From contig JAFATB010000023.1 of assembly GCA_019244185.1 (NCBI GenBank), positions 96,001 to 160,000 of the forward strand: a stretch of DNA of 64,000 nucleotides, written 5' to 3'. The notes beneath the pieces are model-generated. The model was not told the DNA's origin and made no database searches. It saw only the letters and a list, made by a program, of their open reading frames with translations. The position numbers and the translations under genes were made by a program. This document shows, piece after piece, positions 1-64,000 of the stretch. Source of the stretch: Acidobacteriota bacterium (GTDB lineage Bacteria; Acidobacteriota; Thermoanaerobaculia; Gp7-AA8). The stretch's first letter is position 1. Each line of letters starts with the position of its first letter.

Positions 1-1308
1 CACCGCGCGCAACATCAGCCTAAAGTCGAGCCACACCGACCAGTCGCACATGTACAAGAGGTCGTACCGCAACTTCACCTCGGGACGCGTGTCGTATTCC
101 GACGAGACCTGCGCGAGGCCCGCGATGCCGGGACGCACGAGCGCGCGCAGATCGAAGTCGGGGACGTCGCGCAGGATGCGCGCGACGAGCTCGGGACGCT
201 CCGGCCGCGGGCCGACGAGGCTCATCGTGCCGGTGAGCACGTTCAGCAGCTGCGGCAACTCGTCGACGTGGTAGCGCCGCAGCAGCGCGCCGATGCGCGT
301 CAGCCGCTCGCCGTGCATCGCGATCGCGTCCGCCGCCGCGAGCGGCTCGTCGTCGGCGGGGCCGCGCATCGAGCGGAACTTCCACATGCCATACGCGACG
401 CCGCCCGCGCCGACGCGCTGTTGGCGGATCAGCACCGCGCCGCGATCGTCGAACCAGATCGCGAGCGAGACGACGATCCACAACGGCGCGCTGACGACGA
501 TCAACAGCAGGCTTCCGACGACGTCGATGGCGCGCTTGATCGCGGCGCTGATGCCGTAGCCGCAGCCGACGTCCACTTCGACGAGCGGCTGATCGCCGAT
601 CCAGCCCGGCATGCGCGAGGCGAGCAGCGCGTCGACGTGCGAGGCGAGCATGAGAAAGCCGCGCGGGCCGCGGATGCGCAGGAGGTCGAGGCGCAGCTGC
701 GCGCCGGCGTCCGGCGAGACGAGGATGACTTCTTCGACGTCGCGCACGAGCGCGCGCATCGCGGGATCGCGCAGCTGCTGGGGCGCGACTTCGCTGCTAA
801 CGCGGATGCGACGATCGCCCGCCCGCTGCAATCCCGCGAGCGCTTCCGCGACGTCGTGCGCGTCGCCGAGAAGGATCGTTTCGCGCGGACGGATCGGCGC
901 GAGCGCGCGCAGCAGGCGCCGCCACAGCGGCAGCGCGAGCGCTTCGAGCAGCGGCACCGCGAAGAGCACCGTGCGCGGAATCGGCCGCACGAGCAGCGTG
1001 CCCACGATCGCGACGAGCGCGGCCTGAATCACGATCGCGGTGAGGATCGACGGGCGCGTCCGCGGCGTGACGCGGTCGTGGTAGAAGCCGCTCAGCGCGA
1101 GCGCCGCGACGAGCGAGAGTGCGAAGAGCGAGAGGTTCGCCGCGTCGAGCACGAACTTCCCCACCGGCAGCAGCGAGTCGGTGAACGAGAGCTCGACGTT
1201 GCGGCGGAATTCGACGACGCCCGCGAGCGCGCCCGCGCCGATGAGCGCGTCGCCGAGGATGAGGATGCCGAACCGCAGCGCGCGTTCTTTCGAGCGGGGG
1301 CGGATCAC
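1..1308 (-). CDS. Polyprenyl glycosylphosphotransferase (WcaJ/WbaP-like priming sugar transferase), 3' end runs off the window
   Basis: Not in the ORF track; translated by hand from GTG 1308. N-terminal TM helices, then KRAIDVV...WKFRSM...HVDELPQLLNVLTGTMSLVGPRPERPE...PGIAGLAQV...KLRYDLLY, the Bac_transf motifs. GTGA overlap with the upstream GT stop. Confidence 0.92.
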   Translation of the reverse strand, partial: MIRPRSKERALRFGILILGDALIGAGALAGVVEFRRNVELSFTDSLLPVGKFVLDAANLSLFALSLVAALALSGFYHDRVTPRTRPSILTAIVIQAALVAIVGTLLVRPIPRTVLFAVPLLEALALPLWRRLLRALAPIRPRETILLGDAHDVAEALAGLQRAGDRRIRVSSEVAPQQLRDPAMRALVRDVEEVILVSPDAGAQLRLDLLRIRGPRGFLMLASHVDALLASRMPGWIGDQPLVEVDVGCGYGISAAIKRAIDVVGSLLLIVVSAPLWIVVSLAIWFDDRGAVLIRQQRVGAGGVAYGMWKFRSMRGPADDEPLAAADAIAMHGERLTRIGALLRRYHVDELPQLLNVLTGTMSLVGPRPERPELVARILRDVPDFDLRALVRPGIAGLAQVSSEYDTRPEVKLRYDLLYMCDWSVWLDFRLMLRAV

Positions 1309-2453
1309 GGGCGGGGCTCCGCAGTCGCGTGGGGCACGATGAGCGCGGCGAGGCGCGCGAGGGTCGTGTCGCGCGCGTAGTGCGCTGACACCGCGGCGCG
1401 CAACGCGCGTGCGGCGGTGATGCGCGCCGCTTCATCATCGAGAGCCGCCATCGCCACGCGCGCGAGTCCTTCGGCATCGTCCGCGAGGAACGCGTGCGCG
1501 GCGAGCGGAGCGAGTCCGCGCAAGGCCTGCGGCGTCGCGGCGATCGCGCATCCCGCTTCGGCGGCTTCGAGCGCTTTCGTCGATTGTCCCGAGCCGTAGC
1601 GCACAGGAAAGAGCGCGATGCGGATCGAGCGCGCGAGCGCGGGCATGTCGTCGACCGGCGAACGCAGCGTCACGCCGTCGCGGCCGTCGTGCGCGCGCAG
1701 CGTCCGCGGCGCGTCGGCGCCCGCGATGACGAGCGTCGCCTGCGGACGCGCGGCACGAATCCGCGGCCAGACCTCGTTCAGCAGCCACGACGCGGCATCC
1801 GCGTTCGCAAAGTAGGCCAGGCGTCCCCAGAAGCCGAAGTCGAACGCGCGCGGCGCGTGCTCGTCGAGCGGCGCGATCGGCACGCCGTTCGAGATCACCG
1901 TCGCGTTGAGCTCCGGCGACTCGTCGTCGCTGACGACGAGCACGCGATCGTAGGCGCGCGCGGCGTCCGCTTCCGCCCGCGCGACGCGCCGCGACTCCGC
2001 GCGCCAGAACGGGCGCAGCGGCGGCGCGGCTTCGCGCGCGCGCTCGAACATGCTCCGGCGCAGCGAGTCGATCGCGTCGAGCACGCGCGTCCCTTCCGGC
2101 AGCAGCGCGCGCACCCACGGGTCGAGCCGCGAGAGCAGCACGATCGTGGCGTCGAACGGACCGGCGTCGGCGCGCGCGCGCGCGATTGCATCCGCCCAGT
2201 CGTACGGCGCCGCGAGCAGCGCGTGCACCGGCGCGCCGGCCGCGACGCGCAGCGCCGCCGCGAACGCGCGCGACGCCGAACGCGCGGCGGCGTGAAAGCG
2301 CACGTACGGCGCGTCCGCGGGCACGCGGCCGTCCGGCGCGACCAGCGCGACGTTCGCGTGCGGCGCGAGCGCGGAGAGCCAGATCGTCGCGCGCAAACGG
2401 TCACCCGAGAATGGCGGCCAGGGAAAGCGCGACGAGAGAAGGAGGACGTTCAC
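1305..2453 (-). CDS. Glycosyltransferase family 4 (GT-B)
   Basis: VLLLSSRFPWPPFSGDRLR N-terminus; FWGRLAYFANADA and GSGQSTKALEAAEAG motifs. Start placed at GTG 2453. Confidence 0.88.
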   Translation of the reverse strand: MNVLLLSSRFPWPPFSGDRLRATIWLSALAPHANVALVAPDGRVPADAPYVRFHAAARSASRAFAAALRVAAGAPVHALLAAPYDWADAIARARADAGPFDATIVLLSRLDPWVRALLPEGTRVLDAIDSLRRSMFERAREAAPPLRPFWRAESRRVARAEADAARAYDRVLVVSDDESPELNATVISNGVPIAPLDEHAPRAFDFGFWGRLAYFANADAASWLLNEVWPRIRAARPQATLVIAGADAPRTLRAHDGRDGVTLRSPVDDMPALARSIRIALFPVRYGSGQSTKALEAAEAGCAIAATPQALRGLAPLAAHAFLADDAEGLARVAMAALDDEAARITAARALRAAVSAHYARDTTLARLAALIVPHATAEPRP

Positions 2454-2527
2454 GACGCGCGCGAAGCCTATCAGACGCGCCGCGCGGCGAACCGCCGCCG
2501 CGGATCGCCGTATCATCCGCCGCGGCC

Positions 2528-3697
2528 GTGCGCATCCTCCTCCTCACGCCCCGACTGCCGTGGCCGCCGCGCGACGGCGGACGCGTGGCCATGGCGCGCC
2601 TCGGCGAGTCGCTCGCCGCGTGCGGCGCGAGCGTCGAGGTGCTGTCGCTCAATCCGCGCAAACATCGCGCGGCGCCCACCGGACCGTTGCCGGTGAGCGC
2701 CGTCGACATCGACACCGATCGCATCATCGCGCCGGTGTCGCGCGCGCTGACGAGCGACACTCCCTACCTCGTCGCGCGCTTCGTCTCCCGCACCTTCCGC
2801 GAGCTCCTCGGCGCGACGCTGCAACGCTTCGCGCCCGACGTCGTGCAGATCGAGAGTCCGTTCCTGCTGCCGTACGCGCAAACGGTTCGCGCGCAGAGCC
2901 GCGCGCGCGTCGTCCTCCGCTCGCTCAACGTCGAGTTCCGGATCTGGGAAGGTCTCGCGCGCACCGAACGCAATCCGCTGCGCCGCCTCGCTCTCTCTCT
3001 CGTCGCCGCCTTGCTGCGCGCGTACGAGCTGCAGCAGATGAACGCGCTCGACGCGATCGTGCCGATCTCCCGCGACGACGCCGCTGATTTTCTCCGCCTC
3101 GGCTGCACGCGACCGATGCACGTCGTGCCGTGCGGTATTGCATCACTGCCCGACGTCGATCAGGCGCCGGAGCCCGGACGCATCGTTTTCATCGGCTCGC
3201 TCGATTTTCGTCCGAACCAGCAGACGGTCTCGTGGATCGTCGACGAGCTTTGGCCGCGCGTGCGCGAGCGCGCGCCGGACGCGCACCTCGCCATCGCCGG
3301 CAGCGCGCCGCCCGCGTGGCTCCGCGACCGTGCGCGCGAACGCGGCGTCGAACTGCACGCGAACGTCGCCGATGCGGATGCGTTCCTCCGCCGCGCGAGC
3401 GTCGTCCTCGCGCCGCTCTTCGCCGGCGGCGGCATGCGCATCAAAGTGCTCGAGGCGATGGCACACGCGAAGCCGGTCGTCGCGACCGCGATCGGTGCCG
3501 GCGGGATCGACGTCGATGACGGCACCGACATCCTGCTCGCCGAAGACGCGCCGTCGTTCGCCGACGCCGTCGTGCGCCTGTTGCACGATCCCGCGCTCGC
3601 CGCACGCATCGGCGCCGCCGCGCGCGCGAAGGTCGTCGCGCGCTACGACAGCGACGCGCTTGCGCGCGGACTGCTGCGGTTCTACGAGACGCTGTAA
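2528..3697 (+). CDS. Glycosyltransferase family 4 (GT-B)
   Basis: RILLLTPRLPWPPRDGG; FIGSLDFRPN; GGGMRIKVLEAMAHAKPVVAT. Start GTG 2528. Confidence 0.9.
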   Translation: MRILLLTPRLPWPPRDGGRVAMARLGESLAACGASVEVLSLNPRKHRAAPTGPLPVSAVDIDTDRIIAPVSRALTSDTPYLVARFVSRTFRELLGATLQRFAPDVVQIESPFLLPYAQTVRAQSRARVVLRSLNVEFRIWEGLARTERNPLRRLALSLVAALLRAYELQQMNALDAIVPISRDDAADFLRLGCTRPMHVVPCGIASLPDVDQAPEPGRIVFIGSLDFRPNQQTVSWIVDELWPRVRERAPDAHLAIAGSAPPAWLRDRARERGVELHANVADADAFLRRASVVLAPLFAGGGMRIKVLEAMAHAKPVVATAIGAGGIDVDDGTDILLAEDAPSFADAVVRLLHDPALAARIGAAARAKVVARYDSDALARGLLRFYETL

Positions 3698-4578
3698 AGC
3701 AGCCGCCGCGTCGCGCGCCAAAGCGCGGGCGTGGTGTCGTCGCGTCGCAGCGGCGATCGCACGATGCGCGCGCCGATGCGGAGCAGCGCCGCGATGACGA
3801 ACGCGATGCGCGCGAATGCCGCCCATGTCCGCCCGTACGCGTCGCGACCCCACGTCAGGAGATCGGACCAGAGGCGTTCGGGATCGTGCGGCAGCGCGCG
3901 CGTCGCGGCGATCGTGCGGCCGAGGCCGTGGACGACGCGCGCGTCGTCGACGATGCGCACGTTCCAGCCGGCGCGGCGCGCGCTCAGACAGAAGTCGATG
4001 TCCTGACAGTAAAAGAGAAAGCGCTCGTTGAGCGGACCGGCGTCGCGCCAGACCTCGCGACGGAACGCCATCGCCGCGCCGCTGACCCAATCGACCGCGC
4101 GCGACGGTGCAGCATTGCGCCGCCGCACGAGTCGCGCGAGCGGACCCGCGCCGCTGACGACGCCGAGCATCCACGCGAGCGTCGGCGTGCGTCCGCCGCT
4201 CCACTGCGGCGTGCCGTCCTCGTTCAGCAGCCGCGCGCCCGCGATGCCGAGACGCGCGTCGGCGTCGAAGGCCGCGAACAACGCGTGCAGCGCGCCGGCG
4301 CCGACGAGCGCATCGCTGTTGAGCAGCAGCACGATGTTACCCGTCGCCGCCGCGACGCCCGCGTTCGCGGCGGTGGCGAACCCGCGGTTCGATGCGAGCC
4401 GCACGACGCGCACCGACGGTACTTCGCGCGCGAGCAGCTCCGCGGTCCCGTCGCGCGAGCCGTCGTCGGCGACGATGGCTTCCGTCGACGGCGGCATCGA
4501 CGCGAGCAACGCGCGCACGCACCGCAGCGTCATCGCCGCGGTGTCGTAGGTGGGGATGACGACGGAGAGATCGGGCAC
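3682..4578 (-). CDS. Glycosyltransferase family 2 (WbbL/rhamnosyltransferase-like)
   Basis: DLSVVIPTY, ADDGSRDG, NRGFATAANAG, LLLNSD, DWVSGAAM, FLFYCQDIDFC. Confidence 0.88.
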   Translation of the reverse strand: MPDLSVVIPTYDTAAMTLRCVRALLASMPPSTEAIVADDGSRDGTAELLAREVPSVRVVRLASNRGFATAANAGVAAATGNIVLLLNSDALVGAGALHALFAAFDADARLGIAGARLLNEDGTPQWSGGRTPTLAWMLGVVSGAGPLARLVRRRNAAPSRAVDWVSGAAMAFRREVWRDAGPLNERFLFYCQDIDFCLSARRAGWNVRIVDDARVVHGLGRTIAATRALPHDPERLWSDLLTWGRDAYGRTWAAFARIAFVIAALLRIGARIVRSPLRRDDTTPALWRATRRLLYSVS

Positions 4579-4583
4579 GGGCG

Positions 4584-5498
4584 CTACGTTACCGGAACAC
4601 GCTTCACTTCTTTCCCCCTCATCCACCACGCCCCCGCCACGCACACCGCACATCCCACGATCGACAGCAGCGACACGCGCTCGCCGCGCACGACGACGCC
4701 GAGGAGCAGCGCCACGCCGGGGATGAGAAACGTCGTCGCCGACGCGCGCGTGGGACCGACGCGGCCCGAGGCAATGGTGATCGTCACGTGCGCGATGGCG
4801 GTGCCGAAGGCGCCGAGGGCGAGGAGCGAGAGGAGCGACGTCGCGTTCCAGTGCGCGTGCAGCACGTCGCGCACGCCGAGCGGCGCGGTGAGCACGACCG
4901 CTACGGCCTGCGCGCGCCAGATCACCGGCAGTGCGCCGTAGCGTTGCTGCAGCGGCTTGGCGATGCCGAGGGCGAAGCCGTACGACACGAGCGCGGCGAG
5001 GATGAGCACGATGCCGATCGTGCTGCTGCGTCCTTCGTGCAGCGACGGCAGCGCGAGCAACAACGAACCGAGGAGGCCGACGCCGACGCCCGTGGCGATG
5101 CGCCGCGACGGCAGGCGGCGCTCGATGGCAGTGGTCACGAGCGCGACGAACAGCGGGTTCGCGGCGTTGAGCATGCCGGTGAGCGCGGACGACACGCGTT
5201 GCTCCGCGAACGGGAACATCGTCAGCGGAAACGCGAGCCAGACGATGCCGAGGAGCGCGACCGCGGGCCAGTCCGCGCGCGCGATCGGGCGCCAGCTGCC
5301 GCGGAACAGCGCGAGCGTCGCGAAGCCGATCGCGATGCGGCCGAACGTCACGCCCAGCGGACCGACGGCGCGCAATGCCTCGGCGATGAAGAGAAACGAC
5401 GCGCCCCAGATCACGCCCGGCACCACGAGCAGCAGCCAGTCGGGCGCCGCGGCGCGCGTCGTGTCCGGAGCCACGGCAGGGGAGGCGACGGCCGTCAT
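4584..5498 (-). CDS. DMT/EamA family transporter
   Basis: IWGASFLFI, ~10 TM helices in two EamA repeats; ATGA overlap with the AhpD-like gene. Confidence 0.9.
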   Translation of the reverse strand: MTAVASPAVAPDTTRAAAPDWLLLVVPGVIWGASFLFIAEALRAVGPLGVTFGRIAIGFATLALFRGSWRPIARADWPAVALLGIVWLAFPLTMFPFAEQRVSSALTGMLNAANPLFVALVTTAIERRLPSRRIATGVGVGLLGSLLLALPSLHEGRSSTIGIVLILAALVSYGFALGIAKPLQQRYGALPVIWRAQAVAVVLTAPLGVRDVLHAHWNATSLLSLLALGAFGTAIAHVTITIASGRVGPTRASATTFLIPGVALLLGVVVRGERVSLLSIVGCAVCVAGAWWMRGKEVKRVPVT

Positions 5499-5968
5499 CG
5501 CGCCGCTCCTTCCGCGACCTTCGCCGGCTGATACGTGCCGGGCACGAGCCGCGCTGCGATCGAGAGGCGGTTCCACGCGTTGATGGTAGCGATGACGAGC
5601 GTCAGATCGCACAGCTCCTTCTCGCTGAACTGCGCGCGCGCCTCCTCGTACACGTCGTCCGGCGCGTGTCCTTCGATCCGCGTCACCGCCTCGGTCCACG
5701 CCAGCGCCGCGCGTTCGCGCTCGCTGTAGAACGGCGTCTCGCGCCACGCGTCGAGCGAGTAGAGGCGCTGCTCGTGTTCGCCGAGGGCGCGGAGATCCTT
5801 CCAGTGCATGTCGAGACAATACGCGCAGCCGTTGAGCTGCGACGCGCGCAGGCGGACGAGGTGCAGCAGCGGCTCCTCGAGGCCGCAGTGCGCGGCGTAC
5901 TGATCGAGCGCGTCCATCGCGTCGTAGATCGCGGGATCGGCGTTGCCGTAGCGGAGTCGTGTCTTCAT
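5495..5968 (-). CDS. Carboxymuconolactone decarboxylase/AhpD family protein
   Basis: LVRLRASQLNGCAYCLDMH (CxxC-H) and INAWNRL motifs; AAGGA RBS upstream. Confidence 0.92.
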   Translation of the reverse strand: MKTRLRYGNADPAIYDAMDALDQYAAHCGLEEPLLHLVRLRASQLNGCAYCLDMHWKDLRALGEHEQRLYSLDAWRETPFYSERERAALAWTEAVTRIEGHAPDDVYEEARAQFSEKELCDLTLVIATINAWNRLSIAARLVPGTYQPAKVAEGAAR

Positions 5969-6004
5969 GGCGGTTCCTTTCACGAGCGGAACTGTAGCTC
6001 CACG

Positions 6005-6049
6005 GTGGTCCACGAAACAGGTCCATTTACGCTATTCTGACTGGACCAC
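6005..6049. promoter_or_regulatory. Probable MocR-family operator between the divergent genes
   Basis: GTGGTCCA (6005-6012), direct repeat GGTCCA (6020-6025) and inverted TGGACCAC (6042-6049): the two-direct-plus-one-inverted layout described for MocR/GabR/PdxR regulators. Confidence 0.65.
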
Positions 6050-6053
6050 TTTC

Positions 6054-7523
6054 ATGGGCAAGAACACGTCCGGATTGCCGTTCGTTCTGCCGCGCCGCGG
6101 AGCCGGCGTAACGGCCACGCGCTGGCTGTACGAGGCGCTGCGCGCGGAGATCCTCGAAGGACGCCTGCGCCCCGGCGCGCGGCTGCCGGCCACGCGCGAG
6201 CTCGCGTCGCAGTATCGCGTCGCTCGTGGCACCGTCGTCGCCGCGTTCGAGCAGCTCGCGTCGGAAGGCTACGTCGAAGGCAGCGTCGGCTCGGGCACGT
6301 TCGTCAATCGCGTACTGCCGGACGAACTGCTCGAAGTCGGACGCGCGAGCGCCGCGCGCGGCGTCGTGGCGACGCAGGCGAAGCGCCGCGTGACTGCGAT
6401 TGCGAACACTCCGTTCGACGGCCTCGACGTGCGCCGCCCGCGCGCATTCCGCACCGATCTACCCGCCGTCGATCTCTTTCCGACGACGCTCTGGGCGCAG
6501 CTCACCGCGCGACGCCAGCGCCGCGCGCCCGCGTCGTTCTTTCTCGGCTGCGAGGCGCTCGGCTATCCGCCGCTGCGCGCCGCGATCGCCGACTACCTCA
6601 CCAGCTCGCGCGGCGTGCGCTGCACCGCCTCGCAGATCGCCATCGTCTCGGGTACGCAGGAAGCGCTCGATCTCACCGCGCGGCTCGTGCTGCAGCGCGG
6701 CGATCGCGTCTGCGTCGAGGATCCCGGTTATCCCGGCGCGTGGTCGATCTTCGCCGCGGCGGGCGCGCGCGTCGTCTCCGTGCCGGTCGATGCGGAAGGA
6801 TTGCAATTGCGCGCGCGGCTGCTGCGCGGCGCGAAGCTCGTCTACCTCACGCCCGCGCACCAGTTTCCGACCGGCGCGACGATGGGTCTCGCGCGGCGGC
6901 TCGAACTGCTCGACTGGGCGCGCGATGTCGGCGCGCTGCTGTTCGAAGACGACTACGACAGCGAGTATCGCTATTCGGGACGCCCGATCCCCGCGCTGCA
7001 GGGACTCGACGCGCACGGCCTCGTGCTGTTCGCCGGCACGTTCAGCAAAGTGATGTTCCCGTCGCTGCGCCTCGCGTATCTCGTCGTGCCGCCCGATCTC
7101 GTCGCCGCGTTCGCGGGCGCGATCTCGCTCACGCGCCGCCATGCGCCGCTGCTCGAGCAGGCCGTGCTCTGCGACTTCATCGTCGACGGCCACTTCGGCC
7201 GCCACCTGCGCCGCATGCGGCAGATCTACGGCGAACGGCTGTCGGTGCTGCTTGACCGCGCGCGCGCCGAGCTCGCGGGCGCGCTCACGTTCTCGAACGT
7301 CGAGGCGGGACTGCAGACGTCGGCGTGGCTCGCGGACGGCATCGATAGCGAGCAACTCGCCGCGGCCGCGGCGTCGCGCAACGTCGAAGTCGGCTCGCTG
7401 AAGCGCTACGCGCGGCGGGCGCTGAAACGCGACGGCGTGCAGCTCGGCTTCGCGGCCGTCGACGCGGCGGAGATCCGTCGCGGGGTGCGCGAGCTGGCGA
7501 TTGCGCTGGAACGGCGGAAGTGA
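6054..7523 (+). CDS. MocR/GabR family regulator (GntR HTH + PLP aminotransferase domain)
   Basis: LRPGARLPATRELA..VARGTV HTH; EDPGY, TPAHQFPTG, EDDYDSEYRY, GTFSKVMFPSLRLAY. Confidence 0.95.
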   Translation: MGKNTSGLPFVLPRRGAGVTATRWLYEALRAEILEGRLRPGARLPATRELASQYRVARGTVVAAFEQLASEGYVEGSVGSGTFVNRVLPDELLEVGRASAARGVVATQAKRRVTAIANTPFDGLDVRRPRAFRTDLPAVDLFPTTLWAQLTARRQRRAPASFFLGCEALGYPPLRAAIADYLTSSRGVRCTASQIAIVSGTQEALDLTARLVLQRGDRVCVEDPGYPGAWSIFAAAGARVVSVPVDAEGLQLRARLLRGAKLVYLTPAHQFPTGATMGLARRLELLDWARDVGALLFEDDYDSEYRYSGRPIPALQGLDAHGLVLFAGTFSKVMFPSLRLAYLVVPPDLVAAFAGAISLTRRHAPLLEQAVLCDFIVDGHFGRHLRRMRQIYGERLSVLLDRARAELAGALTFSNVEAGLQTSAWLADGIDSEQLAAAAASRNVEVGSLKRYARRALKRDGVQLGFAAVDAAEIRRGVRELAIALERRK

Positions 7524-7587
7524 CACGATGCTGCGTTAAAACCGACCGGCCGGTCGGCAACTAAGCGAACCTGAAGGAGAACCCGTC

Positions 7588-8544
7588 ATGCGGCATCGCG
7601 CGCTCGTCCTCGCCCTTCTTCTCCTCGTCTCCACCGCCGCCTTCGCGCAGCTCTCCGGCGATCCGGCCGTCGGTCTCACCACCGACTTCCGCAACTGGCT
7701 GACGGCCAACGGCTACGGCTCGTACAACTTCCAGCGCTCCGAGATCGCCGGCGGCAGCTACGGCGGCCGCACCAGCGCCGGCCAGGCCGTCGTCAACCAG
7801 CCGGTCATCTTCATCCACGGCAACTCCGACTCCGCCCTCGGCTACAACTCCGCGGAAACCGGATGGACGTCTTCCATTCAATATTTCAAGTCGCAGGGCT
7901 ATACATCCGCAGAGCTGTACGCGACGACGTGGGGCCCCGCGAACGCGCTGCTCGCCTCGAACCAGTACCACTCGAAGGACAACCTCACGCGCATCCGCGC
8001 GTTCATTCAGGCAGTGAAGGCGTACACCGGCGCGACGAAGGTTGACATCGTGACGCACTCGATGGGGGTGACGCTCGCGCGCAAGGCCATCATCGGCGGC
8101 AGTGCGTACGATTCCTCCGCCGGCGGCAACTACTCGCTCGGCGCGGCGCTCACGTCATCGGTCGATACGTTCGTCGGCATCGCCGGCGCGAACCGCGGCC
8201 TCGTGGCCTGCTACAACACCGGCCCCACGACGCCGACGTGCAGCGACATCAACGGCCTCTATCCCGGCTACCTCATCGGCATCACCGGTCCGTACGACGT
8301 GTCTTCGATCCTCGTCGACATGAACTCGGTCTCGCACCGCGAGGGCTCGTTCGTCTACACGATCTGGTCGAGCGTCGATGAAGTGATCGGCTACGGCACG
8401 ATCGTCTACGGGACGTCGACGTGCCGCATCCCCGGCCAGAACGGCGAGAAGACGTTCTCGACGGTGCCGTACGGCCACATCGGCTCGAAGGATCAGACCG
8501 CGTACTACCAGCTGCGGATGGTGAAGAACCACGTGACGAACTGA
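7588..8544 (+). CDS. Secreted lipase (Lipase class 2-like alpha/beta hydrolase)
   Basis: Signal peptide; PVIFIHGN oxyanion motif; VDIVTHSMG nucleophile elbow; SSVDEVI and PYGHI catalytic D/H; GAAGGAG RBS. Confidence 0.85.
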   Translation: MRHRALVLALLLLVSTAAFAQLSGDPAVGLTTDFRNWLTANGYGSYNFQRSEIAGGSYGGRTSAGQAVVNQPVIFIHGNSDSALGYNSAETGWTSSIQYFKSQGYTSAELYATTWGPANALLASNQYHSKDNLTRIRAFIQAVKAYTGATKVDIVTHSMGVTLARKAIIGGSAYDSSAGGNYSLGAALTSSVDTFVGIAGANRGLVACYNTGPTTPTCSDINGLYPGYLIGITGPYDVSSILVDMNSVSHREGSFVYTIWSSVDEVIGYGTIVYGTSTCRIPGQNGEKTFSTVPYGHIGSKDQTAYYQLRMVKNHVTN

Positions 8545-8588
8545 GGTCGCGCGAGCTAACCAGTCGGCGCGACGCGCGTCTCATCGCC

Positions 8589-10028
8589 ATGCGCGTTCGT
8601 CTGCCGTTGGCTCTCGCTCTGTCTTGTTGCATCGTCGCGGGCAACGCCTTCGCGGCGGCGGATGCGCCTGATCCGCGCGCCGCGCGCGTCGATGCGCTCT
8701 TCGCGCGGTACGACCGCACGCCGTCACCGGGACTCGCGCTCGCCGTCGTGCGCGACGGCAAGGTGCTCCTGCGGCGCGGCTACGGTCTCGCGAGCCTCGA
8801 ACACAACGTGCGGATCACGCCGGAGACGGCGTTCGACATCGCGTCGCTGTCGAAGCAGTTCACCGGCCTCGCGATGGCGATGCTCGTGGAAGAAGGAAAG
8901 GTGCGGCTCGACGACGACGTCCGCACGTATCTCCCCGAACTGCAGTTGCCGCGGCCGATTACGATCGAGCAGCTGCTGCATCACACCAGCGGCATTCGCG
9001 ACTGGGCGGGCACGCTCGCCGTCGCCGGCTGGAGCTTCGACGACGTGATCTCGTTTCGCCAGATCCTCGACCTCGCGTTTCATCAGCGCACGCTGAACTT
9101 CGCGCCCGGCGCCGAGCACCTCTACTCGAACACCGGCTACAACCTCCTCGCCGAAATCATCCAGCGCGTGACGAAGCAGCCGTTCCCGGATTGGATGCGC
9201 GCGCACATCTTCGCGCCCCTCGGCATGTCGAACACGCGCGTGCGCGCCGAGCACACGGAAGTCGTTGCCAATCGCGCGTACGGCTACGCGAACGATGCTC
9301 GCGGCACGTGGCACGTCACGCCCGACAACCTCACCGCGTACGGCTCGAGCTCGATGTTCAGCACGGTCGATGACCTTGCGCGCTGGCTGATCAACTTCGG
9401 CGACGCGAAAGTCGGCGGCGCGTCGGCCATCGCGCGCATGCGCACGCCCGGACGCCTCACCGACGGCACGACCACGCCGTACGGCTTCGGCATTCTCGGC
9501 GGGACGTATCGTGGTCTGACGATGTTCACGCACAGCGGCGGCTGGGCATCGTTCGATACGTACGACGTCTGGTTCCCCGACCAGAAGTTCGGCATCGTCG
9601 TCCTCGCGAACGGTGAGTCCATCGACGCGCAAGCCGCCATCATCAAGATCGCCGACATCTACCTCGCGGACGAGCTTGCGCCCAATCCGCCTGCCACCGC
9701 GGAAGCCGCCACCCCTCCACCCGCCCCGCACGCGATCCCGCGTCCCGCTCCGCCGTCCCCCGCCCAACTCGCCGCCTATGCCGGCACCTACGAAAGCGAC
9801 GAGCTCCAGACCACCTACCGCATCACCATCCACGACGGCGCGCTCGAGCTCCACCACAACCGCCTCGGCAACGTCACGCTGACCTTCGTCCACAACGACG
9901 AGTTCACGACGCCGCTGCCGTACCTCGCGTCACTCGTCTTCGAACGCGGCGCCGATGGAAGCGTGCAGTCGCTGCGCGTGAACGGCTCGGAGCGCAGTCG
10001 CGACATTCGGTTCTCGCGGCGCGCGTGA
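8589..10028 (+). CDS. Serine hydrolase, beta-lactamase (class C-like) family, secreted
   Basis: Signal peptide, ASLSK (SxxK), LLHHTSG, YSNTGY, HSGG. Confidence 0.9.
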   Translation: MRVRLPLALALSCCIVAGNAFAAADAPDPRAARVDALFARYDRTPSPGLALAVVRDGKVLLRRGYGLASLEHNVRITPETAFDIASLSKQFTGLAMAMLVEEGKVRLDDDVRTYLPELQLPRPITIEQLLHHTSGIRDWAGTLAVAGWSFDDVISFRQILDLAFHQRTLNFAPGAEHLYSNTGYNLLAEIIQRVTKQPFPDWMRAHIFAPLGMSNTRVRAEHTEVVANRAYGYANDARGTWHVTPDNLTAYGSSSMFSTVDDLARWLINFGDAKVGGASAIARMRTPGRLTDGTTTPYGFGILGGTYRGLTMFTHSGGWASFDTYDVWFPDQKFGIVVLANGESIDAQAAIIKIADIYLADELAPNPPATAEAATPPPAPHAIPRPAPPSPAQLAAYAGTYESDELQTTYRITIHDGALELHHNRLGNVTLTFVHNDEFTTPLPYLASLVFERGADGSVQSLRVNGSERSRDIRFSRRA

Positions 10029-10984
10029 CGGCGCGCATCACGGCGGCATACGTCGTGAACCGCCCATCCGCGGTGGAGGAGGAATCAAAGCTCGTCGTCA
10101 TTGCCGCGATCGCCGCGAACGTGGTGATTGCGACGGCGAAGTTTACGGCGGCGGTCGTGACGCGGAGCTCGGCGATGTTGTCCGAGGGGATTCATTCGCT
10201 CATCGATAGCGGCGACGGGTGTCTGCTTCTGCTCGGCGCGCACCTCGGGTCGCGGCCTCCGGACGAGTCGCATCCGTTCGGACACGGGCGCGAGGTCTAC
10301 TTCTGGTCGTTCGTCGTCGCGGTGATGATCTTCGCGGTGGGCGGCGGCGTGTCGATGTACGAGGGCGTGCTGCGCGTGCTGCATCCGGAGCCGCTGCGCA
10401 GCGCGGTCTGGACGTTCGCCGTCCTCGGCGTCTCGTTCATCTTCGAAGGGACGTCGTTCCTCATCGCGGCGCGGCATTTCGCGAAGCTGAAGAAGCCGGG
10501 CGTGTCGGCGCTGGCGGCGATCCGACGCAGCCGGAATCCTTCCGACTTCATGATCGTCCTCGAAGACTCGGCCGCGCTGATCGGCATCCTCATCGCCGCG
10601 GCCGGCGTGACGCTCGAACTCGTGACCGGCAACGCGGTGTTCGACGGCGCCGCATCGATCACGATCGGCCTGCTGCTGTGCGTCGTGGCCACGCTGCTCG
10701 CGATCCAGACGCGCGGCCTCCTCGTCGGCGAAGGATTGCTTTCCGAGAACGCGGCGGCGATCCGAAGCCTCATCGAATCCGACGCCGCCGTCGAACGCGC
10801 CGCTCCGCCGCTGTCGAGCTACCTCGGCCCGGAGACGGTGGTCATGAACGTGCGCATCCGTTTCTGCCGCGACCTCCGCACGGACGAGATCGAGGACGCG
10901 GTCGAACGGATCCAGCAAGCGATCCGCGAGCGCCATCCGATCGTGAAGAAGATCTTCATCGCGCCCGGGCGGATCGAGCCCTGA
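10025..10984 (+). CDS. Cation diffusion facilitator (CDF) transporter
   Basis: SSAMLSEGIHSLID, HPFGHGRE, VLEDSAAL, C-terminal dimerisation domain. True start may be slightly downstream. Confidence 0.92.
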   Translation: MTARITAAYVVNRPSAVEEESKLVVIAAIAANVVIATAKFTAAVVTRSSAMLSEGIHSLIDSGDGCLLLLGAHLGSRPPDESHPFGHGREVYFWSFVVAVMIFAVGGGVSMYEGVLRVLHPEPLRSAVWTFAVLGVSFIFEGTSFLIAARHFAKLKKPGVSALAAIRRSRNPSDFMIVLEDSAALIGILIAAAGVTLELVTGNAVFDGAASITIGLLLCVVATLLAIQTRGLLVGEGLLSENAAAIRSLIESDAAVERAAPPLSSYLGPETVVMNVRIRFCRDLRTDEIEDAVERIQQAIRERHPIVKKIFIAPGRIEP

Positions 10985-11325
10985 ACGTCGCCACCGACCA
11001 TGCGCGGATGCACGCCGGGAAGCGGCGGCAGGACGGCCACGCGGACGAGCGCGCCCTGCTTGAGCCCGAGCACCAGCCCCGCCGCCCACGTCGCGTGCCC
11101 GAGCGACGCGAAAAGAGCGCGTAGAGCAGCGCCAGCGCCTACCCGACGATGAAGTGCAGCGCGTCGCCGGCCGTCTTCGCGCGGTCGCGGTTGAGCGTCA
11201 CCATCGTCCCGAGCACGAACGGCATGTCGATGCGGGTCAGCCCCAGCGACTGCGCGGCCAGGATGGCCGTCGTCAGTACGACTGTCGCGCCGAACCCCCA
11301 CAGCGCGACGTCGCCCAATCGATTA
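10985..11325 (-). pseudogene. Degenerate membrane-protein gene
   Basis: ALWGFGATVVLTT..GLTRIDMPFVLGTMVT..HFIVG is followed by in-frame TAG (11139-11141, where Trp TGG would fit), then ALALLYA, a frameshift, and FASLGHATW...LPGVHPRM. No intact start, and the 3' end runs into the CDF gene. Confidence 0.6.
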
Positions 11326-11445
11326 CATGCATGTTCATCGTGGCCGTCGTGACGGATGCAATTCACGCCTCGGTTGGGGTAGTGCGAGATGCATGGTGGG
11401 CCATGTATTGTGGCGACATGGCCCGAGGAGCCAGCGACTTGTGGA

Positions 11446-12435
11446 TCACGGCGGGGGAAAATTCTGGTTCGCGATCCGAAGTTGGTCGAGCGTATGCGTC
11501 GACCACGGCTGCGGTGGGTACGTCGACTTCGTCGAGTAGTGCAGGCCGAGGCTGAATGCCTTGCTCGCCCACGCGCCCACGGCGCCGGGCGTTCTGTCCG
11601 CGTCGCCGACTCCGTCATCGTTGATGATGAGGAATGCGTTCGGGTTGTACGTTGCCGCGCGTCGTTTCGCGTCGAGGATGTTCTCCTGCAGATCGCGCGA
11701 CTGCGGCGATGAATCGATGCCCCACTGTCCGGCGTGAAAGTCGAAGAACGAGAACGGGATGTTCCGCAGCGTCATGGATTCGTTCGTCACGCCGGTGCTC
11801 GTGGTGATGAGCGGCGAGGCTCCGACGACGTTCACCAATGCGTCTTTCATGATCTGGATCCAGGCGACGAGGTTCTGATTGTCCACGTCGCCGCAACCCC
11901 CGCCGTCCATGCGGAGCTCGTTGCCGATTTCCCAGAGCACGTTCGTCTTTGTCTTGAGGCGATTTCCGACCGCCGCGATCAGCTCTTTCTGTTTGTGCGT
12001 CGTCGCATTCTGCGAAGGCTGGAAGAACGTCTGGAGCCGCCCGCACAGAGTCGTTCCGGTTCCGTACGCCGGCAGCAACTCCGGAGGACAATCCTCCGGC
12101 ACTTCCTCGGGGAATTTGCACACGTGGTAGTTGAAGAGACAGACCTGGACCCAGAACCCCTTCGCGGCCGCGAGCTTGACGAGCAGTTCGAGGTTGTCGA
12201 GATAGGTCGGGTTGATGGTGTGATCCGGCTGATACAGATGGATCGCGCGGTCCGGAGGCAGCGTGTCGGCGGTCGAACGGCGAAAGACCCACACGCGTAC
12301 GAGATTGATCGGCCAGCCGCCGTCGGCGATGTATTGGAAGTAGTTGCGCGTGTCGCCGCCGCCCACCGCCCCGAGGTTGCGATCGTTCGCGAGGTTGTAC
12401 GCGCCGTAAGCGATGAAGCGCCGCGGAAGTGTCAT
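11446..12435 (-). CDS. Glycoside hydrolase clan A (GH5-like) TIM-barrel protein
   Basis: INLVRVWVF, YLDNLELLVKLAAAKGFWVQVCLF, NVLWEIGNE (acid/base), FFDFH. Less GC-rich than the flanks. Confidence 0.65.
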   Translation of the reverse strand: MTLPRRFIAYGAYNLANDRNLGAVGGGDTRNYFQYIADGGWPINLVRVWVFRRSTADTLPPDRAIHLYQPDHTINPTYLDNLELLVKLAAAKGFWVQVCLFNYHVCKFPEEVPEDCPPELLPAYGTGTTLCGRLQTFFQPSQNATTHKQKELIAAVGNRLKTKTNVLWEIGNELRMDGGGCGDVDNQNLVAWIQIMKDALVNVVGASPLITTSTGVTNESMTLRNIPFSFFDFHAGQWGIDSSPQSRDLQENILDAKRRAATYNPNAFLIINDDGVGDADRTPGAVGAWASKAFSLGLHYSTKSTYPPQPWSTHTLDQLRIANQNFPPP

Positions 12436-12509
12436 GTCAGGGAGAGGCGGTTTCGCGCCGAATCCCTACCCGGAGGGGTCGCGATGCTGAGTGATTGAGC
12501 GGGGGCGTT

Positions 12510-12585
12510 TGGTAGCGCATACGGGATTCGAACCCGTGTTACCGCCGTGAGAGGGCGGCGTCCTGGACCCCTAGACGAATGCGCC
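12510..12585 (-). tRNA. tRNA-Glu (CTC)
   Basis: Reverse complement GGCGCATTCGTCTAGGGGTCCAGGACGCCGCCCTCTCACGGCGGTAACACGGGTTCGAATCCCGTATGCGCTACCA; 76 nt cloverleaf with encoded CCA. Confidence 0.97.
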
Positions 12586-12673
12586 GGATGGGCGAGGGAC
12601 GCGGAAGATACCTTCGGGAGCGCTTCGCGTCAAGGCGGTTAAGTAGCGCGGCAGGAGCGAAATTCCCCGCGCG

Positions 12674-13168
12674 TCAGCGGGGGACGGCGATGTCGGCGGC
12701 GGAGGTGTTCGGGAGCTTTAGCAGCTCCGACGGGGCGAGGCGGACTTTGCTCGAGCGGTTGCCGCCGCCGATGATGACGCGCGGGGCTTCGAGGACGCGC
12801 TCATCGATGTAAATCGGGACCTCGGCGGGCAGGCCGGGGAGGGTCACGCCGCCGATGAGCATGCCGGTCAGTTCCGCGGTCTCGTCGGCCGACGCGAACG
12901 ACATCTTCTTCGTGCCGGTGATCGCCACGAGCTTGCGGTTGACGTCGAGCTTCGTGTCGGCGCGCACGAGGCAGGCGACGTAGCCGCGCGGGTTCGTCTT
13001 CAGCGCGACGAGGATCGCGTTGCACGCCTCCTCGGCGGCGATTCCGTAGTGGCGGCAGAACTCCGCGGTATCCGCGAGCTCGGGCTCGCAGGCGAGGACT
13101 TCGTAGGTGATGCCGGCGGCGTCGAGGGCGGTGCGGACGCGTTCGTGAAGGAGTGCAGGATCGCTCAT
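12674..13168 (-). CDS. YbaK/EbsC aminoacyl-tRNA deacylase family protein
   Basis: LADTAEFC..YG, SFASADETAELTGMLIGGVT, IGGGNRS. Confidence 0.88.
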   Translation of the reverse strand: MSDPALLHERVRTALDAAGITYEVLACEPELADTAEFCRHYGIAAEEACNAILVALKTNPRGYVACLVRADTKLDVNRKLVAITGTKKMSFASADETAELTGMLIGGVTLPGLPAEVPIYIDERVLEAPRVIIGGGNRSSKVRLAPSELLKLPNTSAADIAVPR

Positions 13169-13237
13169 CGCCGGTCACTTTTACCTCATCTGCCCGGCAC
13201 GCTTCACGCATTTATTGCGCGCGGAGGACATACGCCA

Positions 13238-13837
13238 ATGCCGAATGCAATCACGATGTTGAAAGCGGACCATACGACGCTCAAGCGCATCCTGCGCGAG
13301 CTCGATGCGACCACCGAGCGCGCGACCAAGCAGCGCCAGTCGCTGGCCGCCGAGTTCGAGCGCGAGATCAAGATGCACGCGCAGATCGAAGAGGAAGTGT
13401 TCTATCCCGCCTTCAAGGCCGCGACACGCGGCACCGAGGCCGAGGACATGTTCTACGAGGCCGCCGAAGAGCATCACATCGTCGACATGGTTGTGCCGGC
13501 GCTGAAGGCCGCGAACCCGAAGTCGCACGAGTTCGGAGCGAAGGCCAAGGTGCTCAAGGAGCTCGTCGAGCATCACGTCAAGGAAGAAGAGACGGAGATG
13601 TTCGCGCACGCGCGCAAGGTCTTCAGCGACGAGCAACTGCGCGAGCTCGGCGAGCTGATGCAGGCCCGCAAGGACTCGCTCATCGAGATGTGGGACAACC
13701 CGATGCTCCGCCCCGTCAAGAAACTGCAGAGCGTCGCGCACAAGTTCCTGCCGACGAAGGTCAAGACCGCGAAGGCCGCCGCGATCGCGAAGTCGCCGGC
13801 GATCTCGAAGATCGTCGACCAGGACGAAGCACGCTAG
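13238..13837 (+). CDS. Hemerythrin (HHE) domain protein
   Basis: MLKADH, HAQIEEEVFYP, EEHH, HHVKEEE; GGAGG RBS. Confidence 0.9.
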   Translation: MPNAITMLKADHTTLKRILRELDATTERATKQRQSLAAEFEREIKMHAQIEEEVFYPAFKAATRGTEAEDMFYEAAEEHHIVDMVVPALKAANPKSHEFGAKAKVLKELVEHHVKEEETEMFAHARKVFSDEQLRELGELMQARKDSLIEMWDNPMLRPVKKLQSVAHKFLPTKVKTAKAAAIAKSPAISKIVDQDEAR

Positions 13838-13852
13838 GTTTTCTTCCCGAAT

Positions 13853-13879
13853 GCGGGGCTCGCGCGCAGCGAGCCCCGC
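13853..13879. terminator. GC hairpin between convergent genes
   Basis: GCGGGGCTCGC-GCGCA-GCGAGCCCCGC, perfect 11-bp stem, no U-tract. Confidence 0.45.
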
Positions 13880-13908
13880 GCCGCGCGCCCGCGCGATTGC
13901 GCTGGCCG

Positions 13909-14175
13909 CTATTGCGCTGAACGTTGGCGCGGGGCGTCCGTCTGTACCCGCGGCTTGAGCTCCATCGTCCTCTGCATCCAGCGGCCGGTCTCGCGGTCGC
14001 GCTCGAAGAGGCTCCGCACTTCGCTCCACGCCTGCGTCTGCGCCGTGCGGAAGCGCGTCTTCGTCTCGGCCGCATGCTGCCACGCGCGATTGAACGCCTC
14101 GCGATACACGCGCAGCGCCGCCTCGGGGAGATTGATGCGGCAGACGTACGGCAGGTCCTCGATCGACTCGTACAT
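13909..14175 (-). CDS. chaB: ChaB family protein
   Basis: MYESIEDLP..NLPEAALRVYREAFNRAW...AWSEVR...TGRW; GAGGGAG RBS. Confidence 0.85.
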   Translation of the reverse strand: MYESIEDLPYVCRINLPEAALRVYREAFNRAWQHAAETKTRFRTAQTQAWSEVRSLFERDRETGRWMQRTMELKPRVQTDAPRQRSAQ

Positions 14176-14189
14176 GGCTCTCCCTCTCC

Positions 14190-15500
14190 TCAGTAGTATT
14201 CGTGGCCGAGGTGCGTCAGCGTCTCCTCGCCCATCGCCCAGCGCATCGTGTTCTTCAGCTTCATCAGCTGGATGAAGAGGTCGTGCTCGGGATAGAGCTC
14301 GGGCGCGGTCATCGGGCATTTGAAGTAGAAGCTGAGCCACTCCTGAATGCCGGACCAGCCGGCGCGCTGCGCGAAGTCGAGCAGCAGCGCGAGGTCGAGC
14401 ACGATCGGCGCGGCGAGGATCGAATCGCGGCAGAGGAAGTCGATCTTCATCTGCATCGGATAGCCGAGCCAGCCGAAGAGATCGATGTTGTCCCATCCTT
14501 CCTTCGCATCGCCGCGCGGCGGGTAGTACTCGATGCGCACCTTGTGAAAGAGCTTCCCGTACAGCGATTGGTAGATCTCGGGTTGCAGGATGTAATCGAG
14601 CACGCCGAGCTTGGTTGTCTCTTTCGATTTGAAGGATTCCGGATCGTCGAGCACTTCGCCGTCGCGATTGCCGAGGATGTTCGTCGAGAACCAGCCGCGC
14701 ACGCCGAGCATGCGCGCCTTGAGCGCGGGCGCGACGACGGTCTTCATCAGCGTCTGGCCGGTCTTGAAGTCCTTGCCGGCGATGGGCACGCCTTCGCGGC
14801 GCGCGAGCTCCCACGCGGCGGGGAAGTCGACGGCGAGGTTCGGCGCGCCGTTCGCGAATGCGACGTGCTCGCGCAGACACGCCCACGCGTAGAGCTGCGC
14901 GTTAGAGATCGTCGGATCGTTGTGCGCGAGCGCTTCTTCGAACGACTCGACGGTGTGATGGCAGCCGTTCGCGGAGACCCACACTTCCGTGCTGCCGCAC
15001 CAGACGGCGACGGCGCGCGTGCAGCCGTTGTCGCGCTTGAACGCGCGGATGTCTTCGCGGAGCTGCGCGACCATCTCCGCTTTCGTCTCCCCCTTTTTCA
15101 CGTGCGTGCCGTTGAGGCGGCGCACGTACTCGGGATAGAAGACGCCCGGCATCGGACGGATGGCCTCGAGCTCGTCGCGCACGACATCGAGGTGCTCGCG
15201 CGTGAGGACGTCGGCGTGGATGGCAGACTCGTACGCGTTGTCGGGAAAGATGTCCCACGCGCCGAAGACGAGGTCGTCGAGCTTCGCGAGGCCGAGGAAG
15301 TCGTCGATGCGCGGCGCTTTCGCATCGGTGCGTTTGCCGAGGCGGATGGTGCCCATCTGCGTCAGCGAGCCGACGGGCTCGGCGAGGCCGCGCCGCGCGA
15401 GCAGCACGCCGGCGATCATCGTGGTCGAGACGGCGCCAAGACCGGGCAGGAGAACGGCCAGCTTACCGGACGCTGGCGTCACGACTTCGGGTTGTTTCAC
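14190..15500 (-). CDS. ino1: Myo-inositol-1-phosphate synthase
   Basis: PGLGAVSTT, WCGSTE, FANGAPN, GKDFKTGQT, NILGNRDG, GDAKEGWD, CRDSILAAP. Start GTG 15500. Confidence 0.95.
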   Translation of the reverse strand: MKQPEVVTPASGKLAVLLPGLGAVSTTMIAGVLLARRGLAEPVGSLTQMGTIRLGKRTDAKAPRIDDFLGLAKLDDLVFGAWDIFPDNAYESAIHADVLTREHLDVVRDELEAIRPMPGVFYPEYVRRLNGTHVKKGETKAEMVAQLREDIRAFKRDNGCTRAVAVWCGSTEVWVSANGCHHTVESFEEALAHNDPTISNAQLYAWACLREHVAFANGAPNLAVDFPAAWELARREGVPIAGKDFKTGQTLMKTVVAPALKARMLGVRGWFSTNILGNRDGEVLDDPESFKSKETTKLGVLDYILQPEIYQSLYGKLFHKVRIEYYPPRGDAKEGWDNIDLFGWLGYPMQMKIDFLCRDSILAAPIVLDLALLLDFAQRAGWSGIQEWLSFYFKCPMTAPELYPEHDLFIQLMKLKNTMRWAMGEETLTHLGHEYY

Positions 15501-15558
15501 GGTACCGGCGAGGCGAGCAAAACACGGGCCACGCCTTTGCATAATGTGCAAATGAAGA

Positions 15559-16464
15559 ATGCTCGAGGAAGTCACGGTCGTCGCTCCGCACGAGCCCAAT
15601 CGGGGAGTGTTGCTGGCGCAGCTGGCGGCGGAGTTTCCGTCGATCTTCGCGCGCCTCGACGGCGACGCCGCGGAGGCGCCGCACGTGCGCGCGTCGGAGT
15701 GGCGCCGCGCGGACTTTGATACATGGTCGTTCGACTGCCGCGTCGACGAGCTCGCATCGGCGCCGTTCACGCTCACGCTCGCACACGATGCCGACGACGC
15801 GCCGCGCTTTCCGATCGAAGTGCTGAATCGCTGTCAGCGCGCGATCGGGCGGCGCAACCGGCACTCGCAGGGACAACTCTTCACGCGCGTGCTCGAACGC
15901 CATCGCGCGCTGCACGACGTCGCGAAGCCGCTCGTCCGCGCCGACTACAACCACGCGCGCGACGCGTGGCAATGGCTGCTGCGTCTCGATGCGGAGGCCT
16001 CGCTCGCGGTGCAAATTGCGGCGCTTTTTCACGATATCGAGCGACTCGCATCCGAGTCCGACGCGCGCGTCGAGCACCATGCGGACGACTACCAAACGTT
16101 CAAGGACGCGCACGCGCGCGCCGGTGCGGCGATGACGGATGCGGTGCTCGCGGAGGCGGGTGTGAACGCGAGCATCGGCGCACGTGTCTGCGAGCTCGTC
16201 GCGCGGCACGAGCGTCCGTCGGACGACGCGGAGCTCGCGCTCCTCAACGACGCCGACGCGCTGTCGTTCCTGTCGCTCAATTCGCCCGGCTACGCCGACT
16301 ACTTCGGCGCCGAGCAAACCAGAAAGAAACTCGCGTACACGTGGAATCGCATGCGCCCGAGCGCGCGCGCGAAGCTGGGCCTCGTGCATCTGCGGGACGA
16401 CGTCGGCGCCTGGTTGCGTGAAGTCACGGAGCGGGAGGTCAGGGATGGATCTGTCGGCGCATGA
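15559..16464 (+). CDS. HD-domain/DUF4202-like protein
   Basis: DYNHARDAW...AALFHDIER...KDAHA...HE...LLNDADALSF. Confidence 0.7.
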   Translation: MLEEVTVVAPHEPNRGVLLAQLAAEFPSIFARLDGDAAEAPHVRASEWRRADFDTWSFDCRVDELASAPFTLTLAHDADDAPRFPIEVLNRCQRAIGRRNRHSQGQLFTRVLERHRALHDVAKPLVRADYNHARDAWQWLLRLDAEASLAVQIAALFHDIERLASESDARVEHHADDYQTFKDAHARAGAAMTDAVLAEAGVNASIGARVCELVARHERPSDDAELALLNDADALSFLSLNSPGYADYFGAEQTRKKLAYTWNRMRPSARAKLGLVHLRDDVGAWLREVTEREVRDGSVGA

Positions 16465-17179
16465 GATCGAACAACGTGTGCGCTCCCTCGGACAGTGGTT
16501 CCACAATCTCGATTTGCGCGGCGTGAAAACGGCGCCGGACCACTTTCTGGGCGATTACCCGAACATCAAATGGCAGCGGTTCGCGCACGCGATTCCGGCC
16601 GATCTCACCGGGAAATCGGTGCTCGACATCGGCTGCAACGCCGGCTTCTATTCGATCGAGATGAAGAAGCGCGGCGCCGCGCGCGTCGTGGGCGTCGACT
16701 CCGACGACACGTATCTGAATCAGGCGCGCTTCGCGGCAGAGGTGTCGGGATTCGGGGATATCGAGTTCAGGAACCTCTCGGTGTACGACGTCGGCAAGCT
16801 CAGTGAGCGCTTCGACCTCGTCATCTTCATGGGCGTGCTGTATCACCTGCGGCATCCGCTGCTCGCGCTCGACACGCTGTACGACACGGTCGTCGGCGAC
16901 CTGCTGCTGTTCCAGAGCATGCAGCGCGGCAGCAGCGACGTCGCGCGTGTCGAGGAGAACTATCCGTTCTGGGACACGTCGGTATTCGAGCAGGACGGCT
17001 ATCCGCTGATGTACTTCGTCGAGTCGCGCTACGCGAACGATCCGACGAACTGGTGGATCCCGAACCGCGCCTGCGTCGAGGCGATGCTGCGCAGCGCCGG
17101 TTTCACCATCGAGGCGCATCCGGAAGAAGAGGTCTATCTCTGCCGCCGCGGCGTTCGGCCGTCGTTTGGAGACGCGTAG
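16445..17179 (+). CDS. SAM-dependent methyltransferase (TIGR04290-like)
   Basis: WFHNLDL.GVKTAPDHFLGDYP, VLDIGCNAGFY, MGVLYHLRHP, DPTNWWIPN. Confidence 0.88.
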   Translation: MDLSAHEIEQRVRSLGQWFHNLDLRGVKTAPDHFLGDYPNIKWQRFAHAIPADLTGKSVLDIGCNAGFYSIEMKKRGAARVVGVDSDDTYLNQARFAAEVSGFGDIEFRNLSVYDVGKLSERFDLVIFMGVLYHLRHPLLALDTLYDTVVGDLLLFQSMQRGSSDVARVEENYPFWDTSVFEQDGYPLMYFVESRYANDPTNWWIPNRACVEAMLRSAGFTIEAHPEEEVYLCRRGVRPSFGDA

Positions 17180-18067
17180 ATGCCCGTCGAAGCGGTGATG
17201 TTGTGGAACGAGCCGAACAACCTCTCGCACTGGGATTTTCAGATCGATCCCGAATGGCAGGTGTTCTCCGAGATGACCTGTCTCGCCGCGCAGGCGGTGA
17301 AGTCGGTCAACGCGACGCTGCCGCGCGTCCTCGGCGGCATCTCGCCGATCGACGCGCACTTCATCAATCGCATGAAGCGGCAGTGCGTCATCGACAACGT
17401 CGACGTCGTCGCCGTGCACGGCTTTCCGCTCGACTGGAACCACTGGCAAATCCAGGAGTGGCCGGCGAAGCTGCAGGAGATCCGCGAGGTCACTGACCTG
17501 CCGATCTGGGTGAGCGAAGTGGGCGTGTCGACCTTCGGCGCGGAAGAGGTGCAAGTCTTCGGACTCGAGAAGACGATGGAGCTGATCCTCGAGGCCGTGC
17601 CGCGCGTGCACTGGTACTCGCTCTACGATCTGCCGAAGGCGTGGCCGGCGACGACGCGTCATCGCGAGGCCGAAGGCTCGTCGTATTACCGGCACTTCTA
17701 CATGGGCGTGCTGCGCGAAGACGGCACGCCGAAGCTCGCGCTCGATGCGCTCGCGAAGTACACGCCGGAGCTCGGCGTCTGCCAGTGGTTTCATTACGAG
17801 GATCACCGCCTCGACGACGCCGTGCGCTGGCTGAAAAAGCTCGGCGTGAAGCGACTACGCACGGGCCTCAGCTGGGCCGATCATCACCGCCCGAACGCCT
17901 TGGAGTGGTTCGATAAGCAGATGAAGGCGCTCGAACCGTTCGACGTGACGCTGACGTATTGCTTCACGCCCGGCTCGCGAGGCGTGCGCGATCACTACAC
18001 CTCGCCGCCGCAGGTGGTGGAGGAGTTTGCGGAGTTTTGCGCGGAGATGACGCGGCGGTACGCGTGA
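17180..18067 (+). CDS. Beta-xylosidase-like glycoside hydrolase (clan A)
   Basis: WNEPNN acid/base motif, VAVHGFP, IWVSEVG nucleophile motif, RLRTGLSW. Confidence 0.8.
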   Translation: MPVEAVMLWNEPNNLSHWDFQIDPEWQVFSEMTCLAAQAVKSVNATLPRVLGGISPIDAHFINRMKRQCVIDNVDVVAVHGFPLDWNHWQIQEWPAKLQEIREVTDLPIWVSEVGVSTFGAEEVQVFGLEKTMELILEAVPRVHWYSLYDLPKAWPATTRHREAEGSSYYRHFYMGVLREDGTPKLALDALAKYTPELGVCQWFHYEDHRLDDAVRWLKKLGVKRLRTGLSWADHHRPNALEWFDKQMKALEPFDVTLTYCFTPGSRGVRDHYTSPPQVVEEFAEFCAEMTRRYA

Positions 18068-18107
18068 GAACGTTGAACGCCAGCCGGTCGACAGGCTCAC
18101 ACCAAAC

Positions 18108-18329
18108 TCAGGCGCCGACTACTAAGTATTCCGCAAACGCCGTGCTCTGCGGGATCGGCAAGCCATCCTCGATCAGTCCTTCAATATGCAACTGTATGGC
18201 CTCATACATGTTCCGCTCGGTCTCTTCATGGGTGGCACCCGTTGCAACACAGCCCGGCAGATCCGGCGAATATGCGGAGTAGTTCTCGCCAGCCGCTTCG
18301 ATCACGACCAAGAACCTGTGCATGTTCAT
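18108..18329 (-). CDS. hicB: HicB family antitoxin (short form)
   Basis: VVIE...YSAYSPDLPGCVATGATHEE...EAIQLHIEGL.EDG.PIP. Confidence 0.92.
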   Translation of the reverse strand: MNMHRFLVVIEAAGENYSAYSPDLPGCVATGATHEETERNMYEAIQLHIEGLIEDGLPIPQSTAFAEYLVVGA

Positions 18330-18523
18330 TTCAGCCCCGCCTGTTTGAGGATACTGTTGAAGGTTCCCGGCGCGAGATCATCGCTCATTTTCCCGGAAAT
18401 GGTGACGCGTCCCGGCTTCGTCGGATGCTTGTACTGCCGATGACTCGTCCCGCTGGTCGTTTTCACCTGAAGCCAACCGTCTTCCTCGATAATTCTGATC
18501 GCCTCTCGCACTTTCGTTGGCAC
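18326..18523 (-). CDS. hicA: HicA family toxin
   Basis: IIEEDGW...GTSHRQYKHPTKPGRVTI...GTFNSILKQAGL; ATGA overlap with hicB. Confidence 0.93.
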   Translation of the reverse strand: MPTKVREAIRIIEEDGWLQVKTTSGTSHRQYKHPTKPGRVTISGKMSDDLAPGTFNSILKQAGLK

Positions 18524-18627
18524 GCCGCGATTCTAAGCTCCGGCTGCGGCAACTCGTACGGCGATACAGTAAGTTACTGAACTGTCGAAGGTTGCCGAGG
18601 AGCCTGTCGTCCTTCCGACGCGCGTTG

Positions 18628-18670
18628 CTCATCTCTACGTTCTTCTGCGTTCTGCGTTCTTCATTCAGCT
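18628..18670. repeat. Solo arm of the heptamer-repeat element found complete at 63248-63376
   Basis: CTCATCTCTACGTTCTTCTGCGTTCTGCGTTCTTCATTCAGCT matches 63329-63375 apart from one substitution and a 4-nt gap. Confidence 0.85.
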
Positions 18671-18684
18671 AATCTTCGCGGCGC

Positions 18685-20019
18685 ATGCCGTCTTCCGCAT
18701 CGTCCGCTCCATCGCTCGCCCGCCGCCTCGGCGCGTTCGACGCGACGATGCTGGTCATGGGCGGCATCATCGGCTCGGGCATCTTCGTCAACCCGTCGGT
18801 CGTCGCGCGGCACGTCGCGAGCGCCGGGCTGATCCTCGGCGTTTGGGCGGCGGGCGGGGCGATCGCGCTGATCGGCGCGTTCGTTTACGCGGAGCTCGCC
18901 GCGCTGCGTCCCGAAGTCGGCGGACAGTATGCGTATCTGCGCGACGCGTGGCATCCGTCGGTCGCGTTTCTATACGGCTGGTGCATGTTGCTCGTCGTGC
19001 AGAGCGGCGGGATGGCGGCGGTGGCGGTGACGTTCGCGCGCTACGCGTCGGAGCTCACCGGCACGTCGCTGCCGGAATGGCTCGTGGCCGCGGGGACGCT
19101 GGCGATTCTGACGCTGATCAACTGCTTCGGCGTGCGCAGCGGGACGAACACGCAGAGCGCGCTGATGCTGCTCAAGCTCGCCGCCATCGCGATGCTCGTC
19201 TTCGTCGGATTGCGCGTCGCGCCGCATGCGCCGGTGTCGATCGCGCGCGCGTCGGAAGGCGGTTCGCTCCTCTGGTCGCTGGCCGCGGCGATGACGCCGG
19301 TGATGTTCGCGTACGGCGGCTGGCAGACGGCGAGCTTCATGTCGGGAGAGCTCGTGCGGCCGCGGCGCGATCTCGCCATCGGTCTGCTCGCGGGCGTGAT
19401 CGGCGTGATCGCGGTCTATCTCGCGGTGAACTTCGTCTGCGTCCGCGCGCTCGGTCCCGCGGGACTGGCCGCGACGACGACGCCGGCGTCGGCCGTGATG
19501 CGACTCGCGCTCGGCGAACGCGGTGCGACGCTCATCGCCGCCGGCATCGCCGTCTCCACGCTCGGCTTTTTGAGCCAGGGGATGCTCACCGCGCCGCGCG
19601 TCTACTACGCGATGGCGGAGGACCGGCTGTTCTTCCGCGCGATCGGCCGCGTGCATCCGACGACGCGCGTGCCGGTGATGGCCATCGCGCTGCAGGGCGT
19701 CGTGGCGATCGTGATCGCGCTGTCGGGCACGTACGAACAGATCCTCAGCTACGTCGTCTCGGTCGACTTCATCTTCTTCGGCCTCACCGGCGCGGCGCTG
19801 TTCGTCTTTCGGCGCCGCCACGCGTCGGCGGAGTTCAAGATGTTGCCGACGGAGTCCTTCCGGACTCCAGGCCACCCCGTGACGACGCTCGTCTTCACCG
19901 CCTGCTGCTGGCTCGTCGTGGCCGGAACGTTCGTGCGCTCGCCGGTCAACAGTGCGATCGGCCTCGCGATTTTGCTGGCGGGGTTGCCCGCGTACGCGTT
20001 CTGGCGTCGAACGAAGTAG
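18685..20019 (+). CDS. APC family amino acid permease
   Basis: GGIIGSGIF, YAELAA..PEVGGQYAYL, FAYGGW, PRVYYAMA; 12 TM. Confidence 0.93.
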   Translation: MPSSASSAPSLARRLGAFDATMLVMGGIIGSGIFVNPSVVARHVASAGLILGVWAAGGAIALIGAFVYAELAALRPEVGGQYAYLRDAWHPSVAFLYGWCMLLVVQSGGMAAVAVTFARYASELTGTSLPEWLVAAGTLAILTLINCFGVRSGTNTQSALMLLKLAAIAMLVFVGLRVAPHAPVSIARASEGGSLLWSLAAAMTPVMFAYGGWQTASFMSGELVRPRRDLAIGLLAGVIGVIAVYLAVNFVCVRALGPAGLAATTTPASAVMRLALGERGATLIAAGIAVSTLGFLSQGMLTAPRVYYAMAEDRLFFRAIGRVHPTTRVPVMAIALQGVVAIVIALSGTYEQILSYVVSVDFIFFGLTGAALFVFRRRHASAEFKMLPTESFRTPGHPVTTLVFTACCWLVVAGTFVRSPVNSAIGLAILLAGLPAYAFWRRTK

Positions 20020-20493
20020 ATGTACATCCACGAGCAGCCGGAGGATCGCCGCCGCGCGGACCTCCTGATCCGCCAGTCGTTCATCATCACGCAGAGCGGC
20101 GTGTGGATCGTGGTGTTCCTCTTCGTCTTCGTCGTGACGCCGCTCTGGACGCGCGACGTCTGGCCGCTGCTCGATCAGCCCACCGCATGGTCCGCGCAGA
20201 GAGCCGTGCCGCGCGAGCACGATCACTTCGTTTCGGTGCGCGCGGATGGCGCGTTCTTTTTCGACGAACGGCGCGTGACGGCCGGCGATCTCGTCGCAGC
20301 GTTACGCGCCGCGCGCGCCGGGCGCCGGACGTGGGGTACGTTCATCGAGTTCGATGACGTCTACGTACGCGCCGATCGCGCGGCGCCGTTCGGCGCGGTA
20401 CGCAACGTGATCCGCGCCGCGCAGGCGGCTGGTTGCCCGCGCGTGACGTTTCTGTTTCGCCGTGACCCGGATGCTATCGTCGTGTGGGAATGA
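20020..20493 (+). CDS. ExbD/TolR-like membrane protein
   Basis: One TM helix, then VYVRADRAAPFGAVRNVIRAAQAAGC.RVTF. Confidence 0.65.
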   Translation: MYIHEQPEDRRRADLLIRQSFIITQSGVWIVVFLFVFVVTPLWTRDVWPLLDQPTAWSAQRAVPREHDHFVSVRADGAFFFDERRVTAGDLVAALRAARAGRRTWGTFIEFDDVYVRADRAAPFGAVRNVIRAAQAAGCPRVTFLFRRDPDAIVVWE

Positions 20494-21119
20494 AACCGGC
20501 CGCGATTCTCTCGCTTCTCCTCTTCACGTTCGTCCTCGCCGCCGCGGAAACGCCGGCGCCCGCCGCGGATGATTTCGCATTCGTGTTTCTGCGCCGTCCG
20601 CCGAACGCGCCGCAGCTCGATGCGGCGACGGCCGAGCGGGTCCAGGAAGGGCACATGGCGAACATTCGCCGGCTCGGCGGTGAAGGGCATCTCGTCGCGG
20701 CCGGTCCGTTCGGCGACGACACGACGCTGCGCGGCATCTTCGTCTACAAAACGGCGAGCAAGGCCGACGCGGACGCGTGGCTTTCGACCGATCCCGCGGT
20801 GAAGGCGGGGCGGCTCGCGGGCGACGCGCACTTTTTCCGCGCGCCGGCGTCGACGTTCGCCAAGATCGCGGCTGACGCGCCGTTCGTGCCGGAGCAGTAT
20901 GCGATGGTGGTCGCGCCGCGGAGCGCCGATGCGCGCGCGGTGCAGCACGCCATCGACGACGCGCGTGCCGCGGGGACGCTCGCATTCGGAACCGCGTTCG
21001 CGGACGGCGGCGGCGTGCTGATCCTGACGGGCGGCGTCGACGACGCGAAGCCGGTCGCGCCGGCGCTGGGCGCCGAGGTGCATCCGTGGCTCACGCAGAA
21101 AGGCGTGCTGGCGCGGTAG
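20490..21119 (+). CDS. Exported YciI-like protein
   Basis: Signal peptide; QEGHMANI...LVAAGPFGD...RGIFV...DPAVKAG; second degenerate repeat. Confidence 0.75.
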   Translation: MKPAAILSLLLFTFVLAAAETPAPAADDFAFVFLRRPPNAPQLDAATAERVQEGHMANIRRLGGEGHLVAAGPFGDDTTLRGIFVYKTASKADADAWLSTDPAVKAGRLAGDAHFFRAPASTFAKIAADAPFVPEQYAMVVAPRSADARAVQHAIDDARAAGTLAFGTAFADGGGVLILTGGVDDAKPVAPALGAEVHPWLTQKGVLAR

Positions 21120-21126
21120 GAGAGCT

Positions 21127-21261
21127 TTAGTACCTCATCCGCTCGACCAACGGCCACGTCGCGTCGGGATCGTCGAGCGGGAACGCCCACGTGTCGTCGT
21201 ACTCGCGGCGCGGCTCTTCGGCTTGTCGTTCGTCGTGCGGCGGTTCGTTCTCGCTTGCCAT
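21127..21261 (-). CDS. Small acidic hypothetical protein (44 aa)
   Basis: MASENEPPHDERQAEEPRREYDDTWAFPLDDPDATWPLVERMRY fills the gap between two + genes; AGAGG upstream of the ATG. Confidence 0.4.
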   Translation of the reverse strand: MASENEPPHDERQAEEPRREYDDTWAFPLDDPDATWPLVERMRY

Positions 21262-21303
21262 CGCCTCTGGACTAATTCGACGATCGTGCCGATTTTGAAA
21301 CGC

Positions 21304-21876
21304 ATGAGAAACGCCGCGCTCGCCGTTTTGCTCGTGCTCGCCACGTCGTTGCACGCCGCGCCGCTGCAGAAGGCCGCGTTCGCCGCCGGCTGCTTCTGGT
21401 GCGCGGAGGCGGCGTTCCAGGATCTGCCCGGCGTCGTCGACGTGGTGTCCGGCTACACCGGCGGCAGCGTCCCGCATCCGACGTACGAGCAGGTCTCCGC
21501 CGGCGGCACGGGCCATCGCGAGGCGGTCGAGATCACCTTCGATCCGGCGAAGATCACCTATGGTCAACTGCTTGACGTGTTCTGGCGGAACATCGATCCC
21601 ACCGATCCGGCGGGGCAGTTCTGCGACAAGGGGCAGCAGTACCTCGCCGCGATTTACGTGCGCGACGACGCGCAGCGGCAGCTCGCCGAGCTCTCGCTGC
21701 GCAACGCGAAGAAGCGCTTCGGCTACGTCTTCACCGACATCCTGCCCGCCGGCCCGTTCTATCGCGCCGAGGAGTACCATCAGGACTACTACAAGAAAAA
21801 TCCGTTCCGCTACCACTTCTACCGCGCGGGCTGTAAGCGCGACGAGCGGCTGAAAGAGGTCTGGGGCCGGCGCTAG
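21304..21876 (+). CDS. msrA: Peptide methionine sulfoxide reductase A, with signal peptide
   Basis: GCFWC, SGYTGG..PTYEQV, GHREAV, FYRAEEYHQDYY. Confidence 0.95.
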   Translation: MRNAALAVLLVLATSLHAAPLQKAAFAAGCFWCAEAAFQDLPGVVDVVSGYTGGSVPHPTYEQVSAGGTGHREAVEITFDPAKITYGQLLDVFWRNIDPTDPAGQFCDKGQQYLAAIYVRDDAQRQLAELSLRNAKKRFGYVFTDILPAGPFYRAEEYHQDYYKKNPFRYHFYRAGCKRDERLKEVWGRR

Positions 21877-21886
21877 GAGCGCGTGC

Positions 21887-23104
21887 ATGTCCGATTGGAT
21901 CGATCTCGGTCCCACCGCGGAGCTCTCGCAGAAGCCGCTGCAGCAGCTCGTCGCCGGCCGCAACCGCTTCGCGGTGTCGTATCGCGACGGCGCGTTCCAC
22001 GTCGTCTCCGGCGTCTGCAATCACAGCGGCGGTCCGCTCGGCGACGGGCGCCTTGACGGCGACTACATCGTCTGCCCGTGGCACAACTGGAAGTTCCACG
22101 CGATCACCGGAGAAGGGGAGCCGGGCTTCGAGGAGGATCGCGTGCCGCGCTACGACTCGCGCGTCGAGAACGGGCGCCTGCTCGTCGATCTCGCCAGCGC
22201 GACGAAGCGCACGAAGAAGCCGCATCCGCCGCATCCGCTCGCGCGTCCGGTCGTGCGCGCGCCCGGCCCCATCCGCGTCGCCGGCATCTCCACGACGGTC
22301 ATGGATGCCGCAAACCCGCGCTACTCGACCTCGGACGCGCTGCTCGAAACCGCGATCGCGCACGCGACCACGATGCTGGCCGCCGAGGGGCGGCTGGTGA
22401 AGCTCAACGAGCTGCACTTCCGCGCGTGCGAGGGCTACTACTCGAAGTCGGCGCAGGCGTGCACGTGGCCGTGCTCGATCACGCAGATGGATCCCGACGA
22501 TCAGCTCGACCGCGTGTACGAGGCGCTCGTGCATTGGGCGGATGTGATCCTCGTGTCGACGCCGATCCGCTGGGGCGCGGCCAGCTCGCTCTACTACAAG
22601 ATGGTCGAGCGGATGAACTGCATCCAGAACCAGGTCACGATCCGTAACCGCGTGCTGCTGAAGAACAAGGTCGCGGCGTTCATCATCACCGGCGGCCAAG
22701 ACAACGTGCAGGCCGTCGCGGGACAGATGCTCGGCTTCTTCGCGGAGATCGGCTGCACGTTCCCGCAGTTCCCGTACATCGCCCATTCGCGCGGCTGGTC
22801 GGCCGAGGACATGGAGCGGAACATCGCCTTCGTGCAGAAGAGCGACGAGCTGCACGACGCGGCGCGGGCGCTGGTGACGCGCGCGTTCGACACCGCGCAG
22901 TTCCTCGTCGCGCATTCCGAGGAAGAGGCGATGGTGGGCGTGCGCGACGCGTTCGTGCGCGCGGGACGGAAGGCGTCGATGAGCGTGAAGGAAGAGCTGC
23001 GCGTCGCCAGCGCGCCGATGCCGTCAACGATGTCGTCATCTTCGCCGGCGCCCGCGCACGAACACGAAACGCGGCTGCCTCCGCCGGCATCGAAGGAACC
23101 ATGA
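21887..23104 (+). CDS. Rieske [2Fe-2S] / flavodoxin-like FMN reductase fusion
   Basis: CNH...CPWH Rieske ligands; ADVILVSTPIRWG, KVAAFIITGGQD flavodoxin fold. Confidence 0.85.
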   Translation: MSDWIDLGPTAELSQKPLQQLVAGRNRFAVSYRDGAFHVVSGVCNHSGGPLGDGRLDGDYIVCPWHNWKFHAITGEGEPGFEEDRVPRYDSRVENGRLLVDLASATKRTKKPHPPHPLARPVVRAPGPIRVAGISTTVMDAANPRYSTSDALLETAIAHATTMLAAEGRLVKLNELHFRACEGYYSKSAQACTWPCSITQMDPDDQLDRVYEALVHWADVILVSTPIRWGAASSLYYKMVERMNCIQNQVTIRNRVLLKNKVAAFIITGGQDNVQAVAGQMLGFFAEIGCTFPQFPYIAHSRGWSAEDMERNIAFVQKSDELHDAARALVTRAFDTAQFLVAHSEEEAMVGVRDAFVRAGRKASMSVKEELRVASAPMPSTMSSSSPAPAHEHETRLPPPASKEP

Positions 23105-23817
23105 ACGACACGCGCCTGCAACTCCATTACGCGCTGCAGTCGGCGGCGGGCGTGGGACGCACGCTGCTGCCGAAGCGTCCCGACGACTCGCACAGCAGCT
23201 TCATGTGGGATCACGCCACGGGCGCGCTGGTGCAGGACCTCGTGGGCGGCGAATACCGCGCGGGGCTGCGCCTCTGCGACATGACGCTGCTGCTGCTCGA
23301 CAAGCAGGATCGCGTGCAGGCGAAGTATCCGCTCGAAGGACGCACGCTCGACGACGCCTTCCGCTTCTTCGAAGAGCACGCCGGACGCATGCTCGAACGC
23401 CCGTGCGAGGCGCTGCCGCCGCATCCGGTCGCGGACGGCGCGACGTTCATGCCGGCATCGTGCGATCTCGAGTCGCTCGCCGCGATGTACGCGACCGCGT
23501 CCGAGGTGCTGGAGCGGTTCCGCGTGAAGCATCCGAACGCCGGTCCGGTGCTCGTGTGGCCGCATCACTTCGACATTGCCACGCTGCTGCGGCGCGGCGA
23601 AACCTCGACGATCGGCATCGGCATGGTTCCCGGCGACGCCACGATCGCGGAGCCGTACTGGTACGTCTATCCGTGGCCGGAGCCGAAGCCGCTGCCGCCG
23701 CCGCTGTCGATCGGCGAATGGTTCACGAACGGCTGGGTCGGCGCCGTGCTGCACGAGACGCGCGATGCGGCGCGGATCGAGTGCTTCCTCGAGGAAGCCG
23801 TCGCCGCGCTGACATGA
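23101..23817 (+). CDS. Conserved hypothetical protein (DUF5996-like)
   Basis: DDSHSS..W, VWPHHFDIA, GMVPGD...EPYWYVYPWP; ATGA coupling to the upstream gene. Confidence 0.6.
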   Translation: MNDTRLQLHYALQSAAGVGRTLLPKRPDDSHSSFMWDHATGALVQDLVGGEYRAGLRLCDMTLLLLDKQDRVQAKYPLEGRTLDDAFRFFEEHAGRMLERPCEALPPHPVADGATFMPASCDLESLAAMYATASEVLERFRVKHPNAGPVLVWPHHFDIATLLRRGETSTIGIGMVPGDATIAEPYWYVYPWPEPKPLPPPLSIGEWFTNGWVGAVLHETRDAARIECFLEEAVAALT

Positions 23818-24677
23818 TCCTGCGCAACTGCGTCGTCAGCGTCGTTCTCTGGATCGCGCTCGTCATCGGCTACACCGCGTTTCTGCAGCGCCGTTCCGTC
23901 GCCTGGCCGTTCGCCGGCGGCGTGGCCGCGGGAACGGTCGCGGCCTTCGGCCTCCTGCTGCTGCACGGATCGCTGTACGCGTTCCGCGACTTCGGCGCGC
24001 GCAATCGGCTGGCGCGCGGCGAGCGCCCTCACGATGGCGACGTCGTCGCGGCGATCGGGACGATTCATCCGACGTCCGGCGCTCCGCTGCAGTCGCCGCT
24101 GAACGGCGTGCCGTGCGTGCTCTACTCGTATCAGATCGGAGCGCCCGACGACGATCGCAAACGCGGCGGCGTCGCGCGCGCGATCACCGGCTTCGGTCTC
24201 ACGCGCTGCGCGATTCGCACGCCCTACGGCGAATACATCCTCGGCGCGTGGCCGTCGCTGGAAGGCTTTCCGAAGCGGCGCGGCGATCGTGAGCGCGCGG
24301 CGGAGCTGCTGCGCGCGACGCCGTTCAAGACGTTCGGCTTCACCGCGTACGGAAAGGCCATGATGCGTCTCTATGCGACGGCGCCGCCGCTGCGCGAAGA
24401 CTGGCGGCTGAGCGACGCGGAGCTCGACGTCGCATCCGCGGAGCTGCTCGAACAGATCGTCGCGCCGGGCGAGACGGTGACCGCGTTCGGACGCTACGCG
24501 TCGGCGACGAACTCGATCGTCAGCAACGCGAGGACGGAAGGCTTCGTGCGGCTGAAAGCGGGCGGCCAGCTCCGCCCGCCGCAGGCGATTCCGTGGGAAG
24601 GCTTGCTCAAAGCATTCGGCGGCCTCGTCGCGCTGGCGCTTCCGAACGCGCTGATTTACCTGCTGCTCATGCGTTGA
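23814..24677 (+). CDS. Hypothetical membrane protein
   Basis: Two N-terminal and one C-terminal TM helix; ATGA coupling. Confidence 0.65.
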   Translation: MILRNCVVSVVLWIALVIGYTAFLQRRSVAWPFAGGVAAGTVAAFGLLLLHGSLYAFRDFGARNRLARGERPHDGDVVAAIGTIHPTSGAPLQSPLNGVPCVLYSYQIGAPDDDRKRGGVARAITGFGLTRCAIRTPYGEYILGAWPSLEGFPKRRGDRERAAELLRATPFKTFGFTAYGKAMMRLYATAPPLREDWRLSDAELDVASAELLEQIVAPGETVTAFGRYASATNSIVSNARTEGFVRLKAGGQLRPPQAIPWEGLLKAFGGLVALALPNALIYLLLMR

Positions 24678-25659
24678 CGTCGATGACGATGCGCCCGCGC
24701 ACGCGGTTCGCGAGTAGCTCTTCCGCCAACTCGCGGATGCGCGAGAGCGGCTCGGTGCGCGAGAGCTCTGCCAGCTTCGCGAAGTCGAGGTCGGACGCGA
24801 GGCGCGACCACGCGGCGACGCGCTTCGGGAAGGCGGTATGGATGGAGCTCACGCCGAGCAGCGAGACATTTCTCAGGATCAGCGGCCAGACGGTGGTGTG
24901 GAGCTCGTGCCCTCCGGCCATCCCGCAACACGCGATCGCGCCCTCGTACGCCGTCTGCGCGAAGAGCGTCGTCAGCGTCTGGCCGCCGACGGTATCGACG
25001 CCGCCGGCCCACCGCTCCGACTGCAGCGGGCCGCCCGCTTTCGCGAGCTCGTCGCGCGAAACGATCGACGTCGCGCCGAGGTCGCGGAGATACGATTCGA
25101 GCTCGGGACGGCCGGTCGAGGCCGCGACGCGATGGCCGCGCTTCGCGAGCAGCATCACCGCGAGCGAGCCGACGCCGCCGGCCGCGCCGGTCACGACGAG
25201 CTCGCGCTCCGAAGGCTCGACGCCCGCCTGTTCGAGCGCGAGCACGCAGAGCATCGCCGTGAAGCCGGCCGTGCCGATCTGCATGGCCTGCTCGAACGAA
25301 ATCGCGTCCGGCAGCGGCACGAGTGCGTTCGCCTGCACGCGCTCGCGTTGCGTGTAGCCGCCCCAGTCGGTCTCGCCGAGCCCCTGCGCCATGCCGACGA
25401 CGCGATCGCCCGGTTTGTAGCAGTCGTCGTCGGATGCGGTCACGGTGCCGGCGAGATCGATGCCGAGGATCATCGGGAAGCGGCGGATGATGCGGCCGCG
25501 CGCGGTGACGGCGAGGGCGTCCTTGTAGTTGAGCGACGAGTAGGCGACGTCGATGGTGACGTTGCCCTCGCGAGGGAGCGCGCCGTCGTCGAGCGTCTCC
25601 AGCGCCACGGTGTACGACGAGCCTTCGGATGCGCGCGCGACGAGTGCCTGAAACGTCAT
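24667..25659 (-). CDS. acuI: Acryloyl-CoA reductase/YhdH family MDR oxidoreductase
   Basis: YSSLNYKDALA, GIDLAG, IGTAGFTA, VTGAAGGVGS, ILRNVSLLGV. Confidence 0.88.
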   Translation of the reverse strand: MTFQALVARASEGSSYTVALETLDDGALPREGNVTIDVAYSSLNYKDALAVTARGRIIRRFPMILGIDLAGTVTASDDDCYKPGDRVVGMAQGLGETDWGGYTQRERVQANALVPLPDAISFEQAMQIGTAGFTAMLCVLALEQAGVEPSERELVVTGAAGGVGSLAVMLLAKRGHRVAASTGRPELESYLRDLGATSIVSRDELAKAGGPLQSERWAGGVDTVGGQTLTTLFAQTAYEGAIACCGMAGGHELHTTVWPLILRNVSLLGVSSIHTAFPKRVAAWSRLASDLDFAKLAELSRTEPLSRIRELAEELLANRVRGRIVIDVNA

Positions 25660-25717
25660 GCGGCGCATTCTCTCACCGCGCGCGACTAACGTCCGCGCCG
25701 CGCCCGCGTCTATCGAA

Positions 25718-27550
25718 ATGATGAAACGCGCCGCCTGCCTCGCGATTCTTCTCGCCCAGCTCTTCGCCGTCGCCGCGTACGCCGATGCACTCGACGACCT
25801 CGCGGGACTCTGGAAGGCGAAGAAGCGCTTCGGCCCCGACGCGCGCGGCACGCTGCTGATCGAGAAGGATGGTGATGCATACATCGCCGACTTCGCCGGC
25901 TGGCGCGTGCCGCTGCGTGCCGACGGCGACGAGCTGACCTTCGCGCTGCCGAACGGCGCGGGCGACTTTCGCGGCAAGTTCGAGAACGGCAAGCTGCGCG
26001 GACACTGGATCAAAGCGGCCACGGCGGGGAACTCCGACCGCGCGGTGACGCCGGTGCTGCTCGCGCCCGACGGCGCGCAACGCTGGCGCGGCACCGTCGC
26101 GCCGCTCGAAGACGAATTCACGTTCTATCTGCTGCTGCAGAAACGCGCGGACGGCACGCTCGGCGCGCTGCTGCGCAATCCGGAGCGCGACGCCGGCACG
26201 TCGCAGTATCCGGCCGATCATCTGACGCGCGACGCCGCGAACGTGACGTTGATCGGCAAGCGCGGCGGCAAGGACGTCGAGGTCTCGCACGGGACGTACG
26301 ACGCGGAGCGCCAAGTCTTGACGTTCGTCTTTGCGGGGCGCGGCGGCACGTACGACTTCGAGCGCGAGGACGACCGCAGCGAGTTCTATCCGCGCGGCAA
26401 ACATCCGGCGCGTTACACGTACCACGCTCCGCCCGCGCTCGACGACGGCTGGCCGGTCGCGACGCTCGCGGATGCCGGCCTCTCGCGCGTCGCCGTCGAG
26501 CAGTTCATCCAGCACATCCTCGAGCTGCCGATGGAAGCGCCCGACGCCATTCAGCTCGACGGCATCCTCGTGGCGCGCCACGGCAAGCTCGTGCTCGAGG
26601 AGTACTTCCACGGCCAGAACCGCGAGCGCCTGCACGACACGCGCTCCGCCGCGAAGAGCCTCACCGCCGTCGTCATCGGCGCGGCGATGCAGGCGGGCGC
26701 GCCGTTGCATCTCGACAGCCGCGTGTACGAGGTGATGAACGCCGGCAAGTTTCCGAACGATCTCGAGCCGGCGAAGAAGACGATGACGCTCGAACATCTG
26801 CTCACGATGTCGTCCGGCTACTTCTGCGACGACACGAACGACGCGGCGCCCGGCAACGAAGAGACGATGACCGATCAGACCGAGGAGCCGGATTTCTATC
26901 GCTATACGCTGCGCGTGCCGCTGGTCACGCCGCCCGGCGAGAACTCCGTCTATTGCAGCGCGAGCCCGAACCTCGCCCTCGGCATGCTCGGCGCCGCGAC
27001 GAACGAGTCGCCGCTCTACGCCTTCGAGCGCCTCGTCGCCGCGCCGATGAAGATGACGCGCTACTCGTGGTTCCTCGACCCCGCGGGCCATCCGTACGGC
27101 GGCGGCGGCGCGCGCGTGCTCCCGCGCGACTTTCTGAAGCTCGGGCAGCTCATGCTCAACGGCGGTACGTGGGAAGGAAAGCGCATCCTCAGCCGCGAGT
27201 TCGCCGCGCGCGCGACCTCGCGCCTCTATCACCTGCGCAACGTCTACTACGGCTATCTCTGGTGGAACTTCGACTATCCGTACAAAGATCGCTTCTTGCA
27301 GGCGTACGCCGCCCTCGGCGCGGGCGGGCAGACGCTCACCGTCATCCCCGAGCTCGACCTCGTCGTCGGCACGTGGGCGGCGAACTACGGCAGCGGCTCC
27401 GGCACGCGCGAGGCGGGCACGAACCTCATCCCGCGCCTGCTGCTGCCGGCGGTGCTCGAGGCGGGCGACGATCCGAACACGTCGCTGCGCGAGCACGCGT
27501 TCAAGAATCCCTACGGGCCGTCGAAGGACGGCAGCCGCGTGAAGGAGTGA
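25718..27550 (+). CDS. Serine hydrolase, beta-lactamase family, with N-terminal extension
   Basis: Signal peptide; RSAAKS (SxxK), HLLTMSSG, YCS, YGYLWW, GAGGQ. Confidence 0.88.
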   Translation: MMKRAACLAILLAQLFAVAAYADALDDLAGLWKAKKRFGPDARGTLLIEKDGDAYIADFAGWRVPLRADGDELTFALPNGAGDFRGKFENGKLRGHWIKAATAGNSDRAVTPVLLAPDGAQRWRGTVAPLEDEFTFYLLLQKRADGTLGALLRNPERDAGTSQYPADHLTRDAANVTLIGKRGGKDVEVSHGTYDAERQVLTFVFAGRGGTYDFEREDDRSEFYPRGKHPARYTYHAPPALDDGWPVATLADAGLSRVAVEQFIQHILELPMEAPDAIQLDGILVARHGKLVLEEYFHGQNRERLHDTRSAAKSLTAVVIGAAMQAGAPLHLDSRVYEVMNAGKFPNDLEPAKKTMTLEHLLTMSSGYFCDDTNDAAPGNEETMTDQTEEPDFYRYTLRVPLVTPPGENSVYCSASPNLALGMLGAATNESPLYAFERLVAAPMKMTRYSWFLDPAGHPYGGGGARVLPRDFLKLGQLMLNGGTWEGKRILSREFAARATSRLYHLRNVYYGYLWWNFDYPYKDRFLQAYAALGAGGQTLTVIPELDLVVGTWAANYGSGSGTREAGTNLIPRLLLPAVLEAGDDPNTSLREHAFKNPYGPSKDGSRVKE

Positions 27551-27551
27551 G

Positions 27552-28307
27552 CTACTTCTTCACGGTGCGCGCGAGATAGTCGCGGATGTGCGCATGCGTC
27601 TCGGGCGCACTCCAGAGTTCGCGCACGTCGCCGTCGAACTCCGCGGCGTAGTGTTTCGCGCGCGAGATCGCCGCATCGCGCAGCTGGCGCTTCGTCGCGG
27701 CGAATGCCTGCGCCGGCACCGACGCGAGCTGGCGCGCGACCGCGCTCGCGCGCGCGGGCAGCTCGTCGATGGCCACGACTTCGTCGACCAGACCGACGCG
27801 CAGCGCGTCGTCCGGCGGCAGCGTGCGGCCGCTGTAGATCAAGGCCTGCAGATGCTGCGGCGGGACGACGAAGCGCACCGCCTCGAGCACGCTCGGCGGA
27901 AACGGCACGCCGACGAGGAGCTCCGGCATGCCGATGCGGCCGTTGCCCTGCGCCATCAGCCGGTAGTCGCCGGCCAGCGTGAGGATGCAGCCGCCGGCGA
28001 TGGCGTGGCCGTTCGCCGCGACGACGAGCGGCTTCGGCAGCGCGAACACTTCGAGCAGCATGCGCGAGAGCGCGGGGACGAACTGCTCGGCGTACGCGCG
28101 TCCGCCGTCGGTGAGGCGGAAGAGATCGACGCCCGCCGAGAAGATCGAGCCGGTGCCAGTGAGGATCGCCACGCGGATGCTCTCGTCCGCCGCGACTTCC
28201 GCGAACGCGCGGGCGATGCCGTCGACGAGCTCGATATCCATCGCGCTCGCTTTTCCGTGCGCGAGGCGAAGCGTGGCGATGGAGTCGGCGTCGGTGCGTT
28301 CGATCAT
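27552..28307 (-). CDS. Enoyl-CoA hydratase/isomerase family protein
   Basis: FSAGVDL, NGHAIAGGC, IGMPELLVG. Confidence 0.92.
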   Translation of the reverse strand: MIERTDADSIATLRLAHGKASAMDIELVDGIARAFAEVAADESIRVAILTGTGSIFSAGVDLFRLTDGGRAYAEQFVPALSRMLLEVFALPKPLVVAANGHAIAGGCILTLAGDYRLMAQGNGRIGMPELLVGVPFPPSVLEAVRFVVPPQHLQALIYSGRTLPPDDALRVGLVDEVVAIDELPARASAVARQLASVPAQAFAATKRQLRDAAISRAKHYAAEFDGDVRELWSAPETHAHIRDYLARTVKK

Positions 28308-28317
28308 GCCGCGGATT

Positions 28318-29766
28318 CTACTGGGCGCGCATCAGCTGCCGGTAGAAGCGGATCGCGTCGAAGTAGCCGCTCACCGCCACGCGCTCGTTCGTGCCGTGAA
28401 TGCGGTCGAGGTCGGGCTCGCGCAGCGGCAGCGGCACGAAGCGGTAGACGTTGCGCGTGAGCGGCTCGAAGTGACGCGAGTCGGTCGCGCCCATCAGCAG
28501 ATACGGCGCGACGAGCGCGTCGGGATCGACCGCGCGCACGGCGCGTTGCACGCGTTGGAACTGCGGCGCCGACGGATCCGCCACCGGCGACGGCTCCCAC
28601 GCCTCGCCGAAGAGACGCACGCGCGTGTGCGGATCATCGATCGCGCGGCGCACGTGCGCGACGACGTCCGCGATCGTGTCGCCCGGCAGGGTGCGGAAGT
28701 TGATGACGGCGCGCGCGTACGCGGGGATCACGTTGTCCTTCACGCCGCCGCCGATGATCGTCGGCGCGATGGTGGTGCGCAGCATGGCGTTGATCGAATG
28801 CGACTCCTTCGCCTGCAGCGCCAGCAGCGGCTCGAAGAGCCAGAGGTTCGCGAGGACGATGCGCGGCCCGAATGCCACCTCCGGCGCGAGCCAGCGGAAC
28901 ATCTCCGCCGCCGCGCCGCGCACGCCCGCGCGGAACGGCGCGTTCTGCACGCGGTCGACCGCGGCGGCGATCGCGCCGACTTCCGTGCGCGGCGGCGGCA
29001 TCGACGAGTGTCCGCCTTTGCCGCTCGCGCTCAGCTCGATGCTGGCGAGTCCCTTCTCCGCGATGCCGATGAGAGCGACCGGCTTGGTCGTTCCCTCGAT
29101 CGCACCGGTCATGATCGCGCCGCCTTCGTCGAGCACGGCGTCGAGCTTCACGCCGCGCGCGGCCAGCAGTTTCGCGATGCGCGCGGCGCCGCGCGAGCCG
29201 CCGAGCTCCTCGTCTTCGCCGAACGAGAAGAGGAGCGTCCGCCGCGGTCGCCATCCTTCGGCGAGCAGCGACTCCGCTGCTTCGAGGATCGCGATCACCG
29301 TCACCTTGTCGTCGAGCGTGCCGCGACCCCAGACGTAGCCGTTCGCGACCGCGCCGCTGAACGGCGGCTGCTCCCACCGCGACTCGGTGCCCGGCTCGAC
29401 CGGCACGACGTCGTAGTGACCCATCAGCAACTGCGGCGCGAGCGACGGATCGCTGCCGCGCCACGTGTAGAGCAAACTGCGCCCGACGACCTCGCGCTGC
29501 AGCGACGCATGCACGCGCGGATACGCCTGCGCGACCCAGGCGATGAACGCGGCGTGATCTGTCGGTTGATTTTGCTCTTCGAACGAGATCGTCCGGAACT
29601 GGATCGCGCGCGAGAACCGCTGCAACGCGAGCGTGCGATCGATCGTCAGCGGCGGCGCGGGCGTGGCCGGAAGCTGCCGCGACGCCAGCGCAAACGCGCG
29701 CGTGATGAGGATGCCGCCGAGGACGACGACGATCAGCAGCAGAATCGCGAGCAGCCGTTTGATCAC
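28318..29766 (-). CDS. M20 family peptidase (PM20D1/carboxypeptidase S-like)
   Basis: GHYDVVP, WGRGTLDDK, GEDEE, LDEGG, GGHSS, GATDSRH, IHGTNE. Confidence 0.93.
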   Translation of the reverse strand: MIKRLLAILLLIVVVLGGILITRAFALASRQLPATPAPPLTIDRTLALQRFSRAIQFRTISFEEQNQPTDHAAFIAWVAQAYPRVHASLQREVVGRSLLYTWRGSDPSLAPQLLMGHYDVVPVEPGTESRWEQPPFSGAVANGYVWGRGTLDDKVTVIAILEAAESLLAEGWRPRRTLLFSFGEDEELGGSRGAARIAKLLAARGVKLDAVLDEGGAIMTGAIEGTTKPVALIGIAEKGLASIELSASGKGGHSSMPPPRTEVGAIAAAVDRVQNAPFRAGVRGAAAEMFRWLAPEVAFGPRIVLANLWLFEPLLALQAKESHSINAMLRTTIAPTIIGGGVKDNVIPAYARAVINFRTLPGDTIADVVAHVRRAIDDPHTRVRLFGEAWEPSPVADPSAPQFQRVQRAVRAVDPDALVAPYLLMGATDSRHFEPLTRNVYRFVPLPLREPDLDRIHGTNERVAVSGYFDAIRFYRQLMRAQ

Positions 29767-30587
29767 GCCGGCCGCGCCTCGATGTACGCCATCGGAATCG
29801 TCAGCGTGAGCGTGCCGTGCGCGTCGAGCCGCGTCCGCAGCTCGCGAAAGACGTCCTGCCGTTCTTCCCGCGCGACGTCTTTCCACGCTTCCAGAAAGCC
29901 GAGCTTGATGAAGTAATGGTCGAGCAGCGCCGTGCCGCTCGCGAAGCGCATCGTGCCGCGGCGCTCGACCACGCGGACGACGTGGAAGCCGCCGTCTTCG
30001 AGCAGCGTGCGCACGCTGTCGACGGTCGCGCGATGTTCGACGTGCTCGTGCAGGCGCTCGATGGCGCGTTCGTCGTTCCGCGCGCGCAGCACGTCTTCGA
30101 AGACGGCGTAGAACTCCTGCATGTGCCCCTGCAGGTTCGTCGTCAGCGCGAGCGTGGCGCCCTCGCGCGCGACGCGGCGGCATTCGCGGATCGCGCCGGC
30201 GCGGTCGTCGAAGTTGTTGAGGCCGAGGTTGGAGACGATGAGGTCGAAGGCCGCGTCGTCGAACAGCATCGACGACGCGCTGCCCTCGTGCAGCACGACG
30301 TTGGGCGTGCCGCGGTCGGCGAGCTTCTGCCGCGCGCGCTCGAGCGCGGCGGTCCACGGATCGAGGCCGTGCACGGTGGCCGCGGATCCGAGGCGATCGG
30401 CGAGCTCGATCAGTGGAAAGCCGGTGCCGCACCCAACGTCGAGCGCGTCGCGTACGTTCGCGAGCGGGACTTCATCGAGCAGCAGCAGGCCGAACATCGC
30501 CGACCAGAGCGGCAGCTCGTCATAGCTGCGGACGACCGCGGGCGACGAGAAGTCGGCGACGAAGTCGAGAAACGCGAGGTCGTCCAC
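29763..30587 (-). CDS. Class I SAM-dependent methyltransferase
   Basis: LDVGCGTGFP, GLDPW, FDLIVSNLG; GTGA overlap with the M20 gene. Confidence 0.88.
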   Translation of the reverse strand: MDDLAFLDFVADFSSPAVVRSYDELPLWSAMFGLLLLDEVPLANVRDALDVGCGTGFPLIELADRLGSAATVHGLDPWTAALERARQKLADRGTPNVVLHEGSASSMLFDDAAFDLIVSNLGLNNFDDRAGAIRECRRVAREGATLALTTNLQGHMQEFYAVFEDVLRARNDERAIERLHEHVEHRATVDSVRTLLEDGGFHVVRVVERRGTMRFASGTALLDHYFIKLGFLEAWKDVAREERQDVFRELRTRLDAHGTLTLTIPMAYIEARPA

Positions 30588-30652
30588 GCGTGCGATCGTA
30601 TCGCACGCGTGGAACGTCGCCCGCGAGGGCGCGTTAGAACAGGCGAAGCGCG

Positions 30653-31198
30653 TTAGAGGCCGGCGCGAATCTGGCGCGCGCGGTCGAGGTGGCTCGCCAC
30701 CGCGGCGCGCTGCGTCTCGAGGAGCGTGCGCATCTCGCCGCGCGAGGAGGGGATGAGCACCGTGTCCATCGTCGTGAGCAGCCACTGGTGCACGTCCACC
30801 TGCGACTGCATGTACATGCGGTCGAATGCCGCGCCGTTGTACGTCGCGAGGTTCGTGACCGTGCGCTGCGCGCCTTCGCGCAGCGTGCGCATCGTGTCGT
30901 TCTCCGCCGGCGTCACGTTGTTGCGCGCGAACGCGTCGCGCGCCGCCGTGAGTGCCGCGGTATGGTCGCTGACCATCATCTGCGCGAACGCGCGCACCTC
31001 GGCGGACGTCGCCCGCGGCGCGGCCGCCTGTCCTTCCTGAATCTCCCCTTCATTCGCCGTCGCGACGATCCCCGCGACGTCATTCGCCGATAGCGCGCCC
31101 GGCATCGTGGCCATGTTTGCGTTCGAGTGCATGCTCCCGCACGCGGTCGCCAGCCAGAGCATGGGCAGGCACAACAGAACGACTGTTCCCTTCTTCAT
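30653..31198 (-). CDS. DUF4142 family (ferritin-like) lipoprotein
   Basis: Lipobox LATAC; ANEGEI...VRAFAQMMVSDH...FDRMYM..QVDVH; GGAGGAG RBS. Confidence 0.85.
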   Translation of the reverse strand: MKKGTVVLLCLPMLWLATACGSMHSNANMATMPGALSANDVAGIVATANEGEIQEGQAAAPRATSAEVRAFAQMMVSDHTAALTAARDAFARNNVTPAENDTMRTLREGAQRTVTNLATYNGAAFDRMYMQSQVDVHQWLLTTMDTVLIPSSRGEMRTLLETQRAAVASHLDRARQIRAGL

Positions 31199-31348
31199 TT
31201 CGCTGACTCCTCCTTCCACGCGTCGGAGCAAGCCCCGCGCCCGCTGTTGCGCGGCACGCAAACGCGTCCGAAGACCGGTAGCGAAGCAACCCCGAATGTT
31301 CGCAGCGGTTTTTGCGCGGTACGCGAACTGCAGGCATACAATGCCGTG

Positions 31349-31747
31349 ATGCCTCCGCCCTCCCCCTCGATCGGAGACAACCTCCGCCACGCCCGCTCGG
31401 AGCTCGGTCTTTCGCTCGCGAAAGTCGCCGCGCAGGCGGACATCAGCGTGGCCACGCTCTCGCGCATCGAGACCGACAAACAGAACCTCGACGTCGCCCT
31501 ACTCACGAAGCTCGCCCACATCCTCGGCACCGCCCCCGCGGCGCTCTTCGGACAAGCCGACGACGGCGACCGCACGAAAGTCACCCGCACCCTCGCCAGC
31601 CTCCCGCCGCGCGAACGCGCCCGCGTCTTCTTCGACGCCTCCCGCCGCGACGGCGTCTCGATCGACGACCTGCTGTCGATGATCGACGTCCTCCGCGACG
31701 AGCTCTCCCGCCTCCAGCGCAAGAGCCGCGTCCGCCGCCGGAACTGA
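31349..31747 (+). CDS. XRE family HTH transcriptional regulator
   Basis: IGDNLRHAR..LGLSLAKVA..ADISVATLSRIET. Confidence 0.88.
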   Translation: MPPPSPSIGDNLRHARSELGLSLAKVAAQADISVATLSRIETDKQNLDVALLTKLAHILGTAPAALFGQADDGDRTKVTRTLASLPPRERARVFFDASRRDGVSIDDLLSMIDVLRDELSRLQRKSRVRRRN

Positions 31748-31759
31748 CCGCGCGCCGCG

Positions 31760-31768
31760 TGCTAGAAT
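31760..31768 (+). promoter_or_regulatory. Extended -10 element for tRNA-Gly
   Basis: TGcTAGAAT 13 nt upstream of the tRNA. Confidence 0.55.
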
Positions 31769-31781
31769 CGCGGTCCCTCAA

Positions 31782-31857
31782 GCGGGCATAGCTCAGTTGG
31801 TAGAGTAGGAGCTTCCCAAGCTCTTGGTCGCGGGTTCGAATCCCGTTGCCCGCTCCA
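31782..31857 (+). tRNA. tRNA-Gly (CCC)
   Basis: GCGGGCATAGCTCAGTTGGTAGAGTAGGAGCTTCCCAAGCTCTTGGTCGCGGGTTCGAATCCCGTTGCCCGCTCCA; 76 nt with CCA. Confidence 0.97.
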
Positions 31858-31914
31858 ATCGATCCACGCTATCGCCTGCCGGCATTGCCACGCCCGCAGC
31901 TCGATGAACACGCA

Positions 31915-33948
31915 CTACTCACATTCATCGATCTCGCGAAGGGCGCGGCGCCGGTCGGCGTCGTTACCGCGCCTGCGCGCAATGTCCGCTGCCGTGGCGA
32001 ACGCGCGCCTGGCGCGCGCCTTTTGCCCCGCGTCGCGCAGCACAATGCCGCGATTGAAGTAATTCGTCCAGAGCCACGGGTCGTTGTGCTTGCGGAGCGT
32101 GGGAGCGGCGGTCGCGAGCTCCGCGATCGCCGCATCGATGTCGCCGTCGAGAATCGCCGTCAGCAGCGCGCGCTGCGTCAACGTCCGCGCTCGTTCCACG
32201 CCGCCTCTCTGTTGCGCGAGCACATCTGCAAGGTGTTCGTCGCTCTCCTCGAGCTTGCGATATACCGCCGGCGCCATTCCTTTGCGATCCCGCAGCACGA
32301 GCGCCTCTTCGTAGAGAAGCCACGCGAGATTGACGCGGACCGCGCGCACCAGATCGGAGCTTCCAGCGACCTGGGCATACGGAAGTGCGCGACGGAACGC
32401 GCGCTCCGCGTCGCGGAATCGGTGCTGGTGAAGCGCGAGGATGCCCGCTTCATTCAGAGCACCGCCGACGCCGTTCCGGTCGCGGAGCCGTGCGTACAGC
32501 CGTGCTGCCCGCCGGTACGCATCCTCGGCCTCCGCGTGCTTGCCGCGGTCGCGAAAGAATGCAGCGAGGCGGTCGTACCCGCGTGCTTCTTGCTCGGGCT
32601 CGTTCCGCGACAGAGCGATCGAATGGCGGAACAGTCGTTCCACTCGCTTCGCCGGCGCACCCGCCTCGAGTTCCATTTCGGCCAGCCGGCGTGACGCGGC
32701 GGCAGGCGTGCCGGGCCGCGTCGAACGGAGTAGTGCGCGGTAGATGGAGCGCGCGAATGCGCGGTCACGTTCCTCGTTGTAAATCGCGAGGTTGTACCGG
32801 TAATCCTGGAGCGTCCACGGGTCACGGCAATGCGGAACGTGGCGCTCGCAGCGGCGCAGCATGCGACCAACGTAGCGGTCGTCCCACAGGCGCATGCTGG
32901 CCATGTTGCTGCCAATGCGCAGCGCGATGCACGAGCGGCCATGTTTCTCAGCGAGGCGGAGCATGCGGCCGCCGACGCGGGCGTAATCACGGGCCAGGCC
33001 GCCGGTCCAGAACATCCGATCGTTGTTCATGAAGACGTCGAGCTTCTCGTCCGCGGTGCGCGCCGCGGCGACCCGCTTTTCCAGCGCCTCGACCGCGCGC
33101 GACTTCTCCTCGGCGAGACGATTGGCCCGCCGCGCTGGTGCGAGCGCTGCGAGGAACGCCGTGATCATCGGGTATTCGCCGTCGACGTACCAGATCGGAC
33201 GGATACCGAGGCGCGCCAGCGCCGCCGCGCGTTTCTTTCGCGACGCGTCGCCCGCGGGCGCGGGAAGAATCGCAAAATGCTGGCGCCGGCCGGCGCGGCG
33301 GATCAGGCGCAAATACCGGTCGCTTTCGACGCGGCAGCCGAGGAACAACACTGGTTTTGCAGAGAACAGCGCGACCAGCATCTCCGCGAGCTGCGCGTCC
33401 TCGGCATAATGCTGGTCGTACTCGCTCCGCGTGAGCACGCGTCCACGCGGCGTTCGCGCGTCGCCGTGAATCTTGATGAGCACGTGCTGTTGCTCGCGCA
33501 AGGCCCGCTTCGCCAACAACGGAAGCCCGCTCCAGAGCTCGTGATCGAACGGCAATTGCGCGTGTAAGAACACCTCCTCGAGGACGTGATCGAAATTAGT
33601 GGTGACGACAGCGCCGCGTGCGAGCCGCGGCACGAGCTCCGCGGCGGTGTCGCGCTGCTTCCGCGGTGCTTTGCCGAAGATGCGTGAAATCTCACGGTCG
33701 AACCACGCGCGGCCGCGCGCCGCGAGGATGTCCTCGGCCGCCTCCTCGAATTCACCGCGGGCGATGCGTTGCCGCACATCGACGGCGGCCTCCGCGCTGC
33801 AGTCTCTGAGGAAACTCGCCCACAGGGGGAAGCCGTACGGAAACGACAAGCCCGCGCCGACGAACGGCGTCACACCCGTGCGCGTGATGGCCGAACGCAA
33901 CGCTGGAATGGCCCGCCCGTTACCAGGAAACTCGTCGATCGGCGTCAC
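31915..33948 (-). CDS. SIR2-like domain protein with C-terminal TPR repeats
   Basis: PFVGAGLS..FPLW, VVTTNFD, IKIHGD, VLFLGC (SIR2_2 motifs), followed by TPR-like helices (AEAEDAYRRA, DAERAFRRAL, KARARRAFATA). Start GTG 33948 is inferred. Confidence 0.82.
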   Translation of the reverse strand: MTPIDEFPGNGRAIPALRSAITRTGVTPFVGAGLSFPYGFPLWASFLRDCSAEAAVDVRQRIARGEFEEAAEDILAARGRAWFDREISRIFGKAPRKQRDTAAELVPRLARGAVVTTNFDHVLEEVFLHAQLPFDHELWSGLPLLAKRALREQQHVLIKIHGDARTPRGRVLTRSEYDQHYAEDAQLAEMLVALFSAKPVLFLGCRVESDRYLRLIRRAGRRQHFAILPAPAGDASRKKRAAALARLGIRPIWYVDGEYPMITAFLAALAPARRANRLAEEKSRAVEALEKRVAAARTADEKLDVFMNNDRMFWTGGLARDYARVGGRMLRLAEKHGRSCIALRIGSNMASMRLWDDRYVGRMLRRCERHVPHCRDPWTLQDYRYNLAIYNEERDRAFARSIYRALLRSTRPGTPAAASRRLAEMELEAGAPAKRVERLFRHSIALSRNEPEQEARGYDRLAAFFRDRGKHAEAEDAYRRAARLYARLRDRNGVGGALNEAGILALHQHRFRDAERAFRRALPYAQVAGSSDLVRAVRVNLAWLLYEEALVLRDRKGMAPAVYRKLEESDEHLADVLAQQRGGVERARTLTQRALLTAILDGDIDAAIAELATAAPTLRKHNDPWLWTNYFNRGIVLRDAGQKARARRAFATAADIARRRGNDADRRRALREIDECE

Positions 33949-34079
33949 TGAGGAATCTCCGCTTCCACGACACGCGGCTGATGAGGAGCAACACCGCGGC
34001 CACCGCGATACGAGGCATTTGGGCGCACGCGTCGGCTCCGCGACACCCCATCGCACACCTCTTGCACCCGCTGCAACGC

Positions 34080-34511
34080 ATGAAGCGCACACTCGTTTTT
34101 CTCGTCATCTTTGCCGCGGCGTGCGCGTCCGGGAATCAGTCGAATGGCCCGAACGTGCAGGTGGCGTTGCAGCAGACGACCTCGGGGTCGAACATCTTTT
34201 ACTTCCCGGGGCCGGTGAACATTGAATATGTGCTGTCGGTGATGAATCCGACGGCGCAGACGATCACGCTGAAGCGGGTCGATCTCGCGACGCGGGGGCA
34301 GGGGGCGTATCAGTTGCGCACGTCCGGGAACATCAATCTGCGCGTGCCGCCGAACTCCACGGCGTCGCAGGCGATTTACGCGTGGGGGCGTTCGCGTGGC
34401 GGCATGCTGATGTCGGGCGAGCCGGTCACGATGCAGATCACGGCCGTGTTCGACGACGGCACGGGGCGCACGTTCTCGCGGCTCGCGTTGCAGAATCTCG
34501 CGCAGCCGTGA
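34080..34511 (+). CDS. Hypothetical lipoprotein
   Basis: MKRTLVFLVIFAAAC lipobox, beta-rich body. Confidence 0.75.
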   Translation: MKRTLVFLVIFAAACASGNQSNGPNVQVALQQTTSGSNIFYFPGPVNIEYVLSVMNPTAQTITLKRVDLATRGQGAYQLRTSGNINLRVPPNSTASQAIYAWGRSRGGMLMSGEPVTMQITAVFDDGTGRTFSRLALQNLAQP

Positions 34512-34521
34512 GCGGCCGGCG

Positions 34522-35865
34522 CTAATGCGGCGGCGCGGAGGTCGACGCCGGGCAGTAGCACGTCATGAACGACGACGCGGTGAGCATGCGGAAGCCGCAC
34601 GCATAGCCCTGCCAGCTCGCGAGCGCGTCGGCGGCGCTCTTCGGCGCGCCCGCGGCCATGAACGTGAAGAACTGCGTGCGCATGGTCGTGTTGTCGTGCA
34701 TGGCGGAGTCGATCGCGGCGAGCGACGCGGTGTCGTAGCGCCGCTGGCCGTACGCCTCGTCGAACGCGTACTCGCGCGCCCACGGCGCGGTGACGTTCGG
34801 GAGGTGGTGGGCGGTGTAGTCGAGCACCTCCGCGTTCTCGTTGATGTGCACGATCTCGAACGCGGGGTTGTTGCCGAAGACCGGCGAGATCGACGGCGTG
34901 ATGTGGATGAACGCGCCGTTCGCGATGCGGAACTCGTCCTGATGCGTGTGCCCCGCGAACGAGCCGCGGATCGTCGCGCGATGATTCGCGGTGATGCGGA
35001 GGTACGGCTCCTGGTACTGGTCTTTCCAGAACGTCTGCGCCTTCACGCCGGGGCAGCTGCCGCCGTACTCCATCGTGTCGTAGACGTCCATGCCGGGCGG
35101 GATGTGAAACAGCAGCCACACGCGCTTGTGCTCGTCGCGCGCGAGGCGCAGCTCGTCGTCGAGCCAGCGCAGTTCCTGCAGGCCGGCGTCGGGACCCGGC
35201 TTGCCGCACGGGTTCTTGTAGTCGGTCGAGAAGAAGTTCGTGTTGATGGCGATGATGCGCAGGTTCCGCACGCCCGGCACGTCGGCGTGGTAGTAGCCGC
35301 CGGTCGGGAAGCGGCGGACGAACGAGCGCGAGTCGACGGCGGGGCTCCAGATGTCGCGGAAGTTCGCCAGAAAGATCGAATTCGGCGCGACCGCGTAGTC
35401 GCCGCAGTCGGAGTCGTTGTTGCCGAGGGTCGGATAGATGCGGACGTGTGGGAAAGCGTCGCGCAGGACGGAGGCCACGTACGCGACGGTCTTCGTCACG
35501 AACGCGGTGTACGCGGTCTGGCTCTTGTCGGTCGCGTACTGCTGGTACTTCTGCTGAAACTTGTGCGCGAGGAAGTCGCCGGAGATCAGCACGAACGCGG
35601 GCTTCGGCAGCTGCGTCTTCATCTCGGCGACGGCTGAGCGCAACAGCGGATCGTTGACGTCGCTGCCGTAGGTGCTGAACGTCGTCGTCGACGATGACGC
35701 GAGAATCGCGGGCCACTGCGCGACGTTGGCTGCCTCGAGTTTCGGCACGAGCGACGGATCGGCGAACGGATCGAAGTGGATGTCGGAGACGGAGAGGAAG
35801 GTCTCCGCGTGCGCGCTGAACGTGAGGCCGATGAGCAGGGCAACTGCCGTCACGAAATTCTTCAT
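34522..35865 (-). CDS. Secreted metallophosphoesterase, acid sphingomyelinase-like (SMPDL3-type)
   Basis: SDIHFD, SGDFLAH, LGNND, FHIPPG, AGHTHQDEF, PSISPVFGNNP; signal peptide. Confidence 0.85.
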   Translation of the reverse strand: MKNFVTAVALLIGLTFSAHAETFLSVSDIHFDPFADPSLVPKLEAANVAQWPAILASSSTTTFSTYGSDVNDPLLRSAVAEMKTQLPKPAFVLISGDFLAHKFQQKYQQYATDKSQTAYTAFVTKTVAYVASVLRDAFPHVRIYPTLGNNDSDCGDYAVAPNSIFLANFRDIWSPAVDSRSFVRRFPTGGYYHADVPGVRNLRIIAINTNFFSTDYKNPCGKPGPDAGLQELRWLDDELRLARDEHKRVWLLFHIPPGMDVYDTMEYGGSCPGVKAQTFWKDQYQEPYLRITANHRATIRGSFAGHTHQDEFRIANGAFIHITPSISPVFGNNPAFEIVHINENAEVLDYTAHHLPNVTAPWAREYAFDEAYGQRRYDTASLAAIDSAMHDNTTMRTQFFTFMAAGAPKSAADALASWQGYACGFRMLTASSFMTCYCPASTSAPPH

Positions 35866-35925
35866 AACGCGGATGGTAGTGCGGATCGGCTGGTCCGGCC
35901 TCACTCGCTGCGATATCGTCGCCGC

Positions 35926-36642
35926 ATGACCGACGACGAGGTCCGCGCGCGGATCGCAGCGATTCCGCACTGGTATCACCCGATCGAAGTGCGTCCGGGA
36001 ATCGTCACGCCGGGCGCGAACGCGGCCCGGCTGGTGCTCGGGACGCTCCAGCTTCCCGCCGATTGCCGCGGCCTGCGCGCGCTCGACCTCGGCACGCGCG
36101 ACGGCTTCTTCGCCTTCGAGCTGGAGCGCCGCGGCGCCGAGGTCGTCGCGGTCGATTACGTGGCGAAGACCGACACCGGATTCGCGCTCGCCGCCGAGCT
36201 GCTCGGGTCGCGCGTCACGTACCTTCAACGCAATCTGTACGAGCTCACCGCCGCCGAGCTGGGCACGTTCGACGTCGTGCTGTTCCTCGGCCTCCTCTAT
36301 CACTTGCCCGATCCGCTCGGTGCGCTGCGCATCGTGCGCAATCTCACGGCGCAGCGCATGTATCTCGAGACGCTGGTGCTCGATTTCGGCGCGGAGATGA
36401 ACGAGCTTCCGCTGATGCGGTTCTTCGCCGGCTCGAGCTGGGCCGGCGATCCGACGAACTACTGGGGACCGAACGTGCGCTGCGTCGAGGACATGCTCGG
36501 CGAGAGCGAGTTCGCCGCGCGCCGCGTGGTGCGCCTCGGCGACCGCTGCGTCTTCGCATGCGAGGCGATCTCGAGTCCCGCCGAAGCGTATTACCTCGAG
36601 ATCGCCACCGGCCGCCGCGTGCCGGAGAGCGCCGGCTCCTGA
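35926..36642 (+). CDS. SAM-dependent methyltransferase (paralog of 16445-17179)
   Basis: WYHPIEV.PG, LDLGTRDGFF, LGLLYHLPDP, DPTNYWGPN. Confidence 0.85.
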   Translation: MTDDEVRARIAAIPHWYHPIEVRPGIVTPGANAARLVLGTLQLPADCRGLRALDLGTRDGFFAFELERRGAEVVAVDYVAKTDTGFALAAELLGSRVTYLQRNLYELTAAELGTFDVVLFLGLLYHLPDPLGALRIVRNLTAQRMYLETLVLDFGAEMNELPLMRFFAGSSWAGDPTNYWGPNVRCVEDMLGESEFAARRVVRLGDRCVFACEAISSPAEAYYLEIATGRRVPESAGS

Positions 36643-36643
36643 A

Positions 36644-38506
36644 TCACTTCCGCAAGTCCGCCAGCATCTTCGCGACGTCGGCATCGCGCGGATAGAGCTC
36701 CGCGGCGATCGTGAGGAGCTGGATCGCGAGCGGCTTCGACGGACCGGCGGCGAGGAACGTCGCGATGCGGACCGCGTTGGCGGGACCGAAGTAGCCGGTG
36801 GGATTGAGCGCCGCGGAACGGCGGATGGCCTGGTCGCCGCCGGCGCGATCGCCGGTGAGCATGAGCAGCACGCCGAGGAGACCGTTGGCTCCGTCGGAGT
36901 CGGGGTAGAGCGAGGCCGCGAGCTTCGCGTCGCGCAGCGCCGTGGCGATGTCGCCGCGCATGGCCGCCTGCTGGCCGGTGCCGACGAGCTCTCCGCTGAA
37001 GTTCGGAATGACGGTGGCGGTCGCGAGTGACGGCGCCTCCTTCGCGAGCGTGGCGACGTTGGCGATCGTCGACGTGCGCTTCCAGTCGGCGTTCCATTGC
37101 GCAAGGAGCGCCTTCAGCGGCGCGGCGAGCTTCGGCGCGGCGTCGTAGTCGTGGAAGAACGCGAACGCGCCGTCGCGGTGATAGCGATCGAGATCGGCGG
37201 CGGCGAGCTTCGACGCGACGTACGAGCCGGCGGCGACGAGCTGTTCGCGCGACGGCTGCTTGCCGTCGAGCGTTCCGCTGAGGGCCGCGAGCGCCGCGTC
37301 GACGATCTTGCGATCGTTCGTCGACGGCTTGCCGTAGCGGTCGTAGTACGCGAAGCCTTCGTTGAACGCGGCGATCACCGCCTTGCCCGCGGCCTGTTGC
37401 GCGGGCGTGCCGCGGAACGCGACGCGCTGCGACCAGTCGTCGCCGAGAAAGATTTGCGCGAGGCGGTCGGCGAACAGCTGCAGGTTCGCGCCCTGCATGT
37501 TCGACGCGAGCGCGATCGCGAACTGCTGCTTCGGAATGTAGATGAGCAGCGTGTTCGTCTCGGTCTGCGAGCCGTCGTGCGAGACCGCGAATCGTCCGGC
37601 GACCGGCGTGAGGTCCCAGCCGAGTCCCCAGTCGATCGTGGCGCCGCTCTTCGTCGTCTGCCGCGTCCACATGCGGTCGAGCGATGCGGACGAGAGCACT
37701 TTGCCCGCGGCGACGCCGCGCACGAACGTGAGCATGTCGAGGACGGTCGAGCGCGTGCCGCCGGCGGCGAAGCGGCTGCTGACGTCGACGTATTCCGCGT
37801 TGCGCAGCTTGCCGTCGCGCAGCTCGTAGCCGCGCACGCGATTCGGAATGAGCGCGCGCGGATCGTCCATGCGCGTCGCGCTCATGCCGAGCGGCCCCCA
37901 CACTTTCTCGCGCATCACCTCCGCGTACGGCTTGCCGGTCGCGCCTTCGATCGCGGCGCCGAGGAGCACGTAGCCGTAGCTCGAGTAACTGAAGCGCGTG
38001 CCCGGCTCGGCGACGAGGTCGAAGTCGCGGAAGACGGCCAGCGCCTCGGCGGTGTTCTTCGGCTCGCGGAAGTGCAGCTCCGCCGCGACGTCGCGATAGT
38101 GGCTGATGCCGCCGAGGTGCGCGAGGAGCTCGCGGAGCGTGATCGGCCACGGCTTGCGCGGAAACGACGGCACGTATTTCTGCACTTCGGCATCGAGGTC
38201 GATCGTGCCTTCTTCGGCGAGCTTCAGCACCGCGACGGCGGTCATCGGCTTCGTCACCGACGCGAGGCGATACGACGACTCGGCGGTCGCGGCGACGTGG
38301 TTCTCGAGATCGGCGAAGCCGAAGCCGTGACTCCAGACGAAGTCGCCTTTCATCACGGCGACCGAGAGTCCGGGCAGCGGCGCGGACGCGACCTGCTGCT
38401 GCGCGAACGCTTCGAACGCGCGGAGCTGCTCGTCGTACGGTTGCGCGTGCAGCGCCGCGGAAACGAGCAGACAGACGGAGAGTGCAAGCAGCCGAAGTGC
38501 TTTCAA
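36644..38506 (-). CDS. Serine hydrolase, beta-lactamase family, with C-terminal TPR-like region
   Basis: TTG start after AGGAGG; signal peptide; ASVTK (SxxK), LLAHLGG, YSSYGY, HDG. Confidence 0.88.
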   Translation of the reverse strand: MKALRLLALSVCLLVSAALHAQPYDEQLRAFEAFAQQQVASAPLPGLSVAVMKGDFVWSHGFGFADLENHVAATAESSYRLASVTKPMTAVAVLKLAEEGTIDLDAEVQKYVPSFPRKPWPITLRELLAHLGGISHYRDVAAELHFREPKNTAEALAVFRDFDLVAEPGTRFSYSSYGYVLLGAAIEGATGKPYAEVMREKVWGPLGMSATRMDDPRALIPNRVRGYELRDGKLRNAEYVDVSSRFAAGGTRSTVLDMLTFVRGVAAGKVLSSASLDRMWTRQTTKSGATIDWGLGWDLTPVAGRFAVSHDGSQTETNTLLIYIPKQQFAIALASNMQGANLQLFADRLAQIFLGDDWSQRVAFRGTPAQQAAGKAVIAAFNEGFAYYDRYGKPSTNDRKIVDAALAALSGTLDGKQPSREQLVAAGSYVASKLAAADLDRYHRDGAFAFFHDYDAAPKLAAPLKALLAQWNADWKRTSTIANVATLAKEAPSLATATVIPNFSGELVGTGQQAAMRGDIATALRDAKLAASLYPDSDGANGLLGVLLMLTGDRAGGDQAIRRSAALNPTGYFGPANAVRIATFLAAGPSKPLAIQLLTIAAELYPRDADVAKMLADLRK

Positions 38507-38535
38507 GAGAAGCCTCCTCGAAGGGTCGGTGTCGG

Positions 38536-39540
38536 TTAGCGAAAGAGGCCGCGGAAGAAGTTGCGCGTGGTGTTGCGCACCGTTTCGCGGAAGCGCGCGC
38601 GGAGCTCGTCGCGCATGCGGAAGAACTCTTCGTTCGATTGTTGCTGCTGCTGATGCAGTTGCGCGGCGGCGTACGGCGGCGGCGGGTATTCCTCGTCGGT
38701 CATCGCGGTGGTGAAGATCGCGCCGGCGACGAGCAGCGCGAGCGCGAGACGCGTGATGAGACGCGAGCGGCGGCGCTTCGGTGAGGCGAGGATGGCGTCG
38801 ATGCGCGGGCTGAGCGCACGTCCGTCCAGAATGCCGCTCGCGAGCGCGCGGCAGCGCGTGCCGGTCATCGTGCGCACGAACTCGAGGATGACGCTCGCGT
38901 ACGCGTGACGGTCGCCGGTGGTCGCTATGGCCTCGCGATCGGCCGTCTCTTCGGCGATGCGCTCGATGGCGGCGGAGGCGAGCCACGCGAGCGGATGGAA
39001 CCAGCAGAGCGCCGCGGCCGCGCGGCCGATGCAGCGCCAGAGCGGATCGCGCCGCGCGACGTGCGCGCGCTCGTGCGCGAGGATCGCGGCGAGCTTCTCG
39101 TCGCTCCACGCCGGCGCGTAGGGCGGCAGCAGGATCGCCGGCGAGACGAGACCCGCGGTCACCGGCACGCGCAGCGCGTCCGCGAGATACGCCTCGCCGA
39201 ACGGACGCGCATTGCGGCGCAGCCTCCGCGCGGCGTTCGCGGCGAACGCGAGGCGCGCGAAGAGCGTTAGCGCGATGGCGGCGTACACGAACGCGATCGT
39301 CGGAAACGAATCGTCGGTCGGCAGTTGCGGCTGCGAACGGAACGGCAATGTCGGATCGGCGCTGAGCAGCGGCAGGCGAAAGCCGATGTCGACTTTCGGC
39401 AGCAGCGTGACGAACGGCGTGACGAGCAGCGCGAGCGCCATGAGGCGCCACGCCGCTTCTTCGAGATCGCTGCGGAAGCGGCGCGCGACGAGAGCGACGG
39501 CGAGCAGCGGCAGCGCGACGAGTGTCGAGGCGACGATCAT
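38536..39540 (-). CDS. M56 family (BlaR1-like) membrane metallopeptidase
   Basis: PAILLP, AHERAH..RRD (HExxH), WFHPLAW, EETAD. Confidence 0.9.
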   Translation of the reverse strand: MIVASTLVALPLLAVALVARRFRSDLEEAAWRLMALALLVTPFVTLLPKVDIGFRLPLLSADPTLPFRSQPQLPTDDSFPTIAFVYAAIALTLFARLAFAANAARRLRRNARPFGEAYLADALRVPVTAGLVSPAILLPPYAPAWSDEKLAAILAHERAHVARRDPLWRCIGRAAAALCWFHPLAWLASAAIERIAEETADREAIATTGDRHAYASVILEFVRTMTGTRCRALASGILDGRALSPRIDAILASPKRRRSRLITRLALALLVAGAIFTTAMTDEEYPPPPYAAAQLHQQQQQSNEEFFRMRDELRARFRETVRNTTRNFFRGLFR

Positions 39541-39914
39541 TTCTTTTCCTTTCGCGCGTCGGCGCGCACTTTCTTGACCAGCGCGTCGAGCTCCTGCTGA
39601 TCGACCAGCTCGTCGTTGACGATGCCAACGAGCAGCGCTTCGACGGAGCCGCCGAGGAAGCGGTCGAGGATGTCGCGGATGCCGCTCATGGCGACGCGCT
39701 GCGGCTCGAGCACCGCGCGATACACGTTCGTGCGTCCCTCGGCATCGTGCGCGACGAATCCCTTCTTCTCCATCCGCCCGAGGATCGTACGGACCGTCGA
39801 GTCCTTGAGTTTCTTGCGGCCGGGAAGGGCGCGGGTGATGTCGTCGACGGTGGAGGGGCCGCGACGCCAGAGGACGTTGATGACTTTCGTTTCGAGCTCG
39901 CTGAGATCGACCAT
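39537..39914 (-). CDS. BlaI/MecI/CopY family repressor
   Basis: LSELETKVINVLW, STVRTILGRMEKKGFV, FLGGS. Confidence 0.93.
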   Translation of the reverse strand: MVDLSELETKVINVLWRRGPSTVDDITRALPGRKKLKDSTVRTILGRMEKKGFVAHDAEGRTNVYRAVLEPQRVAMSGIRDILDRFLGGSVEALLVGIVNDELVDQQELDALVKKVRADARKEKK

Positions 39915-39916
39915 GC

Positions 39917-39946
39917 GCTACACAATGTAGCGCTACAAGTTGTCGC
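39917..39946. promoter_or_regulatory. Tandem BlaI-type operators
   Basis: GCTACAcaaTGTAGC followed by GCTACAagtTGTCGC immediately upstream of the blaI-like start; TACA/TGTA dyads are the known BlaI/MecI/CopY motif. Confidence 0.8.
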
Positions 39947-40049
39947 GGTCAAGTGGGGGCGATGGATGCGCGACCGTTCGCCGCGCCGGATCGACCGTTC
40001 GCAAACGCTTCGTTGTCAGCCATGAGGCGTGCGGCGGACACTCCCGCGC

Positions 40050-41150
40050 ATGGCGAAATCACGCATCGACTCGCTCGATGCGGTGCGCGGTCTGGTAATG
40101 ATCCTCATGGCGATCGACCACGTTCGCGTATACGCGGGCGTGCCGGCCGGCGGACCGACGGCGGGCATTTTCTTCACGCGCTGGATCACGCATTTCGTCG
40201 CGCCGACGTTCGTCTTCTTCGCCGGAACGGCGGCCTGGCTGCACGGGCGCAAGGTCGCGGACCTCTCCCGTTTTCTCGTCATCCGCGGCTTGTGGCTGAT
40301 CGCGCTCGAGCTCACCGTCATCCGCATTTTCTGGACGTTCAACTTCGATTTCGCGCACTACGTTCTCGCGGGGGTGATCTGGGCCATCGGCTGGTCGATG
40401 ATCGTCCTCGCCGCGGCGCGATATCTGCCGACGAAGATCGTGGCGGTGCTCGCGGTCGCGATCATCGCGTTGCACAACCTCATTCCGCCGATGCGCGATC
40501 CGAGTGCGCTGCTGCGGATCCTCTACTACGGCGGCGGCATCGGACCGCTGGCGATCCTCTACGTGATCGTGCCGTGGGCGGGCGTGATGATGGCGGGATA
40601 CGCGTTCGGCTCGGTCATGGAACTGCCGCCCGAGCGCCGGCGCGCGATCGCGTTCCGCATCGGCTCGCTGGCCACGGCGCTGTTCGTGGTGCTGCGCTGG
40701 CTCGACGTCTACGGCGATCCCCGTCCGTGGCGCGCGGGACACCTCGGCCCGGCGTTCGTGCGCTTCCTCAACACGACGAAGTACCCGGCGTCGCTGCTGT
40801 TCCTGCTGATGACGCTCGGGCCGATCCTGCTGCTGCTGGCGTGGGCGGAGTCGTGGGACAGCAAGGTGCTGACGACGTTCGGCCGCGTGCCGATGTTCTA
40901 TTACCTCCTGCACATTCCGCTGATCCACGCCGCGGCGTGCATCGTCTCGCTGATCCGCGAGCGACGCGTCGATCCGTGGCTCTTCGGAAATCATCCGCTC
41001 GATCCGCCGCCGGTGCCGCCCGGTTATCAGTGGTCGCTCGGCCTGCTCTATCTGGTCTGGGCGATCTGCGTCGCGCTGCTGTTCGTGCCGTGCCGCTGGT
41101 ACGCGCGCGTCCGCGCGACGTCGTCCTCGAAGTGGCTCCGGTATCTTTGA
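40050..41150 (+). CDS. DUF1624 / HGSNAT-like membrane acyltransferase
   Basis: RIDSLDAVRGLVMILMAIDH, TRWITHFVAPTF, KYPASL, FGRVPMFYYLLH. Confidence 0.85.
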   Translation: MAKSRIDSLDAVRGLVMILMAIDHVRVYAGVPAGGPTAGIFFTRWITHFVAPTFVFFAGTAAWLHGRKVADLSRFLVIRGLWLIALELTVIRIFWTFNFDFAHYVLAGVIWAIGWSMIVLAAARYLPTKIVAVLAVAIIALHNLIPPMRDPSALLRILYYGGGIGPLAILYVIVPWAGVMMAGYAFGSVMELPPERRRAIAFRIGSLATALFVVLRWLDVYGDPRPWRAGHLGPAFVRFLNTTKYPASLLFLLMTLGPILLLLAWAESWDSKVLTTFGRVPMFYYLLHIPLIHAAACIVSLIRERRVDPWLFGNHPLDPPPVPPGYQWSLGLLYLVWAICVALLFVPCRWYARVRATSSSKWLRYL

Positions 41151-41153
41151 TCG

Positions 41154-42212
41154 ATGCGGGCTCGCCCCTGGATGTTCGTGTCGGCGGCGTGGATCGGTCC
41201 GGCGCTCCTGGGCGCGATCAACGAGATCGCGCAGCATCGCCTCAGCGGCGAGCCGATCGACGTGCGCGCGGTGTTGTTCACGAGCCTCGACTGGCTGCTC
41301 TACGCGTTCCTGACGCCGTTCGTCTTCGCCCTCGCGGCGCGCTGGCCGCTGGTGCGCCCGCACCTCGCGACGCGCGCGCTGCTGCATCTCGGTTTCGCGC
41401 TGCTCTTCTGCGCGTTGTGGGCGGGCGCGGGCACGTTGCTGAAGATGACGTTGCAGCCGGACGCGTTGTGGGGAACGCCGGCGGTGCACTTCACGCGCTG
41501 GCTCTTCATCACCCTTCCGTTCGGCGTCGCGGTGTATCTCGCGGTGGTGGGCATCGAGCACGCGATCCGCTACTTCGTGGCGACGGCGCGGCTCTCGGAG
41601 CAACTCTCGAGCGCGCGGCTCGCGGCGCTGCAGGCGCGCGTGAATCCGCACTTTCTCTTCAACACGCTGAACACGATCGGCGTGCTGGTGCGCGACGGCG
41701 ATCAACCGGCGGCGACGCGCATCCTCGAGCAGTTCAGCGACGTGATGCGCCGGACGCTGCGCCGCCGCGCGCACGAGGTGCTGCTCGGCGACGAGCTGGA
41801 GCTCGTGCATCAATACCTCGCCATCGAGCAGGCGCGCTTCGCGGACCGCCTGCGCGCGGAGTTCGAAATCGACGATGCGGCGCTCTCGGCCGCGGTGCCG
41901 AGCTTCGCCGTCCAGCAGCTCGTCGAGAACGCGATCCGCCACGGCATCGCGAAGAGTCCCGAAGGCGGAACGGTGCGCGTGCATGCGCGGCGGGAACGGG
42001 ACATCGTGATCATCGAGGTCATCGACGACGGCGCGGGGCTCACCGGCGATCCGTACGTCGCGGGACACGCGATCGAAAACACGCGCGAGCGCCTGCGCGC
42101 GCTGCACGGCGACCGCGCCTCGCTCGTCATCGCGCCGCATCCGCCGCGCGGCACGATCGCGTCGATGCGCCTGCCGTATCGCGAAGTGGTGCTGGAGGCG
42201 GACGTTGGCTGA
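41154..42212 (+). CDS. LytS-type sensor histidine kinase
   Basis: ARVNPHFLFNTLN, QQLVENAIRHG, DDGAG; N-terminal TMs. Confidence 0.93.
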   Translation: MRARPWMFVSAAWIGPALLGAINEIAQHRLSGEPIDVRAVLFTSLDWLLYAFLTPFVFALAARWPLVRPHLATRALLHLGFALLFCALWAGAGTLLKMTLQPDALWGTPAVHFTRWLFITLPFGVAVYLAVVGIEHAIRYFVATARLSEQLSSARLAALQARVNPHFLFNTLNTIGVLVRDGDQPAATRILEQFSDVMRRTLRRRAHEVLLGDELELVHQYLAIEQARFADRLRAEFEIDDAALSAAVPSFAVQQLVENAIRHGIAKSPEGGTVRVHARRERDIVIIEVIDDGAGLTGDPYVAGHAIENTRERLRALHGDRASLVIAPHPPRGTIASMRLPYREVVLEADVG

Positions 42213-42918
42213 GCGCCGCGTGCTCATCGCCGACGACGAGCCGGCGGCGCGGCGCGGCGTCCGCCAGCTCCTCGGTCGCTACGAGCGTTTCGTCGTCGCG
42301 GGCGAATGCCGCAACGGCGCCGAGGTGCTGGCCGCGCTCGACGCGGTGCAGCCGGACGTCATCTTTCTCGACGTGCAGATGCCGGGTATCGATGCGTTCG
42401 AGGTGATCCGCCGCCGCACGCCGGCACGGATGCCGATCGTGGTCTTCCTCACGGCGTACGACGACTATGCGATCCGCGCGTTCGAGGTGCAGGCGCTCGA
42501 CTATCTCGTCAAGCCGGTGTCCGATGCGCGCTTCGCGGTGACGATGGAGCGCGTCGCGCGCCAGCTCGACGCGTCGCCGGCGCAGCCGCCCGGCTTCGTC
42601 ATCACGACGGCGAGCGGCGTGACGGTGCTGCCGCTGCACGACATCGACTGGATCGAAGCGGCCGGCACGTACGCGCGGCTCTGGAGCGGCCGGCGCAGCT
42701 ATCTGATCCGGCAATCGCTGCGCGACCTCGAAGGACGTCTCCGCGCGCACGGCTTCGCACGCGCGCACCGGCGCGCGCTGGTCTGCCTCGACCGCATTCG
42801 CGCGCTCACCGCGCGCACGGCGGTGCTGGCGTCAGGCGCGGCGATCGAGGTCTCGCGCCGGCAGCGCGCGGCGTTCGCCGAGGCGCTGCGCGCGCGCGGC
42901 AACGTTGCGCGTCGGTGA
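42205..42918 (+). CDS. LytTR family response regulator
   Basis: ADDEP, FLDVQMP, TAYDDYAIRAFEV.ALDYLVKP, FARAHR. Confidence 0.93.
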   Translation: MAERRVLIADDEPAARRGVRQLLGRYERFVVAGECRNGAEVLAALDAVQPDVIFLDVQMPGIDAFEVIRRRTPARMPIVVFLTAYDDYAIRAFEVQALDYLVKPVSDARFAVTMERVARQLDASPAQPPGFVITTASGVTVLPLHDIDWIEAAGTYARLWSGRRSYLIRQSLRDLEGRLRAHGFARAHRRALVCLDRIRALTARTAVLASGAAIEVSRRQRAAFAEALRARGNVARR

Positions 42919-42963
42919 CGCCGGAATCGCTCGCGTGCACTGCGTGCGATACGATCCCGCGCC

Positions 42964-43590
42964 GTGCGCCGCCTGATTCCTCTTCTCCTCGTGCTGCTCG
43001 CTGCCTGTTCCGCGCCCTCCCCGCAGCCGGCGGTCATGGCGCCGCCGCCCGCCGCGCCCGCGCCGCCGCCATTCGAGGAGCACGTGATCGGCAGCGTGCG
43101 CGTCACCGCGTCGGCGCTCAACGTGCGGCGCGAGGCGAACGTCGACGCCGACGTCATCGTGCAGAAGAAGAAAGGCGACGCGCTCGACGTCCTCGCGAGC
43201 GACGAGAGCTGGACGAAGGTGCGGCTCGAGGACGGTACCGTCGGCTGGGTGGCGTCGCGCTTCGTGAGCTCGGGGAGCGTGGCGACGAAGACGAAAAGCG
43301 CGTCCGGCGCGAGCAAGCGCAAGAGCGGGTGCCCCGCGGATTCCGACTACGCGTTCGTGCAGGCGCCGGTGCTCGCGTTTGCCGAACATGGCGCGCACGG
43401 ACTCGTGGTTGTCGAGGCGAACGTGAACGCGAGCGGCAAAGTGACGTCGACGAAGATCGTCTCGAACTCGACCGGCGACGATGCGCTCGGCCACATGGCC
43501 GAGCGCGAGATCGCCACCGCGAAGTTCTCGCCGCCGATCCGCAACTGCGTCGCGCGCCGTTTCATCTTCACGTACCGGCGCACGTTCTGA
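42964..43590 (+). CDS. Lipoprotein with SH3b and TonB C-terminal-like domains
   Basis: LLAAC lipobox, Pro-rich linker, ALNVRR...WTKV...GWV (SH3b), GLVVVEANVNASGKV (TonB_C-like). Confidence 0.72.
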   Translation: MRRLIPLLLVLLAACSAPSPQPAVMAPPPAAPAPPPFEEHVIGSVRVTASALNVRREANVDADVIVQKKKGDALDVLASDESWTKVRLEDGTVGWVASRFVSSGSVATKTKSASGASKRKSGCPADSDYAFVQAPVLAFAEHGAHGLVVVEANVNASGKVTSTKIVSNSTGDDALGHMAEREIATAKFSPPIRNCVARRFIFTYRRTF

Positions 43591-43597
43591 CGCGAAC

Positions 43598-45070
43598 CTA
43601 TTCGCGCTCGATGGTGATGTTGCCGTTCGAGCTGCGCAGATCGAGGCGGCAGCCGCCGCGGCCGATCGTGCCGACGAGGCTGTCTTCGCGCGCCGCGTTC
43701 GTCGTCACCGGGACGGCGCTGGTGATGTGGCCGAACGTCGTGCGCGCGTTGAGGTCGTAGCCGACCTCGCCCGGCACCGCGACCTTGATCGAGCTGAAGC
43801 TCGTCTCGAGCGAGACCGGATGGCAGCCGCCGCGCAGGCCGCGCACGGAGATCGCGCCGTTCGAGTTGTCGACGTCGACCGCGCCGCCGATGCCGTCGAG
43901 GAACACCGAGGCGAACGAGGTCGAGACCTTCGCGCCGCCGGAGATCTCCTGCAGCGTCACGGTGCCGTTCGCGTTGCGCACGTCGGCCGAGCCGCGCACG
44001 CGCTCGGCGTGCACGCTGCCGAAGCGGTTCTCGGCGTTGAAGGTGCCGTTGATGTCGCTCGCCTTCACGTTGCCGTTCGCGTCGGTGATCGTCGCGGCGC
44101 CGGCGTTCTGCACGGTGATGCTGCCGAAGGTCGTGTCGATGCGCACGCTGCCGCCGATCGTCTTCGCATCGACCGACGCGTTCTCGCCGTTGACCGTGAG
44201 GCTGCCGCGCACGGAGTCGACCTTCGCGGTGCCGAACGTGTCGCGCAGCGTGGCCGAGCCGGTGACGTTCGACAGGTCGATGCGGCCGTTGACGGACGTG
44301 ACGTCGGCGTTGCCGCTGACCGTCGACGCGCGCACGTTGCCGAACGACGTCGACGCTTTCAGCCCGCCGGTGACGTCCATCGCCTCGATGTTGCCGTTCG
44401 CGTTCGTGATCGTCGCGCCGCGCTGCACGTCGGAGACGACGATGTTGCCGAAGCGATTCGACACGCTCAGCGCGCCGTCGACGGTGCGCACGGTGACCGA
44501 GCCGTTGCTGTTCGTCACAGCGAGCTCGCCGTGCGTGTCGGTGGCCTCGATCGCGCCGAAGGAGTTCGTCAGCGTCAGCGGTCCGCGCGAGTCGTCGACG
44601 CGGATCGAGCCCTGGCTGTTGCCGAGCGTGCTGGTCGCGGCGAGGCCGCGCGCGTCGATGTTGCCGAAGCGGTTCTGCGCGCGCAGCGGCGCGTTGGCGG
44701 GCAGCGTCACGCTCATGTCCACCGAATACGAGATGTTGCCGTGGAAATTGTGCAGCTCCGGGAACTCGGTGCGGATCGAGACGCCGCTCGCGCTCGAGCC
44801 GGCGACGATGTGAATCCGTTTGCCGATCTCGGGATCGGACGAGCGGATCGTGGCGCGCACCTCGACGGTCGCCTCGCTGTGCGTGCGCACCGTGAGCGTG
44901 CCGAAGCGGTGATCGACGTCGACGCGTCCGCCGGTGAATGGAAAGTCCTTGCCGTACTTCAGCTCGAAGCGGCCTTCGTCGAGATCGTCCGCCGCGCGGA
45001 GCGGCGCGGCCGCGATGAAGAGGAGAAGCAGCGCGGCGAGCGCGCGCAGTGCATTACTGGTTCGAAACAT
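43598..45070 (-). CDS. DUF4097 family beta-strand repeat protein
   Basis: Signal peptide; many N/T-x-F/N-G repeats (NRFGNI, NSNGSV, TSFGNV, TTFGSI). Confidence 0.88.
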   Translation of the reverse strand: MFRTSNALRALAALLLLFIAAAPLRAADDLDEGRFELKYGKDFPFTGGRVDVDHRFGTLTVRTHSEATVEVRATIRSSDPEIGKRIHIVAGSSASGVSIRTEFPELHNFHGNISYSVDMSVTLPANAPLRAQNRFGNIDARGLAATSTLGNSQGSIRVDDSRGPLTLTNSFGAIEATDTHGELAVTNSNGSVTVRTVDGALSVSNRFGNIVVSDVQRGATITNANGNIEAMDVTGGLKASTSFGNVRASTVSGNADVTSVNGRIDLSNVTGSATLRDTFGTAKVDSVRGSLTVNGENASVDAKTIGGSVRIDTTFGSITVQNAGAATITDANGNVKASDINGTFNAENRFGSVHAERVRGSADVRNANGTVTLQEISGGAKVSTSFASVFLDGIGGAVDVDNSNGAISVRGLRGGCHPVSLETSFSSIKVAVPGEVGYDLNARTTFGHITSAVPVTTNAAREDSLVGTIGRGGCRLDLRSSNGNITIERE

Positions 45071-45686
45071 GGTTGTCCTCCCGCAGCACGTCCTGGAGCG
45101 TCTGCTGTTTTTCCGAATACATGGCCAGCAGCTGCTTGCGGAGATGCGCGTTCTGTCGGTTGCGGTCGATGTTGGCCTGGCATTCGGCGATGGCTTCATC
45201 GAGCAGCATCAGTTTTTCCTTGTACGAGACGATGAGGGGCGACTCGGCCTCTTCGAGCTTCGGCGCGGCGAGGCGTTCGAGCCGGTGGATGGCGGCGACG
45301 TGCGTGTGCTCGGCGCGTTCGACCTCGTCCATCGCCTCGCTGCGAAGGATGGCGTTGTCGAACGAGGTCTCGTGCACCTGCACGCGCAGCGCGTAGTACA
45401 GCGGTCCGCCGAGCACGGCGAGCAGCGCGGCGGCGGCGGCGTAGCGTCGCACGCGGCCGAGGGGCGAGCGCCGGCGCTCGTCCCGCAGCGCGCGCTCGAT
45501 GCGCGGCCAGAGCAGATCGTTGTCCCAAGTCGCGTGGAGCGACGCCGCGGTGGTGGAGAGCTCGTTCCACTCCCGCAGTTTCTCCGCGCACGCGGGGCAG
45601 TCGTTCGCGTGCCGCGCCGCCGTCTCCATGGCGAGGGGCGAGGCGTCGAACAGCAGGTCGTCGAGCTGCGAGCAGTTGATGTTCAT
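45054..45686 (-). CDS. Zinc-finger anti-sigma factor
   Basis: C...HANDCPAC (HxxxCxxC), one TM, extracytoplasmic helical domain; coupled to the sigma gene. Confidence 0.8.
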   Translation of the reverse strand: MNINCSQLDDLLFDASPLAMETAARHANDCPACAEKLREWNELSTTAASLHATWDNDLLWPRIERALRDERRRSPLGRVRRYAAAAALLAVLGGPLYYALRVQVHETSFDNAILRSEAMDEVERAEHTHVAAIHRLERLAAPKLEEAESPLIVSYKEKLMLLDEAIAECQANIDRNRQNAHLRKQLLAMYSEKQQTLQDVLREDNHVSNQ

Positions 45687-46270
45687 TGGGGTCGCTTCCA
45701 CTTCTCCTGGAGCTCTTTCTTCGTGGCGAAGAGAATCCATTTCGAGTTGCCTTCGGTGATGCCGAGGATGTGGCCGATCTCGGCGTGGCTCAGCCCTTCG
45801 ATCTCGAAGAGCGTGAAGACGCTGCGGCGCTGCTCCGGCAGCTCGCGCAGAAGCTTGAGCAGCGTGATGCGTTTCGCGTCGTCGACGGTGAGCGCGGTGC
45901 GCGTGAGCGATTCGACTTCTTCTTCGAGCGGCAGGTCGTCGAGGCGGCGCTTCCGCTTGCGCAGCACGTCGTAGCAGGTGTTGACGAGGATGCGGTACAG
46001 CCACGTGGCGAACGAGGCCTCGCCGGTATACGTTTTCGCCGCGCGGTGCACTTTGAGAAACGTCTCCTGCACCGCATCCTCGGCATCGGAGACGTTGCCG
46101 AGGTGGTTCCAGGCGATGCTCTTCATCTTGTCGCCGAAGCGGTGGTAGAGGTCCTCGAAGACGCGCGTGTCGCCGGCGGCGCACGCAGCCGCGAGGCGCT
46201 GGTCGTCCGCGTTCGCGGAGGAGCCCGCGGGTGGGACGGAGACGAAGCCGGTCATTGCCGCCTGAAGCAT
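45683..46270 (-). CDS. ECF RNA polymerase sigma factor
   Basis: DAEDAVQETFLK, FATWLYRI, LPEQRRSVF.L..IEGLSHAEIG. Confidence 0.95.
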   Translation of the reverse strand: MLQAAMTGFVSVPPAGSSANADDQRLAAACAAGDTRVFEDLYHRFGDKMKSIAWNHLGNVSDAEDAVQETFLKVHRAAKTYTGEASFATWLYRILVNTCYDVLRKRKRRLDDLPLEEEVESLTRTALTVDDAKRITLLKLLRELPEQRRSVFTLFEIEGLSHAEIGHILGITEGNSKWILFATKKELQEKWKRPQ

Positions 46271-46318
46271 GTCTGGTCGAGTAGACGTGCCGTCCGGCGA
46301 AACGTTAGAAGATGGCGC

Positions 46319-47200
46319 CTACAGCTCATCGATCGACTTCGGCCAGTCGCCTTTCAGCAGACGCGAGAGCGCGCGATCGGCGAGAAGGCGCCCGTCGGTC
46401 TGGCAGCGCGCGCAATAGTTCGTCTCGTTCTCGGCGTAGACGATGCGCTGCACGGGCGAGCCGCAAACGGGACACGGCTGGTCGTAGCGCCCGTGCACGG
46501 CCATCTCGGGGCGGAACGCGGTGACTTTCTCGGGGAAGCGTTCGCCCGCGTCGGCGCGCAGGCGATCGGTCCATTCGATGAGCGTCGCGCGCATGGCGTC
46601 GTAGAGGCGCGCGAGCTCGTCGTCGGAGAGGTTCGTCGTCAGCTGCACCGGCGAGAGACGCGCGCGATGCAGCAGCTCGTCGGAGTACGCGTTGCCGATG
46701 CCGCTGAAGACGTGCGGATCGGTGAGCGTGCGTTTGAGCGTGTGGCGTTCGCGCGTCAGCGCGGCGCGGAACGTGTCGAAGTCGATTTCCAGCGGCTCGA
46801 GTCCTCCCGGATCGAGCGCGCGCAGCGCGTCTTCGCCGCGCACGATGTGAATCGACGCGCGCCGCTTCGAGCCCGCTTCGGTGAGGACGAGCGTGCCGCC
46901 ATCGAAGTCGAACGCCGCGAGGCCGAGCTTTCCCGGAACTTTCGCGCCGGGAGGAAGCCAGCGAAAGCGCCCGGCGATCATCAGATGGATGACGATGAAG
47001 AGCTCGTCTTCGAGCGCGATGACGATGCGCTTGCCGAGCCGGCGCAACTCGCGGACGCGCTTGCCTTCGACATCGCGCGGACCAGGCTCGACGGTGCGCA
47101 AGACGAATGGGTTGGCGAGCCGGACCTTATGGAGCGTCGTGCCGGCGATCCGCGCCGTCAGCGCCTCCACATAGATCGTGACATCGGGAAGTTCAGGCAC
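46319..47200 (-). CDS. Fpg/Nei family DNA glycosylase
   Basis: N-terminal PELPD, RRLGK, HLMIAG, SGIGNAYSDE (H2TH), CPVC...CARCQ zinc finger. Confidence 0.93.
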   Translation of the reverse strand: MPELPDVTIYVEALTARIAGTTLHKVRLANPFVLRTVEPGPRDVEGKRVRELRRLGKRIVIALEDELFIVIHLMIAGRFRWLPPGAKVPGKLGLAAFDFDGGTLVLTEAGSKRRASIHIVRGEDALRALDPGGLEPLEIDFDTFRAALTRERHTLKRTLTDPHVFSGIGNAYSDELLHRARLSPVQLTTNLSDDELARLYDAMRATLIEWTDRLRADAGERFPEKVTAFRPEMAVHGRYDQPCPVCGSPVQRIVYAENETNYCARCQTDGRLLADRALSRLLKGDWPKSIDEL

Positions 47201-47221
47201 TCGATCTTCATTATCAGTCTC

Positions 47222-47824
47222 ATGCGCACATTCGGGGTACTGCTGGCCGGCTGGCTCGTCGGCGCGGGTGTCGTCGTCGCACTCGCGGCGCCGCGGCGTG
47301 CGTCCGCGCCAGCACCGGTCGCGCACGCGCGGCTCACCGTCGTTTCGGCGGCGCCGCCGGTCGCATCGACGGACAACGGCGCCGAGCTGCTCATCCCGGT
47401 GCGCGGCGTCGTCGCGAGCGAACTGCACGACACGTACGCGCAGGCGCGCAGCGGCGGACGCGTGCACGACGCGATCGACATCCTCGCGCCGCGCGGCACG
47501 CCGGTCATCGCGGCCGTCGACGGCACGATCCGCAAGCTCTTCACGAGCAACGCGGGCGGGCTCACGATCTACGAGTTCGATCGCGACGCGCAGCGCGTCT
47601 ACTACTACGCGCATCTCGACAGCTACGCGGACGGACTCGCGGAAGGTCTCGTCGTCACGCGCGGCACGGTGATCGGCTACGTCGGCACGACCGGCAACGC
47701 GCCGGCGAACACGCCGCATCTCCACTTCGCGATCGAAACGCTGCCGCCGACGAAAGAGTGGTGGAAGGGTACGCCGCTCAATCCGTATCCGCTGCTCACG
47801 ACACGCGCTGCAACGCTTCCTTGA
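47222..47824 (+). CDS. M23 family metallopeptidase
   Basis: HDAID, YYAHL, GYVGTTGNA, PHLHF. Confidence 0.92.
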   Translation: MRTFGVLLAGWLVGAGVVVALAAPRRASAPAPVAHARLTVVSAAPPVASTDNGAELLIPVRGVVASELHDTYAQARSGGRVHDAIDILAPRGTPVIAAVDGTIRKLFTSNAGGLTIYEFDRDAQRVYYYAHLDSYADGLAEGLVVTRGTVIGYVGTTGNAPANTPHLHFAIETLPPTKEWWKGTPLNPYPLLTTRAATLP

Positions 47825-48665
47825 CCTGCGCCGAGTCTGGCGCGAGCGCGAGCGCTTTCCCGTAGCTCTGCTTCGCCTCCGCCTTCTTTCCCATCTTTTC
47901 CTGCAGACGTCCGAGCCAGTACCACGCGCTGGCCAGATTCGGCTCATCCATCGCCGGCGTGTACGCCAGATACTTCCGCAGCGACTCCTCGGCACGCGCG
48001 TAGTTCGTCTCCGCGTTCACGGCGTTCTGGCCGATGCGAAAGTACGCGGGCATGTACTTCGGGTCGAGCTCGAGGGCCATGTCGAACTCGTGCAGCGAGC
48101 CGCTCCAGTTCTTGTCGTTGCTCATGAGGAACACGCCGAGGATGTAGTGCGCTTTCGCGGACTTCGGCTGCTCGCGGACGGCGTCGACGACTTCCTTGCG
48201 CGCAACGTCGGGCTTCTTCTGATGGAGATAGACGCGCGCGAAGGCGCGGTGGCCGTCGAGCGCGTCGCGCTTGCGGATCTCGCCAGCCTGCGCGAGCGCC
48301 TTCTCTTCGCTGCCGCCCATGAAGCCGGGCGCGAAGAGGTAGTAGTCGATGAGCGACATGCGCGCGTCGATGAGATTCGGATCGAGCTGCACGGCGCGCT
48401 CGAATTCTTCTTTCGTCTTCTTCGCGAGTCCCGCCTTGCTGAAGAGACTGGCCTTCTGCGCGAGCGTGCCGTACGCCTCGCCGAGCATGAGGTGATAGCG
48501 CGCGTTGTTCGGATCGGAGGCGACGGCTTTCTCGTACGCCGCGGCCGCGGCGTCAGCGTCACCGCGCATCAGCGCCGCGTTTCCCGCCGCGGCAAGCTCA
48601 GGAGCGGTCGCCGCGGCCAGGCGGACGGAGAGCAGGCAAACGCCGACAACGATGAGCTTGCGCAT
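47796..48665 (-). CDS. Exported TPR protein
   Basis: Signal peptide plus multiple TPRs (YEKAVASDP, FERAVQLDP, YGKALALAP). Confidence 0.88.
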   Translation of the reverse strand: MRKLIVVGVCLLSVRLAAATAPELAAAGNAALMRGDADAAAAAYEKAVASDPNNARYHLMLGEAYGTLAQKASLFSKAGLAKKTKEEFERAVQLDPNLIDARMSLIDYYLFAPGFMGGSEEKALAQAGEIRKRDALDGHRAFARVYLHQKKPDVARKEVVDAVREQPKSAKAHYILGVFLMSNDKNWSGSLHEFDMALELDPKYMPAYFRIGQNAVNAETNYARAEESLRKYLAYTPAMDEPNLASAWYWLGRLQEKMGKKAEAKQSYGKALALAPDSAQVKEALQRVS

Positions 48666-48707
48666 GTGTCGTGTACGTAATTTGCTGATGTCTGGTTTCA
48701 CCATAGA

Positions 48708-50672
48708 ATGACCGCCCCGCAGATGACGACGGAGACGCTTTCCCGTACAGAGACCGGCGAGCGCGCGACGATTCCCATTCTCGACGCAGCCGCGGTCGCG
48801 CAATCGTCGGAACAGGCACTCGCGCACGCACGCGAGCTGCTCGACCGCATCGCCGCCGCGCCGCTCGACGGCGCGAACGCCCAGACCGTACTCGACGCGT
48901 GGGACGACACCGCGCGCGTGCTCGAGGACGCATTCGGCCCGATCTCGCTGCTCAACAGCGTGCATCCCGACAAGAGCGTGCGCGACGCGTGCGACGGCGC
49001 ACTCGTCCACGAGTCGAGCTTCCTCACGGACGTCTTTCAGAACGAGGCGTTCTACGAGCGCGTGAAGCGCGTGCATCCGCACAGCGTCGCCGAGCGCGAG
49101 CTGCAGAAGCACCTCATCGAGGCGTTCGAGGACAGCGGCGTCTCGCTCGCGCCGGAAAAACGGCAGCGCTTCAAGGAGATCTCGGAACGCCTCACGGAGC
49201 TCGGTCAGGAGTTCGCGAAGAACATCCGCGAGAACGGCGAGCGCGTGCGCTTCACGGCCGAGGAATGCCGCGGCCTGCCGCAGGCGTGGCGCGACCGCCA
49301 GCCGCGCGACGAGCAAGGCAACATCGTGGTCGGCTTCGACTATCCCGACTACGTGCCGTTCATGATGAACGCGCTCGACGAGGACGCGCGGCGCCGCTAC
49401 TGGACGGCCAATACGCTCCGCGGCACGCCGCGCAATCTCGACGTGCTCGACGAGATCGTGTCGCTGCGCAAGGAGATCGCGGAGCTCTACGAGGTCCCGA
49501 GCTTCGCGCACTATGTGACGAAGCGCCGCATGGTGGAAAATCCGGAGACGGTCGCGCGCTTCCTCGACGACGTCCGCAGCGTGGTCACCGAAGCCGAACT
49601 GCGCGACCTCGGCCGCCTCGCCGAACTGAAAGCGGAGCTCTCCGGCGTCGACGTCGAAGACGCACGCGTCCAACGCTGGGACATCTCGTTCTACCGCGAA
49701 CGCCTCCGCGAACGCCGCTACGCCATCGACCAGGAGCAGCTGCGGAAGTATTTCCCGACGGAATCGACCGTGCGCTGGATGCTCGACATCAGCGAGCGGC
49801 TCTACAACGTGCGCTTCACCCGCGCGGACGTTCCCGTCTGGCACGACGAGGTGATCTACATCGACGTGCACGACGCCGCCACCGGCGCCCTCATCGGCGG
49901 CATTTATCTCGATCTCTATCCGCGCGACGGCAAGTACAAGCACGCCGCCGCGTGGCCCGTCCGCGGCGTGAGCCGCCGCACCGGCCGTAAGCCGATCAGC
50001 GTCCTCGTCACCAACTTCAATCGCCAGGGCCTCACGCACGACGAGCTCGAAACGCTGCTCCACGAGTTCGGTCACGTGCTGCACGGCGTGCTCTCGAACA
50101 CGCATTACCTCGCGCACGCCGGCACGTCCGTCCAACGCGATTTCGTGGAAGCGCCCTCGCAAATGTACGAGGAGTGGGCCAGCCGCATGGAGAGCCTCTC
50201 GCTCCTCCGCGCGCACTGCGCCGATTGCCCGCAGATCGATCAGTCGCTCGTCGAGCGCCTCAAATCCGCGAAGAAATTCGGCGCGGGCATCGACTACGGC
50301 CGCCAGCTGCTCTACGCCTCGTTCGACATGGAGCTCTCCAACGAACATCCCGGCCGCTGCCTCGAGGTCTGGGCGCGCATGGAAGGCCTCACACCCATGG
50401 GCCACGTCGACGGCACGCAGTTCCCCGGAACCTTCGAGCACATCGCGTCCGGTTATGCCGCGGGCTACTACGGCTACATGTGGGCGAAGGTGATCGCCCT
50501 CGATCTGGTCTCGGCGTTCGGCACGGACCTCATGAACCGCGAGACCGGCCGCCGCTTCCGCGAGATGATCCTCAGCCGCGGCAGCGAAGAACCCGCCCGC
50601 GATCTCATCGAACGCTTCCTCGGCCGCCCCGTCGCCAGCGACGCGTTCTTCTCGCACATCATCGGGTCGTGA
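48708..50672 (+). CDS. M3 family metallopeptidase (thimet oligopeptidase-like)
   Basis: YLDLYPRDGK, LLHEFGH (HExxH), DFVEAPSQ, YAAGYYGYMWA. Alternative start at 48723. Confidence 0.94.
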   Translation: MTAPQMTTETLSRTETGERATIPILDAAAVAQSSEQALAHARELLDRIAAAPLDGANAQTVLDAWDDTARVLEDAFGPISLLNSVHPDKSVRDACDGALVHESSFLTDVFQNEAFYERVKRVHPHSVAERELQKHLIEAFEDSGVSLAPEKRQRFKEISERLTELGQEFAKNIRENGERVRFTAEECRGLPQAWRDRQPRDEQGNIVVGFDYPDYVPFMMNALDEDARRRYWTANTLRGTPRNLDVLDEIVSLRKEIAELYEVPSFAHYVTKRRMVENPETVARFLDDVRSVVTEAELRDLGRLAELKAELSGVDVEDARVQRWDISFYRERLRERRYAIDQEQLRKYFPTESTVRWMLDISERLYNVRFTRADVPVWHDEVIYIDVHDAATGALIGGIYLDLYPRDGKYKHAAAWPVRGVSRRTGRKPISVLVTNFNRQGLTHDELETLLHEFGHVLHGVLSNTHYLAHAGTSVQRDFVEAPSQMYEEWASRMESLSLLRAHCADCPQIDQSLVERLKSAKKFGAGIDYGRQLLYASFDMELSNEHPGRCLEVWARMEGLTPMGHVDGTQFPGTFEHIASGYAAGYYGYMWAKVIALDLVSAFGTDLMNRETGRRFREMILSRGSEEPARDLIERFLGRPVASDAFFSHIIGS

Positions 50673-50704
50673 CGCGGTCGCGGTGGCGACAGAGAACCGG
50701 ACCG

Positions 50705-50857
50705 GGAGCGCCTCCGGCGGGGCGGCACGGCCGCCAGCGCTAAGGGCCTAGCCTAGACGCACGTGCGGTCGCGGTTAACGTCGTTGACTGCAGCCGCACG
50801 TGCGTACTGGCTAAGCCCTTAGCGCTGGCGGCCGCGCCGCCCCGCCGGAGGCGCTCC
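50705..50857. repeat. 153-bp near-perfect palindrome (REPIN/MITE-like)
   Basis: Two 76-nt arms centred on T50781, about 9 mismatches, between convergent genes. Confidence 0.9.
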
Positions 50858-50860
50858 TCG

Positions 50861-52252
50861 TCAGGGTCTCAGTTCCACCTCCGCGACGCCTGTGGCGATG
50901 ATGTGCACGACGATCGCGGTTGGTGTCGCAGTGACGCGTTGCGGTTCGATGGCGTCGGCGTGGCCGCGGAGTTGGACGTTGGGGGCGAGGGGGCGGGTGA
51001 GGGCGCGGGTGATCTCGTTGCGGGTCGCGGCGATGCGGGGGCCGACGGGGAAGCGGGCGGACTCGCGCATGCGCTGGCGGATCGTGTCGTGGGCGGCGCG
51101 TTCGGCGATGCGCACGAGGAAGCCGCGGCGTTTCGGATCGAGCGAGTATTCGAGATCGGGGACGGTGATCGTGGAGGAGGCGGCGTCGAATTGCGGAGTG
51201 CCTTCGAGGAACACCGCGCCGTGATAGTTGCGGAGTACGCCGCCGCGGTAATCGATCATCGCCTCGACGGCGACGCGGTTGTTCGGGGCGGGGGAGAGCT
51301 TGATCGACTCGATCGTGAGCGGGCGGCCGTTCACGTTGTACTTCTGGCCCGCGACTTCAGAAGAGGCGAGGCGCGTCGCGTCGTCGTAGGAAAGCTCGAG
51401 ATCGAAGGGCACGCGGATGCCGGTGGGCGTCTTGCCGGTGGCGACGCGGAGCGTGGGGAGCGGTTTGCGTGCGGGGGTGGGTTGGGGGCCGACGACCACG
51501 CGCGTTTGCGCGCGCATCGAGAGCGTGCTCGTCACGATCGTGCCGGAGCCGGTGATCGGGCCGAGCGCGACGTCGATGGGATCGAGCACGAGCCACACGC
51601 GATCGGCGAGGGCGACGGGTGTCTGCAGCGCGTTCCACATCTGCTGCGCCTGCGGGCGGATGCTGGTGAGGGATGGAGTGGTGCGGTCGATCGTCTTCGC
51701 GGCGAGGTTCAGTTGCTCCTCGACGACGGGAGCGACGAAGCGCGGCGTGATGTCGAAGCCGAGCCAGTTCGTCTCGCACGGCTTCGCGTAGTTCACGGGG
51801 AGGAGTCGCGTCGTCGAGCGAAGGCGCCACGCGGGATCCCAATCGAACTTCGCGTGCAGGGTGACTTCCGCTTCGCGTCGCGCCTCGGCCCAGCCGCAGG
51901 AGATGCAGGGGAAGCGGCCGCGGCACGCCTGCAGGCCGTACTTGACGGTCGTCGAGGCGTGCAGTCCGCCGCCGATCATTTGCAGGCGCAACGGTGCGCG
52001 CGCGACCGTGTACTCGATGTCGATGCCGCGTTCCGTCGTCTTGTCGGAGAACGTTTTCGGCACGCGCGCCTCGATCTCCGGGACGAGCGGCGCGAGGTTT
52101 GCGCGGATCGGCACGGCGATCGTCGACAGCTCGGCGGGCGCGGCGGCGGGTGCCTGGGCCGCGAGACGTCCGGCGAGGAGAACCGTCAGAGGGAACAAGA
52201 GACGGGGGAATCGCGCGTTACCTCGTATGATCGCAACGAGAACCTTGTTCAT
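50861..52252 (-). CDS. DUF4403 family exported protein
   Basis: STIAVPI...LVPEIEARVP, WNALQTPVAL...WLVLDP, LEGTPQFD...VPDLEY. Start uncertain (52252 or 52288). Confidence 0.7.
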   Translation of the reverse strand: MNKVLVAIIRGNARFPRLLFPLTVLLAGRLAAQAPAAAPAELSTIAVPIRANLAPLVPEIEARVPKTFSDKTTERGIDIEYTVARAPLRLQMIGGGLHASTTVKYGLQACRGRFPCISCGWAEARREAEVTLHAKFDWDPAWRLRSTTRLLPVNYAKPCETNWLGFDITPRFVAPVVEEQLNLAAKTIDRTTPSLTSIRPQAQQMWNALQTPVALADRVWLVLDPIDVALGPITGSGTIVTSTLSMRAQTRVVVGPQPTPARKPLPTLRVATGKTPTGIRVPFDLELSYDDATRLASSEVAGQKYNVNGRPLTIESIKLSPAPNNRVAVEAMIDYRGGVLRNYHGAVFLEGTPQFDAASSTITVPDLEYSLDPKRRGFLVRIAERAAHDTIRQRMRESARFPVGPRIAATRNEITRALTRPLAPNVQLRGHADAIEPQRVTATPTAIVVHIIATGVAEVELRP

Positions 52253-52291
52253 GTCCGCACTCGCAACCGGCCGTCGCCTCGGAGTCATCCC

Positions 52292-53830
52292 CTGAAGCGG
52301 ATCTCATTCCTTCCGCTCTTCTTCACGGCGCTCGCCATCGTCTTCGCGGTCGCGGTCTGGATCCGCATCCGGACGTTCGACCGCGACGAGGTCAGCGACG
52401 CGACGACGACCTCACTTGCGCGCACGTCGACATCGGCGAGCAGCGGCGCGGCGAATGCGGGCGGCGAGAACACGATGACGGTCGTTCCCGTCGGCGATGC
52501 GAATGCGCCGACGAGCCTCGAGGCCGCGGCGCGTGCGCGCGAGCAGCGCTACAACGAACTGCTGCGCAGCCAGCCGCCCGCGGCGGCGCCCGCGCCCGCA
52601 CCGGCCGCGCCGTCGCTCTTTCATCGCATCGTCGCGCCGATCGCGAGTGCGCTCGGCATCGGGGCGAAGCCGACGCCGCCGCAGCAGCAGGCGCAGTCCG
52701 CGACGCAGCGTCCGGTGGCGCAGCAGCCGCCGCAGCCGGACGACCATGCGCGCACGCCGCAGGAAGAGCGCGATCCCGACTCCGACGTCACGCCGCCGCA
52801 ACTGCGCGGCTGCGAGTTCACGCCGGCGCAGGTGCAGGACGGCGACGACACCATCTTCAGCGCCATCGTCGTCGACGACCTCTCCGGCGTGCGCAGCGTC
52901 TCGGGCGTCATCGCCAGCCCGTCGGGCGCGCCGCAGGGGTTCGCCGCGCAACGCGAAGGAGAGAGCGACCGCTTCGTCTCGAAGATCAGCATTCCGAAGG
53001 AAGCGGCGGAGGGGATCTGGACGGTCAAGTACTTGACCTTGTCCGACAACGCCAGCAACAGCATCAACCTCAACGCGGCGCAGGGGCAGCTGCCGGGCAG
53101 CGCGGCGTTCCGCGTCACGTCGTCGCGCTCCGACTCGACGGGGCCGGCGCTCAAGGCCATCTGGCTGGACCGGCCGTCGATGAAGGCGGGGGATCAGAAC
53201 ACGATCTTCGTGACCGCCGAGGATGACAAGTCGGGCGTGGCGCTGGTGAGCGGCGTGTTCATCAGCCCGTCGAAGCAGGCGCGCATCGGCTTCGGCTGCC
53301 GCGCGGGCAACAACCCGACCACATGGGAGTGCGCGGTGGCGCCGCCGACGTGTCTCGACTGCGGCACGTGGCAGCTCGAGCAGGTGCAGCTGCAGGACAA
53401 AGCGAACAACACCTCCACGTTCCGAGGGGACAACCCGATGGTCGCGCCGGTGCATCTCGACATCGCGGGCGAGAGCTGCGATGCGGGTGCGCCGTCGGTG
53501 TCGTCGCTCACGCTCGATCCGCCGGTGGTGTCGAATGCGGAGTCGACGGTCATCAACGTGCACGCGATCGTGGCGGACGACGGCTGCGGCGTCGCCAGTC
53601 TCAGCGGCCAGGCGGCCGGTCCCGCGATATCGAACGGCGCGCGGCTCTACTTCTCGTTCGATCCGTCGGCGGACGGCACGAACTTCATCGGCCACATCAC
53701 CGTGCCCAAGCATGCGGCGAAAGGCGTGTGGACGATCGCGTGGATTCAGGCGCTGGACAAGGGTCACAACCTGCGCGCGTACGCGGCGAACGATCCGGTG
53801 ATCGCGAGGGTGACGTTCCGCGTGGAGTAG
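52292..53830 (+). CDS. Membrane-anchored protein with Pro/Gln linker and three Ig-like repeats
   Basis: N-terminal TM; three ~110-aa repeats (D..PP.L...DD.SGV..VSG...G.W......D...N). Start uncertain; CTG 52292 follows GGAG. Confidence 0.72.
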   Translation: MKRISFLPLFFTALAIVFAVAVWIRIRTFDRDEVSDATTTSLARTSTSASSGAANAGGENTMTVVPVGDANAPTSLEAAARAREQRYNELLRSQPPAAAPAPAPAAPSLFHRIVAPIASALGIGAKPTPPQQQAQSATQRPVAQQPPQPDDHARTPQEERDPDSDVTPPQLRGCEFTPAQVQDGDDTIFSAIVVDDLSGVRSVSGVIASPSGAPQGFAAQREGESDRFVSKISIPKEAAEGIWTVKYLTLSDNASNSINLNAAQGQLPGSAAFRVTSSRSDSTGPALKAIWLDRPSMKAGDQNTIFVTAEDDKSGVALVSGVFISPSKQARIGFGCRAGNNPTTWECAVAPPTCLDCGTWQLEQVQLQDKANNTSTFRGDNPMVAPVHLDIAGESCDAGAPSVSSLTLDPPVVSNAESTVINVHAIVADDGCGVASLSGQAAGPAISNGARLYFSFDPSADGTNFIGHITVPKHAAKGVWTIAWIQALDKGHNLRAYAANDPVIARVTFRVE

Positions 53831-53842
53831 AGGAGAGCGCGG

Positions 53843-53880
53843 AAAAAGTTAAAGACTCGCGGTCTCTGATTCCGCGAGTC
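53843..53880 (-). terminator. Intrinsic terminator on the minus strand
   Basis: GACTCGCGG-9nt-CCGCGAGTC followed by TTTAACTTTTT on the minus strand. Confidence 0.8.
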
Positions 53881-54075
53881 CATTCCTCGGTCCGTTAACA
53901 GCGATCAGAGCGCATTCGAACCGAAACCATTCCGAAACGCCTCTGCCTCTCGGAACGAAACGCAAACCGTTGACAGCTGCAGAGGAGCATCCGGTTCGCT
54001 CGCCTCGGCATCCAGCAACCCCGAAGCGCCCCTCAGCCCGTTGACATCGTGCATGGCGCGTTCGAACTGAGGTGA
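53843..54075 (-). ncRNA. Putative modular small RNA with three repeated stem-loop units
   Basis: Own promoter (TTGACG-17-CAGATT) and intrinsic terminator; three equivalent hairpins enclosing 22 nt each; no credible ORF. Confidence 0.7.
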
Positions 54076-54080
54076 GCATC

Positions 54081-54109
54081 AATCTGAGTTCGCGGGTTGC
54101 GATCGTCAA
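54081..54109 (-). promoter_or_regulatory. Sigma70-like promoter for the putative sRNA
   Basis: Minus strand TTGACG (54109-54104), 17-nt spacer, CAGATT (54086-54081); A/T tract upstream at 54120-54131 (UP-element-like). Confidence 0.6.
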
Positions 54110-54162
54110 GTGGGTCGACAAAATTTTTTTTGCGACGGTTTGGTTGACGACTTGGCTCGGTC

Positions 54163-54191
54163 GTGACGCCGCTCGGAAATTCGAGTAGGAT
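54163..54191 (+). promoter_or_regulatory. Sigma70-like promoter for the S1 gene
   Basis: GTGACG-17 nt-TAGGAT. Confidence 0.5.
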
Positions 54192-54252
54192 ACGCGTCCC
54201 AACCGTTCTCGCGGCCGAGAACCAATCACTGAAAGGTACGCAGGAAATCCCC

Positions 54253-55668
54253 ATGAGTCAGTCGAGAGAGAACGCCGAGGCTACGTCTTTTGCCGAGGCG
54301 ATGGAGAATTTGGACCTCAAAACTCCCCAGCAGGGCGAGCTGCTTCGCGGGACGATCGTCTCGATTTCGGGAGAGGATGCCTACATCTCTTACGGTGGCC
54401 CCTCGGAAGCGGTGATGGACACCGCGGAGCTCGAGGGCCTCGACGTCGGTGACTCCATCGAGGCGACGGTCGTCAAGACGTCCCCCGAAATCCGCGTGTC
54501 GCGGAAGCTGATCAAAGGCAAGGCGTCGCTCGAGCAGTTGCGCGGCGCGTTTGAAAATCGCCTTCCGGTCGAAGGCCGCGTCACCGGCCGCAACAAGGGC
54601 GGCTTCGAAGTCAACATCAGCGGCCTGCGCGCCTTCTGCCCGCTCTCGCAGATCGCGCTCGGCAAGATCGAGAACCCCGACTCGTTCGTCAACCAGACGG
54701 TCGAGTTCCGCGTCACCGAGCTGAGCGAAGACGGCCGCCGCATCGTCGTCTCGCGCGCCGCGCTGCTCAAGGAAGCCGCCGCCGAACGCGCCGCCGAAAC
54801 GCGCGCGCGCATCGTCCCCGGCGCCGAGCTCACCGGCCGCGTGAAAACGCTCACGCCCTTCGGCGCCTTCGTCGACCTCGGCGGCGTCGACGGCCTCCTC
54901 CACGTCTCGGAGATGAGCCGCCGCCGCGTGACCGATCCCAAAGAAGTCGTCCAGATCGGCCAGGAAGTCCACGTCAAGGTCATCAAGATCGAGAACGACG
55001 GCAAGCGCATCTCGCTGTCGATGAAAGATCAGGAGCCCGATCCGTGGTACGACGTCGCCGAGCGCTACGCGCCGGGCACGCCGTTCTCGGGCCGCATCGT
55101 CCGCTCCACCGACTTCGGCTACTTCGTCGAAGTGGAGCCGGGTCTCGACGGACTCGTGCACGTCTCGCAGCTGCCGCACGGCATCAAGCCGGGCGATACG
55201 GAAGTCGCCATCGGCTCGAACGTCCAGGGCTGGGTCCGCGAAGTCGATCCGTCGAAGAAGCGCCTCTCGCTCTCGCTCCGCGCGGTCGCCACGAGCGATC
55301 CGTGGGAGTCGGCCTCGCAGCGCTACGGCATCGGCCGTGTCGTCGAAGGCACCGTGGATCATGGCGGCGCGCCCGGCATCTTCGTCGAGCTCGAGCCGGG
55401 TCTCACCGGTCTCATCCCGAACTCCGAGATCTCCGTCGCGCCCGGACAGGATCCGTCGCAGGCGCATCAGCCCGGCGAGAAGCTGATGGTGCGCATCATG
55501 AGCATCGACGCGCAGCGCAAGCGCATCTCGCTCAGCCACGAGGCCGCGAAGGCCGCCGCCGAGCGCGAGGAGTACACGAAGTTCATGGACGAGCGCGGCG
55601 ACGACAACGCCGGCGAGAGCGCGATGGCGCTCGCGTTCAAGCGCGCCATGGAAAAGAAGAACCGGTAG
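54253..55668 (+). CDS. Ribosomal protein S1-like protein (about five S1 domains)
   Basis: RAFCPLSQI, FGAFVDLGGVDGLLHVSEM, FGYFVEVEPGLDGLVHVSQL, GIFVELEPGLTGLIPNSEI. May be rpsA or a paralog. Confidence 0.9.
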   Translation: MSQSRENAEATSFAEAMENLDLKTPQQGELLRGTIVSISGEDAYISYGGPSEAVMDTAELEGLDVGDSIEATVVKTSPEIRVSRKLIKGKASLEQLRGAFENRLPVEGRVTGRNKGGFEVNISGLRAFCPLSQIALGKIENPDSFVNQTVEFRVTELSEDGRRIVVSRAALLKEAAAERAAETRARIVPGAELTGRVKTLTPFGAFVDLGGVDGLLHVSEMSRRRVTDPKEVVQIGQEVHVKVIKIENDGKRISLSMKDQEPDPWYDVAERYAPGTPFSGRIVRSTDFGYFVEVEPGLDGLVHVSQLPHGIKPGDTEVAIGSNVQGWVREVDPSKKRLSLSLRAVATSDPWESASQRYGIGRVVEGTVDHGGAPGIFVELEPGLTGLIPNSEISVAPGQDPSQAHQPGEKLMVRIMSIDAQRKRISLSHEAAKAAAEREEYTKFMDERGDDNAGESAMALAFKRAMEKKNR

Positions 55669-55693
55669 TCCACACGTTGACCGAATCCGAAGC

Positions 55694-55721
55694 AGGCCGC
55701 CCCGAAACGGGCGGCCTTTTT
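55694..55721 (+). terminator. Intrinsic terminator after the S1 gene
   Basis: AGGCCGCCC-loop-GGGCGGCCT followed by TTTT. Confidence 0.85.
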
Positions 55722-55739
55722 GTATTGCGAGGAGACCTC

Positions 55740-56591
55740 ATGCACATCTTCATCACGGGAGCCACGGGTTACATCGGCGGCGCGGTCGCGAAAGCGCTCC
55801 GCGGCGCGGGACACGACGTCGCGGCGCTGGTCCGCCCCGACGCGGAAACGCGCGCCCTCCGCGACCTCGGCGTCGTGCTCGTCACGGGCGATCTCGAGTC
55901 GCTGCCGTCGCTCGCCGACACGCTCGGCAGCTACGACGCAATCGTCCACGCGGCGTTCTCGAACCGCCAGGGACCCGACACCGACCGCATCGCCGTCGAC
56001 GTCTTCACCGCCGCCGGCAAGCCGCTCGTCTACACCTCCGGCGTCTGGGTTCTCGGCAACACGACCTCGGCCAACGAGTCGACGCCGGCGCAGCCGCTCG
56101 CGCTCGTCGCGTGGCGCGTCGGACACGAAGAGCGCGTGCTCGCCGCCGGCGGCACGGTGCTGCGTCCCGGCTGCGTCTACGGCGGCAAACAGTCGCTCCT
56201 CGCCGACTGGTTCGCGGCCGCGGAGCAGAACCGCGCGCTGCAGCTCGTCGGCGACGGCACCAACCGCTGGGCGCTCGTCGACGTCGACGATCTCGCCGAT
56301 CTCTACGTGCGCGCCGTCGAGCAGCGCACGGGCGGCGTGCTGCACGGCATCGACGACTCGCACGAGCCGCTCGAAGCGTGCGCCCGCGCCGTCGCGCCGA
56401 ACGGCACGATCGAGAAGACGCCGCTCGCCGCCGCGCGCGAGAAGTTCGGCCCGTTCGCCGACGCGCTGGCCGTCGATCAGGTGATCTCCAGCAAGGAGAC
56501 GCGCGCGAAGACCGGCTGGTCGCCGCGGCGCACGTTCGTGCAGTCGATCGACGAGCAGTGGCGGGAGTGGCGCGAGTCACAGCGCGCGTGA
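55740..56591 (+). CDS. NAD-dependent epimerase/dehydratase family protein
   Basis: IFITGATGYIG, YTSGVWVLG, RPGCVYGG; GAGGAG RBS. Confidence 0.9.
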   Translation: MHIFITGATGYIGGAVAKALRGAGHDVAALVRPDAETRALRDLGVVLVTGDLESLPSLADTLGSYDAIVHAAFSNRQGPDTDRIAVDVFTAAGKPLVYTSGVWVLGNTTSANESTPAQPLALVAWRVGHEERVLAAGGTVLRPGCVYGGKQSLLADWFAAAEQNRALQLVGDGTNRWALVDVDDLADLYVRAVEQRTGGVLHGIDDSHEPLEACARAVAPNGTIEKTPLAAAREKFGPFADALAVDQVISSKETRAKTGWSPRRTFVQSIDEQWREWRESQRA

Positions 56592-56625
56592 TCAACGATT
56601 CCGCGCGCGCCGCGTATAACGCTGC

Positions 56626-58086
56626 GTGAACCTGCGAACGCTCGCGTCTCTCCTGCTTTTCGTGGCGTGCGGTTGCGTCTCCTCGGCGCATCGCGCGGAT
56701 CGACTGGATCGTGCGGATCGAGTGTTGCGTACGCTGCCGCCCGCGGTCGTCGTCGCCGGACGTCCCGTGCCGCATGCGACGCTTGCCGATCGCATGGCGG
56801 GCGCGCACATCCCCGGCGTCAGCATCGCCGTCGTCGAGAACGGACGGATCGCGTGGGCGCGCGGCTTCGGCGTGCAGGAAGCCGGCGGCCGCGACGCCGT
56901 CACGGCGCACACGCTCTTTCAGGCCGCGTCGATCAGCAAGGTCATCGCGGCGACGATGACGCTGCGGCTCGTCGACGCGCAGAAGCTCGATCTCGACGCG
57001 GACGTGAACCGCGCGCTGCGCTCGTGGCAGGTGCCGGAGAATGCCTTCACCGCGACACAGAAGGTGACGCTGCGCCGCATTCTCAGCCACACCGCCGGCC
57101 TCACCGTGCATGGCTTCCCCGGCTACCGCCCCGACGGCGCGCTGCCTTCCGTGCTCGACGTGCTCGACGGACGCGCGCCGGCGACGAACGCGCCGGTGCG
57201 CGTAGACACCGTTCCCGGCTCGACGACGCGCTACTCCGGTGGCGGCATCGTCATCGAACAGCTCCTGCTCACGGACGTCACCGGCCGCGCGTTCCCGCAG
57301 CTCGCGCGCGAGCTCGTGCTCGATCCGCTGCAGATGCGCGACAGCACGTTCGAGCAACCGCTGCCGCCGCCGCTCGCGGCGCGCGCCGCACGCGGTCACG
57401 ATGAGGACGGCGGCGTGATCCCCGGCGGCTGGGCGATCGGTCCGGAGATGGCGGCGGGCTGGCTGTGGACGACGGCGGCGGATCTGATGAAGTGGGCGAT
57501 CGCGATCGATGCGTCGCGCGCGGGAACGTCCGGCGCGCCGCTCTCGCGCGGACTCGCGTCGCAGATGCTAACGCCGCAGAAAGATGTCTACGGCCTCGGG
57601 CCGGTGCTCGAGGGCAGCGGCCGCGCGTTCCGCTTCAGCCACGGCGGAAACAATCCCGGTTACACGACGCAGTTCATCTACTTCCCGGAGACGCATCAGG
57701 GCGCGGCGATCCTCGTGAACCGCGTCGGCGCGGATCAGCTGATCGACGAGCTCACGCGCGCGATCGCCGAGGAGTACGACTGGCCGGCGCTGAAACCGCT
57801 GCGCGTCACGCCCGCGACGCTCGCCGACGCGGCGATTGCGAACCTCACCGGTGCGTACGCGCTGCAGTTCCCCGGTTCCGATCCGCCGTCGCCCGCGACG
57901 ATCGCGTGGAAGAACGGACGGCTCGCGCTCGATGCGCCGCCGATCATCACGGACGACGAACTGATCCCGATTTCGGCGACGGAGCTCGTCAGTCCGGCGT
58001 GGGGCTATCGCATCCGCGTCGCGGGACGCGGCTTCACGCTGACGTACAACGGAACCGACATGACCGCGACGCGCGTCGAGCGCTGA
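56626..58086 (+). CDS. Serine hydrolase, beta-lactamase family
   Basis: Signal/lipobox; ASISK (SxxK), ILSHTAG, YSGGG, HGGNN. Confidence 0.9.
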   Translation: MNLRTLASLLLFVACGCVSSAHRADRLDRADRVLRTLPPAVVVAGRPVPHATLADRMAGAHIPGVSIAVVENGRIAWARGFGVQEAGGRDAVTAHTLFQAASISKVIAATMTLRLVDAQKLDLDADVNRALRSWQVPENAFTATQKVTLRRILSHTAGLTVHGFPGYRPDGALPSVLDVLDGRAPATNAPVRVDTVPGSTTRYSGGGIVIEQLLLTDVTGRAFPQLARELVLDPLQMRDSTFEQPLPPPLAARAARGHDEDGGVIPGGWAIGPEMAAGWLWTTAADLMKWAIAIDASRAGTSGAPLSRGLASQMLTPQKDVYGLGPVLEGSGRAFRFSHGGNNPGYTTQFIYFPETHQGAAILVNRVGADQLIDELTRAIAEEYDWPALKPLRVTPATLADAAIANLTGAYALQFPGSDPPSPATIAWKNGRLALDAPPIITDDELIPISATELVSPAWGYRIRVAGRGFTLTYNGTDMTATRVER

Positions 58087-58093
58087 GCGGCGA

Positions 58094-58882
58094 CTACGCG
58101 CGTGCGAATGCGAGCAGCAGCTCGTTCACGCGTTCCGCCGCGTCGTGCTGCACGAAGTGGCCGATGCCGTCGATGCGCTCGAGGGTGAGGTTCTCCACGA
58201 ACGCGCGGCTGCCTTCGAACGTCTCGGGCAGGAACACCGGCTCGCGCGTGCTCCAGATGAGCAGCGTCGGGACGCGGATCGGCTGCATCGACTTGCCGAT
58301 CGCGCCGCGCGACTTCCGCATCGCGCGGTAGTAGTTGAGCATCGGCGTCAAATGCCACGCCGCGATGCGCGCCTCGATTTCCTCGGGCGTGAAGCGCGCG
58401 GCGCGGCGCAGGAATGCGCGGCCGATGAGACGTAGCGTCAGCTCGGGGAGCAGCGGCAGCTGAAAGAACAGTTGATAGAGCAGGCGCACCTTCTGGCGGA
58501 AGCTCTTCTTCATCACGCGCCGCAGCGACGCGGGATGGGGGATGTTGAGGATGACCAGCTTGCGCACGAGCTCGGGGCGCATCATGGTGAGAACCCACGC
58601 CGTGACGGCGCCCCAGTCGTGGCCGACGAGGATGCACGGTGCGCCGAGGGATTCGATCAGCGCGGCGACGTCGCCGGCGATTTCCTGCAGGGTGTACGCC
58701 TCGACACCTTTCGGTGTGGGCGAGTCTCCATATCCGCGGAGGTCGGGAGCGACGGCGCGAAATCCAGCGCGCGCGAGCGCCGCGAGTTGCGGGCGCCACG
58801 TGATCCGCGATTCGGGGAAGCCGTGAAGGAGGACGACGAGCGGGCCGTCGCCCTCCGAGTCATACGAGAGGTGTTCGATCAA
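58094..58882 (-). CDS. Alpha/beta hydrolase (epoxide hydrolase-like)
   Basis: LLHGFPE, PDLRGYG, GHDWG, NYYRA, GHFVQ. Confidence 0.92.
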   Translation of the reverse strand: MIEHLSYDSEGDGPLVVLLHGFPESRITWRPQLAALARAGFRAVAPDLRGYGDSPTPKGVEAYTLQEIAGDVAALIESLGAPCILVGHDWGAVTAWVLTMMRPELVRKLVILNIPHPASLRRVMKKSFRQKVRLLYQLFFQLPLLPELTLRLIGRAFLRRAARFTPEEIEARIAAWHLTPMLNYYRAMRKSRGAIGKSMQPIRVPTLLIWSTREPVFLPETFEGSRAFVENLTLERIDGIGHFVQHDAAERVNELLLAFARA

Positions 58883-59535
58883 TCTTTGTCGCGATTGACC
58901 GCAGCGTAGATGAGTCCCGCGCCGAGCGCCAGTGCGGCGACGCCGGCCGCGACTTTTCCGGGGTTGTCCTTCGCGTAGCTGGTCGCGCGCGTGGAGCCGT
59001 CCTTCAGATAGTCGCGGGCGGTGTTGAGGTACTCATCGATGTCGACGTTCTGGAACTGACCTTTGAGGTTCCCGATCATATCCTCGGTGATACCGAGGCG
59101 GCCGAGGAACTGCTCGAGTCCGCCGCTGCCCTTCAGCGCCTGGCCGCAGTGCGGGCAGAGGCCGCTGTCGGTGTTGTTCTGCGTGCCGAGCGCGCCGCCG
59201 GACGAAACGCCGGTGCCGGTCGACGAGCCGCCGCCGAGTCCGGAGGTGCCGGAGCTGGTGCCGAAGCCGCCCGAGGCGCCGCCGCTCGAGCTCGTGCCGA
59301 GACCCGCGCCGCTGCTGCTGCTGTTCGTGCCGAGGCCCGAGCTGCCGGAGCCGAAGCTGCTGCCGCCCGATGTCGAACCGCTGCTGCTGTTCGCGAGCGA
59401 GCCGCCGCCAGCGTTCGTGCCGCCGCCCATGCTGCCGCTCGTGCCGGTGGTGCCGAGGCCGCTCGTACCGCCCGGCTTCGACGCGCCCGTGTCCGATGCG
59501 CTGTTCCAGTTGTTGGTTGGATTGTCCTGAGCCAT
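58879..59535 (-). CDS. Gly/Ser-rich disordered protein with C-terminal tail anchor
   Basis: GAAGGAGG RBS; ~110 aa of G/S/T low complexity, CPHC, then YAKDNPGKVAAGVAALALGAGLI. Confidence 0.75.
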   Translation of the reverse strand: MAQDNPTNNWNSASDTGASKPGGTSGLGTTGTSGSMGGGTNAGGGSLANSSSGSTSGGSSFGSGSSGLGTNSSSSGAGLGTSSSGGASGGFGTSSGTSGLGGGSSTGTGVSSGGALGTQNNTDSGLCPHCGQALKGSGGLEQFLGRLGITEDMIGNLKGQFQNVDIDEYLNTARDYLKDGSTRATSYAKDNPGKVAAGVAALALGAGLIYAAVNRDKD

Positions 59536-59549
59536 GTTTCTGTCCTCCT

Positions 59550-59993
59550 TCAATCTCGCGACGTGCCGCGCGACTCTTCCGGTTCGTAGGTGCGCCCGTG
59601 CGTGCCGATGCGCGGGTCGCCCGATTTGTTCGTGAAACGGTCCTCGTCATTCCAGCGGTCGTCGGCGACGCCGCGGCTGAACTCCTGATCGCGTTGATGG
59701 TCCGCGCCATCGCTGCGGAAGCTGGCCTTCGAGCTCGTCAGCGGCGGAACATAGGCGCTGTCGAGCACGTCGATGGGAATGTCGGTCTGCGGTCTGCGCG
59801 TCGGGCGGGCCTGTTGCGCTAGCTGCGACGGCTGCGTCTGCTGCTGCGACGAGCGCGCCTGCTTTCCTGCTGACGGTGAGACCTCCGCGGCGTCCGCCTT
59901 CCCGTGACCGCGCGTGAAGAATCCGCGCACGGCTCCGGCGATGCGTCCGAATCGAGTCGTTTCTCCCGTTGTCGTTTGCTGCTTACGTGGCAT
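59550..59993 (-). CDS. Hydrophilic hypothetical protein
   Basis: AAAGGAAG RBS; first gene of an apparent three-gene minus-strand operon. Confidence 0.7.
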   Translation of the reverse strand: MPRKQQTTTGETTRFGRIAGAVRGFFTRGHGKADAAEVSPSAGKQARSSQQQTQPSQLAQQARPTRRPQTDIPIDVLDSAYVPPLTSSKASFRSDGADHQRDQEFSRGVADDRWNDEDRFTNKSGDPRIGTHGRTYEPEESRGTSRD

Positions 59994-60060
59994 GCGTTGC
60001 TTCCTTTCTGGTGCAACTTCGCACGCCTTCTCACATTGCAATTCAGGTGCTGGAAACGCC

Positions 60061-61284
60061 TCACTTCGCGTACGTCACGCGCCAGATTGCGCCCGCTCCG
60101 TCATCGCTCACGAGCAGCGATCCGTCGCGCAGCACGACGACGCCCGCCGGACGTCCCCAAACCGTCGCCGCCTCAGGATCGCCGCTCCAGCCGACCACGA
60201 AATCGTCGTAGCCGCCGGCCGGCTTGCCGTTGCGGAACGGAATGAAGATGACTTTGTAGCCGGTGCGCTGCGTGCGGTTCCACGAGCCGTGCAGCGCGAC
60301 GAAGAGTCCGCCGCGATACGACGCGGGGAACATCTTGCCTTCGTAGAAATTCATGAGGATCGGCGCGGAGTGCGCCTGGATCAGCAGCGACGGCACGATC
60401 GACTTCGCGACGAGCTCCGGATGTTCGCCGGTATGCCGCGGCTCGGGATGTTTGCCGATGTACGCGAACGGCCAGCCGTAGAACGCGCCGCTCTTCACTT
60501 CGGTGGCGTAATCGGGAACGAGATCGTCGCCGAGGCCGTCGCGCTCGTTGACGCACGTCCAGAGCGTCTGATCGGCGGGATTCCACGCGAGGCCGATCGG
60601 ATTGCGCAGTCCCGAGGCGAAGATCCGCTTGCCGCTGCCGTCGGGATTGAACTCGGTGATCGCCGCGCGCATCGGCTCGTCGGTCTCGTCGTTGACGTTG
60701 GAGTCGGAGCCGACGGCGACGTACATCTTCGAGCCGTCGCGATTGAAGATCACGTTGCGCGTGGAGTGTCCGCCTTCGGGCAGCGCGGCGAGACGCACGG
60801 GCGCGCCGCTCGCGGCGGTCTGGCCGGATTTGTACGCGTAGCGCACAATCGCGTTGCCGGTGCCGACGTAGAGCTGATCGCCGCGGAACGTGAGGCCGAA
60901 CGGCTCGTCGACGTCGCTCGCGAACGTGAAGTGCTGCTCCGGTTTGCCGTCGCCGTTCGCGTCGCGATAGATGAGGATCCGGCCGCCGGCGGTGTCGGTG
61001 ACGAAGACGTCGCCGTTCGGCGCGACCACCATGTTACGCGGATCGCCGAGATCCGTGGCCCACGTGTCGATGTGAAAGCCGGGCGGCAGCGCGAGCTTCG
61101 CGCCGGCGGGACGGGTGCGTACGACGCGCGGCGGATTGCCGGCGCTGTGCGTCGCGTACGGACGCGGCATCGACTCGGCGCGGATGTCGTAATGATGCAG
61201 CGCCGGCGGCGCCGCGGGCTGTGCATCGCCGCGCGCGCACGCGAGGACGACAGTGGTAGCGAGGATCATGCTCGCGCTCTTCAT
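60061..61284 (-). CDS. Sorbosone dehydrogenase-like PQQ-dependent sugar dehydrogenase
   Basis: GGHSTR, ASGLRNPIG, VNERDGLGDDLVPDY, HGSWNR, GRPAGV...DGSLLVSDD. Confidence 0.92.
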   Translation of the reverse strand: MKSASMILATTVVLACARGDAQPAAPPALHHYDIRAESMPRPYATHSAGNPPRVVRTRPAGAKLALPPGFHIDTWATDLGDPRNMVVAPNGDVFVTDTAGGRILIYRDANGDGKPEQHFTFASDVDEPFGLTFRGDQLYVGTGNAIVRYAYKSGQTAASGAPVRLAALPEGGHSTRNVIFNRDGSKMYVAVGSDSNVNDETDEPMRAAITEFNPDGSGKRIFASGLRNPIGLAWNPADQTLWTCVNERDGLGDDLVPDYATEVKSGAFYGWPFAYIGKHPEPRHTGEHPELVAKSIVPSLLIQAHSAPILMNFYEGKMFPASYRGGLFVALHGSWNRTQRTGYKVIFIPFRNGKPAGGYDDFVVGWSGDPEAATVWGRPAGVVVLRDGSLLVSDDGAGAIWRVTYAK

Positions 61285-61304
61285 GATTGAGTAGTATGCA
61301 AATC

Positions 61305-63242
61305 ATGAGACCGCGCGCCATTGCCTTGCTGCTCGTTTCCGCCGCGATCGCCGTTCCGTCGTTCGCGCAGCGCACGCAGAAGCCGCCGCTGCATGGCGCG
61401 CACTGGATGGCCATCACCGGCAAGCCGCTCTCCGCGACCGCGGGCGCGATGATGTTTCAGAAGGGCGGCAACGCCGTCGACGCGGCCGCCGCGATGCTGG
61501 CGGCCGTCTGCACGCAGTGGGACACGCTCTCGTGGGGCGGCGAGACGCAGGCGCTCATCTACAACCCGCACACGAAGAAGGTGATCGGCATCGACGCGCT
61601 CGGCGTCGCGCCGACCGGCGCCACCGCGCAGTACTACCTCTCGAAAGGTCTCAAGGTGCCGCCGGAGTACGGCCCGCTCGCCGCGCTGACGCCCGGCACG
61701 CCGGGCGGTCTCATGACGATGCTGGCCGAGTACGGGACGCTGTCGCTCAAAGACGTGCTCGCGCCGGCGATCCAGATGGCGGACGGCTTTCCGATCGAGG
61801 CGCAGCTGGCGAGCACCATCGAGAAGAACAAGTCGTGGCTCAAGCAGTGGCCGTACTCGCGCACGACGATGCTCACGCATCTGCGCGACGCGAACGCGAG
61901 CGCATCAGCGAGCGCAACGACCGCGTCGACGCAAAGCAGCGTGACGCCGGCGCACGACGTCGTGGGCGGCGCGGCGTCGTCGCCCGCATCGACGCGCGAG
62001 GCGCCGGAGCCGGGCGAGATGTTCCACCAGCCCGAGCTCGCGGCGACGCTGCGCAAGCTCGTCGACGCGGAGCAGCAGGCCTTGAAGCGCGGCAAGTCGC
62101 GCAAGGAAGCGATCTACGCCGCGTATGACCGTTTCTATAAGGGCGACATCGCGCAGGAGCTCGCGCGCGGGACGCAGGAGCAGGGCGGTCTCATCACGAC
62201 CGACGATCTCGCGCGCTGGCAGGTGAAGATCGAAGAGCCGGTGATGACGAACTATCGCGGCGTCGACGTCTACAAGCTCACCGTCTGGACGCAGGGTCCG
62301 TCGATGCTGCAGGCGCTGAACATCCTCGAGAACTTCGATCTCAAGTCGATGGGCTACAACAGCGCGCGCTACATCCATACGCTCTATCAGGCGCTCAACC
62401 TCGCGTACGCCGATCGCGACTTCTACTACGGCGATCCGTACTTTCCGCCGGCCGAGCCGGTGCGCGGACTGCTGTCGAAGGACTACGCGCGCGAGCGCGC
62501 GAAGCTCGTCAATCCCGAGCGCAACGATCCGAACATCGGACCCGGCGATCCGTATCCGTATCAGAACGAGAAGAATCCGTTCCTCGACACGCTGCGCGAC
62601 TGGAACGCGACCGCGGCAAAACCGGTCGCGAGCTTCGAGCGCTTTCACGAGCAGTTCCTCGCCGGCACGACGTCGATCGAAGCCGCGGACGAGGAAGGGT
62701 GGGTCGTCTCCGTCACGCCGAGCGGCGGCTGGGTTCCCGCGGTGATCGCGGGGCACACGGGCGTCGGTCTCTCGCAGCGCGCGCAGAGCTTCGACACCGA
62801 TCCGAAGCAGAACCCGTTCAACGTGATCGAGCCGGGCAAGCGCCCGCACGTCACGCTCACGCCGACGCTGGCGATGAAGAACGGCGCGCCGTTCCTCGCC
62901 TTCGCCGTGCAGGGCGGCGACACGCAGGACCAGAACCTTCTGCAGTTTTTCCTCGACGTCGTCGAATTCGGCATGACCCCGCAGGAAGCGACCGAGGCCG
63001 CGAACTTCAACACGTTCCAGGTGCGCAAATGGCTCGGCGACCGCCAGTCGGTTCCCGGCCGCATCCTCCTCAACGACCAGACCCCGCCGTGGGTGCGCGG
63101 CGAACTGCAGAAGATGGGCTACACGCTGACGTTCGAAGACCGCACGTCCGGCCCCATCAACGCGATCGAGTTCGACCAGAAGCACGGCACCATGTGGGGA
63201 GGGAGCTCGAATCATGGGGAGGACTATGGGATTGGATGGTGA
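61305..63242 (+). CDS. ggt: Gamma-glutamyltransferase family protein, secreted
   Basis: GGNAVDAA, FYKGDIA, GTTSI (catalytic Thr), PGKRP, GGDTQ. Confidence 0.92.
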   Translation: MRPRAIALLLVSAAIAVPSFAQRTQKPPLHGAHWMAITGKPLSATAGAMMFQKGGNAVDAAAAMLAAVCTQWDTLSWGGETQALIYNPHTKKVIGIDALGVAPTGATAQYYLSKGLKVPPEYGPLAALTPGTPGGLMTMLAEYGTLSLKDVLAPAIQMADGFPIEAQLASTIEKNKSWLKQWPYSRTTMLTHLRDANASASASATTASTQSSVTPAHDVVGGAASSPASTREAPEPGEMFHQPELAATLRKLVDAEQQALKRGKSRKEAIYAAYDRFYKGDIAQELARGTQEQGGLITTDDLARWQVKIEEPVMTNYRGVDVYKLTVWTQGPSMLQALNILENFDLKSMGYNSARYIHTLYQALNLAYADRDFYYGDPYFPPAEPVRGLLSKDYARERAKLVNPERNDPNIGPGDPYPYQNEKNPFLDTLRDWNATAAKPVASFERFHEQFLAGTTSIEAADEEGWVVSVTPSGGWVPAVIAGHTGVGLSQRAQSFDTDPKQNPFNVIEPGKRPHVTLTPTLAMKNGAPFLAFAVQGGDTQDQNLLQFFLDVVEFGMTPQEATEAANFNTFQVRKWLGDRQSVPGRILLNDQTPPWVRGELQKMGYTLTFEDRTSGPINAIEFDQKHGTMWGGSSNHGEDYGIGW

Positions 63243-63247
63243 GTCAA

Positions 63248-63376
63248 AAGCTGAATGAAGAACGCAGAACGCAGAATGAAGAATTGAGAAAAGGAGAGAG
63301 CGCGCGCTTTGCGCGCGCGCCGTTGGTCCTCATTTCTACGTTCTTCATTCTGCGTTCTGCGTTCTTCATTCAGCTT
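63248..63376. repeat. Heptamer-repeat inverted-repeat element
   Basis: Perfect 36-bp IR (63248-63283 / 63341-63376) made of NNNAGAA units (TGAAGAA, CGCAGAA), with an internal GC hairpin. Confidence 0.9.
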
Positions 63377-63413
63377 CTAAATCCAGTTTCCCGCCGCACG
63401 CGTACCGTCTGGC

Positions 63414-64000
63414 ATGAACGTCTTCCTCACCGGCGCCTCCGGCTACCTCGCCTCCCGCCTCATCCCCGAGCTTCTCTCGCGCGGCCACACCGTGCGCGGG
63501 CTCGTGCGGCGCGGTTCGGAGCGGAAGCTGCCGCGCGGCGCGGAGGCGGTCGTCGGCGATGCGCTCGATGCGTCGACGTACTCGCATGCGATCGCGCCGT
63601 CCGACACGTTCGTGCATCTCGTCGGCGTCGCGCATCCGTCGCCGGCGAAAGCGGCGGAATTCCGGAGCATCGACCTGGTGTCGATCCGGCAGGCCGTCCA
63701 TGCGGTACGCGGGAGTTCCGTCCGGCATTTCGTCTATCTCTCCGTCGCGCAACCCGCGCCGGCGATGTGCGAGTACGTCGCCGTGCGAGCGGAAGGGGAG
63801 CGGCTCGTGCGCGACAGCGCTCTCGCCGCGACCTTCGTCCGCCCGTGGTACGTCCTCGGCCCCGGCCACCGCTGGCCCTACCTGCTGCTCCCTGCGTACT
63901 GGATCTGGGGCGCGTTTCCGTCACAGCGCGACACCGCGCGCCGGCTGTATCCCGTGAAGCTCGCCGACGTCGTGCGCGCGATGGCCGACGCGATCGAGCA
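63414..64000 (+). CDS. NAD(P)-binding epimerase/SDR-like protein, 3' end runs off the window
   Basis: Hand translation: MNVFLTGASGYL...VHLVGV...RPWYVLGPG. Confidence 0.88.
   Translation, partial: MNVFLTGASGYLASRLIPELLSRGHTVRGLVRRGSERKLPRGAEAVVGDALDASTYSHAIAPSDTFVHLVGVAHPSPAKAAEFRSIDLVSIRQAVHAVRGSSVRHFVYLSVAQPAPAMCEYVAVRAEGERLVRDSALAATFVRPWYVLGPGHRWPYLLLPAYWIWGAFPSQRDTARRLYPVKLADVVRAMADAIE

Follow-up and report, generated by a model that had tools for sequence, protein, structure and literature searches.

The window, a 64,000-nucleotide stretch of Acidobacteriota DNA, carries between two plus-strand genes a repeated, strongly structured element, and the question is what this element is, how it is built and what it might do. 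A preliminary description had proposed an unannotated minus-strand small RNA composed of three tandem hairpin units separated by spacer hairpins. Here, we followed up this proposal by comparative analysis of the locus and its relatives.

The minus-strand locus and its elements

The minus strand from about 54074 to 53843 holds an RNA gene of ~232 nt with a promoter, five hairpins and an intrinsic terminator, flanked by two plus-strand genes. We consider it almost certain that this is a real structured RNA gene with the architecture listed below, and we infer that its 5′ end lies ~7 nt past the -10 box and its 3′ end within the U-tract.

52412..53830, plus strand: gene X, convergent neighbour; GC3 0.91 in the plus frame; start approximate
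53843..54074, minus strand: predicted mature RNA, ~232 nt; RNA-library contigs lie inside; ends putative
53843..53880, minus strand: intrinsic terminator; 9-bp GC-rich stem, 53880-53872 with 53862-53854; loop of 9 nt
53885..53926, minus strand: A3 hairpin; internal loop AAU / UGUUAA; inner stem GCG/CGC
53910-53904, minus strand: A3 apical loop CUCUGAU
53930..53955, minus strand: B2 hairpin; loop GCAGAGG (53946-53940), exact complement of the A2 apical loop
53962..53999, minus strand: A2 hairpin; 8-bp outer stem; internal loop GAU / UGUCAA; inner stem GCU/AGC
53985-53979, minus strand: A2 apical loop CCUCUGC
54001..54029, minus strand: B1 hairpin; UGCUGG (54017-54012) in its loop is the partner of the A1 apical loop
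54031..54072, minus strand: A1 hairpin; 10-bp outer stem; internal loop AAC / UGUCAA; inner stem GCG/CGA
54056-54050, minus strand: A1 apical loop CCAUGCA
54081..54086, minus strand: -10 hexamer CAGATT; 17-nt spacer; A.ATT invariant in 28/28 RNAs
54104..54109, minus strand: -35 hexamer TTGACG; TTG invariant in 28/28 aligned RNAs
54120..54131, minus strand: A8T4 tract upstream of -35, UP-element-like; role presumed
54253..55668, plus strand: S1 paralog, divergent neighbour; 471 aa, four S1 domains; Pfam S1 E 1e-63

All promoter elements (TTGACG, 17-nt spacer, CAGATT and upstream A-tract) were found where the preliminary description had placed them, as was the order A1-B1-A2-B2-A3-terminator. 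The A/T tract upstream of the -35 box was retained in most of 7 and in most of 28 aligned homologs, the -10 box was TAGATT or TACATT in most relatives, and its distance to the first stem was nearly fixed at ~8 nt across the 28 aligned RNAs. CAGATT agrees with TATAAT at 3/6 positions, and a promoter and terminator scanner called nothing on either strand of 53500-54500; since its rules exclude both CAGATT (3/6) and a 9-nt terminator loop (limit 8), this silence is no argument against the gene. No coding GC3 signal was observed in the RNA region. The last hairpin has the features of a Rho-independent terminator, in which the transcript runs from a GC-rich stem into a U-tract: its U-rich tail (53853-53843) is UUUAACUUUUU, a T-run follows the stem on the minus strand only, and in 28 RNAs the stem was 99.6% paired, with compensatory changes at 3/9 pairs and T-rich tails in all. 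With the promoter conserved in 28/28 and the U-tail confined to the minus strand, the proposal of an independent minus-strand gene with promoter, modular structure and terminator stands.

The A units each enclose 22 nt (3+3+7+3+6), exactly as had been read from the sequence and at the same positions. The minus-strand MFE fold recovered all six hairpins (-101.2 kcal/mol, z -2.33, 5/200 shuffles as good), while the plus-strand MFE fold reached -79.2 kcal/mol (z -1.55). A covariance model of the A hairpin, R1, was searched across genomes of the family, class and phylum; in the window it scored 48.7 bits for A1, 50.9 bits for A2 and 53.6 bits for A3, which is the best-conserved unit in most loci. 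The three units share a mean column identity of 69%. Across the 5.3-Mb genome (G000), the strict unit core occurred only at these three sites and at one chance match, and the next-best R1 match reached 25.5 bits compared with 48.7-53.6 bits for the three units. This fourth match (C6:97740-97776), a single, GC-rich and coding-like unit, was judged to be chance.

Contigs from RNA libraries were found within the RNA at 53874-54029 and 53878-54045 (156 and 169 nt, spanning more than two modules), from the only two runs that hold part of the stretch; as contigs, they carry no readable strand, ends or level. The 156-nt contig belongs to a soil RNA-Seq run; no part of it falls outside the RNA, its word depth is 51, and it has 5 letters that differ. 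In these two runs, no cover was seen for the flanking genes within 53500-54600, which proves nothing. Two 174-nt contigs of run X1, flagged as probably DNA, matched A3 only and then diverged, indicating that they come from relatives.

Covariation and loop-loop pairing

Structure statistics were computed on 28 aligned genomes and 67 pairs. The proposed structure was paired in 91.4% of cells compared with 82.4% in shuffles (0/500 reached the observed value) and 32-44% with slid partners, where kinship among the sequences makes the shuffle statistics overstate significance and the structure, first read from the same sequence, is favoured over the slid controls. Both-sided changes occurred in 32/67 pairs. 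The retention of the structure with compensatory changes in 28 genomes indicates more than chance. There were 138 G.U cells against 31 A.C cells, so the earlier argument that the G-U pairs point to the minus strand holds. In the outer stems, 7/9 pairs of A1 changed on both sides, and A2 was 97.3% paired with compensatory changes at 5/8 pairs; the stem of B1 covaries (one pair, for example, was CG 20, UA 6, UG 2), and so does that of B2. The covariation of the inner 3-bp stem, which had been noted from the three units, was likewise confirmed.

Across 75 distinct units, G9, A11, G13, G24, U26, G27, A30, A31 and C32 were invariant. The conserved asymmetric internal loop consists of 5′ R-A-Y and 3′ U-G-U-N-A-A, flanked by conserved C-G/G-C pairs. 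No covariation was observed within it: none of the loop pairs tested exceeded 0.14 bits of mutual information, ruling out hidden base pairs inside the loop. The internal loop is maintained as sequence rather than as Watson-Crick pairs. Possible resemblances, which we take as leads only, are to the 11-nt tetraloop receptor, the UAA/GAN internal loop, the boxA sequence and the CsrA SELEX core GGAUG.

Loop complementarity links every A hairpin to its downstream neighbour: the 7-nt apical loops of A1, A2 and A3 match the loops of B1, B2 and the terminator, respectively, and this pairing covaries. The A3 loop is matched base for base by AUCAGAG (53870-53864) in the terminator loop, and the A3-terminator helix was 99.5% paired in the 28 genomes, with compensatory changes at 6/7 pairs. 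The A2-B2 helix was 92.3% paired (3/7 pairs compensatory), and the A1-B1 helix was 75.6% paired (4/7 pairs compensatory) with a varying register. A kissing helix has at most 7 bp, and A1-B1 of the window has 6 pairs. The cognate loop was the best partner for A3-terminator in 28/28, for A2-B2 in 22/28 and for A1-B1 in 23/28 RNAs. Three arrays of six modules showed at least 6 contiguous loop-loop pairs in 17/18 modules, with a mean of ~8 compared with ~5.4 for shuffled loops; the loops of their internal modules are near-identical, and the non-cognate maximum equalled or exceeded the cognate value in most modules.

All three helices thus combine complementary loops with compensatory change, as expected of loop-loop kissing complexes, which these comparisons predict for the RNA. 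Given that each apical loop pairs with the loop of the next hairpin, the repeat would be an A hairpin plus its partner and not the A hairpin alone: the predicted repeat unit is a self-closing two-hairpin module, with the terminator as the last partner. The spacer hairpins, regarded as plain in the preliminary description, are therefore nothing of the kind, their loops being the partners of the preceding A units. The apical loops had been called variable; their sequences do differ, but they are not free, as each pairs with the next hairpin's loop.

Distribution, array size and gene neighbourhood

The covariance-model search of Acidobacteriota genomes that had been suggested earlier matched 111/124 genomes of the same family. 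This number includes four unpublished genomes, all of which matched; the fraction was 107/120 when they were set aside, and 76/84 among high-quality genomes. R1 had no match in the other genomes of the class (0/115) or of the phylum (0/146), and the RNA family is, as far as searched, confined to one family of Thermoanaerobaculia (Acidobacteriota). Five of the 80 pattern matches listed (of 84) carried titles of other phyla, namely Pseudonocardia, Rhodospirillaceae, Sporosarcina, Spartobacteria and Chitinophagaceae. These non-acidobacterial matches were judged to be chance, being single R1 matches of 9.6-31.8 bits with no tandem copies; by comparison, three Acidobacteriota loci scored 39-55 bits in tandem. 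To judge from record titles, this family of Thermoanaerobaculia is common in metagenomes of soil and permafrost, and no cultured strain was among the relatives listed.

Module number was counted at 75 loci. Arrays had one (1 locus), two (5 loci), three (53 loci), four (2 loci), five (6 loci), six (4 loci), seven (1 locus) or at least eight (3 loci) modules. The median repeat period was 73 nt in arrays of two to three modules and 79 nt in arrays of four or more. Whole-module deletions exist (G022), and several genomes carry more than one array.

The divergent neighbour scored 336.5 bits with TIGR00717, under the 577-bit cut-off, and a canonical rpsA is present elsewhere in the genome (C12, 612 bits), indicating that the neighbour is a paralog of ribosomal protein S1 and not rpsA itself. 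Among the 31 loci with the best unit matches, the paralog lay divergently upstream of the RNA in 29, and its identity within the family was 74-93%. Gene X, for which Pfam and NCBIfam gave no match, was convergent and downstream in 19/31 loci. The RNA terminator faces the 3′ end of gene X, and no same-strand gene follows downstream in the window. The secondary arrays had no neighbour gene in common; their neighbours are unrelated and include transporters, enzymes and a response regulator.

Known families and possible roles

As had been supposed, no Rfam model matches the RNA. A scan of the whole window with Rfam 15 (4227 models) at gathering threshold yielded only two tRNAs, located elsewhere; region 53700-54400, at E up to 10, gave only three matches, all at chance level (15-17 bits) and to families of eukaryotes or archaea; and in 13 loci homologous to this one, with E up to 1, nothing matched on the arrays. 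Among the titles and abstract openings listed in a literature search, no paper on this RNA was found. Within this scope, the RNA family is previously undescribed, and the RNA of the window is its founding example.

Several known systems were considered in turn. CsrB/RsmY/RsmZ and CrcZ share with this RNA an own promoter and terminator, a repeated short motif in variable copy number and often more than one gene per genome. The GGA or A-rich motifs of such sponges are shown in loops or single strands, while the conserved element here is an asymmetric internal loop in a hairpin predicted to be locked by kissing. A CsrA search (PF02599) gave 0 matches in the 98.9% complete G000, with control matches in E. 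coli, B. subtilis and T. maritima. GGA occurred only in A2 among the window units (1/3), at the junction of stem and internal loop rather than in the hairpin loop, and the position R that makes GGA was G in 56/75 and A in 19/75 distinct units. A CsrA sponge is excluded by the lack of a CsrA gene and by GGA motifs that are not loop-exposed. The CsrB/CrcZ logic proposed earlier thus fails in the strict CsrB sense, while multivalent binding remains the best reading; the RNA does look like a protein-sponge sRNA in the broad sense, standing alone with several motif copies in variable number, with binding itself putative. An Hfq search returned a single sub-threshold match of 26.6 bits.

The RNA is not a CRISPR array, as its repeats differ and covary, and its "spacers" are the hairpins B1 and B2, which are conserved across genomes and pair with the repeat loops. 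Type III antitoxin RNAs (ToxI) resemble it in their tandem arrangement of pseudoknotted repeat units. In ToxI, the toxin cuts the repeats, which are short and near-identical, and its gene follows; here, the units have diverged (69% mean column identity) with compensatory changes, the "spacers" are conserved between species, and downstream lies the antisense of gene X and no toxin gene, which speaks against an antitoxin array. As in the L2-L3 contact of purine riboswitches and in tandem aptamers, neighbouring hairpins are joined loop-to-loop and structured units stand in tandem. Unlike riboswitches, this RNA has no enclosing P1 helix, no same-strand downstream gene and no Rfam riboswitch match, and arrays of at least eight units occur; its terminator points toward the 3′ end of gene X, and the S1 paralog is encoded on the other strand, so the RNA does not sit in the 5′ UTR of a same-strand gene, as a riboswitch or cis-regulatory leader would. 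Nor is it 6S RNA or a 6S replacement, since the region has no RF00013 match and the genome has its own 6S at C2:175196-175395 (65.1 bits).

The kissing complexes of ColE1 RNA I/RNA II and phage phi29 pRNA are intermolecular. As in those complexes, a 7-nt loop pairs by (nearly) all its bases, but the pairing predicted from sequence in this RNA joins neighbouring hairpins within one transcript, and the arrangement recurs in tandem 2 to at least 8 times. To our knowledge, tandem self-closing kissing-loop modules with a terminator as last partner have no natural counterpart. Like GOLLD, ROOL, OLE and the raiA motif, the RNA is conserved, highly structured and found comparatively, with a function unknown or partly known; unlike them, it is much smaller (~232 nt), is made of repeated near-autonomous modules and, among the genomes searched, occurs in one Thermoanaerobaculia family. 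A cryo-EM study of three of these large orphan RNAs reports homo-oligomers, and the term "kissing loop" appears in it 13 times (PMC12286853).

We tentatively favour, at somewhat under an even chance, the reading that the RNA is a multivalent binding platform or sponge, whose binding is putative. The kissing interaction would lock each module into a fixed shape, the transcript would display several identical internal-loop surfaces (RAY / UGUNAA), and the RNA would act in trans by titrating or assembling several copies of one factor, most likely a protein. Multivalency is suggested by module numbers of 2 to at least 8, by whole-module deletions and by the presence of more than one array in several genomes; action in trans is suggested by the mutually unrelated neighbours of secondary arrays and by a transcript that terminates toward the 3′ end of a convergent gene. 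Against a platform, gene context offered no binding partner among the neighbours of main and secondary arrays, and the S1 paralog, the sole frequent neighbour, ranges far beyond the RNA and persists where the RNA is missing. The internal loop could also serve intramolecular tertiary folding alone, for example by adenines docking into a partner helix.

This last thought leads to an unlikely but substantial alternative, an architectural or RNA-only machine in which the internal loops make tertiary contacts and the RNA forms a scaffold, a loop-exchange multimer or a nuclease-resistant structure, with no titrated protein. The RNA has almost no single-stranded sequence, its internal loop lacks covariation, as expected of a non-canonical tertiary motif, and in the 6-module arrays the near-identical loops make non-cognate or intermolecular pairing as good as cognate pairing; homo-oligomers have also been reported for large orphan bacterial RNAs (PMC12286853). 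The distinct loop pairs of the 3-module RNAs, with the cognate partner best in 22-28/28, favour closed intramolecular modules instead, and a module number of 2 to at least 8 is easier to reconcile with the dosage of binding sites than with a single defined assembly. The platform idea also has a narrower form, in which the S1 paralog is the dedicated partner and the divergent pair makes up one functional unit. Its divergent upstream position in 29/31 loci, the ~100-150 nt between the two promoters and the 74-93% identity of the protein within the family fit such a partnership, which the preliminary description had raised and which we now regard as improbable. The paralog occurs across the class, where the RNA was not found: other families have full-length orthologs (45-56% identity) and no R1 match, and same-genus genomes keep the paralog alone. 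In G015 (94% identical paralog), G023 and G030, the gap between gene X and S1 is 140-205 nt without the RNA, and these genomes carry a 5-6-module array elsewhere; in deeper genera, RNA and paralog lie on different contigs or kilobases apart, and the 6-module loci have no S1 gene within ~1.5 kb.

We give little credence to an array of small-molecule or ion aptamers whose state alters the terminator, with read-through antisense to gene X, or alters the activity of the RNA. The terminator loop does belong to the last module, the internal loop with its invariant purines resembles a pocket, and riboswitches with tandem aptamers are known. Yet the window has no same-strand gene downstream of the RNA, which faces the 3′ end of gene X, the neighbours of secondary arrays are unrelated, kissing uses the loop and not the stem of the terminator and so need not compete with termination, and we know of no riboswitch arrangement resembling at least eight tandem units. 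Marginally less credible still is a precursor cut into ~73-80-nt module RNAs that act singly, like tandem-repeat antitoxin or guide RNAs. The regular period (median 73 nt or 79 nt) and the short inter-helix linkers would suit processing, but the units differ (69% mean column identity), their variable loops pair with their own partners and not with outside targets, and no nuclease or toxin gene is consistently adjacent. The 156- and 169-nt contigs span more than two modules, although contigs cannot exclude cutting; nothing was found in support of the processing into units that had been suggested. A plus-strand element (3′ UTR of gene X or S1 leader) or a set of DNA sites, such as TTGACA-like promoters or operators, is highly improbable. 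The region does lie between two plus-strand genes, and its plus strand contains three copies of TTGACA or TTAACA. That strand folds worse (-79.2 against -101.2 kcal/mol), G.U outnumbers A.C (138 against 31), and both the promoter and the U-tailed terminator are conserved in minus-strand orientation. Sites in DNA would give no reason to expect the compensatory changes observed in stems and loop-loop helices, arrays elsewhere have other neighbours, and same-genus genomes have gene X and S1 without the element; although UGUCAA had been pointed out earlier as complementary to a -35 box, nothing supported such a role for it.

A bolder reading is possible but doubtful: the RNA might represent a new bacterial RNA class with the self-closing kissing-loop module as its building block, a natural modular scaffold that either nucleates an RNP or acts as an RNA-only device and is abundant and housekeeping-like. 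Almost nothing is known of the RNA biology of this lineage, as no cultured strain is among the relatives listed, and the covariance model provides an annotation handle for this RNA family. An RNA kept in nearly every genome of its family (111/124), with covariation at the level of pseudoknots, is a new object for studies of RNA structure and RNA-protein interaction, and its module design resembles designs of RNA nanotechnology. If the scaffold reading is true, a widespread uncultured soil lineage would possess a natural modular RNA scaffold.

Layout and strand of the RNA gene

The RNA gene occupies about 232 nt of the minus strand (about 54074 to 53843), and the following elements were read from the sequence:

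54131-54120, minus strand: A8T4 tract
54109-54104, minus strand: -35 box TTGACG, with a 17-nt spacer to the -10 box
54086-54081, minus strand: -10 box CAGATT
54072-54031, minus strand: A1 hairpin
54029-54001, minus strand: B1 hairpin
53999-53962, minus strand: A2 hairpin
53955-53930, minus strand: B2 hairpin
53926-53885, minus strand: A3 hairpin
53880-53854, minus strand: terminator, a 9-bp GC-rich hairpin followed by UUUAACUUUUU

The MFE fold of the minus strand consisted of precisely these six hairpins (-101.2 kcal/mol; z -2.33, with 5 of 200 shuffles equally good), while the plus-strand fold was weaker (-79.2 kcal/mol; z -1.55). The stretch enclosed by each A unit is 22 nt long, in agreement with the preliminary description, and a strict pattern of the unit core found only the three A units and one chance site in the 5.3-Mb genome. 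No coding periodicity was found by GC3 analysis in the intergenic region holding the gene. Among 28 aligned RNAs, paired cells comprised 138 G.U versus 31 A.C; the -35 TTG and the -10 A.ATT were invariant in all 28, at a near-constant distance to the first stem, and the minus-strand 3' end was a stem with a T-rich tail in 28/28. The G.U excess, the invariant promoter boxes and the T-tailed stem all argue that the RNA is transcribed from the minus strand, as judged from sequence. Parts of the stretch were present in two public sequencing runs, namely a soil RNA-Seq run (X2; one 156-nt contig of word depth 51, 53874-54029, with 5 differing letters) and a rhizosphere run flagged as probably DNA (X1; a 169-nt contig, 53878-54045). 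These contigs, which indicate presence in an RNA library and carry neither strand nor ends, give a weak hint that the RNA is expressed.

Loop-loop pairing and the conserved internal loop

A BLASTN search of 60 relatives identified full-length homologs in five genomes (G018, G033, G027, G024 and G036) at 72-77% identity, as well as a version in G022 without exactly the A2-B2 module. RNAalifold on these homologs and the window's RNA, seven sequences in all, predicted 63 pairs, with compensatory changes at 17, and in this alignment the 7-nt apical loop of each A unit was complementary to the loop of the next hairpin:

A1 loop CCAUGCA with B1 UGC-UGG
A2 loop CCUCUGC with B2 GCAGAGG
A3 loop CUCUGAU with terminator loop AUCAGAG

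Both sides co-vary among genomes, as in CUCCAG/CUGGAG (G024) and UUCUAG/CUAGAA (G033), and the A2-B2 loop pair of G036 has co-changed to CUUUGC/GCAAAG. The structure was counted on an alignment of 28 three-module RNAs from 28 genomes, excluding the unpublished G024 and three two-module forms, with the three loop-loop helices entered as pseudoknots. Standard pairs filled 91.4% of 1854 cells over 67 pairs, compared with 82.4% in column shuffles (0/500 reached the observed value) and 32-44% with slid partners; these shuffle figures are not probabilities, since the sequences share ancestry and one of them was the source of the initial structure. Both sides changed in 32 pairs, and the covariation score was 0.319 versus 0.161. 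The A3-terminator kissing helix was 99.5% paired (6/7 pairs compensatory), A2-B2 92.3% (3/7) and A1-B1 75.6% (4/7), the register of the last shifting between lineages by a one-base bulge. By duplex energy, the cognate partner was chosen among the three in 23/28 RNAs for A1, 22/28 for A2 and 28/28 for A3. The B1 and B2 stems also covary, and these hairpins, previously described as plain spacers, have loops that pair and covary with the preceding A loops. On this comparative evidence, the predicted module is redefined as an A hairpin plus its partner hairpin.

A covariance model of the A unit (R1; 40 positions, 12 pairs) was built from twenty units of seven genomes, three of the units coming from G024. 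Across 75 distinct units drawn from 32 sources, G9, A11, G13, G24, U26, G27, A30, A31 and C32 were invariant, with the consensus C-G / R-A-Y / G-C-N (7-nt loop) N-G-M / U-G-U-N-A-A / C-G. Mutual information recovered the stem pairs of the unit and found no covariation inside its internal loop. The loop is conserved at the sequence level, which would be expected of a non-canonical motif that something else recognises or that makes a tertiary contact.

Distribution, module number and neighbouring genes

In the window's own genome (G000), R1 scored all three A units between 48.7 and 53.6 bits; the next-best match (25.5 bits) falls in apparently coding sequence and was rejected. Within one family of Thermoanaerobaculia, the covariance-model search proposed in the preliminary description gave a match at E <= 0.001 in 111 of 124 genomes (76/84 of high quality; 36/40 genera), including four unpublished genomes, all with a match (published count, 107/120). 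An even sample of the class had matches in 31/35 family genomes and 0/115 genomes from 16 other families, and a phylum sample in 4/4 family genomes and 0/146 outside it, where absence means not found among those searched, since Infernal's stricter filters could let weak relatives escape. An exact-pattern scan of all prokaryotes, with one genome per species, returned 84 stretches; among the 80 matches listed, 75 were titled as metagenome-assembled genomes of Thermoanaerobaculia or Acidobacteriota, and five from other phyla were single, low-scoring and chance-like. The range of the RNA as searched thus appears to be one bacterial family.

Among these 75 acidobacterial loci of the matches listed, a chain-counting script found one module in 1 locus, two in 5, three in 53, four in 2, five in 6, six in 4, seven in 1 and at least eight in 3, the last being a lower bound set by the 600-nt flank; the period had a median of 73 nt in short and 79 nt in long arrays. 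Three genomes of the window's genus (G010, G023 and G031) carry a six-module RNA of 80-nt period that has its own promoter (TTGC-N17-TAGATT/TACATT); its terminator loop pairs with the final unit. At least six contiguous loop-loop pairs occurred in 17 of the 18 modules of these arrays, with a mean near 8 versus about 5.4 when the loops were shuffled. Nearly the same loop recurs in the internal modules, so the loop pairs are not orthogonal. Natural two-module forms (A1-B1-A3-terminator; L007 in G022, L025 in G088 and L042 in G092) lack exactly one A-B module, suggesting gain and loss of entire modules.

The neighbouring genes in the window are:

50861-52288, minus strand: DUF4403 gene (E 1.4e-78)
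about 52412-53830, plus strand: gene X, about 472 aa, GC3 0.91
start ATG 54253, plus strand: S1 paralog, 471 aa, four S1 domains

A 975-aa plus-strand ORF (50903-53830) was rejected as one gene: its first half mirrors the DUF4403 gene, and plus-strand coding GC3 begins only at about 52400. Both flanking genes are plus-strand by GC3, so the RNA gene is convergent with X and divergent from the S1 paralog. No Pfam or NCBIfam family was found for X, which is conserved across the family beside the paralog (37-65% identity). The paralog was rejected as ribosomal protein S1, since it scored 336.5 bits against a TIGR00717 cut-off of 577 and canonical rpsA lies on contig C12 (612 bits). A conserved plus-strand hairpin in its 5' leader (CCCAACCGUUCUCGCGGCCGAGAACC..., 54190-54235), which recurs in front of the paralog at L007, L025 and L042, could regulate it.

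The S1 paralog was divergently upstream of the RNA in 29/31 best-match loci, and X convergently downstream in 19/31. The paralog has full-length orthologs (45-56% identity) in further families of the class, where the unit was not found. In three same-genus genomes, G015 (paralog 94% identical), G023 and G030, a gap of only 140-205 nt separates X from the paralog and no RNA unit was found in it (L142, L144 and L145), so that part of the genus has either lost the three-module gene here or never had it inserted; these genomes carry a 5-6-module array at another locus. Five secondary arrays have mutually unrelated neighbours (MFS transporter and phosphoglucomutase; MBL-fold protein and EAL response regulator; and, at three arrays, aldo-keto reductase, cadherin-like protein and acyl-CoA dehydrogenase). 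Given the RNA-less sites, the wider-ranging paralog and these unrelated neighbours, S1 adjacency is frequent and not obligatory, and the RNA appears to behave as a free-standing trans-acting gene. In a single case whose pattern is absent elsewhere, a five-module array (L138, G092:C21, about 3784-5100, minus strand) has a close same-strand MBL-fold, tRNase Z-like gene downstream and an EAL response-regulator gene upstream.

Known RNA classes and possible role

An Rfam search, also proposed earlier, matched no family, whether applied to the window, to the region (E up to 10) or to 13 homologous loci (E up to 1), and no published account was found in a literature search at listing level. Identity with 6S RNA was rejected, as the genome has a separate, clear 6S RNA at G000:C2:175196-175395, minus strand (65.1 bits). 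A CsrA sponge was rejected, as no CsrA gene was found in the 98.9%-complete genome and GGA occurs in 1/3 window units. CRISPR and type III antitoxin arrays were rejected too, since the units have diverged, conserved hairpins take the place of spacers and an associated gene is absent; a leader or riboswitch was rejected for want of a same-strand downstream gene. An Hfq-like match was seen at G000:C4:308613-308768, minus strand (26.6 bits versus a cut-off of 27). The preliminary observation was confirmed, and its central proposal, an unannotated modular sRNA that belongs to no known family, was borne out.

The promoter-to-terminator unit is conserved, and the predicted fold and covariation give a transcript of three closed modules. 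The kissing helix would set the geometry of each module, and the transcript would display three identical internal-loop surfaces (two to at least eight in relatives) to which multiple copies of a single factor, most probably a protein, may bind and thereby be titrated or assembled. We favour such a multivalent platform, tentatively and at somewhat less than an even chance; it fits because the number of sites varies, whole modules appear to be gained and lost, and paralogous arrays coexist. The sponge logic proposed at first is kept in this general form, without CsrA. The main rival, in which the internal loop serves the fold only and the RNA acts via its shape or self-assembly, is unlikely, although tertiary contact would also fit a loop kept as sequence.

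A specific partnership with the S1 paralog, suggested earlier from its position, agrees with the common adjacency and is set back by the RNA-less X-S1 sites and by the paralog's occurrence beyond the range of the RNA; we regard it as improbable. Ligand sensing by a structured RNA without a same-strand downstream gene is very doubtful, followed closely by processing of the tandem modules into units. A plus-strand or DNA element hardly deserves credence against the G.U excess and the weaker plus-strand fold. Taken together, the multivalent platform remains our preferred reading. Multi-site structured sRNAs are a known kind; the present architecture and motif are not known. The case for the structure is strong, and conservation of the RNA extends across one family within an uncultured soil lineage.
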